64,000 nt of DNA. Source: an uncultured bacterium (GTDB lineage Bacteria > Fidelibacterota > Marinisomatia > Marinisomatales > UBA1611). The notes beneath the pieces were generated by a model. The model was not told the origin of the DNA. It did no database searches and was given only the letters and a program-made list of their open reading frames with translations. Numbering within the stretch: position 1 is the first letter of the stretch; every line of letters starts with the position of its first letter. The DNA lies in contig CBFIBM010000009.1 in NCBI GenBank assembly GCA_965660855.1, positions 15,588 to 79,587 of the forward strand, written 5' to 3'. Of the stretch, positions 1-64,000 are shown one piece after another. Both the position numbers and the translations under genes were made by a program.

Positions 1-1
1 T

Positions 2-2218
2 AATCGCTTTCAATTTAAATATCGAACTATTATCTCATTTGTAATTGTTTTGATAGGAATTATTTATTCTGATTTATTTTTTCATCAAAATTTTCAATTA
101 ATCGCAAACTACCTAGATACAACTTTTGGTATCTCAATGGTTGATCATGAAAATGTTCCTCTTGATTGGGCTCCAGAAATATGGGGTGGTGTTTTGGCAA
201 TGGTCCTCGGGACTTTAATAATTGTTATTGCTATTGCTGCAGAATCATCACCAAAGCTAATGGACCTCTTTGTTAAGGATTGGTTAAGTTTACTTTATGT
301 CTGGTTTTTAATAATTGCATCTCTTCATGCAACATTGATAATGTTTTATATTGAACCTCTTAATCGATATTCAAGTGTAATCCTAAATTCATATGTATAC
401 CTCTTAATTGGATCCGCATTTACTCTTCCTTATATATTTTATATTCTACTTTACTCGAAGACAAGTAATGTAGTATCAACAATTTCATCTCTTATTCAAG
501 GTTATATTTATGAAATGGAAAAACCTATGATTAGATCTGCAATGAATGGAAGTAGTGATGTTGTTGAAGAATATCAAAAAGAAATAATGGGTTCACTTGA
601 TCAACTTGATGATTTACTTGCATTTACAGAGTTTAAAGAAACTCAGACAGATATCGTGCGTGAAATAAGTACAATAATTCAGACATATATTATTAGGAAA
701 TCAAATTTTAACAAATCTTTCTTTCAGCTTACGGGTGCTATAAAATCAAATGCAACTTTCCGGACATATACTGATGCACAATATAATGAGATGGCAGACT
801 CAATGTCTTTTTACGAAGTTAAAACCTTTAGACTTTTAGGAAGTTCATATATTAAAATGATCACAAATGACAGGTTTGATATAGCTTCATTAATTCCTGC
901 TGAAATGGTAGATATTGGGAAAACCTGCTTAAAAAAGAATGATGATACTATTCTTGGTCATGTAAATATTAGGTTCAATACACTTTTTAGGTTTGCAATA
1001 AAACATGCTTACAAAAATAATGAGCCAAGAAATTTATACAATTTATCATTCCATTACTCTAACATGATCCAAGAATACATAAAAGCAGATAGAGTGGATA
1101 TGGCAAAATATTGCTATGATAAGTTTAAGTTTTATGCAAATGACATTTATAAGAATGCACAGTCTAACCCCGGATTGTATTTTGTTGTTGATACTCTCAC
1201 TTTTGAACTTAGAAAATGCCAAGTTCTGATCCATGAAAAAAATTGGGAGACACAAGACCAAATGGACTTACTTAAAATGGTTTTACAATTAGATAAACCT
1301 CCAGGCTATTCTAAAGATGAAGTAGACAAGGGCATTCTTGGCGGGAATAATGGAACTCGAAGGATTCAAATAGGTTTAGCTCTATTTTATATGTCCGTTG
1401 AGAAAGTTGATTTTGCAGCTGAAATTGCTGAAGATTATTTGGATGACTTAGCATACTTTGATGAAAAAACTTTTAAAGCAAATGTAGGGACGCAGTGTTT
1501 TCTACTATCCATATTCACTCCTCATTTTTGGGAAGATACTGATAGGGGAACGTTAAATATATATTTTGCAGCTGAAAAAGAACAACTGGAGCCATTCAAA
1601 GAACTTCTTTTTGGACTAATGGATAAGAGACTTGAAGCTCTTGAACGAGATGTTAAATTTCTATCACTTGAAGTTGATAAACTGATGCAGAAAAGACAGA
1701 GACAAGATGGATATTTAAATGATCTAGATAAGGAAAAACTTGAAGAATTACAGCTAAAAATATCTGCTAGGGAAAGGTCAGATGATGAACCAGATATAGC
1801 ATGGTCATTAAATCATGACATTGTGTATTCTTTATTGTGTATTTCATTTTTTGCTGATCAAGAGATTGATGACTCAGAAAAAGATGTGATTTTTAATAGC
1901 TACAGTGATTTCATCCCTAGTGTTACAAATGAATCATATAATCAAGATTTTGGAATAGCGACAGGAAAATTCATAGAGCTAAAAAATGAAGAAGCTCGAC
2001 AAAAACAATTTGATGACTCTCTATTAAAAATTAAGGAGGATGAAAGTATTACAGAGGATAAACTAAAGGATCTAATTAATGCATTTGTTGATATTGCAAA
2101 TGCGGACGATTTCATTCATGAGAATGAAGTTCTATTGATTAATAATGCTTTAAAAATATGGGATCTAGATTTAAATATATCAAAACCAAAAAATGGTGAA
2201 AAGTTAAAAATACTATAA
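2..2218 (+). CDS. Membrane protein (DUF2254-like N-terminus) fused to a C-terminal TerB-like domain; probably 5'-truncated by the window edge
   Basis: Frame is open from base 2 (NRFQFKYRTIISFVIVLIG...). Several N-terminal hydrophobic helices, a long helical region, and two TerB-type motifs (FADQEIDDSE, NADDFIHENE) at the C-terminus. Confidence 0.6.
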   Translation, partial: NRFQFKYRTIISFVIVLIGIIYSDLFFHQNFQLIANYLDTTFGISMVDHENVPLDWAPEIWGGVLAMVLGTLIIVIAIAAESSPKLMDLFVKDWLSLLYVWFLIIASLHATLIMFYIEPLNRYSSVILNSYVYLLIGSAFTLPYIFYILLYSKTSNVVSTISSLIQGYIYEMEKPMIRSAMNGSSDVVEEYQKEIMGSLDQLDDLLAFTEFKETQTDIVREISTIIQTYIIRKSNFNKSFFQLTGAIKSNATFRTYTDAQYNEMADSMSFYEVKTFRLLGSSYIKMITNDRFDIASLIPAEMVDIGKTCLKKNDDTILGHVNIRFNTLFRFAIKHAYKNNEPRNLYNLSFHYSNMIQEYIKADRVDMAKYCYDKFKFYANDIYKNAQSNPGLYFVVDTLTFELRKCQVLIHEKNWETQDQMDLLKMVLQLDKPPGYSKDEVDKGILGGNNGTRRIQIGLALFYMSVEKVDFAAEIAEDYLDDLAYFDEKTFKANVGTQCFLLSIFTPHFWEDTDRGTLNIYFAAEKEQLEPFKELLFGLMDKRLEALERDVKFLSLEVDKLMQKRQRQDGYLNDLDKEKLEELQLKISARERSDDEPDIAWSLNHDIVYSLLCISFFADQEIDDSEKDVIFNSYSDFIPSVTNESYNQDFGIATGKFIELKNEEARQKQFDDSLLKIKEDESITEDKLKDLINAFVDIANADDFIHENEVLLINNALKIWDLDLNISKPKNGEKLKIL

Positions 2219-2221
2219 ATT

Positions 2222-2785
2222 TTATCTAGAAAGCGCATAAAAAAAAGCTTGAGTAAGATTTGATACATCCCCACTTACTGTAGCAAGATTATTAACAGCA
2301 GATTTTGCAACCTCAAAATAAACATTACCGCCAATACCTGGGTTTTCTTTTACAATTTTCGTAAAGTCTTCTAATTTTAAAATTCCATACTTTAATGGTG
2401 TCGTTGAATGAACATGCGCTGTTCTAATTGCATTATCAAGTACTAAAGAAAATTCACCAATTCCAAAAGCTGGAGCTTCAACAACGAACACTGTAGGTTC
2501 AGTTTCAGGTTTCTTTTCTGGCTTAGGATCGGTTGTTTCTAATCTTATAATTGATTTTCGGGAAGTAGTAAATCCACTAGAAGTCTTAACCATCATATCT
2601 TTCGATACTTCAACTTGACCCTGAAATACTAAAATCATTGTATCACCAGTATCTCCTTCTTTAAAAAGATGGGTTCCAGATTTACATTTTTCTAGAGTTA
2701 CAACATCAGCTATTTTTTTACAATTTTCAATTTTAACTTTGCTAAAGTGGTTAATCTTTTTTATTTGTTCAGGAGTTGGTTTCAT
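2222..2785 (-). CDS. Stand-alone cyclic nucleotide-binding domain protein
   Basis: LFKEGDTGDTM...GQVEV and phosphate-binding cassette GEFSLV...RTAHV; no C-terminal HTH. Confidence 0.85.
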   Translation of the reverse strand: MKPTPEQIKKINHFSKVKIENCKKIADVVTLEKCKSGTHLFKEGDTGDTMILVFQGQVEVSKDMMVKTSSGFTTSRKSIIRLETTDPKPEKKPETEPTVFVVEAPAFGIGEFSLVLDNAIRTAHVHSTTPLKYGILKLEDFTKIVKENPGIGGNVYFEVAKSAVNNLATVSGDVSNLTQAFFYALSR

Positions 2786-2788
2786 ATT

Positions 2789-4189
2789 CTACCTCAAAAT
2801 TAATGCTCTATGTTTCTCATCTATTACGTAACTATCTGGTGGATTAATTTCAACTACTACGTGCTCGTCACTTGTTAAACTAACTCCTGCACCATCTAAC
2901 TGTTCTTTTATCATGTTTCGAATTAGTGGACTTCCACTATCTCCCATTTGATCATCAAGACTAAATCCTGATTTTCTAATAGCATATCCCACTAATAGCC
3001 AACCATATTTAAATTTATAAAAAGCTGATATTTTATTATGCGTCTGACCACCTAATGCTTTTGGGATTGGAACTTCTTGCAATCCCTGATCTTTGTCTTC
3101 TTGTAATATGAGATCATCAAAAAATTGTGGTACTCCAGGGTCAGTAATATGCTTAGCTAATAAATGAGGAACATGTTCTTGTGGTATGACAATTTCGTTT
3201 GCATTCGCTCTTTGCAAATGTGAAACATTCTCTGAATTGATTACATGAGCAACAACATTACATGATTCGGAAATTGATTTTGCAGTTAAACAGGTTAGTA
3301 CTGATTTATCCTCAGCAGGCTCTTCATGAGGTAATAGGCCTGAACTGTCTGGCAGAATCATTAAGGTATTTGCTTTATCTAAAAAAGCTTTTTTTAGAAC
3401 AGATTCTTGGGTGCAATTTTCAAATATATGAGTGATGTCTAATCTCTCAAAATTTCCAGTATGTCGCTGTATAATGTCTTGATCTGTTTCATTAATTAAA
3501 ATGATAACTGGATTTGCTTCTTTATTTTCTTCAATAATTTTCAATATGCTTGAAACTGTATTGTTCCATCCAGCAATAATTAAATGATTAATAAATTTAT
3601 TTTCATCCAAATCATCATCTCCTTTTAATTTTTGAGCTACTAGTACAGACGCGACAGCTCCACCAAGTAATGTAACAACACCAAAATTCAATAACATTAT
3701 AATAATTGTTAAAAATTTACCTATATGTGTTATTGGGCTTACATCTCCGTATCCTACTGTGGTAAATGTAACGATAGCCCACCAAAATGTGTGGAAAAAA
3801 GTATCAATCCAATTTGGTTCTTTACCTCCAAAAATAAAACTCCCTTCTGTATCTTCTACAACACTATCTCTAAACATATCATATTCAATATATGTGAGAG
3901 CAGACGTAGAAATAATTATCAGAAAAAAAGACCAAACTGCATATCTAAATAATTCATTTTCAATATAAGAAGTCCTAATTCTTGATACTGTTTCTTTTAT
4001 TGGAAATTTAGAATTCTTAAGATGTTCTGGGGTTTCTTCTTTTTCTACTTCAATTGACTGAATAGCTTCAATTTCAGGTATTTTGTTTAACTTATCATAA
4101 AGATCTTTATTCGCATTGAGGACTTTAGCTAATTGCTTGTCCTTTATTTGTGAAGAATCTGAGCTTTTTTTACCTGAATTTGATTTCAT
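2789..4189 (-). CDS. 2-TM potassium channel with RCK (TrkA-N-like) domain
   Basis: Pore helix and filter WWAIVTFTTVGYGD, then a Rossmann-like RCK domain (NHLIIAGWN, AHVINSENVSHLQRANANEIV). Confidence 0.92.
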   Translation of the reverse strand: MKSNSGKKSSDSSQIKDKQLAKVLNANKDLYDKLNKIPEIEAIQSIEVEKEETPEHLKNSKFPIKETVSRIRTSYIENELFRYAVWSFFLIIISTSALTYIEYDMFRDSVVEDTEGSFIFGGKEPNWIDTFFHTFWWAIVTFTTVGYGDVSPITHIGKFLTIIIMLLNFGVVTLLGGAVASVLVAQKLKGDDDLDENKFINHLIIAGWNNTVSSILKIIEENKEANPVIILINETDQDIIQRHTGNFERLDITHIFENCTQESVLKKAFLDKANTLMILPDSSGLLPHEEPAEDKSVLTCLTAKSISESCNVVAHVINSENVSHLQRANANEIVIPQEHVPHLLAKHITDPGVPQFFDDLILQEDKDQGLQEVPIPKALGGQTHNKISAFYKFKYGWLLVGYAIRKSGFSLDDQMGDSGSPLIRNMIKEQLDGAGVSLTSDEHVVVEINPPDSYVIDEKHRALILR

Positions 4190-4254
4190 AATCGGTTTTT
4201 TTAACTCATAAATATAATAATATATTGTGTTTAAATAATACCTTTGAAAAAACC

Positions 4255-7200
4255 CTAAGCATGATATTCTTGAATAGATTTTACCTCTATTTGGTTTTCT
4301 TCAATGCGAATAGATCTAACAACTGCACTTGCTCCAGCTAATGTCGTCACGGCTAAAATATTTTTTTGTATACAAGATCTCCCAATCGATTCTTCGTCAT
4401 ACCTTGATTGCGCTCCCATTGGTGTGTTAATTACTAGTTGTATTTTCTCATTTTTAATTTCGTCAACAACATTAGGTCTTCCTTCTCCTACTTTAAAGAT
4501 TGAATTTGCCCTTATTCCGTTTTTTTGTAATTCTTTTGCCGTTCCTGTAGTTGCTAAAATTTCAAAACCCATCTCGATTAAATCCCTAGCAATAGGTATT
4601 ACATTTAGTTTATCTTTTTTATTTACCGATATAAAAACACATCCTTTTTTAGGTATCTTATTTCCAGCACTAATAGAGGCTCTTCTAAATGACTCTCCTA
4701 AAGTTTTAGAGATACCCATGACCTCTCCTGTCGATTTCATTTCTGGGCTCAAGAAAATTGATTCTTCAGGAAATTTATTAAATGGTAAAACCGCCTCTTT
4801 AACTGCCGTATAAGGATTTTTATCCCAAGGTTTTAAATTAAAACTAGATAATGGCACACCTAATGCAAGTTGGGAAGCAATTCTAGCGAGAGGAGTATTA
4901 GTTGTTTTACTTACAAATGGAATTGTTCTACTTGCTCTTGGATTAACCTCCAAAACAAAAACTTCACCTTCTTTATAAGCGAATTGTAAATTAATCAAAC
5001 CTTTCACATTTAATTTTAAGGCCAGAGAAGTAGTTACATCTAAAATTTGATCTAATGCTTCTGTTCTAATATTATATGGTGGTAAAACACAGGCAGAATC
5101 TCCTGAGTGTATACCGGCTTCTTCAATGTGTTGCATAACTGCACCAATATGAACAGTTGAACCGTCAGACAAAGCATCAACATCAAACTCAAAAGCATCC
5201 TCTAAAAACTCATCAATTAGTATTGGATGCCCAGCCGTAACATCAGCTGAACGAGATATATAATCTATTAACTGGCGTTTAGAATAAACTATTTCCATTG
5301 CACGACCTCCAAGAACATAACTTGGTCGAGCAAGTACAGGATAGCCAATTTTTTCTGCAACTTTTATAACTTCATCTAATGTTTTTCCTGTTCCATATTT
5401 AGGACATCTTATACTTAACTCCTTGAGAACTTCACCAAATTTTTCTCTATCCTCCGCTAAATCAATATCCTTAGGAGACGTTCCAATAATTGGCGCTCCT
5501 GCATTTAAGAGATCATTTGCAATTTTAAGTGGCGTTTGTCCTCCAAACTGGACCAATACGCCATCAGGCTTTTCAAATTCAATTATATTTAATACGTCTT
5601 CATAGGTAACAGGCTCAAAGTAAAGTCTATCTACAAGGTCAAAGTCCGTACTCACAGTTTCTGGATTGCAGTTAATCATTATTGCTTTAACATTTTGATC
5701 TCTCAATCCGTATACAGCTTGTACACAACAATAATCAAATTCAATTCCTTGCCCTATACGATTTGGACCCCCTCCTAAAATAATAACTTTTTCCCCCTTT
5801 AAAGGTTCGATTTCATTTTCAAAATCATATGAAGAGTAGCAATAGGGTGTTTTTGCGATAAATTCGGCTGCGCAAGTATCTACAACCTTAAATGATGGTG
5901 TTACGGATTCTTTCTTTCTTCTTAATCTAATTTCATTTACGGTGGTTTTATAAAATCGACTAATTTGAATATCAGAGAATCCATCAGATTTTAAATCTCT
6001 CAAAGTACTTTTCCTATCTGTTAAGGCTAAGCTTTTTATCTCCTCCAAAAACCATGGATCAATTTTTGTTAAAGAATGGATCCTTTCAACTGTTTCTCCT
6101 TTGGCAAATGCTTCTCTGACTTTTAATAATCTAAAACTAGTTGCAAACCTTAAAGCTGACATATCTAGAGGTTTTGACCTAATTAGATCGGGATCTTCTC
6201 TTAATTGATTTTTTGCTTCTAAACCATCTAAGCCCACCTCTAAAGAACGAAAAGCCTTTTGAATAGACTCCTTAAAAGTCCTCCCAATAGCCATAACTTC
6301 CCCAACGCTTTGCATCTGTACTCCCAAATGCCCTGAAGCTGATGGAAATTTTTCAAAATCAAATCTTGGTATTTTGGTAACTATATAGTCTAAAGTTGGT
6401 TCAAATGCGGCTAATGTTTTCCCTGTAATTTCGTTTTCTAACTCATCTAAGGTATAACCTATTGCTAACTTTGCAGCAACCTTTGCAATTGGAAATCCCG
6501 TTGCTTTTGAAGCCAAAGCAGACGATCTGCTTACTCTTGGATTCATCTCAATTATTATACATCTTCCATTGGCCGGGTTAACAGCAAATTGAACATTAGA
6601 GCCTCCTGTTTCTACGCCTATAGTCCTTAAGCAAAGAATGGACCAATTCCTCATCTTTTGCAATTCTTTATCTGAAAGTGTAATTGATGGTGCAACCGTA
6701 ATAGAGTCACCTGTATGAACTCCCATTGGATCAATATTCTCTATTGAACAAATAATTATAGCATTATCAGAACTATCTCGAATAACTTCTAATTCAAATT
6801 CTTTCCATCCAAGCAATGACTCTTCAATCAATACTTCATTAATAGGACTAGCATTTAATCCCTTTTCAACTAAATCTTGAAATTCTTCGTAATTATAAGC
6901 AACAGATCCACCAGTACCACCAAGTGTAAATGAAGGCCTTATAATCATTGGAAAATTTAACTTTCCCAACAGTGATTCTGCCTCTTCCCAAGAATGTACA
7001 AAACCACCTTGAGCCGTATCGATTCCAACTCTATCCATTTCTTCTTTAAATCTCTCTCGATCTTCAGCTTTTTCAATTGCATCAACTTGAGCACCAATTA
7101 ATTGAACATTATATTTTTCAAGAAATCCTTTTTTATGAAGTTCTATTGCAAGATTTAAAGCTGTTTGTCCTCCTACAGTAGGGAGAATTGCATCGGGTTT

Positions 7201-7443
7201 TTCTTTAATAATTATAGCTTCTAGAAATTCAACAGTTAGCGGTTCAATGTAGGTTGCATCTGCAATTTGAGGATCTGTCATAATTGTTGCAGGGTTTGAA
7301 TTTATTAAAACAATCTTATAGCCTTCCTCTTTTAGTGCTCTTGCTGCTTGTGTGCCTGAATAATCAAACTCACAAGCTTGTCCAATAACTATAGGACCTG
7401 CACCAATTATTAAAATTTTATTTATATTATTATTTTTTGGCAT
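4255..7443 (-). CDS. carB: Carbamoyl-phosphate synthase large subunit
   Basis: [20 protein letters not shown], duplicated ATP-grasp halves, C-terminal MGS domain; 1062 aa. Confidence 0.99.
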
Positions 7444-8518
7444 TTTTCATAAGATTTATAAATTTTTTGAATAAATATCGACTATCATGAGGTCCAGGAC
7501 TAGCTTCAGGATGATATTGTACTGAAAAAGCACAGTAACTTATTGATTCTATACCCGCAGAAGTATTGTCATTTAAATTAATATGAGTTGACTTAACACT
7601 ATTTGGTAAGCTATTTAGGTCAACTGCAAAACCATGATTTTGGCTAGTAATCTCAACTAAACCTGTTTTAAGGTTTTTTACTGGATGATTAATGCCTCTG
7701 TGCCCAAATTTAAGTTTGAAAGTTTTTGCTCCCAAAGCCAATGCAAGGATTTGGTGTCCTAAGCAAATTCCAAATATTGGGAACTGCCCCAGAATTTTTT
7801 TTATCAAATCTATACCGTAAGATACAGCAGATGGGTCACCTGGTCCATTTGATAAAAAAACTCCATGTGGTGAAAAAGCTAACAAATCGTCGTAAGATGT
7901 GTTTGCAGGAAATACTTTAATACTACAGTCATTACTTCTAAGCTGACGTAAAATATTAGTTTTTATTCCAAAATCAATTGCTGCAACTTTATATTTTTTT
8001 GAATTGTCGTTTTTAAATGTATATGCATTCCTACATGTTACATTCTTTACGAGATCTAGTCCAGACATAGACGGGGACTTATCTAACTTTGATTTTAATG
8101 AATCTAAATCTGTATCTATTGATGAAATTATTCCATTCATTGCTCCATTATCTCTGATATGCCTGGTAATTGATCTAGTATCAATTTTTTTAATCCCTAC
8201 TATATTATTTTCTTTTAAGTATTCTCCTATTGATTTCTCTGATCTCCAATTTGAAGGTATTGCTGATTCTTCTTTAATTATAAAACCCGCAACTTGAATT
8301 TTACTAGATTCCGTGTCGTTATTATTAATCCCATAATTTCCAATATGAGGAGAAGTCATAGTTACTATTTGCTGTGAATAAGATGGGTCAGTTAAAATCT
8401 CTTGATAGCCTGTCATCCCTGTATTAAAACAAACTTCGCCAACAACTTCGCCGATAGCACCAAAAGAGGACCCTTTATAAACTTTGCCATCAGCTAAAAG
8501 TAACAATGCTTGCTTCAT
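7430..8518 (-). CDS. carA: Carbamoyl-phosphate synthase small subunit
   Basis: [41 protein letters not shown]. Confidence 0.99.
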
Positions 8519-8573
8519 AAAATTTATATTTTAATGGGAAGGGGGAGTGATATCTCAAAAAGTTAAAAAAGTA

Positions 8574-8591
8574 TATGTATTTAAATACATA
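8574..8591. promoter_or_regulatory. Perfect 18-bp palindrome upstream of carAB; possible ARG box or terminator hairpin
   Basis: TATGTATTTAAATACATA matches the ArgR consensus WNTGNATWWWWATNCANW; on the minus strand it is followed by a T-tract. Confidence 0.4.
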
Positions 8592-8659
8592 AAATATCAT
8601 CGCTGAATTTGAGACTACTTGATCAAAATACAAATAAACTTTATTAGTTTATTACAGTA

Positions 8660-9511
8660 TTATTTTAAAAGAACTAAAACCTTACAATTTGTTAATAAAC
8701 CAAATTTTTTCTCAACATCTCTAATTTTATCAGCGTCAAAGTTTGAAACAGTTAAATTTACCGTATCATCGCTTGTTATAGCTTCAACAAAAAGAGGATT
8801 ATTACCTACACGACGCAAGACATTCCCATCTTCTGGTGAATGTGCGTAGCCAATCGGACCTCTGTTAACTGACCTTGACCTTGTATAATGCCTAGGTCCG
8901 TAAACTAGTTTATCCGCTTCACTAAAAACTTTTGGTACCATTGCTGGAACATGATAAATATTACGAGCGTCAATAATTATTCCAGAAACTCTCTCTGATT
9001 TTGGGATTGAATTCTTTGTCATCAAAAACGTTGATTGAGAAATATTCTCATTCATATGTCCACCTGCATCGATAAGTATTTCAGCAAGTCCAGACATTTT
9101 TACAGCAAGAGATATTTCAACCTCTTTTTTCTCAAGGTACTCAATTTCACCTTGTTGAAAAGCACTTTCAACTAATGATTCAACTCTATTTTTTGTAAAA
9201 TGATCCTCTAACATTAATTCGCCAACCATTCTGCCATCAAAATTGACTAATTTTACAATATCAAGTAGGTTTTCTCGTGCTCTTGCTTTGGCTTCCCCCT
9301 TAGAAATTTTTAAATTTTTCTCAATAACTTCTAGTCCACCAGAATTAGTTCTACGCTCGATAATTAAAGAAGATCCTTTTGCTAAAATTATTCTATCCTG
9401 ATAATCGATAAATCCATTATCCAATAAAATAGTTGATGATTTAGACATATCAAATCCGAAAAGGACGGTAACTAAAATTTGAAAGTTTATAAAATATTTA
9501 AACATTATCAC
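8660..9511 (-). CDS. Exported hypothetical protein (LPP20-like family)
   Basis: Signal-like N-terminus (start may be ATG at 9505); conserved-looking motifs SGIIIDAR, PAMVPKV, RVGNNPL. Family recognised from memory only. Confidence 0.5.
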   Translation of the reverse strand: MIMFKYFINFQILVTVLFGFDMSKSSTILLDNGFIDYQDRIILAKGSSLIIERRTNSGGLEVIEKNLKISKGEAKARARENLLDIVKLVNFDGRMVGELMLEDHFTKNRVESLVESAFQQGEIEYLEKKEVEISLAVKMSGLAEILIDAGGHMNENISQSTFLMTKNSIPKSERVSGIIIDARNIYHVPAMVPKVFSEADKLVYGPRHYTRSRSVNRGPIGYAHSPEDGNVLRRVGNNPLFVEAITSDDTVNLTVSNFDADKIRDVEKKFGLLTNCKVLVLLK

Positions 9512-9667
9512 TCTTTTTGTTGTACTAATTACTTACCAAGATAAGCATAATTAAACTCTATAAAAAAATAAATCAAAGTTTTATTTTACAGTAGTATTAA
9601 ATAATATAAGTACACTGAGGTATGATAATAATTACAAGTATATTCACTAAGCTTTAAAAATAAAATT

Positions 9668-10090
9668 ATGCAATTTTATAAACTATTTTTAACATTATTT
9701 TTATTTAGTTCAATTATTAATGCAAATGATAAATTTGATGAAAATCAGATAGTTATCATGCTCAATGAGTATTTTATATCTGAGAAAGGTCCAACTCTTC
9801 TTGGGCACCGGTTCTACAAAACAAAAAAAAATGAAATTATACAACTAGAAATAGAGCAAAATGAACAAAATCCTAACACTTCATTATTGTTTAGTTTCAA
9901 AGCAATGAGCTTAATAACGAATGTCTCACAAAAAGAATTTAATTTAGGTATATTAGTAATGCATTCAGAAAATAGAATAACACCTATCATTGCTGAAACA
10001 GATATAAAATGTGCTCAAAGTTTTTTTTTAGAAAAACAAATAGGTGAAAAGAAATGGCGAAAAAATTGTTTAACCATAAAGCATAATTAA
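9668..10090 (+). CDS. Hypothetical secreted protein
   Basis: 140-aa ORF with signal-peptide-like N-terminus; first gene of a tightly packed + strand run. Confidence 0.6.
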   Translation: MQFYKLFLTLFLFSSIINANDKFDENQIVIMLNEYFISEKGPTLLGHRFYKTKKNEIIQLEIEQNEQNPNTSLLFSFKAMSLITNVSQKEFNLGILVMHSENRITPIIAETDIKCAQSFFLEKQIGEKKWRKNCLTIKHN

Positions 10091-10095
10091 ATTCT

Positions 10096-10542
10096 ATGAT
10101 GGTTCTTAAATTTTTCCTTTTTTGTTTTTCAATAATTTTTGCACAAATTGAATATCAGGTACGTGATAAAAATCCAGGACTTTTTAAAAACCAGAGATTA
10201 TATCATATTCCTCCAAAACCATTTTTTAAAAAGAGGCCTCACAAATTAAATTTTATAACAGATATTCCACCAGACTCCATTATTGTAAGTAGTTTGTTTT
10301 TTAAAACTAATCTTATGGAATATTACCAAGAAATAAAACTAACTGGAATAGCTGGCTCATATACTTTTTTATATAATCCAGAAGAATATCCTGGAGATAG
10401 ATTACAATATTATTTTACTATAAAAACAAAAGAAAAGTTATTTGGAACACCAATTAATGATGACGGAAAACTTCAACCTGTGGACAAACTTCTTATTGAC
10501 CCAAAGCAATACTTTGATCAACAGCGTCGCTTAAATAAATGA
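10096..10542 (+). CDS. Hypothetical secreted protein (possible beta-sandwich)
   Basis: Signal-like N-terminus; YHIPP...LQYYF pattern; overlaps the ligA start. Confidence 0.6.
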   Translation: MMVLKFFLFCFSIIFAQIEYQVRDKNPGLFKNQRLYHIPPKPFFKKRPHKLNFITDIPPDSIIVSSLFFKTNLMEYYQEIKLTGIAGSYTFLYNPEEYPGDRLQYYFTIKTKEKLFGTPINDDGKLQPVDKLLIDPKQYFDQQRRLNK

Positions 10543-12548
10543 TTTTAGTCAATCGAATTAAGGAGTTAAAGAAAGTTTTATCAGAGCATAATTATAACTA
10601 TTATATACTAGATAACCCTATTATTACAGATTCAGAATATGATTCCCTGTTTCGGGAATTAGAAGAGTTAGAAAAAAAAAACAAACATTTAATCACTCCT
10701 GATTCACCAACACAAAGAGTTGGTGAAAAACCAAATTCAAAATTTGATGTTATCCAACATAGAAAACCAATGCTCTCTTTAGCTAATGCTATGACTACTG
10801 ATGAATTGGTTAAATTTAATAATCGAATCAAAAATCTTCTTAATATAAGTAGCGTTGAATATATAGCAGAACCAAAGCTTGATGGCCTAGGAGTAGAAAT
10901 AGTATACGAAAATGGAACTCTTATAAAAGCATCCACCAGAGGAGATGGCTATGTCGGTGAAGATATAACCCAAAATTTAAAAACTATTCGATCAGTTCCA
11001 TTAAAACTTCGTAACTCTGATAAAAAAGTACCTAGCTTACTAGAGGTTCGAGGTGAAGTATTTATTAAAAAAGATGATTTTCAAAAAATGAATATTGAAC
11101 AAAAGAATAATAGTAAAGCTCTTTTTGTAAATCCTCGAAATGCTGCAGCAGGTAGTTTAAGGCAACTGGATCCGGCGAAAACAGCTACAAGGCCCCTTTC
11201 CATATATTTATATGACTCTGGAGTAGTCGAGGGTTTAACTTTTAAGAATCATATTGCCTTTCTAGAGGCACTCAAGCTTTGGGGGCTTCCAACCAACTCT
11301 CTTTCAGAAAAAATTTCTAGCTCTAAAGGCTTAATTGAATATCATAAAAAACTTGAAGGAAAAAGGAATACTCTTCCTTATGAAATTGATGGAACTGTTT
11401 TTAAAGTAAATGATTATCTTTTTAGAGATAAAATTGGAAGTCGTAGTAGATCTCCTCGCTGGGCTATTGCTGGAAAATTCAAATCTCAACAAGCAATGAC
11501 CATAATTAAAAGCATCACTATTCAAGTTGGAAGAACTGGCGCGCTTACACCCGTTGCAAATTTAGAACCTGTCTTTGTTGGGGGAGTTACCGTAACAAAT
11601 GCTACTTTACATAATCAAGCTGAAATAAACAAAAAAGACATTAGAATAGGAGATACTGTAATTGTTGAACGTGCTGGGGATGTTATACCTAAAATTATAA
11701 AATCAATTCCTGAAAAAAGACTGTTGGAATCTATTTCATTTAAGATACCCCAAATATGTCCAATTTGTCTTACTAAAGCATCATTTTCTAAAGATCAAAC
11801 TGTTTTAAGATGTCCAAATTCTTCTTGCCCCAGTCAAATAAAAGGAAGAATTCAACATTTTTGCTCTAGGAATGCAATGAATATTGATGGTCTAGGTGAA
11901 AAAATTATTAACCAATTAGTGGAAAAAAGCATTATCATTTCTGTTTCTGATATATACTCTATTACAAAAGATCAATTACTAACGCTAGATGGTTTCGGCT
12001 CAAAGTCTGCAGAAAATCTTTTAGAATCAATAAAAAAATCTAAAAGAACCTCTTTTTCTAAATTTATTTATGCATTAGGTATTCGCAATGTTGGCGAGCA
12101 TATTTCAAAATTATTAGAGGATTATTTTAATGGTAGCTTAGAGGATTTTATGATGTGCTCTGATTATGAATTAGAATCTATCGATGGTGTCGGAATAATT
12201 GTTTCACATAATATTATACGATTTTGGAAGGATATCAATAATATTAAGATTGTCAAAAGTTGTATTGCTTCTGGCGTGGAGTTACTATATAAAAAAAATA
12301 AAAGAAATAATTTATTAAGCGATAAAAATTTTGTTTTTACCGGCTCTTTGAAAAATTTAAAAAGATCAGAAGTAAAAGAGATAATTCAATCTGTAGGCTC
12401 AACATTTTCAAGCAATATTAGTAAAAAAACTGATTTTTTAGTTGCTGGTCCAGGTGCTGGGTCAAAATTAGCAAAAGCAAAAAATTTGAATATTAAAATA
12501 ATATCGGAATTAGAGTTTCTAAATATGATGGGAAAAAATGAAAATTAA
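10539..12548 (+). CDS. ligA: NAD-dependent DNA ligase
   Basis: EPKLDG adenylation motif, TRGDG, NPRNAAAGSLRQLD, Cys4 zinc finger, HhH repeats, C-terminal BRCT. Confidence 0.99.
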   Translation: MILVNRIKELKKVLSEHNYNYYILDNPIITDSEYDSLFRELEELEKKNKHLITPDSPTQRVGEKPNSKFDVIQHRKPMLSLANAMTTDELVKFNNRIKNLLNISSVEYIAEPKLDGLGVEIVYENGTLIKASTRGDGYVGEDITQNLKTIRSVPLKLRNSDKKVPSLLEVRGEVFIKKDDFQKMNIEQKNNSKALFVNPRNAAAGSLRQLDPAKTATRPLSIYLYDSGVVEGLTFKNHIAFLEALKLWGLPTNSLSEKISSSKGLIEYHKKLEGKRNTLPYEIDGTVFKVNDYLFRDKIGSRSRSPRWAIAGKFKSQQAMTIIKSITIQVGRTGALTPVANLEPVFVGGVTVTNATLHNQAEINKKDIRIGDTVIVERAGDVIPKIIKSIPEKRLLESISFKIPQICPICLTKASFSKDQTVLRCPNSSCPSQIKGRIQHFCSRNAMNIDGLGEKIINQLVEKSIIISVSDIYSITKDQLLTLDGFGSKSAENLLESIKKSKRTSFSKFIYALGIRNVGEHISKLLEDYFNGSLEDFMMCSDYELESIDGVGIIVSHNIIRFWKDINNIKIVKSCIASGVELLYKKNKRNNLLSDKNFVFTGSLKNLKRSEVKEIIQSVGSTFSSNISKKTDFLVAGPGAGSKLAKAKNLNIKIISELEFLNMMGKNEN

Positions 12549-13734
12549 ATTTACCTTTTTTACTTTACCTCTAATAATAAGCATATATGGAAATGAAATT
12601 GCAGTAGTAAAAATTGCAGATGTACCAGCTAAAAGCCTCTATATAACTCAGCCAACCAATGAAAATAATTTATTATTTGTTTTGAACCAAAAAGGGAAAA
12701 TCTTCATTTTAAAGAATGAAAAGCTTTTAAAAAATCCTTTTTTGGATATAACAGATCGAGTACATGGATCATTAACACCTGGTAGTGAGGAAGGTTTGCT
12801 AGGATTAGCATTTCACCCAAACTATAGCCAAAATGGTTTTTTCTATGTCAATTATATTAATAAAAATGACTCCTCCATTGTATCCAGGTTTTCGGCAAGT
12901 TCAAACCCTGAAATTGCGGATGATAATTCAGAAAAAATTATACTAAAAGTTCAGCAACCTTTTGGAAATCATAATGGAGGGCACTTAGCATTCGGTCCAA
13001 AAGACAATATGCTTTATGTTGGATTTGGAGATGGAGGAAAGCACGGTGACCCATATAATAATTCTCAAAACTTAAACAGTCTATTAGGCTCAATTTTGAG
13101 GATTAACATTGATGAAGGAGATCCTTATAGCATACCAATAGATAATCCTTTTTACGGACAAAAAAATAAGAGAGGTGAAATTTTTTGTTACGGACTACGC
13201 AATCCATGGAGATTCTCTTTTGACAGAATAACAAATGATTTATTAATTGGAGATGTCGGACAAAATAAATGGGAAGAGGTAAACTGGAATACCTGGAGCG
13301 AAGCAAAAGGTGCAAACTATGGTTGGAAAATAATGGAAGCTGATCATTGTTTTGAACCTGAAGAGTTTTGTGATACTCTTGGGTTAACGATGCCTATTCA
13401 TGAATACCCAAACAATGCTGCTTACATGAGAATTTTGATGGGAATGGATGAATCTGAGGCAACAGGATGTTCTGTTACTGGAGGCTATGTTTTTAGGGGT
13501 AATAAAGCATCTTCTTTCTATGGAACTTATATTTTTGGGGATTACTGTACTGGACGAATCTGGGCATTTAAAAAACAAAAGAACAAAAGAATAAATTTCC
13601 AAAATATAAGGAACGAATTAAAGAAGACTAGCAAAGATTTACCCTTGTTTATTTCATCTTTTGGGGAAGATAGTTCTGGAAAACTTTATGTAGTAGACTA
13701 TTTAGGTTCAGTCTTTAAATTCGTAACACGTTAG
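12538..13734 (+). CDS. PQQ-dependent soluble sugar dehydrogenase (GSDH family)
   Basis: EEGLLGLAFHP, NHNGG, GDGG, GLRNPWRFSFD, SSFGED. Confidence 0.9.
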   Translation: MKIKFTFFTLPLIISIYGNEIAVVKIADVPAKSLYITQPTNENNLLFVLNQKGKIFILKNEKLLKNPFLDITDRVHGSLTPGSEEGLLGLAFHPNYSQNGFFYVNYINKNDSSIVSRFSASSNPEIADDNSEKIILKVQQPFGNHNGGHLAFGPKDNMLYVGFGDGGKHGDPYNNSQNLNSLLGSILRINIDEGDPYSIPIDNPFYGQKNKRGEIFCYGLRNPWRFSFDRITNDLLIGDVGQNKWEEVNWNTWSEAKGANYGWKIMEADHCFEPEEFCDTLGLTMPIHEYPNNAAYMRILMGMDESEATGCSVTGGYVFRGNKASSFYGTYIFGDYCTGRIWAFKKQKNKRINFQNIRNELKKTSKDLPLFISSFGEDSSGKLYVVDYLGSVFKFVTR

Positions 13735-13747
13735 ATAAGGCTTTTAT

Positions 13748-14065
13748 ATGATGCAGATTGATCAAGTTGTTGGTGATATTATTCTTTTAGTTTTACATAA
13801 TCATGAACCTCTCAAAAAAATTGGAATTGAAGAGGATAGAATTTTTGTAAAAGTAAAAGGATACGATGGAAATGGCATGTGGATTCATCAACCAAAATTT
13901 CAAATTAGTAAACCTCCTAATAAAAATAAAAAGAAAAATTTCCCTGAAAAATCTGTTGAAGCATCGGTATTAATACCATGGGGTTTTATTGTATCTATTG
14001 CCCACTTCCCTGGTGCTGAGGGGTTAGATTTCCCTGACCCTTTTAAACTAGAAATAGGTTTCTAA
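13748..14065 (+). CDS. Small hypothetical protein, possible Sm/SH3-like beta-barrel
   Basis: 105-aa ORF filling the gap in the operon; VKVKGYDGNGMWI...VLIPWGFIVSI pattern. Confidence 0.6.
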   Translation: MMQIDQVVGDIILLVLHNHEPLKKIGIEEDRIFVKVKGYDGNGMWIHQPKFQISKPPNKNKKKNFPEKSVEASVLIPWGFIVSIAHFPGAEGLDFPDPFKLEIGF

Positions 14066-14071
14066 AAATAA

Positions 14072-14998
14072 ATGAAAAATTTAGCTATTGAAATCAAAGG
14101 TTTAACTAAATCTTATAAAAGCGTTGATGCTTTAAAGGGTGTTGATATAGAAATCAAAGAGGGTGAATTCTTTGGATTACTCGGCCCAAATGGAGCTGGT
14201 AAAACAACTACAATAAATATTTTAACTGGCCTCGTTTTTCGAGATCTTGGAATAACAAATATTTTTGGAAAAGATACAGTTAAACATTTCCGATTCACTA
14301 GAGCAAAAGTTGGAATTGCTGCACAAGAAATCTCTGTTGATTGGTTTTTTTCAGTTGAAAAACTTTTATTTTTTCATGCAGGGTATTATGGTATATCAAA
14401 AGATAAAGCTCGCCCTAGGATTGAATCCCTTTTAGAGAGACTTGGCCTTGAAAAAAAAAGAAAATCAAAATTAAGACAACTATCTGGAGGTATGAAGCGT
14501 CGCTTCCAAATTGCAAAAGCTTTAGTACATGATCCAGATATTTTGATACTTGATGAACCTACTGCTGGTGTTGACGTGGAGTTGCGTAGAGACCTTTGGG
14601 ATTATTTAAAAGAATTACACTCATCAGGTAAAACCATTTTACTTACAACGCATTATATTGAAGAAGCTGAACTCTTATGCGAAAACATAGCAATTATAGA
14701 TCAAGGAAAAATTTTAAAAAAAGGAACACCAAAAGATCTTACCAAAGAGTACGGATCTGCTGTCATATCTATCAGTTCTTTAAACATTAAAAACAGCATT
14801 AAGTCTTTTGTAACCAATTACAAATATATCATGGATGATAATCAAATTAATTTCTCTGTAAAAGATCCTGAACTAGCATTGCCTGAAATAATACAATCCT
14901 TAACTACTTCTGGTATTCAAATACAAAAGATAGAAACTAATAAATCTTCATTGGAAGATGTTTTTTTAGACTTAACTGGTAAGAGGTTAAATAAATGA
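14072..14998 (+). CDS. ABC-2 type exporter ATP-binding protein (YadG-like)
   Basis: GPNGAGKT, LSGGM, LILDEPTAGVD, TTH. Confidence 0.95.
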   Translation: MKNLAIEIKGLTKSYKSVDALKGVDIEIKEGEFFGLLGPNGAGKTTTINILTGLVFRDLGITNIFGKDTVKHFRFTRAKVGIAAQEISVDWFFSVEKLLFFHAGYYGISKDKARPRIESLLERLGLEKKRKSKLRQLSGGMKRRFQIAKALVHDPDILILDEPTAGVDVELRRDLWDYLKELHSSGKTILLTTHYIEEAELLCENIAIIDQGKILKKGTPKDLTKEYGSAVISISSLNIKNSIKSFVTNYKYIMDDNQINFSVKDPELALPEIIQSLTTSGIQIQKIETNKSSLEDVFLDLTGKRLNK

Positions 14999-15756
14999 AT
15001 TGGATTGGATTAAAAACATTAATTTTTAGAGAGGTAGGTAGATTTTTCTCAGTCTATAGACAAACAGTTTTACCTGGTCTAATTACCTCAGCTTTGTATA
15101 TAGCAATATTTGGATTTACGTTAGAGCAACGAATTTCAGAAATTCAAGGTGTTCCTTATACATTATTTATACTACCAGGACTAATTATGATGAATACTCT
15201 AACAAATGCGACTTCAAATACTTCATCTTCTATTTTACAAATGAAGCTTCTTCAGCAACTACCCGATCTTTTAACAGCTCCCTTATCTGGTATTGAAATT
15301 TCGCTTGCATATATTATTGGCGGAGCAATTCGAGGACTTGTGAATGGAGTTTTAGTTTTAGTTTTAGGGGTTTTTGTAGTTGGTATGCCTGTTTATGATC
15401 CATTAGCAACTATATTGTTTATTTTTCTGGTTTCATGGGCATTTTCAAGTATGGGGTTGCTTCTTGGTCAAATAGCTGAAAGTTGGGATCAACTAGCCAT
15501 GATGCAAAATTTTTTTCTGACTCCATTGAGTTTTCTTGGAGGTATTTTTTATTCAATAAACATGCTGCCTGAGTGGGCGCAAACTCTTAGTTTTATTAAC
15601 CCTATTTATTATATGATTAATGGTATAAGATATACAATATTGGGTATTAGCGATTCTTCTGTTTATGTTAGTTTTATTATGGCTGTATTTCTAACATTAG
15701 TTTTTACAATCGCTGCTGTATCATTGATGGAAAGTGGTAAAAAAATTAAGTATTGA
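14995..15756 (+). CDS. ABC-2 type exporter permease (YadH-like)
   Basis: About six TM helices; PLSFLGGIFYS, NPIYYMINGIRY; overlaps the ATPase stop. Confidence 0.93.
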   Translation: MNWIGLKTLIFREVGRFFSVYRQTVLPGLITSALYIAIFGFTLEQRISEIQGVPYTLFILPGLIMMNTLTNATSNTSSSILQMKLLQQLPDLLTAPLSGIEISLAYIIGGAIRGLVNGVLVLVLGVFVVGMPVYDPLATILFIFLVSWAFSSMGLLLGQIAESWDQLAMMQNFFLTPLSFLGGIFYSINMLPEWAQTLSFINPIYYMINGIRYTILGISDSSVYVSFIMAVFLTLVFTIAAVSLMESGKKIKY

Positions 15757-16463
15757 AAAGAAATCTTTATTTTTACTTTTTTTTATCTATTGCTTTATGT
15801 CATGATCCTGAAGCAGAATCACTTAAATGGAAACAATACTATAGAATTGGATTAGTCCAATCAAATACATTTGATTCAGGTTTAAAAGGCTTCGGTCGTT
15901 TAAAAAGAACAACAGTAAAAACATTTAAAGACCTAAGATTTTATATTCATAGTTATGACAAAGAAACTGAGATAAGGACAAGATATAAATCAAGTCGTAG
16001 GCTTATGAAGTATGACGACATCTATTTTTTTAATACTATAATATATGAAAAAAATACACTAACTAACGATAATCTTCGATACCTTTATAATCAAGGTGTT
16101 GGTTATTTTATTAGTAATATAAATAATTATAATTTAACTTTTGAATTAGGTCCAGCATTTGATAATTCTGATTATTTAAACAGTCAAATTCGAACTACAT
16201 TCTTAAAAAACAGCTTTTCTTTTGACGTTTTTTTAAGAAACGTTAAGGGCAAATTAGAAGTTGATTACTTCAATCAAATAAATAAAAAGATTAATAATAA
16301 AGCATTACATAGATTACAAATACTTGGAGAGTTCAGATTATCAATAAATAGTTTATTTGATGTAATAATTGGAAATTTTCAAGAATATCAAAATAAAAAA
16401 ATTATGAATAACTCTATTTCAATAGCTTTTTCTTTTTCAAGGCAAATCAATTGGAATCTCTAA
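15753..16463 (+). CDS. Putative outer-membrane beta-barrel (DUF481-like)
   Basis: Signal peptide; alternating beta pattern; LRYLYNQGVGY, TFELGPAF. Confidence 0.5.
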   Translation: MKRNLYFYFFLSIALCHDPEAESLKWKQYYRIGLVQSNTFDSGLKGFGRLKRTTVKTFKDLRFYIHSYDKETEIRTRYKSSRRLMKYDDIYFFNTIIYEKNTLTNDNLRYLYNQGVGYFISNINNYNLTFELGPAFDNSDYLNSQIRTTFLKNSFSFDVFLRNVKGKLEVDYFNQINKKINNKALHRLQILGEFRLSINSLFDVIIGNFQEYQNKKIMNNSISIAFSFSRQINWNL

Positions 16464-17941
16464 TGAATAGACTTGTTTTTCTTAATTTAATTATACCTTA
16501 TTTTATCTTTTCAAATCAAACCACTCTTCTTGACCCTAGCTTGACTTTAGAGAAAAAAAAACTAGCAATTTTGCCATCCCAAAACAAAAATTATCAAGAT
16601 ATTACAGAAAAGTTATTATCTATTATCTCCTCACAAGCAGCTTCAATTGGAAAATTTGAAGTCATTGATAGAAGTATAATAAATGATATTTTAAAAGAAC
16701 AGCAATTCCAATTATCTGGATCGGTAATAGAAAAAGATATTGTGAAAGTTGGTGCCCTTGCAGCAGCAGAAGAAGCTTTAATTGTAGATATTATTCATTT
16801 TGGACAAAAAGGGATTCCACTAAAAACTGATGATGCAAAAAAAACAAAGCAAGAAGATAATTATAATGAGACACTCTTTTCATGGTTAGTTAAGACATCA
16901 ATTAAAACTGCAATTGAAGAAAATAGTAAACCCGACACTCTCCAAATTGGCCTGCAACTTCGCAACAATATACAAACTTCTATTGAAGCAAATATAAAAT
17001 TTATCAATATAGAAGATGGAACTTTATTAAAGTCTATTCCTTTATCTGCTTCTTATACTGGAGGGAATAAAGATGCTTCTCTAATTAAGGTTTTGGAGAA
17101 CTTAAATTTACAAGTGAGGTGGAAATTAAAAAATCTTTACATGATAAATAGTGAAATAATTGAAGTTAATAAGTATAATATTACTATGATGTCCGGAAAT
17201 AATTTAGGTTTAAAAGATGGAACCATTTTTGAAATAAGTTCAATAGATAAAATAAAAACATATAAGGGACGAACGGTTACAATTCCCGGGAAATCTAAAG
17301 CTTTAGTTAAAATTACTGATGTTGGTTCTGATGCCAGTACAGGAAAAATTATTAGAAAATGGAAGAGTATTCGTCCTGGAGATAAGGCTTATGAATTAAA
17401 TAATTATCCAAAAATTACTGCATTGAATCTCTCTTTTTTAAACAATAAAAAATATGAAATTTCTGGTAAACTTATCTTAAATAGTTTTAAAGATATTTCT
17501 CCAAGCATAAATGGTTATTTAGGTTCTATAATTGATTCTAGAAATGAAATGAATGGATATTTAGGATTTGGAGCAGATCTAAATTATGATATTTTTTCAA
17601 TATTTGGGACTAAATACTCAACTTCATTAAGAATACCCGCTTTATTTGCATTTAGAAGCGATGATAAAGGTCATAATGTTGGTTCTTTTTTTTCAGATCC
17701 ATCAATTAGTTTTGACTGGAGAATCCAAGTATCTCCATATAAGGATTTAGTTTTTTCTATTAATTATACACTTACACATGTTCATGGTCCTTGGCAGTGG
17801 CAAAAAGATACGGGTGAATTAAATGAAGAAGGGAAAAGTATTACTCAAACTGAGCCAGCAGTATGGAATATAAACTCTGAGCCGGATGTCCAACCTCCGG
17901 ATTTTTATTTTTCTATAGGTCTAATAAATATTATTTTTTGA
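16463..17941 (+). CDS. CsgG/HfaB-like protein with FlgT-C-like middle region and possible C-terminal barrel
   Basis: ATG overlaps the upstream TAA; KFEVIDRSIINDILKEQQFQLSG (CsgG/TolB-N-like); GNNLGLKDGTIFEI...VKITDV; aromatic C-terminus. Confidence 0.6.
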   Translation: MNRLVFLNLIIPYFIFSNQTTLLDPSLTLEKKKLAILPSQNKNYQDITEKLLSIISSQAASIGKFEVIDRSIINDILKEQQFQLSGSVIEKDIVKVGALAAAEEALIVDIIHFGQKGIPLKTDDAKKTKQEDNYNETLFSWLVKTSIKTAIEENSKPDTLQIGLQLRNNIQTSIEANIKFINIEDGTLLKSIPLSASYTGGNKDASLIKVLENLNLQVRWKLKNLYMINSEIIEVNKYNITMMSGNNLGLKDGTIFEISSIDKIKTYKGRTVTIPGKSKALVKITDVGSDASTGKIIRKWKSIRPGDKAYELNNYPKITALNLSFLNNKKYEISGKLILNSFKDISPSINGYLGSIIDSRNEMNGYLGFGADLNYDIFSIFGTKYSTSLRIPALFAFRSDDKGHNVGSFFSDPSISFDWRIQVSPYKDLVFSINYTLTHVHGPWQWQKDTGELNEEGKSITQTEPAVWNINSEPDVQPPDFYFSIGLINIIF

Positions 17942-17945
17942 AAAA

Positions 17946-20885
17946 TTAAAATGGATTAATAAGTGTTAGCTGAAAATAAGATTTTGGCACCACCTCATTA
18001 TTCCAATCTTTTATCGATTGGGCCCATCCATAGCTAAATGTAAAAATTGGAAGACTTGCCAATGACATAAAAATTCTGAATTCTGCTCCAGCTTGGATTA
18101 TAAACTCTTCTCTTTCAACTCCTTTAGACCAGGCATCTCCAAAATCAGATATTAGAGCAACCGTTGGTTTCCCAACACTTATAAACTTAAAAAAATCAAG
18201 AATATTTATTGGTAAAATTGGAGCTCTCAATTCTAAAGTCCCAAGGTAGGCCATTTCACCAAGCCTTGATGGCTTGTTAAAACCCCTTGGCGACATATAT
18301 TCACGACCAGGAGTAATTGATCCCATAATATAAAAATTAGGAATATCAAAAATTCCTAATTTTTCTTGATTTGGAGGGAGACCACTTATTGCTTCAAACC
18401 GGTTTCTCGAGAATAATGAAAATGGGCCAACTTTTTTATTAAGATAAAAATCTAACTTGACTTTGGTATAATCAAAATTACCAAATAATTGTTGGGTTGT
18501 TTTTTTTATATTAGCACGAAAGCCATATCCCTGATTTGGGTTAAATGAATTTCTTACATGTGATCTTTTGCTAACAAAATTGTACCCTAAATTAATACTT
18601 CCTTCTTTTCCAGATTCAGGGTCCTTGAAAGGGTTTTTGTTTTTATTATTTGGGGTTAATTCTATTTTTCTATCTATTATTTGAAGAGAATAGGTTAATA
18701 AATGATTCTTAGTCAACGATTTACCAAAATTATAAGGTGACTTTATCCAGATTGAGAATCCATTAAAGGCTTCTAAAATTGTTTCTTCATTATTATATAA
18801 TTGAAAATTAAAATTAGCATTTCTATAAAAATCAAACCCCCAGAAACTTTTTAATGGAATTCCTGTAGCATTTTGATACTGAAAAAAAACAGTTGTATAT
18901 TTGTTATAATCGCTGCCTAAAAGAGTTGAAAACGTATGCCTCCCCAATACATCTGAGTATACACTATTATATAGGATACTTCCTACATCCGGAATAATTA
19001 CTGTACCTAAGTGTCTTAAATTATTTTTGAAAGAATAATCTGAACTGCTCAATATTTTGACCGGTTTCTTAAAGTCTATCTTTTCTATTTTTTCTTCAGG
19101 TTTTTTTTCAATCCAAGAAGAAAATCTTTTATTCATTGTTGTATTTCTCTTATTCGCAACCCTATTGGGATCAACAGAAAGAATTTTTGAACTACTATAT
19201 GTATTAAGAGTAATCGCCGATAAAGATTTATCCTTTTCGTTATATTGAATTGCCCAAGCTATATCTCCAATATCTGTATTTTGAATTAATTTATTAGTAT
19301 TTACATCATATGTAAAAACATTAGGAGTTAATTCATACATACTTGTGAATGAAATTTTTCCACCATTTTCAATCCAAATAGGATTAAAATCTGCTTCTTT
19401 TGATTCTGTTACTCTAACAATTTCTTTTAGTTCTAAATCTAAAATATAAATATCCATCCAACCATCAGAATTAGATTTTGAAAATGCAATTAGATCACCA
19501 TTTGGACTCCATGATGGTGTGATTATTTGGATATCACCAGAGAAATTTGTTAATTGTCTTATATCTGAACCATCATTTTTCATTAAAAATAATTGGGAAT
19601 TTGAATTTTTATGAGACACAAATAACACATCTTTACCATCTGGAGAAAATTTTGGATAATTAGCTCTCATAGAATGTGTTAAAAATATTATTTCATTAGT
19701 TTTTAATTCATACTTACAAATATCAAGCAATAAGCTTTGGTTCTCACCATAATGATATTTTGGATAAATAATCGTTTCATTATCTGGAGAAATATCTAAG
19801 TTTTGAATCAATTCTCCAAACCTTCCGCTATCTAATTCTTTTAATTTCCATCTAGGCTTTGGTCTTTTAGCTTTTTCTTTCTGGTTTTTATTTTTATTTA
19901 ATTTTTTTTGCCTTTTTGTAAAAATTTTATTCTCTTTGGTAGTATCTCTTGTAGCTAAAATTATTGAATTGTCTCTTTGACCCTTAGAAATTTTTCCGAT
20001 AATTGCCATTTGTAGTGTATCCGAGAAATAATCAAAAAATTGAACTGTTTTCCCAGGAATGACTTTCTCAATACCTATGTCTGAGATTGCTTCTTTTTGT
20101 GATCTATTACCAAAATAGTATGTATTCATGAGAAGTCGCCAGTCCTCATTAAATTGTTTTAACTTAATACCTGTATATTTTTTAAAAGAATCTTCAAAAT
20201 TTAAAAGTCCAAATTTATTTCTATGCTTAAGTATTTTAGTTATTGTTGAATCACCAAACCTATCTGCTAAATATAGAGTTTTAGAAAAACCATCATTATG
20301 AGGATCTCTGATTTTATGTACCGTGTTTTTATACACATGCCCTTTATGAGATATATCAAATCTAAAAGGTCTCCATTTTTCAGTGTAATACTCTGCTAAA
20401 CCTTCGCTTACCCATGGGGGTATATTTGCATAAAGAATATCCATTGGCCTTGGGATCCATTCAGGTCCTTTTATGGTATTAAAAAAAACAAGATGTTGAA
20501 GCTCATGTGCTAGTACTGTTCTCAACCACTTTTCATCGCCTGTCCACAGCGCTGCATCATTCTGATCTACCCATATTATTGTATAGTTTGCAGGGACTGC
20601 AAAGCCATTCAAAATTTCATCTTCTTCAGTAAATGCTATAGATAACCTTGGAAGGTCATCTATATCCATTTGCTTCATTAAATTTGGTCTTATTTGTTCA
20701 GCAATAGTTGCTCCTTGAAAAGCAATTTTTTCAATTTTATCATAATAATGTATATCAAAATTTTCAGTTTTAATTGATTTCCATTTAATTTCTCCATGAG
20801 TTCTTTGGTTCATCATCCAAGACCCTGTTGCAAAAACAAATGAAATATTTAATAAATAAAAAGTTATTACTTTTAAATAATTCAT
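17946..20885 (-). CDS. Omp85-like outer-membrane protein with N-terminal zinc metallopeptidase and PD40/TolB-like propeller
   Basis: HELQH plus EGLAEY; repeats ISPDN, PKFSPDG, PSWSPNG; PRGF and LELRAP barrel motifs; C-terminal Phe. Confidence 0.8.
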   Translation of the reverse strand: MNYLKVITFYLLNISFVFATGSWMMNQRTHGEIKWKSIKTENFDIHYYDKIEKIAFQGATIAEQIRPNLMKQMDIDDLPRLSIAFTEEDEILNGFAVPANYTIIWVDQNDAALWTGDEKWLRTVLAHELQHLVFFNTIKGPEWIPRPMDILYANIPPWVSEGLAEYYTEKWRPFRFDISHKGHVYKNTVHKIRDPHNDGFSKTLYLADRFGDSTITKILKHRNKFGLLNFEDSFKKYTGIKLKQFNEDWRLLMNTYYFGNRSQKEAISDIGIEKVIPGKTVQFFDYFSDTLQMAIIGKISKGQRDNSIILATRDTTKENKIFTKRQKKLNKNKNQKEKAKRPKPRWKLKELDSGRFGELIQNLDISPDNETIIYPKYHYGENQSLLLDICKYELKTNEIIFLTHSMRANYPKFSPDGKDVLFVSHKNSNSQLFLMKNDGSDIRQLTNFSGDIQIITPSWSPNGDLIAFSKSNSDGWMDIYILDLELKEIVRVTESKEADFNPIWIENGGKISFTSMYELTPNVFTYDVNTNKLIQNTDIGDIAWAIQYNEKDKSLSAITLNTYSSSKILSVDPNRVANKRNTTMNKRFSSWIEKKPEEKIEKIDFKKPVKILSSSDYSFKNNLRHLGTVIIPDVGSILYNSVYSDVLGRHTFSTLLGSDYNKYTTVFFQYQNATGIPLKSFWGFDFYRNANFNFQLYNNEETILEAFNGFSIWIKSPYNFGKSLTKNHLLTYSLQIIDRKIELTPNNKNKNPFKDPESGKEGSINLGYNFVSKRSHVRNSFNPNQGYGFRANIKKTTQQLFGNFDYTKVKLDFYLNKKVGPFSLFSRNRFEAISGLPPNQEKLGIFDIPNFYIMGSITPGREYMSPRGFNKPSRLGEMAYLGTLELRAPILPINILDFFKFISVGKPTVALISDFGDAWSKGVEREEFIIQAGAEFRIFMSLASLPIFTFSYGWAQSIKDWNNEVVPKSYFQLTLINPF

Positions 20886-21493
20886 AAACCTTTCAGTTTA
20901 AGATTTTTTAAATCTGATTTTAATTTTGAATAAGATCTGTATTGTAAAGAATTCATTCCAAAATCTATTGCTGCCTGTACGTTTTCTATTAAATCATCTA
21001 TAAATAGAGATTGCTCAGGAGTTGTTGAAGCTTTTTCTAAGGCAACTTTATATATATTACTATCTGGTTTACGTTCGCCAACCTCAAATGAATATATTTC
21101 TCCATCTGATAGAGTTGGGAAAATATATTTCTTTTTAATCTCATCTTCAATGTGTTGTGGATTAGTATTTGATAATAACCAAATTGAATAATATGGTTTT
21201 AACAATTTTATTAATTCAATTGTTTTTTTTTCCTTACCAAGTAAAAGTTTCCAAGCAGTCCAAAAATCAAATTCGTTTAAAACAGATAACTCTTTCAAAG
21301 ATTTTTTATAATTTAAAAACCAATCATTATTTGATATTAAACCTTTTTCATATTGATTATGGACATCATGAGGAAATGCCTCCTGTATTATTTTTTTATT
21401 AACCCCAGTGCATTTACTAATATGTTCATATGTCTTGTTTGGATGGATATCTATTAAGACACCACCAATATCAAAAAAAACTGTATTGATCAT
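20882..21493 (-). CDS. HAD-superfamily phosphatase (YihX-like)
   Basis: FDIGGVL, LSNT, KP, FIDD motifs; ATG at 21493 preferred over GTG at 21514. Confidence 0.9.
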   Translation of the reverse strand: MINTVFFDIGGVLIDIHPNKTYEHISKCTGVNKKIIQEAFPHDVHNQYEKGLISNNDWFLNYKKSLKELSVLNEFDFWTAWKLLLGKEKKTIELIKLLKPYYSIWLLSNTNPQHIEDEIKKKYIFPTLSDGEIYSFEVGERKPDSNIYKVALEKASTTPEQSLFIDDLIENVQAAIDFGMNSLQYRSYSKLKSDLKNLKLKGL

Positions 21494-21497
21494 ATTA

Positions 21498-22235
21498 TTA
21501 TGATTTTTTTTCACAGATGTATATCTGCAAACTACTAGACTCGTTCATCTTACTTCCATCATATGAGCCAAGCTTCTCTTTTATTTTTAAACTTGAACTT
21601 TCAAATAGAATATCCATCTCATGAGGATAATACATTTTTTGCTTAAATGTATACGTCTCTGGTTGTATAATTCCATTAACTTCCAAATTCCAAAATAAAG
21701 TGTTGATAGAAGAACTTTCCTCAAAAATATTTTTTTCCATTATTCTACATTTAGAGGATTTATAACTAAAATAGTCCGTGGCAGGGTAAAAATTATTTTG
21801 ATCACGGAACAAAAAAGATGGATCTGGGATGAAGATTGATAATAAAAATACTCCATTATCCGAAATATGCTTTGAGACACATTCAATTGTCTTATACGCA
21901 TCTTTAGTTGTAAGATTATGGAGAAACGAATTAAATCCAATAAAAATAAATTTAAATTTTTTATCTAAATTAAAATTTCTCATATCTCTTAATAAAAAAT
22001 TAGATTTTTGTTTGAATTTATTCTTAGCGGTATCTATAAATTCTTTACTAAAGTCAATTCCTGTATAATCTAAGCCTTGATCAATTATTATTTCTGATAA
22101 CCTTCCTGTTCCAGAAGCTAATTCCAGAACTGGTCCTCCATTTTTTTGACTGAATTTTGATATAAGTTCAGCATCAAGTGAATAATTTTGATGCATAGAA
22201 TCATATAAATCAGGGTATTGATATATATCTAACAA
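21498..22235 (-). CDS. Class I SAM-dependent methyltransferase
   Basis: VLELASGTGR, GIDFS, DMRNF. Confidence 0.9.
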   Translation of the reverse strand: MLDIYQYPDLYDSMHQNYSLDAELISKFSQKNGGPVLELASGTGRLSEIIIDQGLDYTGIDFSKEFIDTAKNKFKQKSNFLLRDMRNFNLDKKFKFIFIGFNSFLHNLTTKDAYKTIECVSKHISDNGVFLLSIFIPDPSFLFRDQNNFYPATDYFSYKSSKCRIMEKNIFEESSSINTLFWNLEVNGIIQPETYTFKQKMYYPHEMDILFESSSLKIKEKLGSYDGSKMNESSSLQIYICEKKS

Positions 22236-22243
22236 TCGTAAAG

Positions 22244-23326
22244 CTAATTAATTACTAATAAGTCTTTAGTTGTCTTATTTAAAATTTCACATCCCTCATC
22301 CCCAATAATCACATCATCTTCGATGCGTACTCCGCCCCAACCAGCCAGGTATATACCTGGCTCTATCGTCATAACATTGTTTTTTTCCAGAATTTGATTA
22401 CTTTGGGGACTAAATCTTGGAGAAGTATGTATTTCTAATCCTAAACCATGTCCAGTACCATGAGTATAATATTCTCCATAACCCATTTTACTTATATAAT
22501 CTCTAGTAGCAAAATCAACGTCTTTACATGGAACTCCTGATTTTGCTATTTCACATCCTCTCTTTTGAGCTTCTTTTACAATTTCATAAACTTCTTCATG
22601 CTTCTCTGACGATTTTCTCACAACTGGAGTTCTGGTCATATCTGCATGATAGCCACCATATTTAGCTGCAGCATCAATTACGATAAAATCACCTTCTTTA
22701 AATTCTCTATCAGTTGGTATAGCATGGGGTAATGCTCCGTTTGGCCCTGTTGCTACGATAGGTGAATACGCTTCTCCATCTGCATATTCTCTATATTTTG
22801 AAACCATCTTGTTTGCAACTTCTTTTTCAGTGTATCCTGGCTGAAGCATTGGAAGAATCTCCTCATAAACTTTATCTGTCACTTCAACTGCCGTACGAAT
22901 ACAATCCAATTCATGGTTGTCTTTAACTGCAGCTAAATTTTCTAAAATCATCGATGTGTTTTCCCATGATGTATTTGGAAAAGCTTTTAACATATTTTCA
23001 TATTGATCATAACTAACATGACTACCTTCAAAAGCTAATTTTAATCCATTTGGATTTAGTTTATTATCTTTTATTTGTTTAAAATGTGATCCCATAGAAA
23101 AATATGGATCAAATCCTTTAACTTGATTTTTTGCTTGTTCTATATACCTACCATCAGAAATAAAAAATTGACCATTCGGTGTAACTAAACAAGAGGCAGC
23201 AGAACCAGTAAATCCACAAATGTATCTAATATTTGTTAAATTTGAAATTAAAATTCCGTCTAAACCTTTTTCTCCCAATACAGATTTAAGCGCATTTTGT
23301 CTTTTAATATAGATTGATTCATTCAT
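22244..23326 (-). CDS. Xaa-Pro aminopeptidase (M24B)
   Basis: Creatinase-N domain, ADMTRT, HGTGHGLGLEIH, TIEPGIY, GVRIEDD. Confidence 0.95.
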   Translation of the reverse strand: MNESIYIKRQNALKSVLGEKGLDGILISNLTNIRYICGFTGSAASCLVTPNGQFFISDGRYIEQAKNQVKGFDPYFSMGSHFKQIKDNKLNPNGLKLAFEGSHVSYDQYENMLKAFPNTSWENTSMILENLAAVKDNHELDCIRTAVEVTDKVYEEILPMLQPGYTEKEVANKMVSKYREYADGEAYSPIVATGPNGALPHAIPTDREFKEGDFIVIDAAAKYGGYHADMTRTPVVRKSSEKHEEVYEIVKEAQKRGCEIAKSGVPCKDVDFATRDYISKMGYGEYYTHGTGHGLGLEIHTSPRFSPQSNQILEKNNVMTIEPGIYLAGWGGVRIEDDVIIGDEGCEILNKTTKDLLVIN

Positions 23327-24028
23327 TCATTCATCCTTTTGTAATTTTTTAATTAGAGTTTGTATTGTTTCTCTTTCTAATGAAATAGATTCAAGACTCT
23401 CACCTTTATTTTCAAGAGCATCTAATACATCTAAAGCTTGTTCAAATAAACCTTGATTTTTTAAAACAGATACAAGAGTGAATGTTGCTAATTTTGAGCT
23501 TACTTTTAAAGGCTTGCTTATTTCACTTTCTACTTCTTGGATAGATGTTTTATTTAATTTAGGAATAGAGGGTGTTTTTATGATTTTCTTTTTGATTTTC
23601 TTTTTTACAATATTTTGTACTTCAGTTGGTTCTTCAACTTTTTTGATGAAACTTTTTGCAATCTCATGATGTGGATCTAATTCTAAAACACGTTTCCATG
23701 ATTTTAAAAGTCTGCTAGAAGCACGGCCTAAAACCGTTTGTATTTCACATAACATTTCTGACGCTGCTAAGTGCTTATTTGAATAAGTTAGGACTTGCTC
23801 TAATAATTTTTCTGCTTCTTTATAATCTCCTTCGATGTTATTTATTTTTGCAAGTATAAATAAACCTGCTGAATCATTTTTATGATGCTTTAATCCTATA
23901 TCACAAACTTTTCTTGCTCGTTTAAGATCATTTTTATGTAAATACATATCAGCTAATACTGGGAAAAGTACTGTATCAAAGTGATCTGCAAAATATAACT
24001 CAAGTTCAATTTGATTATTTAAATTCAT
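23327..24028 (-). CDS. TPR-containing hypothetical protein
   Basis: Helical TPR-like repeats, low-complexity linker, C-terminal TLVSVLKNQG helix pair. Confidence 0.7.
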   Translation of the reverse strand: MNLNNQIELELYFADHFDTVLFPVLADMYLHKNDLKRARKVCDIGLKHHKNDSAGLFILAKINNIEGDYKEAEKLLEQVLTYSNKHLAASEMLCEIQTVLGRASSRLLKSWKRVLELDPHHEIAKSFIKKVEEPTEVQNIVKKKIKKKIIKTPSIPKLNKTSIQEVESEISKPLKVSSKLATFTLVSVLKNQGLFEQALDVLDALENKGESLESISLERETIQTLIKKLQKDE

Positions 24029-24029
24029 A

Positions 24030-24434
24030 TTAACGCCTGTTTTCGTTAACCCAGTTAGTTATATAGTCTATTGTTTCTTTTACTGGTGTACCTGGACCAA
24101 ATAATTTACCGACTCCCTCTTTTTCTAGCTTATTTATATCTTTTTGAGGTATTATACCTCCTCCAACTAAAAGAACATCATTTAATTTTTTTTCTTTCAT
24201 TAATTTTAAAACGTTTTTAAAAATAGTGTTATGAGCATTATTTAAACTTGATAATGCAATTACATCTGCATCTTCTTGTAATGCTGCATGTACAATCATC
24301 TCAGGTGTTTGCCTCAAACCTAAGTAAATAACTTCCATCCCAGCATCACGATAAGATGACGCTAATACTTTTATGCCTCTATCATGACCGTCTAGTCCAG
24401 GTTTTCCCATAACGATTCTTATTTTACGTTCCAT
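24030..24434 (-). CDS. Stand-alone cobalamin-binding domain (methylmalonyl-CoA mutase small subunit type)
   Basis: KPGLDGHDRG (DxHxxG), VIYLGLRQTPE, GGIIP, FGPGT. Confidence 0.93.
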   Translation of the reverse strand: MERKIRIVMGKPGLDGHDRGIKVLASSYRDAGMEVIYLGLRQTPEMIVHAALQEDADVIALSSLNNAHNTIFKNVLKLMKEKKLNDVLLVGGGIIPQKDINKLEKEGVGKLFGPGTPVKETIDYITNWVNENRR

Positions 24435-24479
24435 AATATTAATAAGTTAGTTGCAAAGTATAAAACTTCATAATCATGT

Positions 24480-24914
24480 TTAACCTTCTAATATAAATGT
24501 TGCAGGACCATCATTGATTAATTCAATTTTCATATCTTCACCAAAAATACCTGTTCCCACAGAAATCTCTTTCTTAATCTCTTTTATAAAAGAATTATAT
24601 AAGTTTTCTGAAATTTTAGGGTTTGCTGCATTAGAATAACTAGGTCTTCGACCTTTCGTTGTTCCAGCACAAAGAGTGAATTGGCTAATAATTAGAGCTG
24701 ATCCATTAACTTCTCTGATAGATAAATTCATCTTCTGGTTAAAATCATTAAAGACTCTAAGGTTTAGAACTCTTTTTGCTAATAGTTTAGTTTTCAATTC
24801 ATTATCACCCTTATCAATTCCAATAAAAATAACTAATCCTTGACTTATTTTAGCAATAATTTTTTTGTTAACAGAAACACTCGCTTTTTTACATCTTTGT
24901 ATAAGTACTTTCAT
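24480..24914 (-). CDS. dtd: D-aminoacyl-tRNA deacylase
   Basis: SQFTL, KGRRPSY, NDGP. Confidence 0.97.
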   Translation of the reverse strand: MKVLIQRCKKASVSVNKKIIAKISQGLVIFIGIDKGDNELKTKLLAKRVLNLRVFNDFNQKMNLSIREVNGSALIISQFTLCAGTTKGRRPSYSNAANPKISENLYNSFIKEIKKEISVGTGIFGEDMKIELINDGPATFILEG

Positions 24915-24917
24915 TAA

Positions 24918-27900
24918 TTAATCTACCCATACATTTTCTTTACCATATTTCGTTCTCAAGGTTTGGATAAATAAACTATCTGTAGTCACCATTATATTAT
25001 GGGCTATTATTTTAAGTGGTTTGACTGATCCTTGGTTTGGTAAGTGAAAAATCAACCTACAGTTACCTTGATTCTTTCTTGCTAGGTACATTAGTTCTTC
25101 CACATCTTCACCTTCAACCTGACCAGAAGAAAATTTAATATTCAATCTTTGTGATAGCCTCTCCCTCACTTGTTTAACAGGGATAATTTCTTCTGATATT
25201 ATTTTTAAATCAGAAAAATCAGAACCCTCTGAAAGTTTACCTTTTATGAAAACAACGCTTTCTTCTTCAATAAGATTTCCAAATGACTTAAAACAATCAC
25301 TGAATGCGATTACCTCAGCATGGCCACCGAGACAATCTAGGTCAAAAAATGCCATTTCTCTATTCCTTCTATCAAACCGACGAACAATGCGAGTAATCAT
25401 ACCTCCAATAATAACCACATCTTTATTATTTATATTATTTTGATCTTCAAATGATATAGATGTGAACTCTTCTAAATCTTCTGAATGCTCTAATAAAGGA
25501 TGTCCCGAAACATAAAAACCAAGAACTTCTTTCTCTTTTGCTAAGGATTCCTTTTCAGACCAATCTGGAATACTTTTTAAAGAAGGAACCTTAATTAACT
25601 CTTCCTCCATACCAACATTCCCAAACATATCAACTTGATTTCGATTGGTTTCGCTTTGCATCTGCTGGCCATATTTGATTGCATCATCAACAGCTGAAAA
25701 TTTCTGGTTACGATTTCCTTCAATAGAGTCTAATGCTCCAGACATTATTAAACTCTCTAAAACTCTTTTATTTACTTTTTGTTGATCTACGCGAGCGCAG
25801 AGATCAAAGATAGAATCATATTGGCCATTATTATCTCTATCATATATAATAGTTTCTAAAGCTTTTAAGCCTACATTTTTTATTGCATTTAATCCATACG
25901 AGATTGTTGAATCATTAATAGGGCGAAAGTCTTCATATGATATATTGATATTCGGTGGAACTACTTCTATACCCATTTTTTTACTTTCATTTATTAGAAT
26001 TACTACTCTATCTATTGTCCTCATTTCACTGGTAAGATTTGCACTCATAAACTCAGCAGTATGATGAACCTTAAGCCATGCAGTTTGATAAGCAACATAC
26101 GCGTAAGCAGTCGAATGACTTTTATTAAATCCATATTGTGCAAACTTTTCAATTAACGCAAAAATTTCTTCAGCTTTTTCCTTTTTTATTTTGTTTTTTT
26201 CTGCACCTTTTACAAATTTTATTGATAGTTCGTCCATAAGCGATTTTATTTTTTTCCCCATCGCTCTTCTCATAATATCTGCTTCAGCAAGAGTGAAACC
26301 AGCAATTTCATTAGCAATTTGCATAACCTGTTCTTGATAAACAATTATACCATAAGTTTCATTTAAAATTGGCTCCATTTTTGCATGCGCATATGAAATA
26401 TTTTTTTCACCATGTTTTCTAGAAATAAAACTGTCAATATTTTCCATAGGCCCGGGCCTATATAGTGCATTCATTGCAATAAGATCTTCGATAACTGTAG
26501 GTTTTAATTTTTTTAAAAATTCACGCATACCTGATGATTCAAATTGAAACACACCTATCGTATTTCCTTTTGCAAATAATTGATAAACATCATCATCATT
26601 TAAAGGAACCTTTTCTATATCTAGAGTTACCCCTTTTTCTTGTATTAACTTCACCGCCTTATCAATAACTGTTAAATTTCTTAATCCTAAAAAGTCTAGC
26701 TTTAAAAGCCCAATTTCCTCAAGGCCTTTCATATCATATTGGCTAGTCACATCATTGGTAGATGATTTATATAATGGGACATAGTCAGTAAGGTCACCTG
26801 GCGCAATGACAACGCCTGCAGCATGGATAGATGCATGCCTATGCATTCCTTCTAGGACTTTTGAATGTGACATTAACTCTTTAAAGTCTCCATCTGCCAT
26901 TTTTGTTAGCTCAGGGCTTTTCTTTAAGGCTGCATCAAGTGTTATATTTAATTCATTTGGGATTGCTTTTGCAATTTTATCTACTTCTCCAAAATTATAT
27001 CCCATAACTCGCCCAACATCACGTACAACTTGTTTAGCTTTCATTTTACCAAAAGTTATTATTTGCGTTACCGAATTATCACCATACTGATCTTTAATAT
27101 AATCTATAACTTCGCCTCTTCTTTCTATGCAAAAGTCAATATCAATATCAGGCATACTTATTCGCTCAGGATTTAAAAAACGTTCAAATAAAAGATTATG
27201 CTTTAATGGATCTATGCTTGTTATACCAAGTGCATAAGAAACAAGACTTCCAGCAGCTGAACCTCTTCCGGGGCCTACTGGTATATTTGAATCTTTTGCA
27301 TATTTTACAAAATCAGCAGTAATTAAAAAATAACCAGCAAAGCCCATGTTTTTTATTACTAGAAGTTCATGGTTTATTCTTTTTTGAATACTTGGTGTTA
27401 ATTCTCCATATAATGATTCTGCTCCAGCTTTGGTTAGTAGTTTCAAATAACTATCTGGATCCTGAGTAATTGCCTCAGGAGGTATCGGAAAATTCGGTAA
27501 ATGATATTCACCCATAGGTATTTCTAAATCGATACTATCAGAAATCAGACGTGTATTTTCAATTGCATTTGGGAAAGCTTTAAATAGGTTGTGCATTTCA
27601 TCCTGTGATTTAAAATAAAATTCAGGTGTTGCATATCTTAAACGATTTGGATCACTACGCTCTTTTCCAGTTCCTAAACAAATGTGAATATCATGTGCCT
27701 CCCAGTGCTCTTTTCTAGCATAATGAGCATCATTTGTACAAACCAATGGAAGGTTTAATTCTTGAGACAACTTTTTCATATTTTTCAAATTAGCTTCTTC
27801 TTCAGGGATACCATGATTTTGTATTTCTAAATAATATCTATTTGGAAAAATTTCTGAAAATGTAATAGCCGCTTTTTTTGCACCTTCATAATCACCCCGT

Positions 27901-28352
27901 AACATACGTTCGGGTACTTCACCTTTTAAACAAGCAGACATGCAAATTAAGCCTTCATTATATTCTCTCAGAAGATCTATGTCTATTCTAGGACGATAAT
28001 AAAACCCTTCTAAATAACCAGCGGTGACAAGCTTCATTAAATTTTTATAACCGGTATAGTTTTGAGCAAGTAGAATGAGATGATTATTCCCCCAACCATG
28101 TTCTGAAGTAGTCTTTTTATCAAACCTACTTCCAACTGCAACATATATTTCACACCCAATTATTGGTTTTATACCTGCTTTTTTTGCCGCTTTATAATAA
28201 GGAAGTACACTAAACATATTTCCATGCTCTGTTAAAGCAACTGAGTCCATTTTTAAATCGTCAATCGTATCAACCAACTGGCTAACTTTCTGTGCTCCAT
28301 CAAGGAGACTATAGTCAGAATGATTATGTAAATGGACAAATTCAGATTTCAT
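24918..28352 (-). CDS. dnaE: DNA polymerase III alpha subunit
   Basis: PHP HLHNHSDYSLLDG, GPGRGSAAGS, MPDIDIDF, YGFNKSH, OB fold. Confidence 0.99.
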   Translation of the reverse strand: MKSEFVHLHNHSDYSLLDGAQKVSQLVDTIDDLKMDSVALTEHGNMFSVLPYYKAAKKAGIKPIIGCEIYVAVGSRFDKKTTSEHGWGNNHLILLAQNYTGYKNLMKLVTAGYLEGFYYRPRIDIDLLREYNEGLICMSACLKGEVPERMLRGDYEGAKKAAITFSEIFPNRYYLEIQNHGIPEEEANLKNMKKLSQELNLPLVCTNDAHYARKEHWEAHDIHICLGTGKERSDPNRLRYATPEFYFKSQDEMHNLFKAFPNAIENTRLISDSIDLEIPMGEYHLPNFPIPPEAITQDPDSYLKLLTKAGAESLYGELTPSIQKRINHELLVIKNMGFAGYFLITADFVKYAKDSNIPVGPGRGSAAGSLVSYALGITSIDPLKHNLLFERFLNPERISMPDIDIDFCIERRGEVIDYIKDQYGDNSVTQIITFGKMKAKQVVRDVGRVMGYNFGEVDKIAKAIPNELNITLDAALKKSPELTKMADGDFKELMSHSKVLEGMHRHASIHAAGVVIAPGDLTDYVPLYKSSTNDVTSQYDMKGLEEIGLLKLDFLGLRNLTVIDKAVKLIQEKGVTLDIEKVPLNDDDVYQLFAKGNTIGVFQFESSGMREFLKKLKPTVIEDLIAMNALYRPGPMENIDSFISRKHGEKNISYAHAKMEPILNETYGIIVYQEQVMQIANEIAGFTLAEADIMRRAMGKKIKSLMDELSIKFVKGAEKNKIKKEKAEEIFALIEKFAQYGFNKSHSTAYAYVAYQTAWLKVHHTAEFMSANLTSEMRTIDRVVILINESKKMGIEVVPPNINISYEDFRPINDSTISYGLNAIKNVGLKALETIIYDRDNNGQYDSIFDLCARVDQQKVNKRVLESLIMSGALDSIEGNRNQKFSAVDDAIKYGQQMQSETNRNQVDMFGNVGMEEELIKVPSLKSIPDWSEKESLAKEKEVLGFYVSGHPLLEHSEDLEEFTSISFEDQNNINNKDVVIIGGMITRIVRRFDRRNREMAFFDLDCLGGHAEVIAFSDCFKSFGNLIEEESVVFIKGKLSEGSDFSDLKIISEEIIPVKQVRERLSQRLNIKFSSGQVEGEDVEELMYLARKNQGNCRLIFHLPNQGSVKPLKIIAHNIMVTTDSLFIQTLRTKYGKENVWVD

Positions 28353-29197
28353 AAAATAGTTCCAGTATAAATTGAAATTAAACCCATGATTATACTAATT
28401 TTTAAGATACTTGCTGCACTTTTAGAAGACTTAATTCCGGGATTTTTGTACATCGAAAATACTATAATCCCTAGTGGAATCTCAACTCCTAGAATTAAAA
28501 AGATTAGATAATAAATACTATAAATATTATATACATAAGGTAAAATGAAAATTATTCCAGAAAAAATACTAAGAACAATTACAAGCTTTACAGACTTTTC
28601 TATTCCATAGTGTATAGGGAAAGTTTTCATTCCAGAGATTTTATCCCCTTTAATATCTGAAATATCTTTTATTAACTCCCTTAAAAAAGAAAGTAAAAAA
28701 CACAGTACCATCGGAACTTTCATAGAAGAAATAGAACCATACGCAACGCCGCAAAATAAAAAAGATAGACTTATTGTAAACGCTACTGCAACATTTCCAA
28801 TTAGCGGTAACTTTTTTAAATAAGATGTATACAAAACCATGATTGGCATTGCAACAAATACTCCAATAAATTCTGCTTTGTTATTTAATTTCATACATAA
28901 TAAGCAACCTAAGATGAAAAATAACATAGCAATATAAAAAGCAACATTTCTTTTTACGTCCCCTTTAGGAATTGGTCTAAGGGGCCTGTTTATTTTATCA
29001 ATCTCATAATCTACATAATCATTTAAAACATTTGATCCTGCAGTAAATAGCATTACAATTCCAGCAAGTAATAAAAATAGGCTACTATTATTTTCACCAC
29101 CTATAATATTCGATGCAATAAATATAGAAAAACCACTTATAAGAACATTTAATGGTCTGATCAAAGATATATGAGAAATCAATAACTTGTATAACAT
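28349..29197 (-). CDS. UbiA-family prenyltransferase, DGGGP-synthase-like
   Basis: LIRPLN, NDYVDYEIDKINRPLRPIP, LKKLPLIGN, RELIKDISDIKGD. Confidence 0.8.
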   Translation of the reverse strand: MLYKLLISHISLIRPLNVLISGFSIFIASNIIGGENNSSLFLLLAGIVMLFTAGSNVLNDYVDYEIDKINRPLRPIPKGDVKRNVAFYIAMLFFILGCLLCMKLNNKAEFIGVFVAMPIMVLYTSYLKKLPLIGNVAVAFTISLSFLFCGVAYGSISSMKVPMVLCFLLSFLRELIKDISDIKGDKISGMKTFPIHYGIEKSVKLVIVLSIFSGIIFILPYVYNIYSIYYLIFLILGVEIPLGIIVFSMYKNPGIKSSKSAASILKISIIMGLISIYTGTIL

Positions 29198-30055
29198 TTA
29201 TTTATTTATCTTTATGATAAGTATTCTTTCATCACCATTAAAATCTTTTTCTAGAAGATTTAAATATCCTAAGTTTGAAAAAATTTCAGAAACTTTTTTG
29301 GGATGATCTCCATTCCCTACCTCTAAAATAATATAGCCTCTATTCCGTACAAGGCTTGGAACGATTTCTGCAAACCTTCTATAAAATTTATATCCATCTT
29401 CATAGTCCGTAAGTGCTTTTAAGGGTTCATAGTCTTTTACATCTTTCATTAAAGTCTTTACTTTAGTCTCTCCAATATAAGGAGGATTAGAAATAAAGAG
29501 ATCAAACATACCAACTGGTTTATTTTTGATTATATCCATTTCTTTAAATGTAACATTACTGACATCATATTTAATTTTATTTTTATTTGCTACTTTAATT
29601 GCTTTTGAGCATATATCGACAGCTAGAATCTGAGCACTTTCTATCTCTAACCCTAAAGTCAAAGAGATACAGCCTGATCCACTCCCAACCTCTAATATTT
29701 TAGGATTCTTTAAATGAGTTAATTTATCAATTGATAAATCAATTAAACGCTCTGTCTCTGGACGTGGAATAAGGACATGATGGTTAACATAGAAATCCCT
29801 TCCATAAAAATTTGAATTATTTGTTATATATTGTAACGGTTCATAATTGAGACGTCTTTTAATCCATTCTTTAAGAATTTTTAGTTGAGGTTTTGTTACT
29901 GGCTCTTCAAACCTAATATATATATCAATTCTTTTACATTTAAACAAAGAGCATAATAACCATTCAATTTCTCTTCTGGGGTTATCAAATTCTTTTTCGT
30001 TAAAATATTTTTTTGCCCATTGAATAATGTCAATAATTCTCCAAACTTTAGACAT
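29198..30055 (-). CDS. prmC: Release factor glutamine methyltransferase
   Basis: EPLQYI, VLIPRPETE, GSGSGC, SNPPY; directly downstream of prfA. Confidence 0.97.
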   Translation of the reverse strand: MSKVWRIIDIIQWAKKYFNEKEFDNPRREIEWLLCSLFKCKRIDIYIRFEEPVTKPQLKILKEWIKRRLNYEPLQYITNNSNFYGRDFYVNHHVLIPRPETERLIDLSIDKLTHLKNPKILEVGSGSGCISLTLGLEIESAQILAVDICSKAIKVANKNKIKYDVSNVTFKEMDIIKNKPVGMFDLFISNPPYIGETKVKTLMKDVKDYEPLKALTDYEDGYKFYRRFAEIVPSLVRNRGYIILEVGNGDHPKKVSEIFSNLGYLNLLEKDFNGDERILIIKINK

Positions 30056-30095
30056 ATTTAAACTTTTAAATCAATTTACTTTTAAAGCAATCAAG

Positions 30096-31163
30096 TTAGG
30101 TCGTTTCTGAAGCCATTATTTCTTGTTGCTCTGCAATCTTAAGTTCTTCAATTATTTCAGTTATATCACCGTCTAAAATTTCATTTAACCGATAAGATGT
30201 AAAGTTAATTCGATGATCCGTTACCCTACCTTGTGGAAAATTATATGTTCTAATTTTTGCAGATCTATCCCCTGTGGAAACTAAGCTTTTCCTTTGCGCA
30301 GCTCGTTTAGATGCAGCTTTTTCTTCTTCTGCTGCTAACATCCTAGACTTTAGAACTTTTAATGCAGCGGCACGATTTTTGTGCTGCGAAGATTCATCTT
30401 GACAAGTTACAACTAAACCAGTGGGTATGTGGGTAATACGAATTGCTGATTCTGTTTTATTTACATGTTGTCCACCTGCACCACTCGCTCTATAAGTATC
30501 AATTTTTAAATCTGATTCATTAATATTGACATCTACATCTTTAGCTTCAGGTAGCACTGCAATGGTAGCTGCAGAAGTATGAACTCGCCCACTAGTTTCT
30601 GTTTTAGGCACTCTTTGTACTCGATGTACACCACTTTCATATTTAAGCATTCCATATGCACCAGAACCTTTAATAGAAAGTATAACCTCTTTAAATCCAC
30701 CTATTCCTGTTTCAGATGAATCTAAAACTTTAAAATTCCAATTTTTCCTTTCTGAATATCGTGTATAAATCCTGTATAAATCTGAAGCAAAAAGCGCCGC
30801 TTCATCCCCTCCAGTTCCCGCTCTAATTTCTAATATTAAATTTTTATCATCATTTGGGTTTTTAGGTAGTAATAAAACTTTTAATTCTTCTTCTAATTTT
30901 TCAAGTTCACTTTCTAAGTCTGAAATTTCGTCTTCGGCTATCTTTTTTAATTCTTCGTCATCAGTTTCGAGCATTGCTTTATCATCAATTATAAGATCGA
31001 AAACTTTTATATATCTTTTACCAACTTTTACTAGATCTTCTAGCGAGCTATGCTCTTTTGCGATATTTGTGAGTTTCTCTTGATCTCCAAAAACCTCAGG
31101 ATCTGCCATTTGCTCAGCTAAACTGGAATGCTTATTAATTATTTCAATTAGTTTTTCTTTCAA
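30096..31163 (-). CDS. prfA: Peptide chain release factor 1
   Basis: GTGGDEA, RVPKT (PxT), [18 protein letters not shown] start. Confidence 0.98.
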
Positions 31164-31239
31164 AACTTCACCATTATATTAATTATTGCTTTTTAAATAA
31201 TTAAAGCAAACTTGAAAAAAGTATATGTAATAAAATTCT

Positions 31240-31267
31240 CATCTAACTATATGTGTTTAGTTAGATG
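31240..31267 (-). terminator. Hairpin downstream of rpmE, probable intrinsic terminator
   Basis: Perfect 10-bp stem CATCTAACTA/TAGTTAGATG with 8-nt loop, followed on the minus strand by AGAATTTTATT. Confidence 0.6.
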
Positions 31268-31282
31268 TGTAGAAATTATCTT

Positions 31283-31531
31283 TTATTTTTGTCCATATTT
31301 TCTATTGAATTTTTCAATTCTTCCAGCCGTATCAACAAGATTTTGTTTCCCAGTAAAAAATGGGTGAGATTTATTTGAAATTTCTATTGTGCACAAAGGA
31401 TAATCATTCCCATCATCCCACTTTATAGTCTCTTTGGTCTCGACTGTTGAACGGGTTAGAAAAGTATGATCACAAGATGTATCTTTAAACACAACTAACC
31501 TATAATTCTTTGGATGTCCTTCTTTTTTCAT
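31283..31531 (-). CDS. rpmE: 50S ribosomal protein L31, type B (zinc-free)
   Basis: [35 protein letters not shown]; no CxxC pairs. Confidence 0.97.
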
Positions 31532-31534
31532 ATT

Positions 31535-32746
31535 TTATTCTTCCTTATTCTTCAATTTTTTTAAAGCAGTACTTACTCTTTTGATTCCATCTCTAATTAT
31601 CTTTGTGCTTGTTGCATATGAAAATCTTATATGCCCTTGAGCGCCAAAGCCATCACCTGGTACTGTAACAACTTTTGCAGAGCCCAGAATATACTCAGAA
31701 ATATCAAAAGTATCTTTCATTAACTTTCCCTCAAATAACATGCCCAAGTAATAACTAAAATCCGGGAAAACATAAAATGCACCACCGGGTAAGCGGCAAG
31801 TGACACCAGGGATATCATTTAATAAATCAACTATTAAGTCTCGTCTTTCTTTAAATGCCTCTTTCATGTCTTCAACACAACTTTGATCTCCAATTAAGGC
31901 TTCTATAGCTGCTTTTTGGCCTATAGAGTTAGCACATGAGGTCGCTTGCCCTTGAATTTTAGACATTGCTTTTATAATATCTGTTGGCCCTGCAGCGTAA
32001 CCTATCCTCCAACCTGTCATCGCATAGGTTTTAGATAAACTAATGCAGGTTACAACCTCTGCCAGTATATTATTTTCCCGGTTAAGTTTTTCAGTACTTA
32101 CAAACTGACCATCATAAACTAGTCTTTCATAACATTCATCAGAAATAATAGTCCAGTTATGCTTTTTTGCCAATCTTAATAATTTTATTATAGCTTCTTT
32201 TTCCCAAATTCCGCCTGTTGGGTTTGAAGGTGAATTAAGTATTACGCCTTTTATCTCAGGAGTGATCTTTTTTTCTAAATCTATAAAATCTGGTTCAAAG
32301 TTTTTTTCTGCTAATGTATCTACAAGAATTGGCTCTGCATCAGCTAAACGTACAAATTCAGGGAAAGAAACCCAATAAGGTCGAAATACTATGACTTTGT
32401 CTCCTTCTTCAAATAAAGCTTGGCATGCGTTATATAAACTTTGTTTTTCACCATTTGAAACTAAAATATCAGAGGGGTTATATGATATGCCGTTTTCTCT
32501 TTTCAGTTTTTCACAGATAGCTTCACGTAATTCAATCATTCCTGGACCGGCTGTATACTTTGTAAAACCATCATCCATTGCTTTTTTACCAGCCTCTATA
32601 ATATTAGAAGGAGTATTAAAATCTGGCTCACCTACTGAAAAGTTTATAACATCCATCCCCTTTGACTTCATGTCAGCTGCAATTGTAGCCATTTGTAACG
32701 TAAATGATGGCTTTACTTTATGTACTCTGTTAGAAAGTTTTGTCAT
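31535..32746 (-). CDS. PLP-dependent class I/II aminotransferase (aspartate aminotransferase-like)
   Basis: GEPDFNTP, NSPSNPTG, SDECY, SLSKTYAMTGWRIGY. Confidence 0.95.
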   Translation of the reverse strand: MTKLSNRVHKVKPSFTLQMATIAADMKSKGMDVINFSVGEPDFNTPSNIIEAGKKAMDDGFTKYTAGPGMIELREAICEKLKRENGISYNPSDILVSNGEKQSLYNACQALFEEGDKVIVFRPYWVSFPEFVRLADAEPILVDTLAEKNFEPDFIDLEKKITPEIKGVILNSPSNPTGGIWEKEAIIKLLRLAKKHNWTIISDECYERLVYDGQFVSTEKLNRENNILAEVVTCISLSKTYAMTGWRIGYAAGPTDIIKAMSKIQGQATSCANSIGQKAAIEALIGDQSCVEDMKEAFKERRDLIVDLLNDIPGVTCRLPGGAFYVFPDFSYYLGMLFEGKLMKDTFDISEYILGSAKVVTVPGDGFGAQGHIRFSYATSTKIIRDGIKRVSTALKKLKNKEE

Positions 32747-33777
32747 TAAAATTTATGCTGCTTTTTATGATGTTTTTCTGTGTTAAACTTGTAATCGTCT
32801 GACTCATCAATAACATCTGGTTTTAAATTTATGTTCACGGGTTCGTCATTAAAGTTTTTCTTAGGCTTTTTAGATTTCTTACTTTTATTTTTTTTAAAGC
32901 TTTTATCTTTATCAGAAATTTTTTGATTCTTGTTAAATTGATTTTTCCTTTTTGGTTTACGCTTTTTTCTTCTCTTTCTCTTTGGCTTAGGAACATCTAA
33001 AGCAGATATGACTTCTAGATCATTTTGGCTGTCAATTTCAAGCGGTTCCTGATTCATAGATATATTTTTTAATTCATCATCTCCAAAATTAAACTCATTT
33101 TTATTAAAAGCACCAAATATAGTTCCAAAACCTCTAGTTATTCCATTGCCAACACCAATATAGCTTGGTAAGAAAAAATTTGTTTCAAAGTCACCCATAA
33201 ATGCACCCCATTTATTATCATCGACAGACTTTGGGAAAAGACTTTCTAACGAGACTCTTGTATAAATACTATCTTTTAACTTAATTCCTAATTCATTAGC
33301 TAAAAAAATAATGTTTTGCCCAATTAGCTTATTAAGAAAAGATGGTTTTTCCTGGTTAGTTAAAAATCTATATTTCCCACTTGTCATATGATTGAGAGCA
33401 ACCCATGGTGTAATAAAACGGTACTTTAACAGCTTCTCAGATGGGATAAGCTGCTCTTTAGACTCTTGTTTATCAAATGATTCAACTTCAAAAGTAATGT
33501 TCCCGAAGTCAAAATTATCAAATTTTTCGGAGAGCTGAATAACTGGATCAACACCTTCTTTTATACCAATTATGTAAATTTGTTCATTAAGAATTTTTAC
33601 TTGAACTCTAGGATATAAAAATTTATCTCTTAGAGAACCATTAAGCATAGGAATTATACTCTCATCAGGAAATTGTCGCATAAAAACACCTTTTACTTGA
33701 TAAGGTGTTTTTCGAACAGGTTTATCTGTAACTACCCGCACTACTACTGATTTAATATCAGGAAAACTATCACTCAT
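32746..33777 (-). CDS. cas6: Orphan Cas6b-like RAMP protein with acidic and Lys/Arg-rich C-terminal tail
   Basis: Cas6b-type motifs YPRVQVK, YRFITPWVALN, GQNII, F-x-TNFFLPSYIG and G-loop GVGNGITRGFG (GhGxxxxxGhG with Arg) at aa 208-218; 123-aa tail. Confidence 0.82.
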   Translation of the reverse strand: MSDSFPDIKSVVVRVVTDKPVRKTPYQVKGVFMRQFPDESIIPMLNGSLRDKFLYPRVQVKILNEQIYIIGIKEGVDPVIQLSEKFDNFDFGNITFEVESFDKQESKEQLIPSEKLLKYRFITPWVALNHMTSGKYRFLTNQEKPSFLNKLIGQNIIFLANELGIKLKDSIYTRVSLESLFPKSVDDNKWGAFMGDFETNFFLPSYIGVGNGITRGFGTIFGAFNKNEFNFGDDELKNISMNQEPLEIDSQNDLEVISALDVPKPKRKRRKKRKPKRKNQFNKNQKISDKDKSFKKNKSKKSKKPKKNFNDEPVNINLKPDVIDESDDYKFNTEKHHKKQHKF

Positions 33778-33798
33778 TTAGAATTAATAATTAAAAAT

Positions 33799-35049
33799 TT
33801 ATTGACTCATAGTATCAAGGAACTCCGCATTTGACTTCGTTCTTTTCATTCTATCTTGCATGAAATCCATAGCTTCTTCTACTTTCATATCATTTAATAA
33901 CTTTCGCAAAACCCACATTCTACCTAACGTTTTACGGTCATGCAATAACTCTTCTTTTCTAGTACCAGAGCGAATAATATCAAAAGCAGGGTAGGTCCTT
34001 CTGTCACTTAAACGTCTATCAAGCACAAGCTCCATATTTCCCGTACCCTTGAATTCCTCAAAGATTACCTCATCTGCTCTACTACCAGTATCTATCAGAG
34101 CTGTTGAGATAATAGTCAAGCTACCTGCTTCTTCTGTATTTCTTGCTGCTCCAAAAAATTGTTTTGGCTTCTTTAAGGCATTAAAATCAACACCCCCAGA
34201 TAAAATTTTTCCACTATGAGGTGTTACTGCATTGTGAGCTCTAGCTAAGCGGGTTATGCTATCTAATAAAATAACAACATCATCACCATACTCAACCATT
34301 CGTTTTGCTTTTTGTAAAACCATATCAGCTACTGAAACATGTCTTTCAGGTGGCTCATCAAAAGTAGAACTTATAACTTCTGCATCTACATTCCTTTTCA
34401 TATCTGTTACTTCTTCTGGTCTTTCATCAATTAGAAGTACAATTCTTTTTGTTTCAGGATGATTTTTACTAATTGCATTTGCAAGGGTTTGCAATAGTAT
34501 GGTTTTACCAGTTTTAGGTTGTGCAACTATTAAACCCCTTTGGCCTTTACCTACCGGAGACATAAGATCCATTATTCTCATAGATAAATCTTTTGGGTCC
34601 GTTTCTAAATTGAACTTTTCTTCTGGATAAAGAGGTGTAAAATTTCCAAACAATATAATTTTTTTTAGATCTTCAAGTGGCTTATCATTAACTGTAATTA
34701 CTTTAAGCAACGCATAAAATCTCTCTTTTGATTTAGGTGGTCTAATTTGGCCAGATATTAGATGGCCCGTTTTTAAAGAGAACCTTTTAATCTGAGAAGG
34801 ACTAACATATATATCATCAGGACCAGGTAAGTAATTAAAATCAGGTGATCTTAGAAATCCATATCCATCTTGCATAACCTCTAACACACCTCTTGCTGAA
34901 AACGCACCCTGCTTTTTAGCATTTGCTTCTAAAATTTTGACTGTTAACTCTTGTTTATTAAGCCCTGCTACGCCACCTTCAATTTTCATTTTTTGAGCTA
35001 CTTCAGTTAACTCTCTAATACCAAGTGATTGTAATTCATTCAAATCCAT
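33799..35049 (-). CDS. rho: Transcription termination factor Rho
   Basis: [46 protein letters not shown]. Confidence 0.99.
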
Positions 35050-35127
35050 GTGATTTATACCTATATAATAAATTTGGAAATTTTAAAAATAAGCCCCGTG
35101 GAATGTCTGGGATTAGTAGAAATTACA

Positions 35128-36390
35128 TTAAATTATTCCACTGTCAAATGATAATTCAAACTCATTATAAACTTCCTTTGCTATATAATGTGTTCCAAAA
35201 ATTACTCCAATTTCATTATCATCATTAATTTTTTTTAAATATTTAATGCCCTCCTTAACAGATTTCAAAGGCTTATTTAAAATATTTTTTTGATTCAGTT
35301 TTTCTGATAATTCATATTTATCTAAAAGTAATTTTTCTCTATCAGTTACCACATAAATAATTGAAAAATTATCCCTTATTATATCAAATATAGGGTCCAA
35401 ATCCTTATCACCCTTTAATCCGAAAACCCCAAAAAGATTTTTATCAGAATAGATGTTTTTAAAATAATCTATCATCTTAGATATTCCTGAAAGGTTATGA
35501 GCGACATCGTAAAAAATAGAGGAAGATAATTTTTCAAGTCTTCCAGGCCATTTAATTTTACCAAAACCATTATTAATATTATGAGTTTTAATTTGTGGGT
35601 CAATAATTTTTAAAGATTCAATAGCAACAGATGCATTCTGAGCTTGATGAGCGCCAATTAATGCAGTTCTATAATGTGTATCTTTATAATCAAATTGAGT
35701 TCCTAATGGACCAATAATTATTTTTTTTGGTGAATTTGTTACTTTTAAAATTGAGCCTTTATTATTGGCCACTCCAGAGATAATCTTATGTACAGAGTTC
35801 TCTTGTTTGGAGATTACTATTGGAACTCCCTTTTTAATAATCCCTGATTTTTCATAAGCTATTTTTTCAAGTGAATCTCCAAGTATTTCCATATGATCCA
35901 TTGAGATTGGAGTTATAACTGAAATTTTTGGATTTATAACATTTGTTGAGTCTAATCGACCACCTAATCCAGTTTCAATAATTGCAATATCTACTTTTTT
36001 TTTTTTAAAATAATGTAAAGCCATTACAGTTGTTGTTTCAAAAAAAGTCGATTGAATTCTATGAATTGCTTCCCAATTATTATCTAAAAAAAGTTCTATC
36101 TCCTTATTCGAGATAGGAATACCATTTACTCTTATTCTTTCATTAAAATTAACTAAATGTGGTGATGTATAAAGACCTACTTTTTTACCCATCATCCTTA
36201 AAACAGATTCAATGTGTGCACTAGTTGAGCCTTTTCCATTTGTACCAGCAAGATGAATAAGGTACATATTATTTTGAGGATTCCCAGTTGAAAACAAAAG
36301 CTCTTTTGTATGATCTAGCCCTAGTTTTACTCCATGCCTTTCAAGTGCAAATAATGAATTTAAAGTTTTCGAAAAGTTAGAATAATTCAA
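35128..36390 (-). CDS. folC: Folylpolyglutamate synthase/dihydrofolate synthase
   Basis: GTNGKGS, YTSPHL, ETGLGGRLDSTN, WPGRLE, DVAHN. Confidence 0.97.
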   Translation of the reverse strand: MNYSNFSKTLNSLFALERHGVKLGLDHTKELLFSTGNPQNNMYLIHLAGTNGKGSTSAHIESVLRMMGKKVGLYTSPHLVNFNERIRVNGIPISNKEIELFLDNNWEAIHRIQSTFFETTTVMALHYFKKKKVDIAIIETGLGGRLDSTNVINPKISVITPISMDHMEILGDSLEKIAYEKSGIIKKGVPIVISKQENSVHKIISGVANNKGSILKVTNSPKKIIIGPLGTQFDYKDTHYRTALIGAHQAQNASVAIESLKIIDPQIKTHNINNGFGKIKWPGRLEKLSSSIFYDVAHNLSGISKMIDYFKNIYSDKNLFGVFGLKGDKDLDPIFDIIRDNFSIIYVVTDREKLLLDKYELSEKLNQKNILNKPLKSVKEGIKYLKKINDDNEIGVIFGTHYIAKEVYNEFELSFDSGII

Positions 36391-37174
36391 TGTGTCTTGT
36401 ATTCTTTAGTTTAATCCCTAAAAACTTTTCTGCAAGATTATTAAATTCTTTTGGTTCATCAGTAACAAAACAATTAAATGTTCCTTCTTTTTTAATTGTT
36501 TTTAATTTATTAATCATAATAAAATTTTTTACTTCCTCTGCAATTGCTCTACCAGAATCCACTAAATGAATGTTGTCTCCTAAGTATTTTTTTATAGCTT
36601 TTTTTAAAAGCGGATAGTGTGTACATCCTAAAATTAGAGTATCTATTGAAGAGTCTTTTATTTGCTCAAGATATAATTCTATTATCTTATTAGGGATTTC
36701 TCCAATCACTAAGCCCTCTTCTACTAATGGAACAAACAATGGGCAGGCAATACTTTTTACATTTGATTTTGGGTTTATTGCTTTAATTTGTTTCTCATAT
36801 TTCTTTGAGTGTATTGTTGCCAAGGTTCCAAGAACGCCGATAGATTTATTTTTTGAAATTTTAAGTGCTTTATTTACACCCGCATTTATAACACCGATTA
36901 TTGGTATTGGAAAATCTCGTTCTAAATTTTTTAGTGCTATTGAAGATACCGTATTACATGCTACAATTATTACTTTACAGTCTTTCCCCTTCAGCCAATT
37001 ACAAATTTGATTTGAATATAAATTAATTTTCTCAATGCTTCTATTTCCATAAGGAACCCTCGCTGTATCTCCTACATAAATAAAAGATTCATGTGGAAGT
37101 TCCTTAACCAATGCATCTAGGACAGTTAGACCTCCAAGGCCTGAATCAAAAATACCAATAGGACGATTATCCAA
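36377..37174 (-). CDS. murI: Glutamate racemase
   Basis: FDSGLGGLTV, PYG, ACNT, LGCTHYP. Confidence 0.98.
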   Translation of the reverse strand: MDNRPIGIFDSGLGGLTVLDALVKELPHESFIYVGDTARVPYGNRSIEKINLYSNQICNWLKGKDCKVIIVACNTVSSIALKNLERDFPIPIIGVINAGVNKALKISKNKSIGVLGTLATIHSKKYEKQIKAINPKSNVKSIACPLFVPLVEEGLVIGEIPNKIIELYLEQIKDSSIDTLILGCTHYPLLKKAIKKYLGDNIHLVDSGRAIAEEVKNFIMINKLKTIKKEGTFNCFVTDEPKEFNNLAEKFLGIKLKNTRHIELF

Positions 37175-37177
37175 AAT

Positions 37178-38650
37178 TTATTCTCCAGCTAATAGCTTTT
37201 CCCTTGAAAATTTAAATTGTTTGATTCCTTCAAACAAAGACTCTGCAATTCTTTGCTTATGACTTGATTGCTTTAATTTTTTTTCTTCTGAAGGATTAGA
37301 TAAAAAACCAACTTCTACTAAAACATTTGGCATTGAAGCTCCTATAAGTACATAAAATCCCGCTTGCTTCACTCCTCTATTCGGAGTGTTCAACCTTTTG
37401 TCTAATTCCATTTGTATAATTGAAGCAAGGTCTTCACTCTCTTTCATAAACATACTCTGCGCCATTGTTGCCATGATAAGGGCTTCTCCAGATAAATCTG
37501 CGTATTGGTCTTTAAATTCTTCTAAATTTATTACAGAATTTTCTCTTGAAGCTACTTCAATAGCATCCTCACTTTTACCGGGTCTTAATAAGTAAGTCTC
37601 AAACCCTTGAATCTTTCTATTTTTGTTTGCATTAGCGTGGATACTAACAAATAGCTTTCCATTTGTATCGTTTGCCATTTTTGTTCTATCTAATAACGGC
37701 ACAAAGACGTCTTCATCTCGAGTATAAAATACTTTTATACCAGACTTCTCCAATAATTTACCTGTCCGTTTGACGATATCTAAAACAACATCTTTTTCCA
37801 TAGTTCCGTATTTTCCTATTGCTCCAGGATCTTTTCCTCCATGACCAGCATCAAGAACAACTGTATCTAAACGCCATCTTTTTTTAACATCATCTATATG
37901 CTCAGTTACTTTTCCTAAAGGAGTTCTTAATGTTATTACTATTTCATTTGGGTCCAAACTTTGATACCACTCATGGCTCAATACTTTTCCTCCTAATTTA
38001 AATGCTACTTGTGCTGTTTTACCAATTTGGTCTGATTCGACCTGTCGCACAACTCCTCGTGTTAAAGCAGTATTAATAGTAAAGGTGTCTACGGTTGCCT
38101 CTGCAATTGTTAAATAATACCAACCATGCTTATTAATGAATGAACTAATATTTCTTTCTGAGAAAGCTTTTTTAGTTTCTAATTTAATAATGGTTCCGTT
38201 TGATTTAGTCTCAATGTGAATGCCTGAAATATTAAATTTAATCACATCAATATCTAGTAATTCTTTTTTTACGTCAAAATTAATTCCAGGAAGTAATGTA
38301 TTTTTTAAAATACTCAGAAACCCTTCTGCTGGAACATATAAATCATTAGAATAAACCCTTGCTATCTGAGACATTTGAAATGAATTTTCATCAATTATGA
38401 TAAAACTACTATTACCAGATATTTTTATCTTATGACCGTATATGTAAAGAACTAGCTTTTTCCTTTCTTCATTTTCATAGATTTTTGAAGAAAACGATTT
38501 TGCTAAATCCTTAATTGATAGATATAGAGGATTAACACCAGAAAGAGTATTAATATCCGATTCAGTTCCATTGCTACGATTAAAAACATGAATTTCTCCA
38601 AAAATCACATTAAAGAAAAATACAAAGAAAATTAATCTGCAAGAATTCAC
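37178..38650 (-). CDS. N-acetylmuramoyl-L-alanine amidase (Amidase_3, AmiA/B/C-like)
   Basis: LDAGHGGKDPG, EK, SIHAN, LVEVGFLSN; signal-like N-terminus. Confidence 0.95.
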   Translation of the reverse strand: MNSCRLIFFVFFFNVIFGEIHVFNRSNGTESDINTLSGVNPLYLSIKDLAKSFSSKIYENEERKKLVLYIYGHKIKISGNSSFIIIDENSFQMSQIARVYSNDLYVPAEGFLSILKNTLLPGINFDVKKELLDIDVIKFNISGIHIETKSNGTIIKLETKKAFSERNISSFINKHGWYYLTIAEATVDTFTINTALTRGVVRQVESDQIGKTAQVAFKLGGKVLSHEWYQSLDPNEIVITLRTPLGKVTEHIDDVKKRWRLDTVVLDAGHGGKDPGAIGKYGTMEKDVVLDIVKRTGKLLEKSGIKVFYTRDEDVFVPLLDRTKMANDTNGKLFVSIHANANKNRKIQGFETYLLRPGKSEDAIEVASRENSVINLEEFKDQYADLSGEALIMATMAQSMFMKESEDLASIIQMELDKRLNTPNRGVKQAGFYVLIGASMPNVLVEVGFLSNPSEEKKLKQSSHKQRIAESLFEGIKQFKFSREKLLAGE

Positions 38651-38702
38651 ATTAAGGTAGGTAATTGATGATTTTTTAAATATAAGTTAAAATTTAGTGA
38701 AA

Positions 38703-38737
38703 TAAACTGCGTTTTTATATTTTAAAAACGCAGTTTA
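38703..38737 (-). terminator. Strong hairpin after the two small membrane protein genes
   Basis: Perfect 15-bp inverted repeat TAAACTGCGTTTTTA/TAAAAACGCAGTTTA with 5-nt loop, 6 nt after the stop. Confidence 0.75.
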
Positions 38738-38743
38738 CATTTA

Positions 38744-38959
38744 TTACTTTTTCTCATACCAAGTAACAAGTATCATTAGTGCAAGTATTCCAGCAAAACC
38801 TGCATCTCCAAATTGAGACATAATCCGTCCTAAACCAGCAATGACTCCAAAGAAATCATCAAATAGAACACCTACTATGATACCTATAACTACTAACGTT
38901 TTGGCCAGATCAGTTATCTGTCCAAGCCATTCATTTACTGTTTTCAATCCTTTAAGCAT
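38744..38959 (-). CDS. Small membrane protein (71 aa), paralog of the upstream gene
   Basis: Strong SD (CAGGAGGG); two hydrophobic segments; GFAGILAL motif. Confidence 0.8.
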   Translation of the reverse strand: MLKGLKTVNEWLGQITDLAKTLVVIGIIVGVLFDDFFGVIAGLGRIMSQFGDAGFAGILALMILVTWYEKK

Positions 38960-39022
38960 AGTTCCCTCCTGTTTGCAGGAAATAGGTAATTTTTAACACT
39001 GTCTTTATTTAGTACTGTGCTA

Positions 39023-39232
39023 TTATCCTAAGAAAGATAAAAAAACCAGTAATGCTAGAAGGCCTGCGAAACCACCATCTAAAAACGTATTAACAAGATC
39101 TACAATCCCACCTATTGGATCAAATCCTGTAGAATAAACAATGTTAACAAAAACAAACAGCACTATTAAAGCTTTAATTACTCCGACTACTCCTGTTGCT
39201 GCATTTGATACGGTTGAGTTGACATCAGCCAT
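39023..39232 (-). CDS. Small membrane protein (69 aa)
   Basis: Near-perfect SD (AAGGAGGT); two hydrophobic segments; GFAGLLAL motif. Confidence 0.8.
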   Translation of the reverse strand: MADVNSTVSNAATGVVGVIKALIVLFVFVNIVYSTGFDPIGGIVDLVNTFLDGGFAGLLALLVFLSFLG

Positions 39233-39362
39233 GCCGATACCTCCTTGGTTTGGTTCTTTAGGTTTGATTAATGCTTATTACAATAATCAATGTTTCCTCG
39301 AAAACATTTTTAACTTTAAATATCCTATATGGATTTCGGGTGAAAACTGTTTTCGCTCTTTG

Positions 39363-39390
39363 AATTTACAAATAAAGGAGATATTAGCAA
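39363..39390 (-). promoter_or_regulatory. Candidate sigma70-type promoter for the small-protein pair
   Basis: TTGCTA-16 nt-TAAATT on the minus strand upstream of a hairpin-rich leader; weak evidence in AT-rich DNA. Confidence 0.3.
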
Positions 39391-39397
39391 TATTTTT

Positions 39398-40486
39398 TTA
39401 TGTCTGGTTTTTAATTTCGTTTAAAAGATTAACAGTCTCATTAAAAACTTTTTGAGAACTAATCAAAGACATACACTTTTTACAAAGCCTCCAATGATTC
39501 CGCTTATGATAACAATTTAATTCTGGTTTTACTAATATTGATTTTTTGCTAACAGGAATTGATAATTTAGGATTTTGAGATCCAAATATTGTTATTGATG
39601 GGATATTATGAAAAGCGGCAAGGTGCCCTGCCATTGAATCTAGTCCAATAACTAATTTTTGATTCTTTACCCAATTGCTATAATCCACTAAACTCCCAGA
39701 AAAAGTTTTGACAATTATCTTCTGACTCTCTAACTTTTTTAAAATTGGAATTGAATCTTTTACTTTGACAACATATATCTTTTCCTTTTTATTTAGCATT
39801 TGAATTAAATCAATCCAATGTTTATCTGGCCATGCCCTTCTTGAATCACTGGATCCGGGGTGTATAACAATCCCTCCATCAATATTATAATTAATATTCG
39901 AACTAGGAATTATTATACATCCAATCTTTTCAATTAGCTTATAAGCACGTTCCTGCTGATGATAACTCTTTATTAATAGTTGAGGATCTGTATAAAAATA
40001 TTTACCGCCAGTAAATGAATATCCAAAACTTATTTTTGGCTTCGTGAGCCATAAAAAAAAACTATCTCTTATATCTCCTTTAAAACTAAATGCAAGATCT
40101 ATGTTTTTCCCCCTGATAACTTTCGAGAAGAAAATTATTTTTGACCACCATTTTTTTAATGACCAATCCCAATTTGTCCATGGTGCATTTATTCCAATAA
40201 TTGTATCAGCTAAATTATGATGAATGGCAAGATTTTCTGCTTGCTTACTAGTTATCAAAATTAGTTCAGCTTTGGGGTACTTCTTTTTTAATGATTTAAG
40301 TATTGGTGAAATTATAATAACGTCACCAATTCGATGGTATTCATTAACTAAAATCACCTTAACATCAATATCGTTTATTTTATAAGAATATCGAAAAAGA
40401 TTAAAGACTACAAAAAATGGATAAATTATAAAACTTATAACATGGCTTATAATTCTGTATTTGAGTGAATATAAATCGTTGTTCAT
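39398..40486 (-). CDS. Glycosyltransferase family 9 (heptosyltransferase-like)
   Basis: RIGDVI, IHPGS, RAWP, GLDSMAGHLA, IFG. Confidence 0.9.
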   Translation of the reverse strand: MNNDLYSLKYRIISHVISFIIYPFFVVFNLFRYSYKINDIDVKVILVNEYHRIGDVIIISPILKSLKKKYPKAELILITSKQAENLAIHHNLADTIIGINAPWTNWDWSLKKWWSKIIFFSKVIRGKNIDLAFSFKGDIRDSFFLWLTKPKISFGYSFTGGKYFYTDPQLLIKSYHQQERAYKLIEKIGCIIIPSSNINYNIDGGIVIHPGSSDSRRAWPDKHWIDLIQMLNKKEKIYVVKVKDSIPILKKLESQKIIVKTFSGSLVDYSNWVKNQKLVIGLDSMAGHLAAFHNIPSITIFGSQNPKLSIPVSKKSILVKPELNCYHKRNHWRLCKKCMSLISSQKVFNETVNLLNEIKNQT

Positions 40487-41571
40487 TACTGTAGCCCTAA
40501 AAAACCATAATACTTATAAAGCTGTTTAGATACATTTTTTATATCATGATATTTTTCTACCCAAGCTTTACCTTTTTTCCCGTATTTGATTATCTTATCT
40601 TGATTTTGGACTAATTCATATAGTCTATTGTAAAGCGTTTCTGAATTTGCATTTATGAATGGATGATCTGGAATAAAATTATAATATTTTTTATTGATTT
40701 CAGTTACAGTACATATGCCCATAGATAAAGATTCAACTGAATTCATTCCATAGCCCCAACCTCCTCTGTCACCAACTTGGTCAATAAAAACATCTGCCTT
40801 TTTTTTTCTTTCTAAGGCAATTTTATGAGGAAGCCCTTCAACTAAGTCAAATTCTATTAATCCTAATTTCTCTAATTTTTTGCAATCCCTTATTATAGAT
40901 TTTGATCCTTTATAAAATTGATTTGTTGGCGCATGAACAACCTTTATCTTATCTTTTTTACTATAATTTGGCTTGAACAATTTTGTTTCATATGGTAAAA
41001 ACAAATAATTTATCTTGGGATGTTTTTCAAGAAGATCAACTTCATTCGTAAGGTTGAGACTAGAGACTTGATTTATAAAAGGCATAACACCTCTGCTTCT
41101 TAAATCCTCACCATGATAGTGACATATAATTTTTTTGTTCCTATTATACAATTCTTTAACAAAAAATTCATTTTTAAGAAAATCAACACCACTTTCAAAA
41201 TGATATATATCAAAATTGTATAGATCATAATTTTTAATTGCGCGTAAAATAATTGGTTTCCAAATAAAGTCTTTCAACTGTAAAAATAAATTATCTAAGG
41301 AACCTTCAGTTTCCCAAATTGGAGGGTAGCCTCTTTTCTCTTTAAAATATCCTTCAGAGCCTCGATATCTTTTATAAAAAAAATTTCTCATTTTTGACAT
41401 ATATGGTTTTGTGAAATTAAATGGAAGATTTAAACTAATATCTTCTTCAAAGTTTTTTGGAGAACGAAAAAATGTTAATGTTCTACACTCGTTACCATTT
41501 TCTATATGATTTTTTTTCCATAGCGTTAGAGTTCCAACAGTGTTTTCTGGTGATATATATAATATTTTCAA
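40486..41571 (-). CDS. GT-B fold glycosyltransferase
   Basis: YHGEDLR, HAPT...KGS, ADVFIDQ, YGMNSVESLSMG. Confidence 0.8.
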   Translation of the reverse strand: MKILYISPENTVGTLTLWKKNHIENGNECRTLTFFRSPKNFEEDISLNLPFNFTKPYMSKMRNFFYKRYRGSEGYFKEKRGYPPIWETEGSLDNLFLQLKDFIWKPIILRAIKNYDLYNFDIYHFESGVDFLKNEFFVKELYNRNKKIICHYHGEDLRSRGVMPFINQVSSLNLTNEVDLLEKHPKINYLFLPYETKLFKPNYSKKDKIKVVHAPTNQFYKGSKSIIRDCKKLEKLGLIEFDLVEGLPHKIALERKKKADVFIDQVGDRGGWGYGMNSVESLSMGICTVTEINKKYYNFIPDHPFINANSETLYNRLYELVQNQDKIIKYGKKGKAWVEKYHDIKNVSKQLYKYYGFLGLQ

Positions 41572-41573
41572 AA

Positions 41574-42668
41574 CTAATTAAAGAGAGAAGTATAAGAATC
41601 CTCTATCCTTTCCCAATTATATTTTGACATAATTAACTCAAGATTTTTATTTATTTTAGAATCAACATTTTCATCATCAATTGATGCCAAAATGCTTTTA
41701 GCTAAAGAAGCTGGATTTGATGGCTGAGACCAATAAATAGTATCCTTAACAAAATACTTAATCGGTCTTAAATCTGAAGATACAATAGCTAAGCCAGATG
41801 CCATCATCTCAAATAATTTAGTAGGTGTATTATTCTCTGTTAAGGGGGTTTTTCTGAAAGGGATCACCCCAATAGAACTATTTCTTAATATTTCCCATAT
41901 TTGATCATAAGGGATTTGATTTCTGATAATAATATTTTTTTTTAAAGTAGAACTAATTAATGAATTAACTTTAACTTTAAAAGTATTTGTTCTAAATGAA
42001 CCTATAATAACTAGTTTTGCTTCTGGATATTCTTCTACTACCTGCTCCATGGCTTGAATAAGGTCTAAAATCCCTCTTTCTGGAGCTAAATGTCCATGGT
42101 AAATAATTGAAATTGGTTTAATTTTATTTTGCAAATCTTCAAAGATATATTTCTTTTCAGGAAAATTTTCTGAAACTAATTTTTTGATTTTATGATTTGC
42201 ATACGGTTCTACTCCTAAACATGGATTTGCTAAAATTATAGTATCTACATATTTCAAATAATACTCTTCTTGTTTCTTCCTGAAAAAAATTGATATTTCT
42301 TTTACAAAAAAATTTCTTTCAGAAAAAGTTCTATACAAAGAATCCATATCTTCATGGATATCGTAAATTGTCTTAACAGAGGATTTAAACAATTTTGTGA
42401 ATTTAATTAAAGGGAGAAGGTTTGTCTCATGAATTTGAAGATAATTTGTTGATTTTTCTTCTATAATCAATTTTTTACACGCCTCTAAAAATCCAGGAAG
42501 AAGTAAATCAAAATTTTTATGTTTAATAAATTGATCGGTTAAATTAAGTTTACTTGATGACCTGGTAATATACAATATTTCTTTTTTTTTGAATGAAAGT
42601 GATTTGATTTGTCTATGGTATATTCTTTCATCATCAGGATAGTGACTGCTAGAAATTATAATTATCAT
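41574..42668 (-). CDS. Glycosyltransferase family 4
   Basis: DERIY, YDIHE, PTKLFEMMASG, YNWE. Confidence 0.88.
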   Translation of the reverse strand: MIIIISSSHYPDDERIYHRQIKSLSFKKKEILYITRSSSKLNLTDQFIKHKNFDLLLPGFLEACKKLIIEEKSTNYLQIHETNLLPLIKFTKLFKSSVKTIYDIHEDMDSLYRTFSERNFFVKEISIFFRKKQEEYYLKYVDTIILANPCLGVEPYANHKIKKLVSENFPEKKYIFEDLQNKIKPISIIYHGHLAPERGILDLIQAMEQVVEEYPEAKLVIIGSFRTNTFKVKVNSLISSTLKKNIIIRNQIPYDQIWEILRNSSIGVIPFRKTPLTENNTPTKLFEMMASGLAIVSSDLRPIKYFVKDTIYWSQPSNPASLAKSILASIDDENVDSKINKNLELIMSKYNWERIEDSYTSLFN

Positions 42669-42675
42669 TATTGGA

Positions 42676-44109
42676 TTATAATTTAATTAAAGAATTAAAT
42701 TGTTTTCTAAGTGCCTTCTGCTCTTTTATCTCCAGTGCAAAAAGATACCATATTGTTGGAAATATAATTGTGAGAAAAATTTTAAAGGTGATACTTTTAA
42801 CTCCTAAATATGCAATAAAAAGAAAAAAAACTGGAATGAGAATTGGCACCCAGTTGTAAGAAATAGGGTAAATAAACTGTAATTTAGTATAGATTGCCAA
42901 GCTCATTGAAAAGAAGGCTATTACTACGGAATAAGCAGCTCCAATAATTCCAAAAATTGGAATAAATATTAAACTTGATAAAATCAAAACAAAAGCACCT
43001 ATAGCTCTAAAAACTGGAATCCATTTAGTTTTTTCTTTAATATAAATTCCTGGAAGTTGAATAACATATGTTCCAAAGAAAAAATAACCAATTAAAATTA
43101 AGGTTACTATTGGTTCACACCCCCAAAACTCTTCTCCAATTAAAGTCGTGCCAAAAATCGGAATTCTTATAATTTCAGATATCCATAAACTCACCAAAAA
43201 ACAAATAAACCCAATTAATCCTAGGAATATTGTCGTAATAGTTTTGAATTCATCTCTAGCATTATCAGTTTTACCTCTTTTCAAAAAGTAAGGCGTCCAC
43301 CCCATATTAAACCCCATAACTGCCGTGAGTCCAAGCATTCCCATTTTTTTACCAGCTGAGTAAAGACCAACTTCGGACGTACCTAATAGCCATTCTATAA
43401 TATATCTATCCGATAATTCCATTATCATAGTAAAAATTCCAGCTGGGAGAAACGGAATTGAAAAATTAAGTATTTTAAAAAAAATTTTTCTATCAAATAA
43501 TTTGAATCGTGTTATTCTAATAACAATTGGGATGGATAAGAGCGAAACTAGTCCAGATGCAAATATATTTGCTTTAAAAACTCCTTCAACCCCATTGCCA
43601 TTGTAAACAACGAAGTAAATATTCAAAACCATAGTGACAGTTACATTTATTAAACTAAAAAATATAAAAGGGATAGCTTTTTCTTCTGATCTAAGAATCA
43701 ACATTGGAAGGTTCCAAAAAGAATCTAAAAATAATATAATTATTACAAAAGTCATCCAATCTGGACGATCAACACCAAGGACATAAATTGCGGTTGACTC
43801 TCTTGATAAATATAAAATTAAGCTAAAAGTTATACTTGTAATTATTTGAGTAATTATAATAACAGAAGTATGTTCTTTTTTTTCTTTTCCATCTTTTTGG
43901 ACTGAAAATTTCATTAAGGCGGTGTCCATTCCATACCTGTATAATATTATTGCAAAACCCATAAATGCATATGCAAGAGAAATTGCTCCATAGGCTTCTT
44001 TTGTGAATGTATGAGTATATAAGGGAAGTAATAAAAAAGTAATTAATCTTGCTAAAACATGACCAAGCCCATAAATAAGGGTTTGTTTTCCTAGGTTTTT
44101 AATTGCCAT
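42676..44109 (-). CDS. wzx: Oligosaccharide flippase (Wzx/MOP family)
   Basis: Many TM helices; FLLLPLYT, DRYII...VGLYS, GIIGAA. Confidence 0.88.
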   Translation of the reverse strand: MAIKNLGKQTLIYGLGHVLARLITFLLLPLYTHTFTKEAYGAISLAYAFMGFAIILYRYGMDTALMKFSVQKDGKEKKEHTSVIIITQIITSITFSLILYLSRESTAIYVLGVDRPDWMTFVIIILFLDSFWNLPMLILRSEEKAIPFIFFSLINVTVTMVLNIYFVVYNGNGVEGVFKANIFASGLVSLLSIPIVIRITRFKLFDRKIFFKILNFSIPFLPAGIFTMIMELSDRYIIEWLLGTSEVGLYSAGKKMGMLGLTAVMGFNMGWTPYFLKRGKTDNARDEFKTITTIFLGLIGFICFLVSLWISEIIRIPIFGTTLIGEEFWGCEPIVTLILIGYFFFGTYVIQLPGIYIKEKTKWIPVFRAIGAFVLILSSLIFIPIFGIIGAAYSVVIAFFSMSLAIYTKLQFIYPISYNWVPILIPVFFLFIAYLGVKSITFKIFLTIIFPTIWYLFALEIKEQKALRKQFNSLIKL

Positions 44110-44114
44110 AAAAT

Positions 44115-45080
44115 TTATAAAGTTATTTCGAACGTATCTCTGAAAATCCCGCTTGATCCAAAATTTTCTTTAAATCTTCCAAGACCCATATTCGGATTTC
44201 CATTCACTGTAAAGATACCAAAATCATATATTTTAAATTTTGACTGTATTGCCCATTCGAACATTTGATAAAATAATAAATTTAGGGGTCTAATATCACT
44301 ATAGCTCTCGTCATGAGTTATGTAAAAAGCTAGTACAACTTGTTTATTAACAATGAAATTAAGTACCCCTGCAACCATTTTTTCTTTATAAAAAGAACTA
44401 AATAATCTTATCTTTTTAGGAAATATCTTATTGAGTCTTTTTAATTCATTTAAGGTGTGGGTTGGGATTACTCCATGTCTAGTTTTTAAATTTTTTTCTA
44501 AAATAGAATAAAAGCTTTCAAAATCATTGCTCTCAACACAAAGGAGGCCTTTACTTTCTCCTTTTTTAATTGCCCTTTTATGGGATGGTCTAAATTTTTC
44601 TAAATTTTTATCAATATTACTTTCTAAATGTAGAATACTTGTAACCTCTCTTTTTATATAGGAAAACCCATTCTTTAAATAAGAAAATTCTATATAATTA
44701 GATAGTCTATATTGATACAAGTTCGGAGGAGTTGTAACCTGAATAGTATCAAAACTATTTTCGTTACAATATTTTTTTAAAGCTTTAACTAAATTCAAAG
44801 CATCTGATATTGAAAGATCCTCAGGGATGACAAATGAACCCAAGGTTGCACCTGGATGTGAAATAATATATAACTTTTTATTAATTGTTTTTTGAGCAGC
44901 AGGAAAAACTGAAAATAATTTATTCTTCTTATAAAATAACAAACTATGATCTTTAAATCTTGATTTTGGGTGATAACTTAAAAAAGATCTTAAGTGAAAA
45001 ATTGTTCCATTATTTTTTTTTGGAACAAAAGAGTCCCATTCTTTTTTATTTTCACTATTATATCGTAGAACTTCAAACAT
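44115..45080 (-). CDS. GNAT/FemAB-like acyltransferase associated with the polysaccharide cluster
   Basis: WDSFV...NGTIFH...FLSYH, SHPG, YDFGI, GLGRFKENFG. Confidence 0.8.
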   Translation of the reverse strand: MFEVLRYNSENKKEWDSFVPKKNNGTIFHLRSFLSYHPKSRFKDHSLLFYKKNKLFSVFPAAQKTINKKLYIISHPGATLGSFVIPEDLSISDALNLVKALKKYCNENSFDTIQVTTPPNLYQYRLSNYIEFSYLKNGFSYIKREVTSILHLESNIDKNLEKFRPSHKRAIKKGESKGLLCVESNDFESFYSILEKNLKTRHGVIPTHTLNELKRLNKIFPKKIRLFSSFYKEKMVAGVLNFIVNKQVVLAFYITHDESYSDIRPLNLLFYQMFEWAIQSKFKIYDFGIFTVNGNPNMGLGRFKENFGSSGIFRDTFEITL

Positions 45081-45180
45081 TTTACTAATTTCCTTCTAAA
45101 TAATTAATGTTCATTCAAAGTTTATAAACTAAGTTAAAACTATTAATAAGTATTTTCATTGAAATCTAATTTATATCTAA

Positions 45181-46487
<1,307 letters not shown>

Positions 46488-46488
<1 letters not shown>

Positions 46489-46808
46489 TGAAATTAAAGA
46501 GAAAATCTAAACCTAATAACCAACTTCAAAAAAAACTTATTCAAGGACTTTTAATTTTAATAAGTCTTGGTTTAGTTATGATTTTTATTTTTGGAGATCA
46601 TGGACTCTTACAATTATATAAATTAGAGCAAGAAAAGAAAAATATAAAAAATTATATTTCTACTTTACGTGAATTAAGAGAAGATAGATATACAGAAAAA
46701 AATAAATTGGAGAACGATAAAGAATATCTTGAAAAATTAGCTAGAGAAAAGTATCTGATGTCTAAACCTGGAGAGAAAGTTTTTAAAATTTTACCAAAAA
46801 ACGAGTAG
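46488..46808 (+). CDS. ftsB: Septum formation initiator FtsB/DivIC
   Basis: TM helix, FGDHGL, coiled coil, EKLAREKY..KPGE; classic position after eno. Confidence 0.9.
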
Positions 46809-46835
46809 CTAAATTATATTTTCCAATTTTTCAAC

Positions 46836-47540
46836 CTAATTTGTTATGAAAGCATCTAAATAAACCTCAACGCGACGATTCTCTGCACGAGCCTCAAGTT
46901 TTTCCTTATAACTTAACGTTGATTCAACCTCAACAATAGGTCTGAATTCACCGTAACCCATTGCTGAGAAGTATTTTTCAGGCATTGATGCATTCTTGTT
47001 CATTATTTTAACTAAATTAAGTGACCTTGCTGATGATAATTCCCAATTACTTGGATATATAGAATTTTTAGGTAATTTTGCATCATCTGTATGACCTTCG
47101 CACCTAACCTCTACATTTAAGTTTAAACCTTTTTTATCAATTGTTGTTAATAGGGATTTATATTCTTGCCTGTTTTGAATATTTATAAGATCAGACTTTT
47201 TTATAATTTTTCCCATTTTATCAATAACTGAATAATATTTTGCATCTATTTCTGATGATGCAGATTTAAATAAATTTCCTTTTAAAGTTATCTTGATACC
47301 TTTTGTTTCTCTCTCAACAAGAATTTCTTCAGACTTTAAGTCTTTTATCATTTCTTGATAAGTTTGATCTAATAATTTATCGATTATAACATTTATACTT
47401 TTTTCAGCATCATTTAACATTACTAATAGTAATACAAAGAAGGTTAAAAGTAATGTAACAACGTCTGCAAATGTTAACGCCCAGGCAGTCGCTTTTGCTT
47501 GCCTCTCATCAATACTTATTTCTTTTTTTTTATAACTCAC
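46836..47540 (-). CDS. motB: MotB/PomB-like stator subunit with OmpA-like peptidoglycan-binding domain
   Basis: WALTFADVVTLLLTFFVLL with the essential Asp; EGHTD, NWELSSARS, GYGEFRP, NRRVE. Confidence 0.9.
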   Translation of the reverse strand: MSYKKKEISIDERQAKATAWALTFADVVTLLLTFFVLLLVMLNDAEKSINVIIDKLLDQTYQEMIKDLKSEEILVERETKGIKITLKGNLFKSASSEIDAKYYSVIDKMGKIIKKSDLINIQNRQEYKSLLTTIDKKGLNLNVEVRCEGHTDDAKLPKNSIYPSNWELSSARSLNLVKIMNKNASMPEKYFSAMGYGEFRPIVEVESTLSYKEKLEARAENRRVEVYLDAFITN

Positions 47541-47559
47541 AAAATCAATAAAGAATTAT

Positions 47560-48387
47560 TTAAGAGTCGACATACCTAAATTGCGATGGTATAAAAGTCA
47601 TTAATTTTTCTTTTATTAAAATAGGATGCTCTCTTGCATGAATACTTATGATTCCTTCAACTACAATGCTTTTTAACATCATTTCATTTTCTGAGAGTCT
47701 TTTGAGCTTTCCACCAATTGGTAGAAAGATCATATTTGCAAAAAAAACACCATAAAAAGTAGTTATCAGTGCTAGTCCCATTCCTGACAAAAGTTCAGCA
47801 AATCTTTCTGCAACATCATAAGAAGCATCCATATTCCCCTCTCCAGATGTAAAATTATTCATCATCACAATCAAGCCAAGTACCGTTCCCAGCATACCAA
47901 AAGCTGGAGCATATGAAGCCATGTATAAAAATAATTCTTGCCCTGCAATATGCCTACTAGAAATATTATTTAGTTCTAGGTTAAGAAAAGTTCTTAAGCG
48001 TAACGATTCTCTTTCATTTATAGCTAACTCAATACCGTTTTTGAAAAAACCATCTCTCATTTGAGGTAAGTCAGCTTCGAGGCTTAATAAACCATCTTTT
48101 TTTGCTTTTTGGGCTTTTTGTACTATTTCTTCAATTACTAAATTGTAATCATCGTTATCTGCTTTAAATACATTTTTTACAATTTTAGGAAGATTCTTCA
48201 ATGCTTTTAAAGGAAGATTTACCATAGTAGCAGCAAAAGTACCCCCGATAACAATTAAAATCGAATTAAGATTAAAAAACCAATATATGCTTCCGCCACT
48301 TTGTATTATACCTATAAAAATAATTGCAATGCCTGCAAAAAGTCCAATAAAAGTTCCAAAATCTGTACCTTTTTTAGCTGCTTTCAT
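47560..48387 (-). CDS. motA: MotA/PomA-like stator subunit
   Basis: IVIGGT, KKDGLLSLE, APAFGMLGTVLGL, LITTFYG, ANMIFLP. Confidence 0.92.
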   Translation of the reverse strand: MKAAKKGTDFGTFIGLFAGIAIIFIGIIQSGGSIYWFFNLNSILIVIGGTFAATMVNLPLKALKNLPKIVKNVFKADNDDYNLVIEEIVQKAQKAKKDGLLSLEADLPQMRDGFFKNGIELAINERESLRLRTFLNLELNNISSRHIAGQELFLYMASYAPAFGMLGTVLGLIVMMNNFTSGEGNMDASYDVAERFAELLSGMGLALITTFYGVFFANMIFLPIGGKLKRLSENEMMLKSIVVEGIISIHAREHPILIKEKLMTFIPSQFRYVDS

Positions 48388-48396
48388 TACTTGCCT

Positions 48397-49224
48397 TTAA
48401 TCCTTTCTTTTATTTTTAGAGAGTGATTGACTACCTTTATAAAGGCGATGTTGTTCATTTTTTGACAAGCTGCTAAAGCCTTCTCTATTAATCTTATCAA
48501 GAATGGAATCAACATCCCGTTTTATATCATTTTCTTTAATTTTAAGCTCACTTTCTTTTTTGATTTTATATTCAATAGTTTTTTTCCTAATTGAAAATAA
48601 AAAACTCCTTAAATGAATCGGTTTTTTCAGAGCAATGTACCCAATTATCATTCCAGAAATATGAGTAATATGACTAACCTGTGAAATGTTATTAAATGAT
48701 GAAAAAAACGCAATTACCCCTATACCAAGAACAAACCAACGTGATTTTATTGGAAGAATTCCATAGAGATAGATTGTCCTGTTTGGATATGTAAAACCAT
48801 AAGCAAGTAAAACCCCATATACCGCTCCACTAGCACCCACAATAGGAATCATTGAATTTAAACCAAAAATCATAGACACAATACCTGATCCAATTCCTGT
48901 AGTAAAGTAAAATTTATAAAATCTATTTTTCCCCCATACTCGTTCTAACTCACTTCCAAACATCCATAAAACAAACATGTTTATTAAAACATGCCATATA
49001 CCTCCATGTAAAAAAAGATAGGTAAATGGTTGCCAGATCATAAAATTTGACCAAACTAATTTTGGAACTAAGCCAAATAGAGGAAAAAAAAGATTTTCAG
49101 CTTGCGATAATGTTTGGAGAATAAATATACCAAAGTTTATTGATACTAATACTTTAATAGCATCAGGAAACAATGATGGCCTAGTTGAAAAGTTACCGGG
49201 GTTTGATTGGAATTGATATCTCAT
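48397..49224 (-). CDS. Rhomboid intramembrane serine protease with C-terminal DUF6576-like tail
   Basis: WQPFTYLFLH, HVLINM, GASG, THISG; tail VDSILDKINREG. Confidence 0.93.
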   Translation of the reverse strand: MRYQFQSNPGNFSTRPSLFPDAIKVLVSINFGIFILQTLSQAENLFFPLFGLVPKLVWSNFMIWQPFTYLFLHGGIWHVLINMFVLWMFGSELERVWGKNRFYKFYFTTGIGSGIVSMIFGLNSMIPIVGASGAVYGVLLAYGFTYPNRTIYLYGILPIKSRWFVLGIGVIAFFSSFNNISQVSHITHISGMIIGYIALKKPIHLRSFLFSIRKKTIEYKIKKESELKIKENDIKRDVDSILDKINREGFSSLSKNEQHRLYKGSQSLSKNKRKD

Positions 49225-49265
49225 TTAGTAGTGTAATATACATAATCATAAAACATAGAAATAGC

Positions 49266-49955
49266 CTATGTAGACAAAATTTTCTTTGTAGTAACCATTG
49301 ATTTTATTTTTTCCATTCCTTCACAATGATAACATAGTAAACTCCATAAATAGTCACTAATCACATGTCTATCTTTAGGCGTTACAATATCTTTTGGTAA
49401 TTGCGAAATATCACCTGCTAGTAAGGTTGCTAATATCGAACCACTATTCGGCCCCTCATTTGGGTTAGAAATTGATAATCCAGGTAATCTTATTTTTTCT
49501 AAATTTGGCTGAAAGCCAAGGTTTTTTAATAGGGCACATTCATAGAACCAGAATAATAAGTTTGGATCTGTATTCTCTTTGTTAAAAAACCTTAACACAT
49601 CTTTTAAATTATTAAATAATACCGGAAAGGGTTCATCCAACGAAAGTGCTTTTTCTGTTATATCTAAGATTGTCATTGATAAAGTCACTGATCTTAAGTC
49701 TTTTAAAATATTTGACCAAAATTCTATAAAATTTACTTTTGAAACCGTTTGCAGTTCATTTTTTGATTTATGATTGTAAATAATATCAATATAACTTAAT
49801 GGTTGAAAATGGGAAAACTTCGAAGATTTTTTACTTCTGGCTCCCCTAACTATAAAACTTACTTTACCCTTTTCTTTTGTAAAGCACTTAGAGATAATTG
49901 AAGTTTCTCCATAAGGAAACGATTTTAAGACAATAGCAGGCGTATGAACCGTCAT
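49266..49955 (-). CDS. recO: DNA repair protein RecO
   Basis: N-terminal OB fold (IVLKSFPYGETS..., GKVSFIVRGAR), LGFQP; no Cys4 zinc finger. Confidence 0.9.
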   Translation of the reverse strand: MTVHTPAIVLKSFPYGETSIISKCFTKEKGKVSFIVRGARSKKSSKFSHFQPLSYIDIIYNHKSKNELQTVSKVNFIEFWSNILKDLRSVTLSMTILDITEKALSLDEPFPVLFNNLKDVLRFFNKENTDPNLLFWFYECALLKNLGFQPNLEKIRLPGLSISNPNEGPNSGSILATLLAGDISQLPKDIVTPKDRHVISDYLWSLLCYHCEGMEKIKSMVTTKKILST

Positions 49956-49966
49956 TAAAGTTATGA

Positions 49967-51433
49967 TTAATAAGCTTTTGCAAAAATTACTTCATGCTTA
50001 GCAATGGTACCTGTATATATGCATTTCAAATCTTCTGCGTTTTCATCTAATGGAATACACCTTATTGTAGCTTTTGTTTCTTCTTTTATTTTTGTTTCAG
50101 TTTTAGGATCTCCATCCCAACCGCATCTGACAAACCCACCAGTTTTTATAATTTTTTTAAATTCGTCAAAATTGTTAATATGGTGAGTGTTTTCATTCAT
50201 AAATTTATTTGCTTGAGAAAATAAATTTTTTTGAATATCATGTAATAAATTTGAAATATTTCCAACCACATCTTTTTTTGATAAAAACTCTTTTTTACCC
50301 GTATCCCTTCTTGCAATAACAATATTATGATTTTCAACGTCTCTTATACCAACTTCAATTCTCAATGGTACGCCTTTCATTTCCCATTTATTAAATTTAA
50401 AACCTGGAGTATTATCTGTCCAATCCTCTTTAACTCTGATCTTTTGTTCTTTTAAGTTTTTAATTATATCTTGAATGTAGGTTTTGATTATTTTTTCTTG
50501 CTCTTGGCTTTTAAAAATTGGTATCACAACAACTTGAATTGGAGCGACCTTAGGGGGTAGCCTTAGTCCTTTATCATCACCATGAGTCAAAATAATTGCA
50601 CCTACTAGCCTTGTGCTTACTCCCCAGCTTGTTGCCCATACTAATTCTTCACGATTATCTTTTGTCTGAAATTTCACATCAAAAGCTTTTGCAAAATTTT
50701 GGCCTAAATCATGTGAAGTCCCTGCCTGTAAAGCTTTTTTATCACCCATCATTGCCTCAATACAATAAGTCTTTTCTGCACCTGCAAATTTTTCTGCTTC
50801 TGTTTTAATTCCTGTAATAACTGGCATCGCAAGATATTCTTCTGCTAATTTCTTATATAAAAATAAAATATCTAATGTTTCTTTTTCAGCTTCCTCTTTA
50901 GTTTCATGGGCAGTATGTCCTTCTTGCCATAAAAACTCTGATGTCCTTAAAAAAAGCCTTGTGCGCATTTCCCATCTGACAACATTCGCCCACTGATTAA
51001 TTAGTATGGGTAAGTCTCTATAAGATTGAATCCATTTTTTATACATAGACCAAATGACAGTTTCTGACGTAGGTCTAACTATTAGCTCTTCCTCAAGCTT
51101 CGAATCCGGATCAACAATTACACCTTTTTCTTCATTCGACTTTAATCTGGTATGAGTAACAATGGCACATTCTTTTGCAAAACCCTCAATATGCTCTGCC
51201 TCACGAGATAAAAAAGATTTTGGTATAAATAAAGGGAAATATGCATTTACATGTCCTGTTTCTTTAATCATTTTATCAAATGATTCTTTAATATTTTCCC
51301 AAAGCTCAAAACCGTAGGGTTTTATAACCATTGTACCCTTAACCGGACCATAATCAGCTAAATCTGCTTTATTTACTACTTGAGTATACCAATGAGAAAA
51401 ACCATCCTCCCGCCTAGGCAAGCCTTTATTCAT
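49967..51433 (-). CDS. proS: Proline-tRNA ligase, archaeal/eukaryote-type
   Basis: RPTSET, RWEMRTRLFLRTSEFLWQEGHT, TSWGVSTR, C-terminal AKAY; no INS editing domain. Confidence 0.98.
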   Translation of the reverse strand: MNKGLPRREDGFSHWYTQVVNKADLADYGPVKGTMVIKPYGFELWENIKESFDKMIKETGHVNAYFPLFIPKSFLSREAEHIEGFAKECAIVTHTRLKSNEEKGVIVDPDSKLEEELIVRPTSETVIWSMYKKWIQSYRDLPILINQWANVVRWEMRTRLFLRTSEFLWQEGHTAHETKEEAEKETLDILFLYKKLAEEYLAMPVITGIKTEAEKFAGAEKTYCIEAMMGDKKALQAGTSHDLGQNFAKAFDVKFQTKDNREELVWATSWGVSTRLVGAIILTHGDDKGLRLPPKVAPIQVVVIPIFKSQEQEKIIKTYIQDIIKNLKEQKIRVKEDWTDNTPGFKFNKWEMKGVPLRIEVGIRDVENHNIVIARRDTGKKEFLSKKDVVGNISNLLHDIQKNLFSQANKFMNENTHHINNFDEFKKIIKTGGFVRCGWDGDPKTETKIKEETKATIRCIPLDENAEDLKCIYTGTIAKHEVIFAKAY

Positions 51434-51540
51434 AATTATAAATTCCTTTACTCATTTGTGATTAAAATTACTGGTCTTATCTAATTACACCAAGACAGAT
51501 TTATTTAGAAAGTTAAACAATTAACATATTAGTTTATGAA

Positions 51541-53163
51541 ATGGATAAATTATATAAAACTATACTTATTAGTACTTTCTTTCTAATAACTAGCTGTGAG
51601 AAAAATTCAATGAAACTATATATAAATTGTAATGTTTATGGTAGGCCAGATATAAAATCAATTTTGTGTAATGATGGTAAAATTCTTCAACTTTTACCCA
51701 GTACAAATATCAATTCAGGGGAAAAAATAGATTTGAAGGGCGGATGGGTCTACCCGGGCTTTATAGACTCCCATATGCATTTAACTGGCTTAGGGTTTTC
51801 ACTTGAGTCAATTGATTTAGTTGGAACTAATTCAAAAAGTGCTGTTTTAGATATAATAAAAAATAATATTAAAGATTTTCCTAAAGGTTCTTGGATAGTT
51901 GGTAGAGGATGGGATCATAATGATTGGGAAGATTCTTCTTATCCAACAGCAAAAGATTTAGATCAACTTTCAAATGAACATCCAATGGTTTTTAGAAGAA
52001 TAGATGGACATGCAATATGGACAAACACTTTAGCAATGGAAATTTCTAATATTAACTCTAAGACAAAAAATATCGATGGTGGTATAATAATAAGAGATAA
52101 TAAAAGTATTCCAACAGGATTATTTATCGATAATGCAATAGATCTTATAGAAGACAATATGCCAGAAAAATCAGATGCCGACATTCGTAGACACATTTTA
52201 AAAGCACAAAGTTTACTTAATAGATATGGAATTACTTCGGTGCATGATGCTGGAACATCAAAAAATGAAATAGACGTTATAAAAAATATGATTAAGAATA
52301 AAGAGTTAACAATTCGGATTTACAGTATGATTAATAACAATCCAAAAGATTATGACTCTTTTTTAAAAAATGGCCCTGAAATTGATAATCCATTTTTACG
52401 AATTGAATCAATAAAAATATATCTTGATGGGGCATTAGGATCTCGCGGAGCTGCATTGCTTGAACCATATACAGACTCTCCAAACCAAAAGGGCCTTCTC
52501 TTAATTAGTTCATATGAACATAGACAATTAGTTAAAAGGTTTAACATGGCTAACTTTCAAGTGAACACTCATGGAATTGGAGATAGAGCTATCCGACTAA
52601 TATTAGATAATTATGAAGAGGCTGCGAATCTAAGTATGCGAAACCGCATAGAACATTCACAAATTGTAGATGATGATGATATACCCCGTTTCAAAAAATT
52701 AAATGTCACTCCTGCAATACAAGCAACGCATTGTACTAGCGATATGTATTGGGTGGAAGATCGATTAGGAAAGGATCGAATTCATAAAGCATACCCATGG
52801 AAATCCTTTATAAATTTAGGAATTCCTTTGCCAGGAGGATCGGATGCTCCAATTGAAAATCCTGATCCACTGGAAGGGATTTATGCATCTATAACAAGAC
52901 AAGATAAAATGGGTTACCCCGAAAGTGGATGGGAGCCTGATCAAAAAATGAGCTTACCAGAAGCAATCAAATCATATACCGAATGGGCTTCTTATGCATC
53001 AAATGAAGAAAATATAAAAGGTAAAATAGAAGAAGGTTTCTATGCGGATTTTACCGTGCTTGATAAAGAATTAAAGTCTGCAAATCCAAAAATGATTTTA
53101 AATACACGTGTTTTAGCTACAATTTTAAATGGTGAAATTATTTATGAGATCAATAACGATTAA
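51541..53163 (+). CDS. YtcJ-like amidohydrolase (Amidohydro_3), probable lipoprotein
   Basis: Plus-strand ATGGATAAATTATATAAA at 51541 encodes MDKLYK and ends at TAA 53161-53163, so the track's minus label is wrong. PGFIDSHMH, DGALGSRGA, HGIGD, RIEH, GSDAP; lipobox LITSC. Confidence 0.93.
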   Translation: MDKLYKTILISTFFLITSCEKNSMKLYINCNVYGRPDIKSILCNDGKILQLLPSTNINSGEKIDLKGGWVYPGFIDSHMHLTGLGFSLESIDLVGTNSKSAVLDIIKNNIKDFPKGSWIVGRGWDHNDWEDSSYPTAKDLDQLSNEHPMVFRRIDGHAIWTNTLAMEISNINSKTKNIDGGIIIRDNKSIPTGLFIDNAIDLIEDNMPEKSDADIRRHILKAQSLLNRYGITSVHDAGTSKNEIDVIKNMIKNKELTIRIYSMINNNPKDYDSFLKNGPEIDNPFLRIESIKIYLDGALGSRGAALLEPYTDSPNQKGLLLISSYEHRQLVKRFNMANFQVNTHGIGDRAIRLILDNYEEAANLSMRNRIEHSQIVDDDDIPRFKKLNVTPAIQATHCTSDMYWVEDRLGKDRIHKAYPWKSFINLGIPLPGGSDAPIENPDPLEGIYASITRQDKMGYPESGWEPDQKMSLPEAIKSYTEWASYASNEENIKGKIEEGFYADFTVLDKELKSANPKMILNTRVLATILNGEIIYEINND

Positions 53164-53896
53164 TAATATCAAATACATTAAAAGTTTAAACCAAACAAAA
53201 AATAGAAAAAAGTTTAATGCCTTCTTTATCGAAGGAAAAAGGTTAATCGAATCTGCTATTTTATTTAATGCTGATATTAGAAAAATATATTTAACAGAAA
53301 AATTTTTAAGTGACCATCTTTCTTTTAAAAAACTCTTAATAAAAAATGAGATAAAAATAATAACAATTTCAAATAAAGATTTTCAAAAAATATCTAACAC
53401 AACAAACCCTTCGGGGGTTGCTGGAATTTGCAGTATACAAAAACATGAATTAAAAAAAGGTACTAATTCTAAATTACTTTATTTAAATGAAATTTCAGAT
53501 CCTGGAAACCTAGGGACTATCATTCGTTCTGCTGCATATTTTAATTTTGTAGATATTTTACTATCTAAGAACTGTGTTGATCCATATAACCCAAAAGTTT
53601 TACGATCTGGAATGGGTTCACATTTTAAAGTAAACTTGTTCTTGAATATCGATATCAAAACCCTGAGAGGCGATTATACTTTAATTGGTGCAGATCAAAG
53701 AGGAAAGGCTTACAACAAAGTAAAATTCCCAAAAAAATACATTCTTATGCTCGGTAGTGAAGCTCATGGATTCGAAAAAGAAATTTTAAATATTATAGAT
53801 ACAACCATTTCTATAAAAAAGACTGGCCACGGTGAGTCACTAAATGTATCGGCTGCTGGTTCAATATTAATGAACTACCTAAGCGAAAAACAATAA
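53144..53896 (+). CDS. TrmH/SpoU-family RNA methyltransferase
   Basis: IEG, DPGNLGTIIRSA, GSEAHG, ESLNVSAA; ATG at 53144 preferred. Confidence 0.95.
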   Translation: MRSITINNIKYIKSLNQTKNRKKFNAFFIEGKRLIESAILFNADIRKIYLTEKFLSDHLSFKKLLIKNEIKIITISNKDFQKISNTTNPSGVAGICSIQKHELKKGTNSKLLYLNEISDPGNLGTIIRSAAYFNFVDILLSKNCVDPYNPKVLRSGMGSHFKVNLFLNIDIKTLRGDYTLIGADQRGKAYNKVKFPKKYILMLGSEAHGFEKEILNIIDTTISIKKTGHGESLNVSAAGSILMNYLSEKQ

Positions 53897-53971
53897 TTTT
53901 TAATACATCCATTTGTTAAATTTGAAATAGAATACCCCTTAAAAGAATCAAAAGATTTTAAATCTAAAAAA

Positions 53972-54760
53972 ATGAATAATACCTTAAGAATTCGAACTGC
54001 AATACTAGTTGTAATCTCATCAATAATGTCTGCTTTTCTAGCTGGTGCATTTGTGCTTGGTTTTGGAATGGCTAACCCTGATGGACCACAAAAAATATAT
54101 ACATTTTTATCTTTTATTATTGGGCAAAGTTTCATGCTTGTGCCTTTACTTTGGTTTTTGTTATCAAATAAACATCCACTGTTTCAAACTCTACGTATTA
54201 AAATAGTTCCTTTTTCAACTATTTATTACACTATCTTACTCTCTATTGGAGTTATAATTTTATCAGATGAAGTCGATAAGATTGTTCAAATATTTATTGA
54301 AGCGCCCGAATATGTAGTTGATTTAAATGGTGTCTTGAAACCGGAGTCTCTATCTGGTTTTTTATTATTATTTATTGCTGTAGTAATTATTGCTCCACTT
54401 GGAGAAGAATTGCTCTTTAGAGGTTTTTTTCAAAAAATTTTAGAAGATAACTGGAAAGATATTACAAGAGCTGTACTTGTAACAGCTGTTATTTTTTCTT
54501 TTATACATATGAATCCATTCTGGTTTGCACAAATATATATTCTTGGAATTCTTTTAGGTTTTCTGGCATGGAAAACAAATTCTATAATTCCATCATTAAT
54601 TCTTCACAGTTTAAATAATTTAATAGCCCTTATTCTTTCCTTATCATCCGCAAATACCGAAGCTTCTTTTTATTTATATAGGGGGCATGTTTCTCCTTGG
54701 ATATTATTACTAGCAATAATATTTGTTTATACTGGTTTTAGAGAAATAAATAAGGATTAG
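53972..54760 (+). CDS. CPBP (CAAX/Rce1-like) intramembrane metalloprotease
   Basis: EELLFRG, FSFIH, HSLNN. Confidence 0.92.
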   Translation: MNNTLRIRTAILVVISSIMSAFLAGAFVLGFGMANPDGPQKIYTFLSFIIGQSFMLVPLLWFLLSNKHPLFQTLRIKIVPFSTIYYTILLSIGVIILSDEVDKIVQIFIEAPEYVVDLNGVLKPESLSGFLLLFIAVVIIAPLGEELLFRGFFQKILEDNWKDITRAVLVTAVIFSFIHMNPFWFAQIYILGILLGFLAWKTNSIIPSLILHSLNNLIALILSLSSANTEASFYLYRGHVSPWILLLAIIFVYTGFREINKD

Positions 54761-54765
54761 TTTAA

Positions 54766-56136
54766 TTGAAAAAAGAAATTTTTAAACATGAAATAACAAT
54801 TCTTAAAGATACTTTTGGACGGTTGTTGCGCAGGAATGCTGAAACAAATCTTATAAAATTAATAAAAAAAACACATCCCGCTGATTTAGCTATAGTCTTT
54901 AGGTATTTTAGTGAAGAAGAACAAATACAAGTTTTCAACTTAATGAAAAATAGCACCCACACAATTGAGTTTTTAATTGAACTTGATGATATTCTTATAG
55001 AAAATCTCTTAAATGTTGAAAAACCTGAACGTATTGCTGATTTATTGGAAAGCGCTCCTACAAATGATCAAAGTTATATCCTAGGGATATTAGAAAAGAA
55101 TCAATCTCAATCAGTTATAGAGCTTTTGAAAAGAGAAGAGCAAGAAGAAATAGAAGAAATTATGGGATATCCTGAAGATTCAGCGGGAACCATGATGACA
55201 ACAGATGTTTTTACACTTTTTGAAGATACAACTTGCGCAGAAGCACTGAGCGAACTCCAGGATCAACAAGATGCTGAAATGGTTTTTTATTTATATATTA
55301 CAAATGAATATGGTTCTCTTGTGGGTGTGGCTTCATTAAGAGCTCTCGCAACAACACCAGCTGATAAACTTTTAAAGGATATTATGGTGAAAAGAATTGA
55401 TACTGTTCGCCCAGAAACTGATCAAGAAGAAGTTGCTCAAATAGTAGCACAGTATAATTATTTAGCTGTTCCAGTAGTAGATAGTGATAACCAATTATTA
55501 GGAATTGTAACAGTTGATGACGTAGTTGATGTGATTCGAGAAGAAGCAACTGAAGATTTTTTACAAATGGCTGGTGCGGGTAAAGATAGAGAAATATTAT
55601 TAAAGTCTAGTTGGGAAAATGCAAAAGCTCGTCTCCCATGGCTTTTTGCTAGCTGGATTGGGGGTATTGTTGCCGCTTCTATTATTGGCCGTTTTGAATA
55701 TATGCTTGAAAGCATAATAGCACTTGCTGCTTTTATTCCAGTAATTATTGGTATGGGGGGAAATATAGGCACTCAATCTTCAACTATAATTGTCCGAGGT
55801 ATGGCGACAGGTAGAATAGAACTTGGTAATGAACTAAAAATTCTATTAAAAGAACTTCGTGTTGGCTTAATCCTTGGTTCTCTTTATGGATTATTGCTTG
55901 GTATTTTTGCAAATTTTAAATTTTTAAACTCAGACCCAATGCTCGGCGTAGTTGTTGGTTTAAGTATTTGTAGCTCAATGTTACTTGCAACTATAGTAGG
56001 AGCTTTTACACCTTTGGTGCTACGAAAACTTGATATAGACCCTGCAATTGCAACAGGTCCATTTGTAACGACTAGCATTGATATCATAGGAGTTTTACTA
56101 TATTTTTTTATTGCAGGTTCACTTTTAAGTATTTAA
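54766..56136 (+). CDS. mgtE: Magnesium transporter MgtE
   Basis: HPAD N-domain, CBS pair, RLPWL, GGNIGTQ, DPAIATGPFVTTSID. Confidence 0.97.
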   Translation: MKKEIFKHEITILKDTFGRLLRRNAETNLIKLIKKTHPADLAIVFRYFSEEEQIQVFNLMKNSTHTIEFLIELDDILIENLLNVEKPERIADLLESAPTNDQSYILGILEKNQSQSVIELLKREEQEEIEEIMGYPEDSAGTMMTTDVFTLFEDTTCAEALSELQDQQDAEMVFYLYITNEYGSLVGVASLRALATTPADKLLKDIMVKRIDTVRPETDQEEVAQIVAQYNYLAVPVVDSDNQLLGIVTVDDVVDVIREEATEDFLQMAGAGKDREILLKSSWENAKARLPWLFASWIGGIVAASIIGRFEYMLESIIALAAFIPVIIGMGGNIGTQSSTIIVRGMATGRIELGNELKILLKELRVGLILGSLYGLLLGIFANFKFLNSDPMLGVVVGLSICSSMLLATIVGAFTPLVLRKLDIDPAIATGPFVTTSIDIIGVLLYFFIAGSLLSI

Positions 56137-57225
56137 TTGATTTTATTTTTTACATTTATCTGTTTGCTTGTTTATGCTCTTTTTATAATACTTATTGTAT
56201 CTGGATTATTTAAGCATAAAGTAACAAAAATTGTATCTTCAGAAAACCTTCCTCTAGTATCTGTAGTAGTAGCAGCAAGAAATGAGGAAAAAGGATTACC
56301 CAATCTAATTCATGACTTGATAAATCAAGAATATCCATTAGGAAAGCTTGAAATCATTTTCATAAATGATCGTTCTACAGACTTAACAGAGAACATACTG
56401 GAAGAAGCATCAGAAAATTATAGCTTTATTAAAAATATTAAAATTGAAAATAAATCTAAAGAAATAACCCCAAAAAAATATGCACTAACAAAAGGAATTG
56501 AACTGGCTAAGGGCGAAGTTATTATTTCAACAGATGCAGATTGCCGTGTTGGAAAATTGTGGGTTTCTAGTATGTCCTACGATGTAATAAAAAATAATAG
56601 CATTTCGATTGGTTTCTCTTCAATAAAAGCTAAAACTTTTTTTGATCAATATCAAAAAATTGACTTTTTAGGTATTATAACTGCTAATGCTGGTGCCGGT
56701 GGATGGAACATGTATTGGTCTGGAACAGGGCAAAACCTAGCCTATTATAAAAGTGATTTTTTAGAGATCAATGGTTTTGAACCCGTAAAAGAAAAAATTT
56801 CTGGAGATGATATGTATTTAGTTCAATCCATTTCTAAAATAAAAAATGGTTCAATAAATATTGATCCTAATTCTTTTGTTAAAACTGAACCAATGAAAAC
56901 CGTAAAAGATTTTTTAAATCAAAGAACCCGGTGGTCTTCAAATGCAAAATTAAATGTAAAAAAAAGTCCATATTTTTTTTTATTTTTAGCAACTTCATTA
57001 TTAATTAATGTAATTATCTTTTTTTCATTTTTATTTTCAATTAATTGGTTTTCAATCTTTTTTATAAAATTTATTTTTGATGGATTAGTTATATTTCTAG
57101 GATCAAAACTTTTTAACTCAAATATTTCATTTAAGCCTTTCTTGGTCTGGGCATTTTTACAACCCCTTTATATCCCTTTTATCGGATTTATGGGACTACG
57201 AGAAAAATTTACATGGAAACAATAA
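56137..57225 (+). CDS. Membrane glycosyltransferase family 2
   Basis: AARNEE, DRSTD, TDAD, GDD, QRTRW; flanking TM helices. Confidence 0.9.
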   Translation: MILFFTFICLLVYALFIILIVSGLFKHKVTKIVSSENLPLVSVVVAARNEEKGLPNLIHDLINQEYPLGKLEIIFINDRSTDLTENILEEASENYSFIKNIKIENKSKEITPKKYALTKGIELAKGEVIISTDADCRVGKLWVSSMSYDVIKNNSISIGFSSIKAKTFFDQYQKIDFLGIITANAGAGGWNMYWSGTGQNLAYYKSDFLEINGFEPVKEKISGDDMYLVQSISKIKNGSINIDPNSFVKTEPMKTVKDFLNQRTRWSSNAKLNVKKSPYFFLFLATSLLINVIIFFSFLFSINWFSIFFIKFIFDGLVIFLGSKLFNSNISFKPFLVWAFLQPLYIPFIGFMGLREKFTWKQ

Positions 57226-57905
57226 GTAAACTTTTAATTATACCCATTATTTTTTTTAATATTATTTTAACCCAAACTTATAATGTGTCAATTTTAGGTT
57301 ACCACATTGGTGATATTATGAAAGTCAATACTATACCTAATAAAATAGAATTGAGTTTAAGGACTCGAGGATTGTTTGATATATTTTACCCAACGAATAA
57401 TTCTTACAAGACAACATATGATTCGATAACTTTTATGTTAAAAGAGTATGAATATGAAATTGATCAAATAAATTTACAAGAAAGTATATTAGTAAAATCA
57501 GAAACTGCTATCAAAAATGGTTTTAGTCAAAATGATTATCATCTATTACAGTCTCCTGCTTTCAATTTTATTTCGTTTTTAGAGTTTATAAAATCCAAAA
57601 ATAAATCTGAAATTGATACAAAGTGGTTTCCTTTTGAGTCTGGAAAAAAGATAGGGAGAGCTCGAGTTATTTGGGCAGACTCTACAAATGTGTATAGTAA
57701 TATGGACTCTGTGATGTGTAATCATTATCGATTAGATATAGAAATTGATAATCCATCTGAAATTAAAAATATCGATTATTTAAATAAATATCTTATACAA
57801 GAAGCAAATATAAAAGAGCTCTGGATCTCAGTTAAATCACCAAAAATTTATTCTATAAAAATATCAAATTCTTTTTTGTCATTGGATGTAATAATTGCTG
57901 AATAA
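57213..57905 (+). CDS. Hypothetical exported protein (DUF3108-like)
   Basis: Signal-like N-terminus; beta-rich; TRGLFDIFYP, LWIS. Confidence 0.5.
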   Translation: METISKLLIIPIIFFNIILTQTYNVSILGYHIGDIMKVNTIPNKIELSLRTRGLFDIFYPTNNSYKTTYDSITFMLKEYEYEIDQINLQESILVKSETAIKNGFSQNDYHLLQSPAFNFISFLEFIKSKNKSEIDTKWFPFESGKKIGRARVIWADSTNVYSNMDSVMCNHYRLDIEIDNPSEIKNIDYLNKYLIQEANIKELWISVKSPKIYSIKISNSFLSLDVIIAE

Positions 57906-57976
57906 ATAAAGGATAGTTAACTTTGATAAATAAGATAAAAATTGCTTTTTTAAAAAATTAATCAAAAAATATCGAT

Positions 57977-58348
57977 TTGAAATTAAAAAAATATAAAAAT
58001 AAATTTTTAGGTTGGTTTTTATTCTCAATAGTTTTTTCAATGGGGCTTTACTTTGGTATAGATAAAAAAATTCTAATCTTCACAACATTTCTATTAACAA
58101 TATTTACAGAAATATTTGTTGGTTTAAGTGCACTTATAGCAGCTATTCCCGTAATTGGCCCCTTAATACTTAAAATCGTATCTATTCCCATTTTCTGGAT
58201 TTTAAATGCATTAGGTACTCTTGTTTCAGGGCTTGCTATTAAAAAAGGCTATACTACAAAATTAGCAAAGGGGCGAATTATTACTCTTGCTCTTCTGATC
58301 GGAATTATCATTGGGTATATTATAGGACATTTAATCCCATTAAAATGA
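57977..58348 (+). CDS. Small hypothetical membrane protein
   Basis: Three to four hydrophobic helices, IPVIGP motif; TTG start. Confidence 0.65.
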   Translation: MKLKKYKNKFLGWFLFSIVFSMGLYFGIDKKILIFTTFLLTIFTEIFVGLSALIAAIPVIGPLILKIVSIPIFWILNALGTLVSGLAIKKGYTTKLAKGRIITLALLIGIIIGYIIGHLIPLK

Positions 58349-58767
58349 ATATTTTAATTTTACAAGGCCCAAATTTAAATCTTCTTGGTTTACAATCTTC
58401 AAAAAGTAAGAAAAAACTTACATTAGATAAATTAAATAAAAAGGTTCGTTTCCATTGTCGATCTAAAGACGTTAAACTAAAAATTTTCCAAACACACAAA
58501 GAATTCCAAGCAATTAATTTTATTCAAAGGAATAGAACTTGGGCAGATAAATTACTGTTTATTCCTACAACTTGGGCTATAAATAACTTTACTATTTTAG
58601 AAACCATAAAAATTATTAATATAAGTACAGCTTTGGTGTTATTTGAAGAACCCTATTCATTCAATGTTGAAAAAGAGGCTTCAATATTTAAAGGAAAAAA
58701 CTTTAAAACCTTTATTGGTCCCCCTATTGATTCTTGTTTAGATAGTATTGATTATTTTATAAAATAA
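58345..58767 (+). CDS. Degenerate type II 3-dehydroquinate dehydratase homolog (AroQ-like)
   Basis: MNILILQGPNLNLLG and typical length, but the REPxxYG, NPxxxTH and EVHxSNxxxRE motifs are replaced. Confidence 0.75.
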   Translation: MNILILQGPNLNLLGLQSSKSKKKLTLDKLNKKVRFHCRSKDVKLKIFQTHKEFQAINFIQRNRTWADKLLFIPTTWAINNFTILETIKIINISTALVLFEEPYSFNVEKEASIFKGKNFKTFIGPPIDSCLDSIDYFIK

Positions 58768-59498
58768 TGCGTGTTTTATTAAAGTTATTTTTATTCCCCT
58801 GCTTTTTATTATCTCAAATTATAGAGCCTTCGAAAAATAGCCCGATTGATGTTCTTTCCACTAAAATTATAAAAATACAAAAACCAAAAAAAATTGTTTT
58901 TGAAGGTTTTAATCCTAAATGGGTTGATTCTCTTAAATTGGTTTTGCCTTGTGATAAAGTACCCGTTCCAAAACGTGCCATGAGATTACCAAATGCTCCT
59001 AGAGACTATAGAAACGGGACACATCGTGGGATAGATTTTTTTGCTAATTGGGGGACACCAGTTAAATCAGTTGCAAAAGGAACTGTGATTAGGTCTGATT
59101 TAGAATATAAAGAAGTACCTGCCGAATTTAGAGAATTAATGTTAGAATCAAGTGCTAAACTCGGGAATACTCCCTCTGATATATTTAATAGTGTATTACT
59201 AGGAAAATCTGTTTTTTTAGATCACGGTTTTGACCTTATTCCAGGTTTTAGAGTTATCAGTATTTATGCCCATTTATCCCATATTGAAAACAAAATTAAG
59301 CCTGGGTATATCATAAGTAGTGGAGAGGTACTTGGCAGATCTGGAAATACTGGAATGAGAGAAAGCACATTAGGATCAAAATCAGGATCTCATTTACATT
59401 GGGAGCTTATTTTACAAAAAGATAAAGATGAACTTTATTTAGGTCAAGGTTTAAAAAATCCAGATTTATATGAAATGCTTAAAAGGATATTTGAATAA
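58767..59498 (+). CDS. M23 family metallopeptidase
   Basis: HRGID, YAHL, GNTG, HLHWE; signal peptide. Confidence 0.92.
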   Translation: MRVLLKLFLFPCFLLSQIIEPSKNSPIDVLSTKIIKIQKPKKIVFEGFNPKWVDSLKLVLPCDKVPVPKRAMRLPNAPRDYRNGTHRGIDFFANWGTPVKSVAKGTVIRSDLEYKEVPAEFRELMLESSAKLGNTPSDIFNSVLLGKSVFLDHGFDLIPGFRVISIYAHLSHIENKIKPGYIISSGEVLGRSGNTGMRESTLGSKSGSHLHWELILQKDKDELYLGQGLKNPDLYEMLKRIFE

Positions 59499-59527
59499 AA
59501 AAAGGGGTAGAAATTCTACCCCTTTTT
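59499..59527. terminator. Bidirectional intrinsic terminator
   Basis: AAAAAGGGGTAGA-AAT-TCTACCCCTTTTT between convergent genes. Confidence 0.9.
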
Positions 59528-59551
59528 GTAAGATTTAGTGTTAGATACTAT

Positions 59552-60565
59552 TTAAAATTGTAAACCTAAACTTAGGACGCTACTAGGATCAAAAGTATCT
59601 GTTCCTCTATAGGTGTAATCAACTACAAGGTTTACACCATAAAGCGCATATTTCAACCCAGCACCAAAATTGGTACTAAATAATGTTTCTCCATCATTCA
59701 TGGAATCTTCTTCTAGCATAGGACTTGTAAATCCTCCTCTCAAGTATACCATATCCATTAATGTATACTCTGCTCCAAAATTTAGCTCGTCATATGAAAA
59801 ATTGTGACTTGTATATGTAACCCCAAGTATCGCACCAGAAACACTGTAAGATAATGACATATTATAAGTAGAAGGAAGTTTATCATGTGAAGCTTCAGAA
59901 TTATAAAAATCCTGAATACCATCATCACCAACTGCTTGGGATGTTAAACCACTACCAGTATAATTCATATCAGTACCAATATTTGTTAGTGCCAAAGCTA
60001 AACCTAACCCTTCCACATCAGCAAAACCGGTATATTGAACACCAATATCAAGAGCTAATGCTGAAGCGCTGGCTCTTGGAATACTTTCATATACCAACTT
60101 ACCTGTTACGCCAAAGAATGCTCTATCAGAAAATGCATTCGCATAAGTAAGTCCGAAAGTAGATAAAGTTGGTTTGAAAGTACCACCACCAACACCATCC
60201 ATATCTTGAACAGTTGTTACAGGAATATCTCCCATATCAATAGATTTCACAGTGACACCAAGCGCGCCCATTTCACCAATAGGAGATGCAACTCCAAAGT
60301 AGTTAACTCCTACATCTCCAAACATTTCCATGCTTGTTGCGAGAGCTGAGGTTGAAGTGCTTCTAGCCAATCCAGCAGGGTTCCAGTAGACAGATTCTAA
60401 ACCGCCTGAAAAAACTCGTTCGGATCCAGCCATAGCTATACCTCTTGCGCCTACAGGAACTAGTACTTGGTTACCACCACTCGTACCTATCCGTGATTCA
60501 TCACCACCGAATAACATTCCTAGAGCTAATACCGATGGTAAAACTATTTTAAGTGTTTTAATCAT
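59552..60565 (-). CDS. PorV/PorQ-family outer-membrane beta-barrel
   Basis: Signal peptide, VGARGIAMAG, YWNPAGLA, ALDIG, GAEY...LRGG, C-terminal Phe. Confidence 0.85.
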   Translation of the reverse strand: MIKTLKIVLPSVLALGMLFGGDESRIGTSGGNQVLVPVGARGIAMAGSERVFSGGLESVYWNPAGLARSTSTSALATSMEMFGDVGVNYFGVASPIGEMGALGVTVKSIDMGDIPVTTVQDMDGVGGGTFKPTLSTFGLTYANAFSDRAFFGVTGKLVYESIPRASASALALDIGVQYTGFADVEGLGLALALTNIGTDMNYTGSGLTSQAVGDDGIQDFYNSEASHDKLPSTYNMSLSYSVSGAILGVTYTSHNFSYDELNFGAEYTLMDMVYLRGGFTSPMLEEDSMNDGETLFSTNFGAGLKYALYGVNLVVDYTYRGTDTFDPSSVLSLGLQF

Positions 60566-60591
60566 TTTTATTTCTCCGTTATCGAATTTGT

Positions 60592-64000: not shown

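Follow-up and report, generated by a model that had tools for sequence, protein, structure and literature searches.

The window (the whole 64-kb stretch of DNA that was analysed) carries a gene for a Cas6-like protein directly behind rho (Table 1). The layout proposed by a previous sequence-only reading of this DNA agrees with the coordinates: 21 nt separate the rho stop from the ATG of the Cas6-like gene, the stop of the latter overlaps the aminotransferase ATG in the string TAATG (32744-32748), and rpmE lies 3 nt past the aminotransferase. The Cas6b-like motifs named in that reading are likewise in place, YPRVQVK at residues 55-61, YRFITPWVALN at 119-129 and TNFFLPSYIG at 199-208, as is the G-loop. 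The wider surroundings of the gene form a housekeeping cluster that includes folC, rho, aat, rpmE, prfA and prmC.

Table 1. Features of the rho segment of the window, with the evidence on which each assignment is based.
Feature	Position	Strand	Basis
Cas6-like gene (343 aa; Cas6b-derived domain plus basic tail)	32746..33777	-	ORF; Pfam Cas6b_N and Cas6b_C; PADLOC Cas6
N-terminal RRM-like half, aa 8-100	33478..33756	-	Pfam PF17955 (Cas6b_N), 41.8 bits; pLDDT >90
C-terminal RRM-like half, aa 113-220, with YxFxTPWxALN motif	33118..33441	-	Pfam PF17262 (Cas6b_C), 87.8 bits
Former catalytic loop, aa 41-50, IIPMLNGSLR	33628..33657	-	4z7k alignment; clade comparison, 47 vs 122 sequences
G-loop GVGNGITRGFG, aa 208-218	33124..33156	-	glycines retained
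Tail, aa 226-343	32749..33102	-	composition; disorder prediction; ortholog alignment
Conserved tail motif DLEVISALDVPKPKRKRRKKRK, aa 253-274	32956..33021	-	alignment of 20 family orthologs
Conserved C-terminal motif KFNTEKHHKKQHKF, aa 330-343	32749..32790	-	near-identical in 20/20 family orthologs
Spacer between rho and the Cas6-like gene, 21 nt	33778..33798	-	without predicted terminator; bridged by RNA-library contigs in 2 runs
rho, 416 aa, without insertion domain	33799..35049	-	sole invariant neighbour of the Cas6-like gene
Region upstream of rho: promoter-like TTGACA-N16-TAATTT, short stem with C-rich loop, T-run	35078..35147	-	conserved in 17 family loci
Aminotransferase (aat)	31535..32746	-	start overlaps the Cas6-like stop
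rpmE (ribosomal protein L31)	31283..31531	-	3 nt after the aminotransferase

At the sequence level, homology of the Cas6-like protein to Cas6b far exceeds chance. With gathering scores as cut-offs, both Pfam families whose search had been suggested were recovered, Cas6b_C with 87.8 bits (E 7.6e-25, cut-off 39.4) and Cas6b_N with 41.8 bits (cut-off 25); the PADLOC Cas6 model gave 138.7 bits, the sequence of PDB entry 4z7k matched with an E value of 5.2e-23, and a scan of NCBIfam assigned the protein to no family. The portion of the ORF homologous to Cas6b comprises residues 1-225. The predicted structure of this domain (pLDDT 90.5) has the double ferredoxin/RRM fold and, in its C-terminal part, a glycine-rich loop, and its best Foldseek match is 4z7k_A (E 9.4e-19, TM 0.76/0.81), with 3qjj_A also among the matches (E 1.3e-06, TM about 0.5). 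The predicted fold is therefore that of Cas6b, and not one unrelated to the Cas6/RAMP group. Common to the window protein and to Cas6b of Methanococcus maripaludis (4z7k/4z7l) are the two Pfam halves, the double-RRM fold, the motifs YP..Q.K, Y.F.TPW.ALN and F.G.F..N...P, and the glycines of the G-loop.

What separates the two proteins is the former active site. H38, H40 and Y47 are the three Cas6b residues with measured effects, and cleavage was nearly abolished in the M. maripaludis double mutant H38A/H40A, according to the accessible part of PMC3479195. When the window protein is aligned with 4z7k, H38/H40 fall on P43/L45 and Y47 on F53. The segment ahead of YP, IIPMLNGSLRDKFLYP, holds no His, as had been read from the DNA, and the single His of the domain, H130, is not conserved. 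This loss is a property of the whole clade: both catalytic columns are occupied by His in 93% of 122 canonical Cas6b sequences versus 0/47 rho-linked ones, and the pair occurs in 0/80 named loci. The rho-linked clade also has other residues in place of canonical K186, K211 and S158 (47 vs 122 sequences); at position 211, within the G-loop, the canonical Lys is Asn in the window protein. Since two conserved lysines have been lost, one of them in the G-loop, contacts to RNA may differ from those of canonical Cas6b or be weaker. Among the rho-linked copies Y119, P124, W125 and L128 are invariant, as are the G-loop glycines G210, G216 and G218, and G47 and R50 of the former catalytic loop are clade-specific and nearly invariant. 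Judged by its sequence and predicted fold, the protein has what characterizes a non-catalytic Cas6, namely the Cas6 fold without the catalytic residues, and we find it fairly likely that it does not cleave RNA in the canonical way.

Could it nevertheless be an endoribonuclease with a non-histidine site, made for example of R50 and other basic residues, which processes a housekeeping RNA and sits behind rho for the sake of co-expression? The clade-specific, nearly invariant R50 and G47 do lie within the old catalytic loop, purifying selection on the domain is strong (see below), and there are Cas6 enzymes that act without the canonical His, such as one from a crenarchaeon that is described as having an 'atypical active site' (PMC3652601, in the part available). 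However, the equivalents of H38, H40 and Y47 have all been replaced, and so have K186, K211 and S158, and the bacterium's own genome yielded no repeated element that resembles a substrate; we regard this alternative as unlikely. One rho-linked lineage (G080, P0142) carries RHEH immediately ahead of YP, and some rho-linked members thus have His close to the old catalytic site.

A 118-residue tail, which canonical Cas6b does not have, follows the domain. It is confined to the window's order, copies elsewhere in the phylum being about 225-260 aa long. The tail is lysine-rich (34 K+R and 20 D+E among 118 residues) and mostly disordered by prediction, with a pLDDT of 66-72 and a short predicted strand at 255-257 in the DLEVISALDVPKPKRKRRKKRK region, and its dN/dS is 0.17-0.30. 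Gained in the window's order, such a basic disordered extension with short conserved motifs may add contacts to RNA or to protein.

The absence of any other cas gene or array from the 64 kb, which had been noted from the sequence, is borne out by PADLOC, with no other cas gene among the 52 ORFs of at least 110 aa in the window, and by a k-mer scan that found no CRISPR-like array across the 81 contigs of the bacterium's own genome. Cas1, Cas2, Cas5, Cas7 and Cas8 were not found in that genome, which is 84% complete, nor did tblastn with type I-B proteins give a match in it. A CRISPR-Cas census across related genomes, which had been suggested, gives the same picture: outside family f12 the Cas6-like gene is present in 114/114 sampled genomes of the window's order, and Cas1 in only 14 of these 114 carriers, so the gene does not track CRISPR-Cas. 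In family f21 the counts are 9/10 for the Cas6-like gene and 0/10 for Cas1, and in f29 Cas1 is present in 0/4. Co-occurrence with a type I-B locus had been named beforehand as an argument against domestication. It is seen in genome G056, where the complete I-B operon includes a His-bearing Cas6b of its own besides the rho-linked copy, and genomes with I-B systems hold such a separate His-bearing Cas6b. Three scanned CRISPR-linked copies from the phylum score 235-257 bits with the PADLOC Cas6 model, versus 139 for the window protein.

These counts leave very little room for the idea that the protein, though an orphan, still works in CRISPR as a Cas6 and matures crRNAs for arrays or effector loci located in other parts of the genome. 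CRISPR arrays often fail to assemble, the own genome is incomplete, and NCBI labels some members 'CRISPR-associated endonuclease Cas6'; but with Cas1 so scarce among carriers, no array or effector gene in the own genome, a separate Cas6b wherever I-B systems occur and the catalytic residues lost, we reject a CRISPR role in trans as extremely improbable. The label itself inflates CRISPR counts in this phylum.

The gene is far from sporadic, the other pattern that had been named as counting against domestication. Beyond the order-wide figure given above, it is present in 60/61 relatives and, by two counts, in 161 and 163 of 301 phylum genomes; it was not found in the profile of sampled genomes from f12 (0/30), f17 (0/15) and f30 (0/9), and its presence is patchy in f24, f26 and f28. 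Family f12 is a streamlined family of the window's order. A count of homologs gave 1235 sequences. Across classes, copies of the gene are 28-45% identical and share 14 invariant residues. All listed full-length rho-linked matches have an intact reading frame, and dN/dS for the domain is 0.03-0.09, which places it under strong purifying selection. In the gene tree, which had been proposed as a further check, one branch with an SH-aLRT of 100 parts 46 rho-linked or His-less rows from 46 canonical rows, which suggests a single origin of the rho-linked copies. Phylum-wide, the gene appears to be conserved by vertical descent. From the missing catalytic residues and the loss of the gene in f12 one might have imagined a functionless leftover, in decay, of a CRISPR-Cas locus that has otherwise disappeared, but intact frames, the low dN/dS, cross-class conservation and a confident fold refute a pseudogene, to which we assign next to no probability. 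The reading of the gene as an exapted Cas6, made originally from the sequence, is supported by fold, distribution, the Cas1 census and the His loss, and domestication of a Cas6b outside CRISPR is very probable.

Linkage to rho is strict. In 38/38 loci (20/20 from the family and 18/18 deep ones) rho lies directly upstream of the Cas6-like gene, at spacings of 9 to about 60 nt. A scan of genome contigs, from which 80 of 172 confirmed loci were kept, all 80 from this phylum, places rho upstream in 78/80 named loci and aat downstream in 67/80. The synteny check that had been called for confirms that the pair stays together in f26 and f31 despite different other neighbours. Compared with Cas6b, then, the window gene has no adjoining cas genes or arrays, is fixed behind rho and is inherited vertically. 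The adjacency could come from co-expression alone, since the wider cluster also includes rpmE, prfA and prmC.

These translation genes invite another explanation, namely that the protein serves as a general RNA chaperone, or binds RNA in association with ribosomes or translation, and that its tie to rho is purely positional within an old cluster. A lysine-rich disordered tail resembles the tails of many RNA chaperones, and Rho shows no matching substitutions. We nevertheless think this improbable: where the cluster has broken up (f26, f31) the gene follows rho and not rpmE, prfA or aat, the downstream position of aat is less constant than the upstream position of rho, and the tail is missing from most phylum copies.

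A link in function between the Cas6-like protein and Rho itself would fit the strict adjacency. Co-folding with Rho, a test that the sequence-only reading had put forward, gave an ipSAE of 0.49 (runs 0.47, 0.49 and 0.50) against 0.00 for the best of 3 controls. This is weak support, the score lying in a band where, unless the prior is good, more predictions are wrong than right. Partner pLDDT was at least 69 and the runs shared at least 47% of contacts. The mark used is reached by 116/157 solved complexes and 2/215 mismatched pairs, and scores of 0.60 or less account for 18 of the 157 solved complexes and both mismatched passes. No Rho substitution tracked the Cas6-like gene, only Q7 differing in at least 3 of 5 non-carriers. 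Rho was present in 5/5 non-carrier genomes checked, so the Cas6-like gene is dispensable for Rho. In f12, Rho carries a low-complexity insert of 12-36 aa in 6/6 proteins that is missing from 29/29 carrier Rho proteins, gene loss and insert in this family counting together as one evolutionary event. Weighing these data, we consider that a functional partnership with Rho could fall either way; Rho cofactor, antiterminator and RNA chaperone, given as examples in the sequence-only reading, are candidate roles.

RNA-library contigs span both junctions of the Cas6-like gene; they may include DNA, and a two-gene contig is no proof of a single transcript. In X5 and X6 the RNA-library contigs leave parts of the operon uncovered, which carries no evidential weight. 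A terminator scan found no terminator-like site between rho and the Cas6-like gene, and comparison of the spacers of the loci revealed no conserved element there. Scans of the window as a whole, with 10 promoter sites versus 18.7 expected and 3 terminators versus 1.9, were both uninformative. The rho leader (35050-35147) holds a stem-loop at 35094-35111 in which every pair shows at least one compensatory change; as its consensus stem has just 4 bp (-2.94 kcal/mol), we make no claim that the Cas6-like protein binds there. An Rfam scan of the whole window at gathering thresholds returned 0 matches. Counts of 16-mers in the own genome revealed no dispersed repeat-like RNA partner: a single dispersed motif turned up, and it lies in coding sequence, where its reverse complement encodes YPNPFNP, which we take to be a motif of T9SS C-terminal sorting domains. 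The remaining repeated words resemble tandem repeats and are probably coding. None of these searches brought out a candidate RNA target.

How might a CRISPR nuclease have come to sit behind rho? We propose that an ancestor of Fidelibacterota (Marinimicrobia, SAR406) acquired a type I-B-like Cas6b gene just downstream of rho. The captured gene would then have shed the catalytic His pair and further active-site residues, retaining the double-RRM fold, the TPW hairpin motif and the G-loop glycines, and would have been inherited vertically since then as the second gene of the rho operon, apart from any CRISPR-Cas system. Its product would still bind RNA, without cutting it by the Cas6b mechanism, and act together with Rho, the likeliest role being that of an accessory subunit for RNA recognition, which either directs Rho to certain transcripts or protects these from it. 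Retention of RNA binding is quite likely. Taken as a whole, the explanation of a phylum-wide domesticated Cas6b in the rho operon that binds RNA and partners Rho stands, in our judgement, at an even chance. A more specific version is modelled on the recognition of repeats by Cas6 enzymes: the protein might be a dedicated Rho specificity subunit, which reads a defined RNA and makes termination or anti-termination sequence-specific throughout the phylum. This is a tentative and rather doubtful proposal, and in its boldest version the protein stays bound to a small RNA that directs Rho.

The study of 3qjj ('One RAMP protein binding different RNA substrates') reportedly indicates that Cas6 can bind RNA without cutting it, and the protein is said to come from a CRISPR-bearing archaeon and to bind repeat RNA. 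Both it and the window protein have Cas6 folds, but the latter belongs to another Cas6 subfamily and has no CRISPR context. This Pyrococcus horikoshii homolog is described as non-catalytic in the available part of PMC3902920. Among atypical Rho proteins, such as those of Bacteroides fragilis and Mycobacterium tuberculosis, the RNA module is part of Rho, whereas here the module and a basic disordered tail would come from a separate gene, as a protein with a folded Cas6 domain. The Rho insertion regions are disordered and compositionally biased and raise RNA affinity, according to the accessible text of PMC11347177; the small insert of f12, which lacks the gene, is at that place in Rho. By analogy with trans-acting Rho partners, the Cas6-like protein would likewise supply an RNA-binding module. 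In the same accessible text of that Rho-diversity paper the words Cas6, Marinimicrobia, Fidelibacterota and synteny do not occur, and our literature searches found no description of a rho-linked Cas6 relative.

Most known cases of Cas proteins outside immunity are multi-gene modules that belong to transposons or to other defence systems. One example is the exapted, I-E-derived cas5-cas6-cas7-cas8 module of Streptomyces with a STAND NTPase, which has no Cas3, adaptation module or array (PMC8730458, in the part at hand). That module is multi-gene, Cascade-like and predicted to serve defence, whereas in the rho operon a single Cas6 stands among housekeeping genes; the same part of the exaptation review contains no case of this kind. 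Here one Cas6 gene on its own has joined the housekeeping set, passed on vertically, under strong constraint and tied to Rho, and a part of the immune machinery seems to have been put to new use in core RNA work. If the partnership with Rho is true, the protein would be a new kind of Rho partner, a natural sequence-reading RNA module placed on termination, and if it acts as a specificity subunit, it would be the first CRISPR component made a core transcription factor. If there is no such partnership, it would still be a clean case of an RNA endonuclease fold repurposed. In the dark ocean, Marinimicrobia rank among the most abundant bacterial phyla, and the Rho terminator is essential. A member of the Cas6-like family (WP_400166801.1) is present in the cultured Fidelibacter multiformis, which makes the question accessible to bench testing.

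The gene behind rho had been read, from sequence only, as an orphan homologue of Cas6b, the type I-B CRISPR endoribonuclease, and our searches confirmed this observation. Both Pfam profiles matched, Cas6b_N at aa 8-100 (41.8 bits, cut-off 25) and Cas6b_C at aa 113-220 (87.8 bits, cut-off 39.4); the PADLOC Cas6 model scored 138.7 bits and the NCBIfam scan matched no family. The sole solved relative by sequence is Methanococcus maripaludis Cas6b (4z7k; E 5.2e-23, aa 27-221 against 22-216), which was also the top Foldseek match in the PDB (4z7k_A, E 9.4e-19, TM 0.76/0.81) of an AlphaFold2 model of aa 1-232 built from an alignment of 24 orthologs (mean pLDDT 90.5, pTM 0.85), the next matches being further Cas6 proteins, some of them within type IV complexes, and one Cmr2-Cmr3 entry. 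The motifs singled out by the sequence-only reading were located at aa 55-61 (YPRVQVK), 119-129 (YRFITPWVALN) and 199-208 (TNFFLPSYIG), with the G-loop at aa 208-218 (nt 33124-33156), and the operon layout is as it described: rho lies upstream at the distance given in the table, the Cas6-like stop overlaps the start of the aminotransferase gene (aat) in TAATG, and rpmE begins 3 nt beyond aat. PADLOC found no further cas gene among the 52 window ORFs of at least 110 aa. Elsewhere in the window, one ORF weakly matches a TIR effector model (27.4 bits, E 3.8e-07) over aa 22-61 only.

Coordinates of the features discussed (positions in the window)
Feature	Position	Strand	Description
Cas6-like gene	32746-33777	(-)	ORF, 343 aa
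rho	33799-35049		upstream of the Cas6-like gene, end of rho 21 nt away
rho upstream element	35078-35147	(-)	promoter-like TTGACA-N16-TAATTT, then short GC stem with C-rich loop and T-run
Depth spike inside rho	34351-34487		RNA-library contigs
TIR-like ORF	2222-2785	(-)	187 aa

The loss of the catalytic His pair, also claimed beforehand, holds: in the alignment to 4z7k, H38, N39 and H40 stand opposite P43, M44 and L45, while Y47 and Y49 stand opposite F53 and Y55. According to the excerpted text of Richter et al. 2012 (PMC3479195), H38 and H40 of the M. maripaludis enzyme complement each other, cleavage being nearly abolished in the double mutant, and the Y47A mutant is impaired. When 47 rho-linked or His-less sequences were aligned with 122 canonical Cas6b, His occupied both catalytic positions in 93% of the canonical proteins and in none of the 47. 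Also replaced in the rho-linked clade are, in window numbering and with canonical frequency, K186 (92%), the G-loop K211 (85%) and S158 (83%), and its copies carry the clade-specific residues D18, G47, F158, G191, N211 and I213. Both groups have in common YP..Q.K, Y.F.TPW.ALN, N155, F.G.F..N...P and the G-loop glycines. The single His in the Cas6b-derived domain of the window's protein, H130, is not conserved. A divergent rho-linked lineage (locus L042, on G080:C2, and cluster P0142) is an exception, with a shortened loop, ...LEDRHEHYPR, that places two His directly before YP, unlike all other rho-linked copies.

Is the gene part of a CRISPR-Cas system? The census across the phylum agrees with the proposed independence: Cas1 occurs in 59 of 301 genomes, and in only 14 of the 114 genomes of the window's order that carry the Cas6-like gene; among carrier-bearing families, it was found in 0/10 genomes of f21 and 0/4 of f29. 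Within the limits of its 84% completeness, the window's own genome gave no match to Cas1, Cas2, Cas7b or Cas5, none by tblastn when a relative's I-B operon supplied the queries (Cas8b, Cas7b, Cas5b, Cas3b and PD-DExK), and no CRISPR array by k-mer scan. In relatives, the weak second Cas6 matches prove to be genuine CRISPR genes. That of genome G056, which scores 243 bits with PADLOC's Cas6 model and has the motif LIHNHL, is the first gene of a cas6b-cas8b-cas7b-cas5b-cas3b operon, and matches of about 150 bits with HNH lie 6-9 kb from Cas1 in three others (G067, G070, G075). A single genome can therefore have both kinds, rho-linked and CRISPR-linked, as separate genes. As for the CRISPR loci themselves, the G056 I-B operon (L038:155-8719, contig G056:C38) is complete, and cas6b is separated from cas8b by two additional genes, a 161-aa ORF without PADLOC match and a 379-aa PD-(D/E)xK protein matching the PADLOC candidate family PDC-S02. 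In two other genomes (L039:355-876 and L040:684-1214), the gene after a canonical cas6b encodes a protein of about 175 aa that matches PADLOC candidate family PDC-S05.

The rho-cas6L synteny seen in the window recurs in other loci of the phylum. The gene immediately upstream, in the same orientation, is rho in 20/20 family loci and 18/18 deeper loci, with spacers of 9 to about 60 nt, and rho stands less than 200 nt upstream in 78 of 80 named loci (out of 172 confirmed in a species-representative collection), these three sets being non-independent as they may share genomes; the two exceptions are a locus without upstream DNA and one with rho, by a rough measure, about 537 nt upstream. The usual order is folC, rho, Cas6-like gene, aat, rpmE, one more gene and prfA. 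In family f26 the genes after the pair are instead one of the UbiA family and dnaE, and in f31 either lspA or a response-regulator gene with tgt, so that the conserved unit across loci is the rho/Cas6-like pair only.

Nor is the gene sporadic. It occurs in 60 of 61 sampled relatives of the window's genome (a 2.09-Mb assembly of 81 contigs with 84% completeness), covering 32 of 33 genera, and in 161 of the 301 phylum genomes by protein query or 163 by a profile built from 24 sequences. Within the window's order it is present in 114/114 genomes outside the streamlined family f12, the window's own not counted; f12 (genomes of about 1 Mb; 0/30) is the only family of that order without it. In the six f12 genomes examined (rho loci L050 and L052-L056; G125, G047, G132, G101, G093, G225), rho is followed by aat at 0-10 nt, a clean deletion of the gene. 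Among the 301 genomes, tailed forms of about 300-390 aa are confined to the window's order; forms of about 225-260 aa with 24-45% identity occur in the same class (f19, 7/8; f21, 9/10) and in other classes (f22, f29, f31 and parts of f24 and f26), and none was found in f17 (0/15) or f30 (0/9). Searching 1.84 billion cluster representatives with a profile yielded 1562 matches; among the best 150, the His-less loop is found in all above about 200 bits and H-x-H in nearly all from about 188 bits down. The public-source names of the matches listed are all Candidatus Marinimicrobia, Neomarinimicrobiota or Fidelibacterota, except for one metagenome-assembled genome labelled Lentisphaeria. The cultured Fidelibacter multiformis has a copy (WP_400166801.1) in the same 90% cluster as P0124, a representative nearly identical to the protein of rho-linked locus L031.

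Of the 92 rows in an IQ-TREE phylogeny, 25 rho-linked and 7 CRISPR-linked copies had a known genomic context. The others were cluster representatives: 21 were assigned to the rho-linked group from their score and motif, and 39, sampled by keeping every third one that remained, were assigned to the canonical group; six rows (fragments or long insert) and the near-duplicate P0007 were left out. A single branch (SH-aLRT 100) divides 46 rho-linked or His-less rows from 46 canonical ones in this tree, which is unrooted and in which the motif itself served to label the representatives. CRISPR-linked copies from the phylum fall deep within the canonical side, and rows on the rho-linked side cluster by taxonomic family. 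The domain evolves at a dN/dS of 0.03-0.09 (least saturated pairs, 0.037 at dS 0.36 and 0.06 at dS 0.72) and the tail at 0.17-0.30. This pattern indicates one old event followed by vertical descent and purifying selection.

Altogether, the claim that the gene is a domesticated Cas6 is well supported by the lost His pair, the lack of association with CRISPR-Cas and the rho linkage across the phylum. The mechanism that we prefer, with about even chances of being right, is that the protein no longer cuts RNA and serves as an RNA-recognition accessory to Rho. It draws on the general tendency of genes that stay neighbours over distances of this kind to function together, on the retained RNA-binding scaffold and on a weak co-fold pass. 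Co-folding of Rho with the full-length Cas6-like protein (29 alignment rows each) gave an ipSAE of 0.49 (runs 0.47, 0.49 and 0.50; best of three controls 0.00), with a partner pLDDT of at least 69 and contact agreement between runs of at least 47%. This score is in the weak band: on calibration of the tool, the mark is reached by 116/157 solved complexes and 2/215 mismatched pairs, but scores up to 0.60 comprise only 18 of the 157 complexes and both mismatches. Disorder is predicted for most of the tail of the window's protein (118 aa, 34 K+R, 20 D+E), whose pLDDT drops under 50 at aa 225-245, 282-329 and 340-343. Among 20 family orthologs it keeps the motifs DLE[ST][IV]S..DVPKP[KR]R, GRVFSEEFDIE, which is absent from the window's copy, and C-terminal KFNTEKHHK[KR]QHKF.

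Comparison of Rho between carriers and non-carriers revealed no consistent substitutions. The f12 Rho (428-452 aa) has a low-complexity K/E/N/S/P-rich insert of 12-36 aa at the boundary of the N-terminal helix bundle and the OB fold in 6/6 proteins, found in 0/29 carrier Rho proteins and absent also from other non-carrier families. For other phyla, the excerpted text of a Rho-diversity paper (PMC11347177) states that RNA affinity is increased by insertion regions in this position. The f12 insert may compensate for loss of the Cas6-like gene, although it represents one evolutionary event only. The words Cas6, Marinimicrobia, Fidelibacterota and synteny are absent from the Rho-diversity paper, and a full-text literature search, which covered the Fidelibacter multiformis paper in part, found no description of a rho-linked Cas6-like gene; nor is one mentioned in the available portions of a review by Koonin and Makarova (PMC8730458) that deals with CRISPR exaptation.

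RNA-library contigs, 95-99% alike, bridge the rho/Cas6-like junction in two metatranscriptome runs (X1, 33451-34428; X2, 33292-33921) and contigs from three (X1, X2, X6) bridge the Cas6-like/aat junction, although such libraries can hold DNA and a two-gene contig is no proof of a single transcript. Inside rho, contig depth rises to as much as 692 in run X5, with many loose ends at 34394 and 34430-34434; the most likely source is rho from other organisms, matching a stretch that is strongly conserved, rather than anything particular to the window's gene. The promoter-like and stem element upstream of rho is kept in 17 family loci, with compensatory changes, and it might act as a 5' stabiliser, terminate folC or attenuate rho.

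No RNA target was found in the window Rfam scan, the rho/Cas6-like spacers, the own-genome 16-mers or the rho leader. The genome holds a dispersed word, GGATTAAATGGATTTGGATA, which with its variants accounts for many sites among 122 fuzzy matches on many contigs (e.g. C1, C3, C6, C13). It is coding, its reverse complement reading YPNPFNP, which we take to be the T9SS C-terminal sorting-domain motif, and it points to a large secreted-protein repertoire. Two repeated 16-mer families, the CAAGAAGAACAAAATC-type (15 times) and the ATCCAGAGATAGAAGA-type (8 times), look like tandem repeats and are probably coding.

Follow-up and report, generated by a model that had tools for sequence, protein, structure and literature searches.

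A conserved, charge-segregated tail on a rho-linked Cas6b-like protein of an uncultured Fidelibacterota bacterium

Introduction

Cas6 proteins are CRISPR RNA cutters. In the window, i.e. the whole stretch of 64,000 nt analysed here (assembly GCA_965660855.1, contig CBFIBM010000009.1, from an uncultured bacterium of the Fidelibacterota), a Cas6-like protein is encoded next to rho and carries, after the end of its fold, a long and highly charged C-terminal extension. The locus raises the question of whether this extension is a genuine part of the protein and, if so, what it could do beside Rho. A first-pass annotation, made from the sequence alone, had described a charge-blocked and likely disordered tail, and had suggested that it may serve in trans, by non-specific RNA binding or condensate formation, a Rho devoid of the charged insertion common in related phyla, or else contact the ribosome. 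A literature search, at the level of listings, retrieved no paper tying Cas6 to SAR406/Fidelibacterota or to rho; the new elements are the tail's anatomy and an observation on one streamlined family, named f12 in the following.

The Cas6b-like protein and its neighbourhood

The coordinates of the gene, of the tail modules and of the adjacent genes are collected in Table 1.

Table 1. Features of the Cas6b-like locus, with positions in the window.
Feature	Position	Strand	Description
Cas6b-like gene, whole	32746..33777	(-)	343-aa ORF, without catalytic histidines
G-loop GNGITRGFGTI, end of the Cas6b fold	33118..33150	(-)	residues 210-220; aligned with the C-terminal G-loop of MmCas6b
Module 1, linker and first acidic block	33046..33117	(-)	residues 221-244; net negative in 75/81, mean conservation 0.55, pLDDT 47-51
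Module 2, predicted ordered segment (about 245-262) ending in DVPKPKR (261-267)	32977..33045	(-)	
Module 3, polybasic length-variable spacer	32857..32976	(-)	residues 268-307; pLDDT < 40
Module 4, second acidic patch	32797..32856	(-)	residues 308-327; net negative in 80/81
Module 5, conserved C-terminal motif DDYKFNTEKHHKKQHKF	32749..32796	(-)	residues 328-343; mean conservation 0.85
rho, 416 aa, no insertion	33799..35049	(-)	21 nt upstream of the Cas6b-like gene; Rho_N 5-48, Rho_RNA_bind 53-125, ATP-synt_ab 157-361 (Pfam)
Class I/II aminotransferase gene	31535..32746	(-)	ATG shares one base with the Cas6b-like stop codon (TAATG)

Both domains of Cas6b were recognised by Pfam in the first 220 residues, Cas6b_N at 8-100 (41.8 bits against a cut-off of 25) and Cas6b_C at 113-220 (87.8 bits, cut-off 39.4), and no NCBIfam family matched the protein. 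The top match in the PDB was the Cas6b 4z7k, with an E-value of 5e-23 for the single sequence and of 4.6e-51 for the profile, and Foldseek also ranked 4z7k_A first (E 5.5e-12, TM 0.70 on the target). The four glycines G210, G212, G216 and G218 of the G-loop are invariant among the aligned orthologues. The catalytic residues of MmCas6b are H38 and H40, aided by Y47, as given in PMC3479195, through which the residue numbering was also cross-checked at K29/K30; in our alignment the positions of H38, H40 and Y47 are occupied by P43, L45 and F53, respectively, and all of the 81 aligned orthologues share P43 and L45.

A tandem array was looked for in the window and none was found; likewise, no array-like repeats were detected in the assembly (2.09 Mb, 84% complete), and Cas1 was not found in the window's own genome. 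Cas1 was recorded in none of the 25 genomes of the window's family and in 5 of 41 relatives, 40 of which encode the Cas6b-like gene. The context of the gene is without CRISPR, and the protein is a CRISPR-independent member of the Cas6b fold, devoid of the catalytic histidine pair and encoded together with rho. The latter lies directly upstream in 50 of the 52 Cas6b-like loci examined, and the neighbours of the gene include, besides rho and the aminotransferase, the genes for L31, RF1 and PrmC. A scan of the window against Rfam at the gathering threshold gave no match.

Contigs from RNA libraries of two studies, 95-99% identical to the window, span the whole tail and both gene junctions with no indels, thus bridging also the junction with the aminotransferase gene; such contigs are no proof of transcription, and one of the RNA runs covers only 13 of 30 bins. 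In addition, a contig identical over 31500-34428 was present in a DNA run that is possibly the source of the window's DNA.

Anatomy of the tail

The tail measures 123 aa: it comprises residues 221-343, for which the coding positions are exactly 32749..33117, followed by the stop codon at 32746-32748, and every sequence string named in the first-pass annotation was found in it. The statement that Cas6 proteins end soon after the G-loop was also borne out, both by the 218-aa MmCas6b and by 66 short-tailed homologues, which stop 3-44 aa past this element. On the other side, tails of 70-163 aa were found on 152 distinct full-length orthologues, all but three of which (149) carry the loose terminal motif [FY]N...[HYF]H: the tail and its terminus are conserved, and the recurrence of the same end argues against stop-codon loss or an assembly artefact as their origin.

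The charge blocks proved as marked as described. The charge segregation of the tail (a kappa-like measure) was 0.46, compared to 0.18 ± 0.04 in shuffled sequences, with none of 2000 shuffles reaching the observed value, and z exceeded 3 in 142 of the 152 tails. The composition is rich in Lys (24%) and includes 6% Pro, with repeats of the KPKRK/KKPKK type. In the 2.09-Mb, 84%-complete assembly 1600 ORFs reach 150 aa or more, and of all their 45-aa windows only one is more basic than that of the tail's basic block.

In an alignment of 81 sequences, five modules were distinguished, in the order acidic, acidic-docked, basic, acidic and basic-terminal, which is kept in 75-81 of them; the sign of the charge is conserved for modules 1 to 5 in 75, 78, 81, 80 and 77 sequences, respectively. 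Module 2 closes with a DVPKPKR-like pattern in 137 of the 152 tails, with P263, P265 and R267 conserved at 90% or more. The spacer of module 3 has a net charge of +9 to +24 in all 81 sequences, but a length ranging from 19 to 71 aa and a conservation of 0.38, and is flanked by acidic blocks in 75-80 of them. Module 4 reads FSEEFDIE in most orthologues and is degenerate in the window, an EEFDIE-like pattern being found in 125 of the 152 tails. The terminal 16 residues, instead, reach a conservation of 0.85, equal to that of the folded domain: N332, H337, Q340 and H341 are invariant in the 81 sequences, the N and H of the motif are still invariant across the whole order (39 sequences), and the consensus [FY]N...[HYF]H.[KR].H is nearly invariant. 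What is conserved is the charge sign and the order of the five modules, and not the sequence and length of the spacer, a make-up that fits a nucleic-acid-binding polyampholyte.

Order and disorder, and a possible gate on the Cas6b domain

The proposal of a disordered tail stood for about two thirds of its length. AlphaFold2 assigned a pLDDT below 40 to residues 281-320, a low-confidence helix to 334-340 and a pLDDT of about 52-54 to the terminal motif, and outside the segment before DVPKPKR confidence was low in both models built. This segment departed from the proposal: residues 251-260 had a pLDDT of 82, with a strand at 255-257, and the equivalent stretch reached 84 in a second, independent model, that of a 290-aa short-tailed orthologue. 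Roughly 20 residues before DVPKPKR are predicted to be ordered in both.

An ordered acidic segment could suggest that the tail is an intramolecular regulator, in which the acidic blocks and this segment, placed on the RNA-binding face by the G-loop, would gate the Cas6b domain, while the basic block and the terminal motif would mainly release or set the gate. The tail does begin directly after the G-loop, the two models agree on the order of the segment, acidic blocks lie on both sides of the basic one in 75-80 of 81 sequences, and an acid-base autoinhibition within the Bacteroides Rho region is described in PMC13269538. However, the terminal motif is not confidently docked in the models, and this reading leaves unexplained that the tail-less orthologues would need no gate; we consider it unlikely.

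Selection on the tail and its origin

At the invariant residues of the terminal motif the synonymous codons vary freely (AAT 15 and AAC 14, CAT 18 and CAC 11, in 29 loci), and the sequence context 3' of the tail differs between loci; both observations speak for selection on the tail at the level of the protein. Synonymous sites were saturated in all of the 10 pairs compared (pS 0.61-1.0), and pN was therefore set against pS in place of dN/dS, giving for the tail 0.15-0.33 and 0.69-1.0, respectively. Within the tail, a strain variant about 97% identical to the window showed 11 codons with non-synonymous and 6 with synonymous changes, the amino-acid changes falling mostly in the polybasic spacer, so that the sequence of the spacer is near neutral.

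These last data, together with the low conservation (0.38) and the variable length (19-71 aa) of the spacer, are what one would cite for a neutral low-complexity drift, i.e. a Lys-rich read-through in an AT-rich genome, an assembly error or a functionless product of a lost stop codon. Against it, 149 of 152 distinct sequences keep an open frame as far as the shared terminal motif, despite an indel-prone low complexity, the last 16 residues are conserved like the fold with synonymous sites varying at the invariant positions, and the tail is reproduced in the identical DNA contig, from a run that may be the source one, and with no indels in the RNA-library contigs. Drift seems to us scarcely credible, being contradicted by the conservation data, and the comparisons of sequences indicate that the tail is a real, selected and lineage-specific appendage, neither junk nor artefact.

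In the phylogenetic tree, the 27 tailed rows form a single clade (support 99/96) and need one change, and along the tree the tail lengthens from 70-88 to 96-112 and then to 123-162 aa. The tail thus arose once, in the window's order, and lengthened by growth of the basic spacer. The gene itself was lost in at least 10 families, as well as in the streamlined family f12 (0 of 13 genomes), and is in this sense dispensable. Moreover, as tail-less orthologues, a form of the gene that sister lineages retain, are as tightly linked to rho as the tailed ones (21 loci), the tail is not needed for the core role of the protein. In an abundant ocean phylum, which has a cultured member in Fidelibacter multiformis (PMC11652737), a Cas6 has thus lost its catalytic residues, become single-copy and near-universal, and been wired to rho; one order later added to it a selected, modular charged tail.

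Is the tail a Rho region in trans?

As had been noted, the 416-aa Rho of the window has no insertion, since Rho_N is directly followed by Rho_RNA_bind. It was also expected that the presence of the tail would anticorrelate with insertions in Rho, and this failed as a general rule: Rho measures 410-436 aa and has no insertion in 49 of 50 loci, with a tail of 3 or of 162 aa alike (in the remaining locus the assembly has a broken Rho), and insertions are equally absent in 20 of 20 rho loci without the Cas6b-like gene and in the tail-less lineages, which excludes a general anticorrelation in this set.

Family f12 alone fits the expectation. It is the only family inside the tailed order without the Cas6b-like gene, its synteny reads Mur-ligase gene, rho, aminotransferase, and in 10 of 10 of its Rho proteins we found, by inspection of sequences and alignments, an insertion of 13-37 aa, rich in K/E/A/P and variable in length, between Rho_N and Rho_RNA_bind, which is the canonical site. 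In the tree the f12 Rho sits on a long branch within the tailed order. This pattern is one evolutionary event, not a correlation; nevertheless, its reciprocal character, with the loss of the gene and the gain of an insertion in Rho, makes of the vague notion that Rho is helped by disordered regions a swap between cis and trans that can be tested.

The corresponding reading is that the tail supplies in trans the disordered region of Rho, for RNA tethering or condensation, with the C-terminal motif docking on Rho. Besides the adjacency to rho in 50 of 52 loci and the f12 insertion, which falls exactly between the two domains of a Rho whose long branch lies inside the tailed order, two literature data are consistent with it: about 69% of the Rho proteins of the FCB group have an insertion, according to PMC11347177, and the tail shares the design of the Bacteroides Rho region, as described in PMC13269538. 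Several data oppose it. Family f12 represents a single event in a streamlined, fast-evolving lineage, and its insertion is about one tenth of that of Bacteroides (+309 aa, from a figure legend of PMC11347177); no insertion accompanies the absence of the gene or of the tail elsewhere; only 2 Rho columns (positions 112 and 356) are specific to the tailed clade, so that there is no sign of Rho adapting to the tail; and no Rho fusion was found in a search among longer proteins. A complex prediction of Rho (45-row alignment) with residues 221-343 of the tail, run with no controls, gave scores of 0.01 and 0.00, the mark being 0.32, and speaks on neither side of the question of binding. On balance, we judge this reading unlikely.

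In its boldest form, which we hold to be no less doubtful, the tailed Cas6b relative of one SAR406 order would be a detachable disordered module of an insertion-free Rho, using the FN...HH.K.H peptide as a docking handle, and the streamlined lineage would have lost the gene and rebuilt a small K/E-rich insertion in Rho itself, at the canonical site. If true, this would be the first instance of a CRISPR protein put to new use as a termination accessory acting in trans, and likewise the first in which a disordered region of Rho is shown to be exchangeable between a cis and a trans form.

The search among longer proteins mentioned above returned one match only, a 693-aa protein joining a Cas6b-like N-terminus (the first 162 aa) to helicase domains of the RecD2/PIF1 type, which we took as a probable chimera because it occurs only once, on a contig of 5 kb.

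Proposed function

The interpretation that we tentatively prefer, at a little less than an even chance, is that the tail is a polyampholyte appendage that tethers RNA and docks a partner by its end. The polybasic spacer would offer a sequence-independent affinity for RNA, and so lend the Cas6b domain, itself RNA-binding, more avidity and a longer reach, and the flanking acidic blocks could fold back onto it, tuning or gating the binding. Such a fold-back would follow the logic described in PMC13269538 for the charged motifs of the disordered region of Bacteroides Rho. The invariant C-terminal peptide may dock on a conserved partner, for which Rho, RNA polymerase or the ribosome are candidates, and the protein would work alongside Rho on RNA that is nascent or not translated, the tail being a putative add-on, acquired once by one order and then enlarged.

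A signature of a partner shared with other proteins did not emerge, since the end motif was seen on no other protein of the genome and on no protein other than the Cas6b-like ones in a word-based search: of the genome's 2994 stop-to-stop ORFs with 80 aa or more, this one alone has the terminal and DVPKPKR motifs, and the word-based search with residues 300-343 retrieved 7 proteins from 14 candidates, all Cas6b-like and with no other protein class. The tail alone, searched in the ESM Atlas, gave among the matches listed three clusters of hypothetical proteins at 0.82-0.84, below 0.9; two of these are recorded as Fidelibacterota, and one has Cas6b_C on 14% of its members.

The same basic block could bind DNA rather than RNA. 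With its KPKRK/KKPKK elements, 24% Lys and 6% Pro, the tail may resemble the Lys/Pro-rich tails of the histone-H1 type, and like these it could bind DNA or the nucleoid and so anchor the protein on the AT-rich chromosome. The attached domain, however, is an RNA-binding fold, with no DNA-binding domain, and the neighbouring genes (rho, L31, RF1, PrmC) are related to RNA and translation, which makes DNA binding very improbable. The tail gives experimental handles in the invariant 16-residue peptide, the basic block and the acidic segment predicted to be ordered.

Comparison with known systems

The closest known relative is Cas6b, the crRNA endoribonuclease of type I-B from Methanococcus maripaludis (PDB 4Z7K/4Z7L, PF17955 and PF17262), which has the same two-domain RAMP fold and G-loop as residues 1-220 of the tailed protein. 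The latter differs from it in the replacement of the catalytic H38, H40 and Y47 by P43, L45 and F53, and in its gene, which adjoins rho, is unaccompanied by a CRISPR array or by Cas1, and occurs as a single copy nearly throughout its order. Furthermore, the 218-aa MmCas6b stops at the G-loop, 2 residues past the alignment, whereas the tailed protein runs 123 aa further.

For the tail, a similar design is offered by the Rho insertion of Bacteroides thetaiotaomicron, composed of a KE-rich subdomain, a conserved domain and a prion-like subdomain, in which, according to PMC13269538, the composition and short charged motifs are conserved. As in the tail, the composition is kept while length and sequence vary, and both regions, which are linked to Rho, possess a few short, highly conserved and charge-dense motifs of alternating sign. 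The Bacteroides region is further characterised by ppGpp binding and by an RNA-dependent condensation which raises Rho activity. The two have no sequence relationship, and the tail belongs to a protein of its own, where the Bacteroides region is part of Rho and lies between the N-terminal bundle and the RNA-binding domain; the tail is also shorter (70-163 aa compared to about 300 aa), and the protein of the window has no Q/N-rich prion-like part.

A further parallel comes from the genome itself, where the third most basic 45-aa window falls in the tail at the C-terminus of a DEAD-box RNA helicase. The basic C-terminal extensions of these helicases are non-specific RNA tethers and, like the tail described here, consist of a Lys/Arg-rich low-complexity sequence on an RNA-binding core. 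The tail differs from them in its flanking acidic blocks and in the invariant aromatic-His motif at its end, and the core that bears it is no ATPase.

The Tail Follows a Cas6b-like Fold

The open reading frame downstream of rho encodes a protein that exceeds the Pfam cut-offs for both Cas6b domains, and the tail coordinates proposed for it in the first-pass annotation agreed exactly with this frame and its stop codon. By sequence, the sole solved relative was Cas6b of Methanococcus maripaludis (MmCas6b, 4z7k/4z7l; E 5e-23 with the single sequence and 5e-51 with the profile), a protein of 218 aa terminating right after the G-loop, and Foldseek with the AlphaFold model of the window protein ranked 4z7k first. 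Thus, the premise that Cas6 proteins end near the G-loop holds: the fold stops at about residue 222, and a tail of 123 residues follows.

Coordinates of the features in the window; segment charges are from an alignment of 81 sequences, in the numbering of the window protein
Feature	Position (strand)	Residues	Remarks
rho	33799..35049 (-)		416 aa
Cas6b-like gene	32746..33777 (-)		343 aa, carries the tail
Aminotransferase	31535..32746 (-)
Cas6b_N		8-100	Pfam
Cas6b_C		113-220	Pfam
G-loop		210-220	GNGITRGFGTI
Tail, coding part	32749..33117 (-)	221-343
Stop codon	32746-32748 (-)
Tail segment		221-244	net negative in 75/81
Tail segment		245-267	net negative in 78/81
Basic spacer		268-307	net positive in 81/81, +9 to +24, length 19-71 aa
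Tail segment		308-327	net negative in 80/81
Tail segment		328-343	net positive in 77/81
Mur-ligase-family gene/rho gap	35050-35127 (-)		stem and T-rich run
131-aa ORF	32391-32786 (+)		antisense to aminotransferase and tail end

In a pairwise alignment, with the MmCas6b numbering verified against K29/K30, residues H38, H40 and Y47 of MmCas6b corresponded to P43, L45 and F53 of the window protein, and P43 and L45 were unchanged throughout 81 orthologues. According to excerpts of the published work, the MmCas6b double mutant in H38 and H40 lost most activity (PMC3479195). By source names and the Atlas, the organism falls within Marinimicrobia/SAR406, the present Fidelibacterota. The Cas6b-like gene was present as a single copy in 40 of 41 related genomes and Cas1 in 5 of the same 41; Cas1 was found neither in 25 genomes of the window's family nor in the window's own assembly (84% complete), and no array-like repeats were found in the window or in that assembly.

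The tail had been described as likely disordered, which stood for residues 281-320 (pLDDT < 40 in the AlphaFold2 model from 81 sequences) and not for residues 251-260, which reached pLDDT 82 with a short strand at 255-257; a weak helix was predicted at 334-340. A second model, for a 290-aa orthologue of an early-branching family, was confident overall (mean pLDDT 84, pTM 0.81) and reached pLDDT 84 in the equivalent block preceding D-I-P-R-S-R-R, with the terminal helix at about 52. Since both models were confident at this block, about 20 tail residues probably form an ordered segment, which most likely packs against the Cas6b domain.

Linkage to rho

The genes lie on a single strand in the order Mur-ligase-family gene, rho, Cas6b-like gene, aminotransferase, L31, RF1 and PrmC. 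A spacer of 21 nt separates rho from the Cas6b-like gene, which in turn overlaps the aminotransferase by one base (TAATG). Among 52 Cas6b-like loci sampled across the phylum, rho was immediately upstream in 50, and the two exceptions were the weakest matches (26-28% identity).

Some additional features were observed. In 10 aligned loci, the gap upstream of rho contains a conserved G+C-rich stem of 5 bp and, after it, a T-rich run; 4 of the 5 pairs show compensatory changes. The element resembles an intrinsic terminator belonging to the upstream gene, or else a piece of the rho leader. The 131-aa frame on the plus strand was taken to be spurious because it lies wholly inside the coding sequence of the other strand. 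At locus L004, from a genome of the window's genus (G002, 55% complete), rho was divided between two matches that overlap (query residues 1-195 and 165-416), the result of either a frameshift or an error in the assembly.

Modules and Selection in the Tail

From 322 collected proteins, removal of fragments and duplicates left 218 distinct full-length sequences with a recognisable G-loop. Tails of 70-163 aa (median 137) were present in 152 of them, whilst the other 66 had fewer than 60 aa. The end motif [FY]N...[HYF]H near the C-terminus was found in 149 of the 152 tails (strict form in 131), a DVPKPKR-like motif in 137 and an EEFDIE-like motif in 125; the three tails lacking the end motif were one near-match and two apparently miscalled genes. 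The charge-blocking noticed in the first reading was borne out, with a segregation in the window protein of 0.46 versus 0.18 ± 0.04 in shuffled tails, reached by none of 2000 shuffles, and z > 3 in 142/152 tails. Mean conservation over the 81 sequences was 0.85 in the last 16 residues, equal to that of the folded domain, and 0.38 in the basic spacer. At two loci of the genus g19, in the same order (L024 and L025), a second internal P-N-[FY]-N, the start of the end motif, occurred about 25 residues before the terminal copy, which suggests that the motif can duplicate.

In 29 loci, the invariant Asn of the end motif was encoded by AAT (15) or AAC (14) and the invariant His by CAT (18) or CAC (11), and the sequence after the stop codon varied from lineage to lineage; therefore, what is conserved is the protein and not some signal to the gene downstream. 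In ten pairs, with synonymous sites saturated in all, the tail pN (0.15-0.33) was far under pS (0.69-1.0) and about 1.3 to 5 times the domain pN; we give little weight to neutral drift of the tail. Moreover, the RNA libraries of two studies yielded contigs, whose presence there is not proof of transcription, that spanned the entire tail and its junctions with both neighbouring genes and differed only by substitutions; one such variant had 17 changed tail codons, 11 of them non-synonymous and none in DVPKPKR or the end motif. Inside the order, the scenario in which orthologues stop at the G-loop and the tail is an artefact of a lost stop codon or of the assembly was excluded.

Origin of the Tail and Rho Insertions

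A tree of the Cas6b domain only (49 rows; three rows, two of them tailed, were omitted because the G-loop pattern missed them) placed the 27 tailed proteins in one clade (support 99/96), with a single change of the tailed label. All tailed proteins came from the window's order, and the sister group, from other orders of the class, had 3-39 aa past the G-loop and kept the linkage to rho. Tails were 70-88 aa long in early-branching families, then 96-112 aa, and reached 123-162 aa in the window's family, most of the gain being in the basic spacer; the minimal tail already combined the acidic block with the D[VI]P..[KR]R motif and the end motif.

The first-pass annotation had also suggested that tails could anticorrelate with charged insertions in Rho. 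As a general rule this failed. Regardless of tail length, 49 of 50 loci had a Rho of 410-436 aa whose alignment contained no more than 5 gaps, the 50th being broken in the assembly; at 20 rho loci from families without a detected gene, a family profile search found no Cas6b-like frame and no Rho had an insertion (alignment covering 405-416 residues). Only two columns of Rho set the tailed clade apart. The stronger proposal of a tail that acts for Rho in trans appears quite improbable to us.

One case fitted the idea, namely f12, a family of the same order with streamlined genomes of about 1 Mb (92-99% complete). None of its 13 genomes matched the Cas6b-like gene and 12 had Rho; in five loci, the order Mur-ligase gene, rho, aminotransferase indicates that the gene is cleanly missing. 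In all 10 f12 Rho proteins (loci L056-L060 and L081-L085), 74-98 residues preceded the GYGFLR motif, versus 61 in the window Rho, and the extra 13-37 residues, K/E/A/P/N-rich, length-variable and partly repetitive, lay precisely where Rho_N meets the RNA-binding domain, a boundary described in excerpts of PMC11347177 as the insertion site in other phyla. Elsewhere in the phylum, none of the Rho proteins examined had such an insertion. A quick Rho tree placed f12 as a long branch within the tailed order, a placement that is unsafe for such branches. The pattern is a single event in a fast-evolving lineage, a lead and not a correlation.

Putative Role of the Tail and Comparison with Known Systems

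At the level of sequence, these comparisons show a modular and selected tail on a putatively nuclease-dead, RNA-binding fold co-encoded with rho. The basic spacer could extend the reach of the protein and add non-specific affinity for RNA, the acidic blocks could tune or gate this affinity, and the invariant end motif may dock onto a conserved partner; we would give this reading slightly less than an even chance. A mainly autoinhibitory role of the tail seems unlikely, and DNA binding by the tail deserves little credence.

The end motif was on no other protein of the window's genome and, in a word-based search, on no non-Cas6b protein. The only longer form was P0274 (693 aa, one metagenome contig), whose first 162 Cas6b-like residues are joined to RecD2/PIF1-type helicase domains; as it stands alone, a chimera made by the assembly or the gene call is more probable than a genuine fusion. 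The proteome's other strongly basic stretches lie in two proteins encoded on contig C1 of genome G000, at 138204-139736 (L055) and 194061-195659 (L054): a DEAD-box RNA helicase, in its C-terminal tail, and a TPR-repeat protein, in an N-terminal region (K+R 0.67 over 45 aa).

A similar tuning or gating logic is described, in excerpts of PMC13269538, for the charged motifs of the disordered region of Bacteroides Rho, and the likeness of the acidic blocks to it is one that we infer. In the literature searched, no paper linking Cas6 to Fidelibacterota or to rho was found. The Cas6b fold family, and charged tails with short conserved motifs as a kind of feature, are already known; what is new is their combination in a His-less Cas6b that is linked to rho and bears a five-module tail peculiar to one order.
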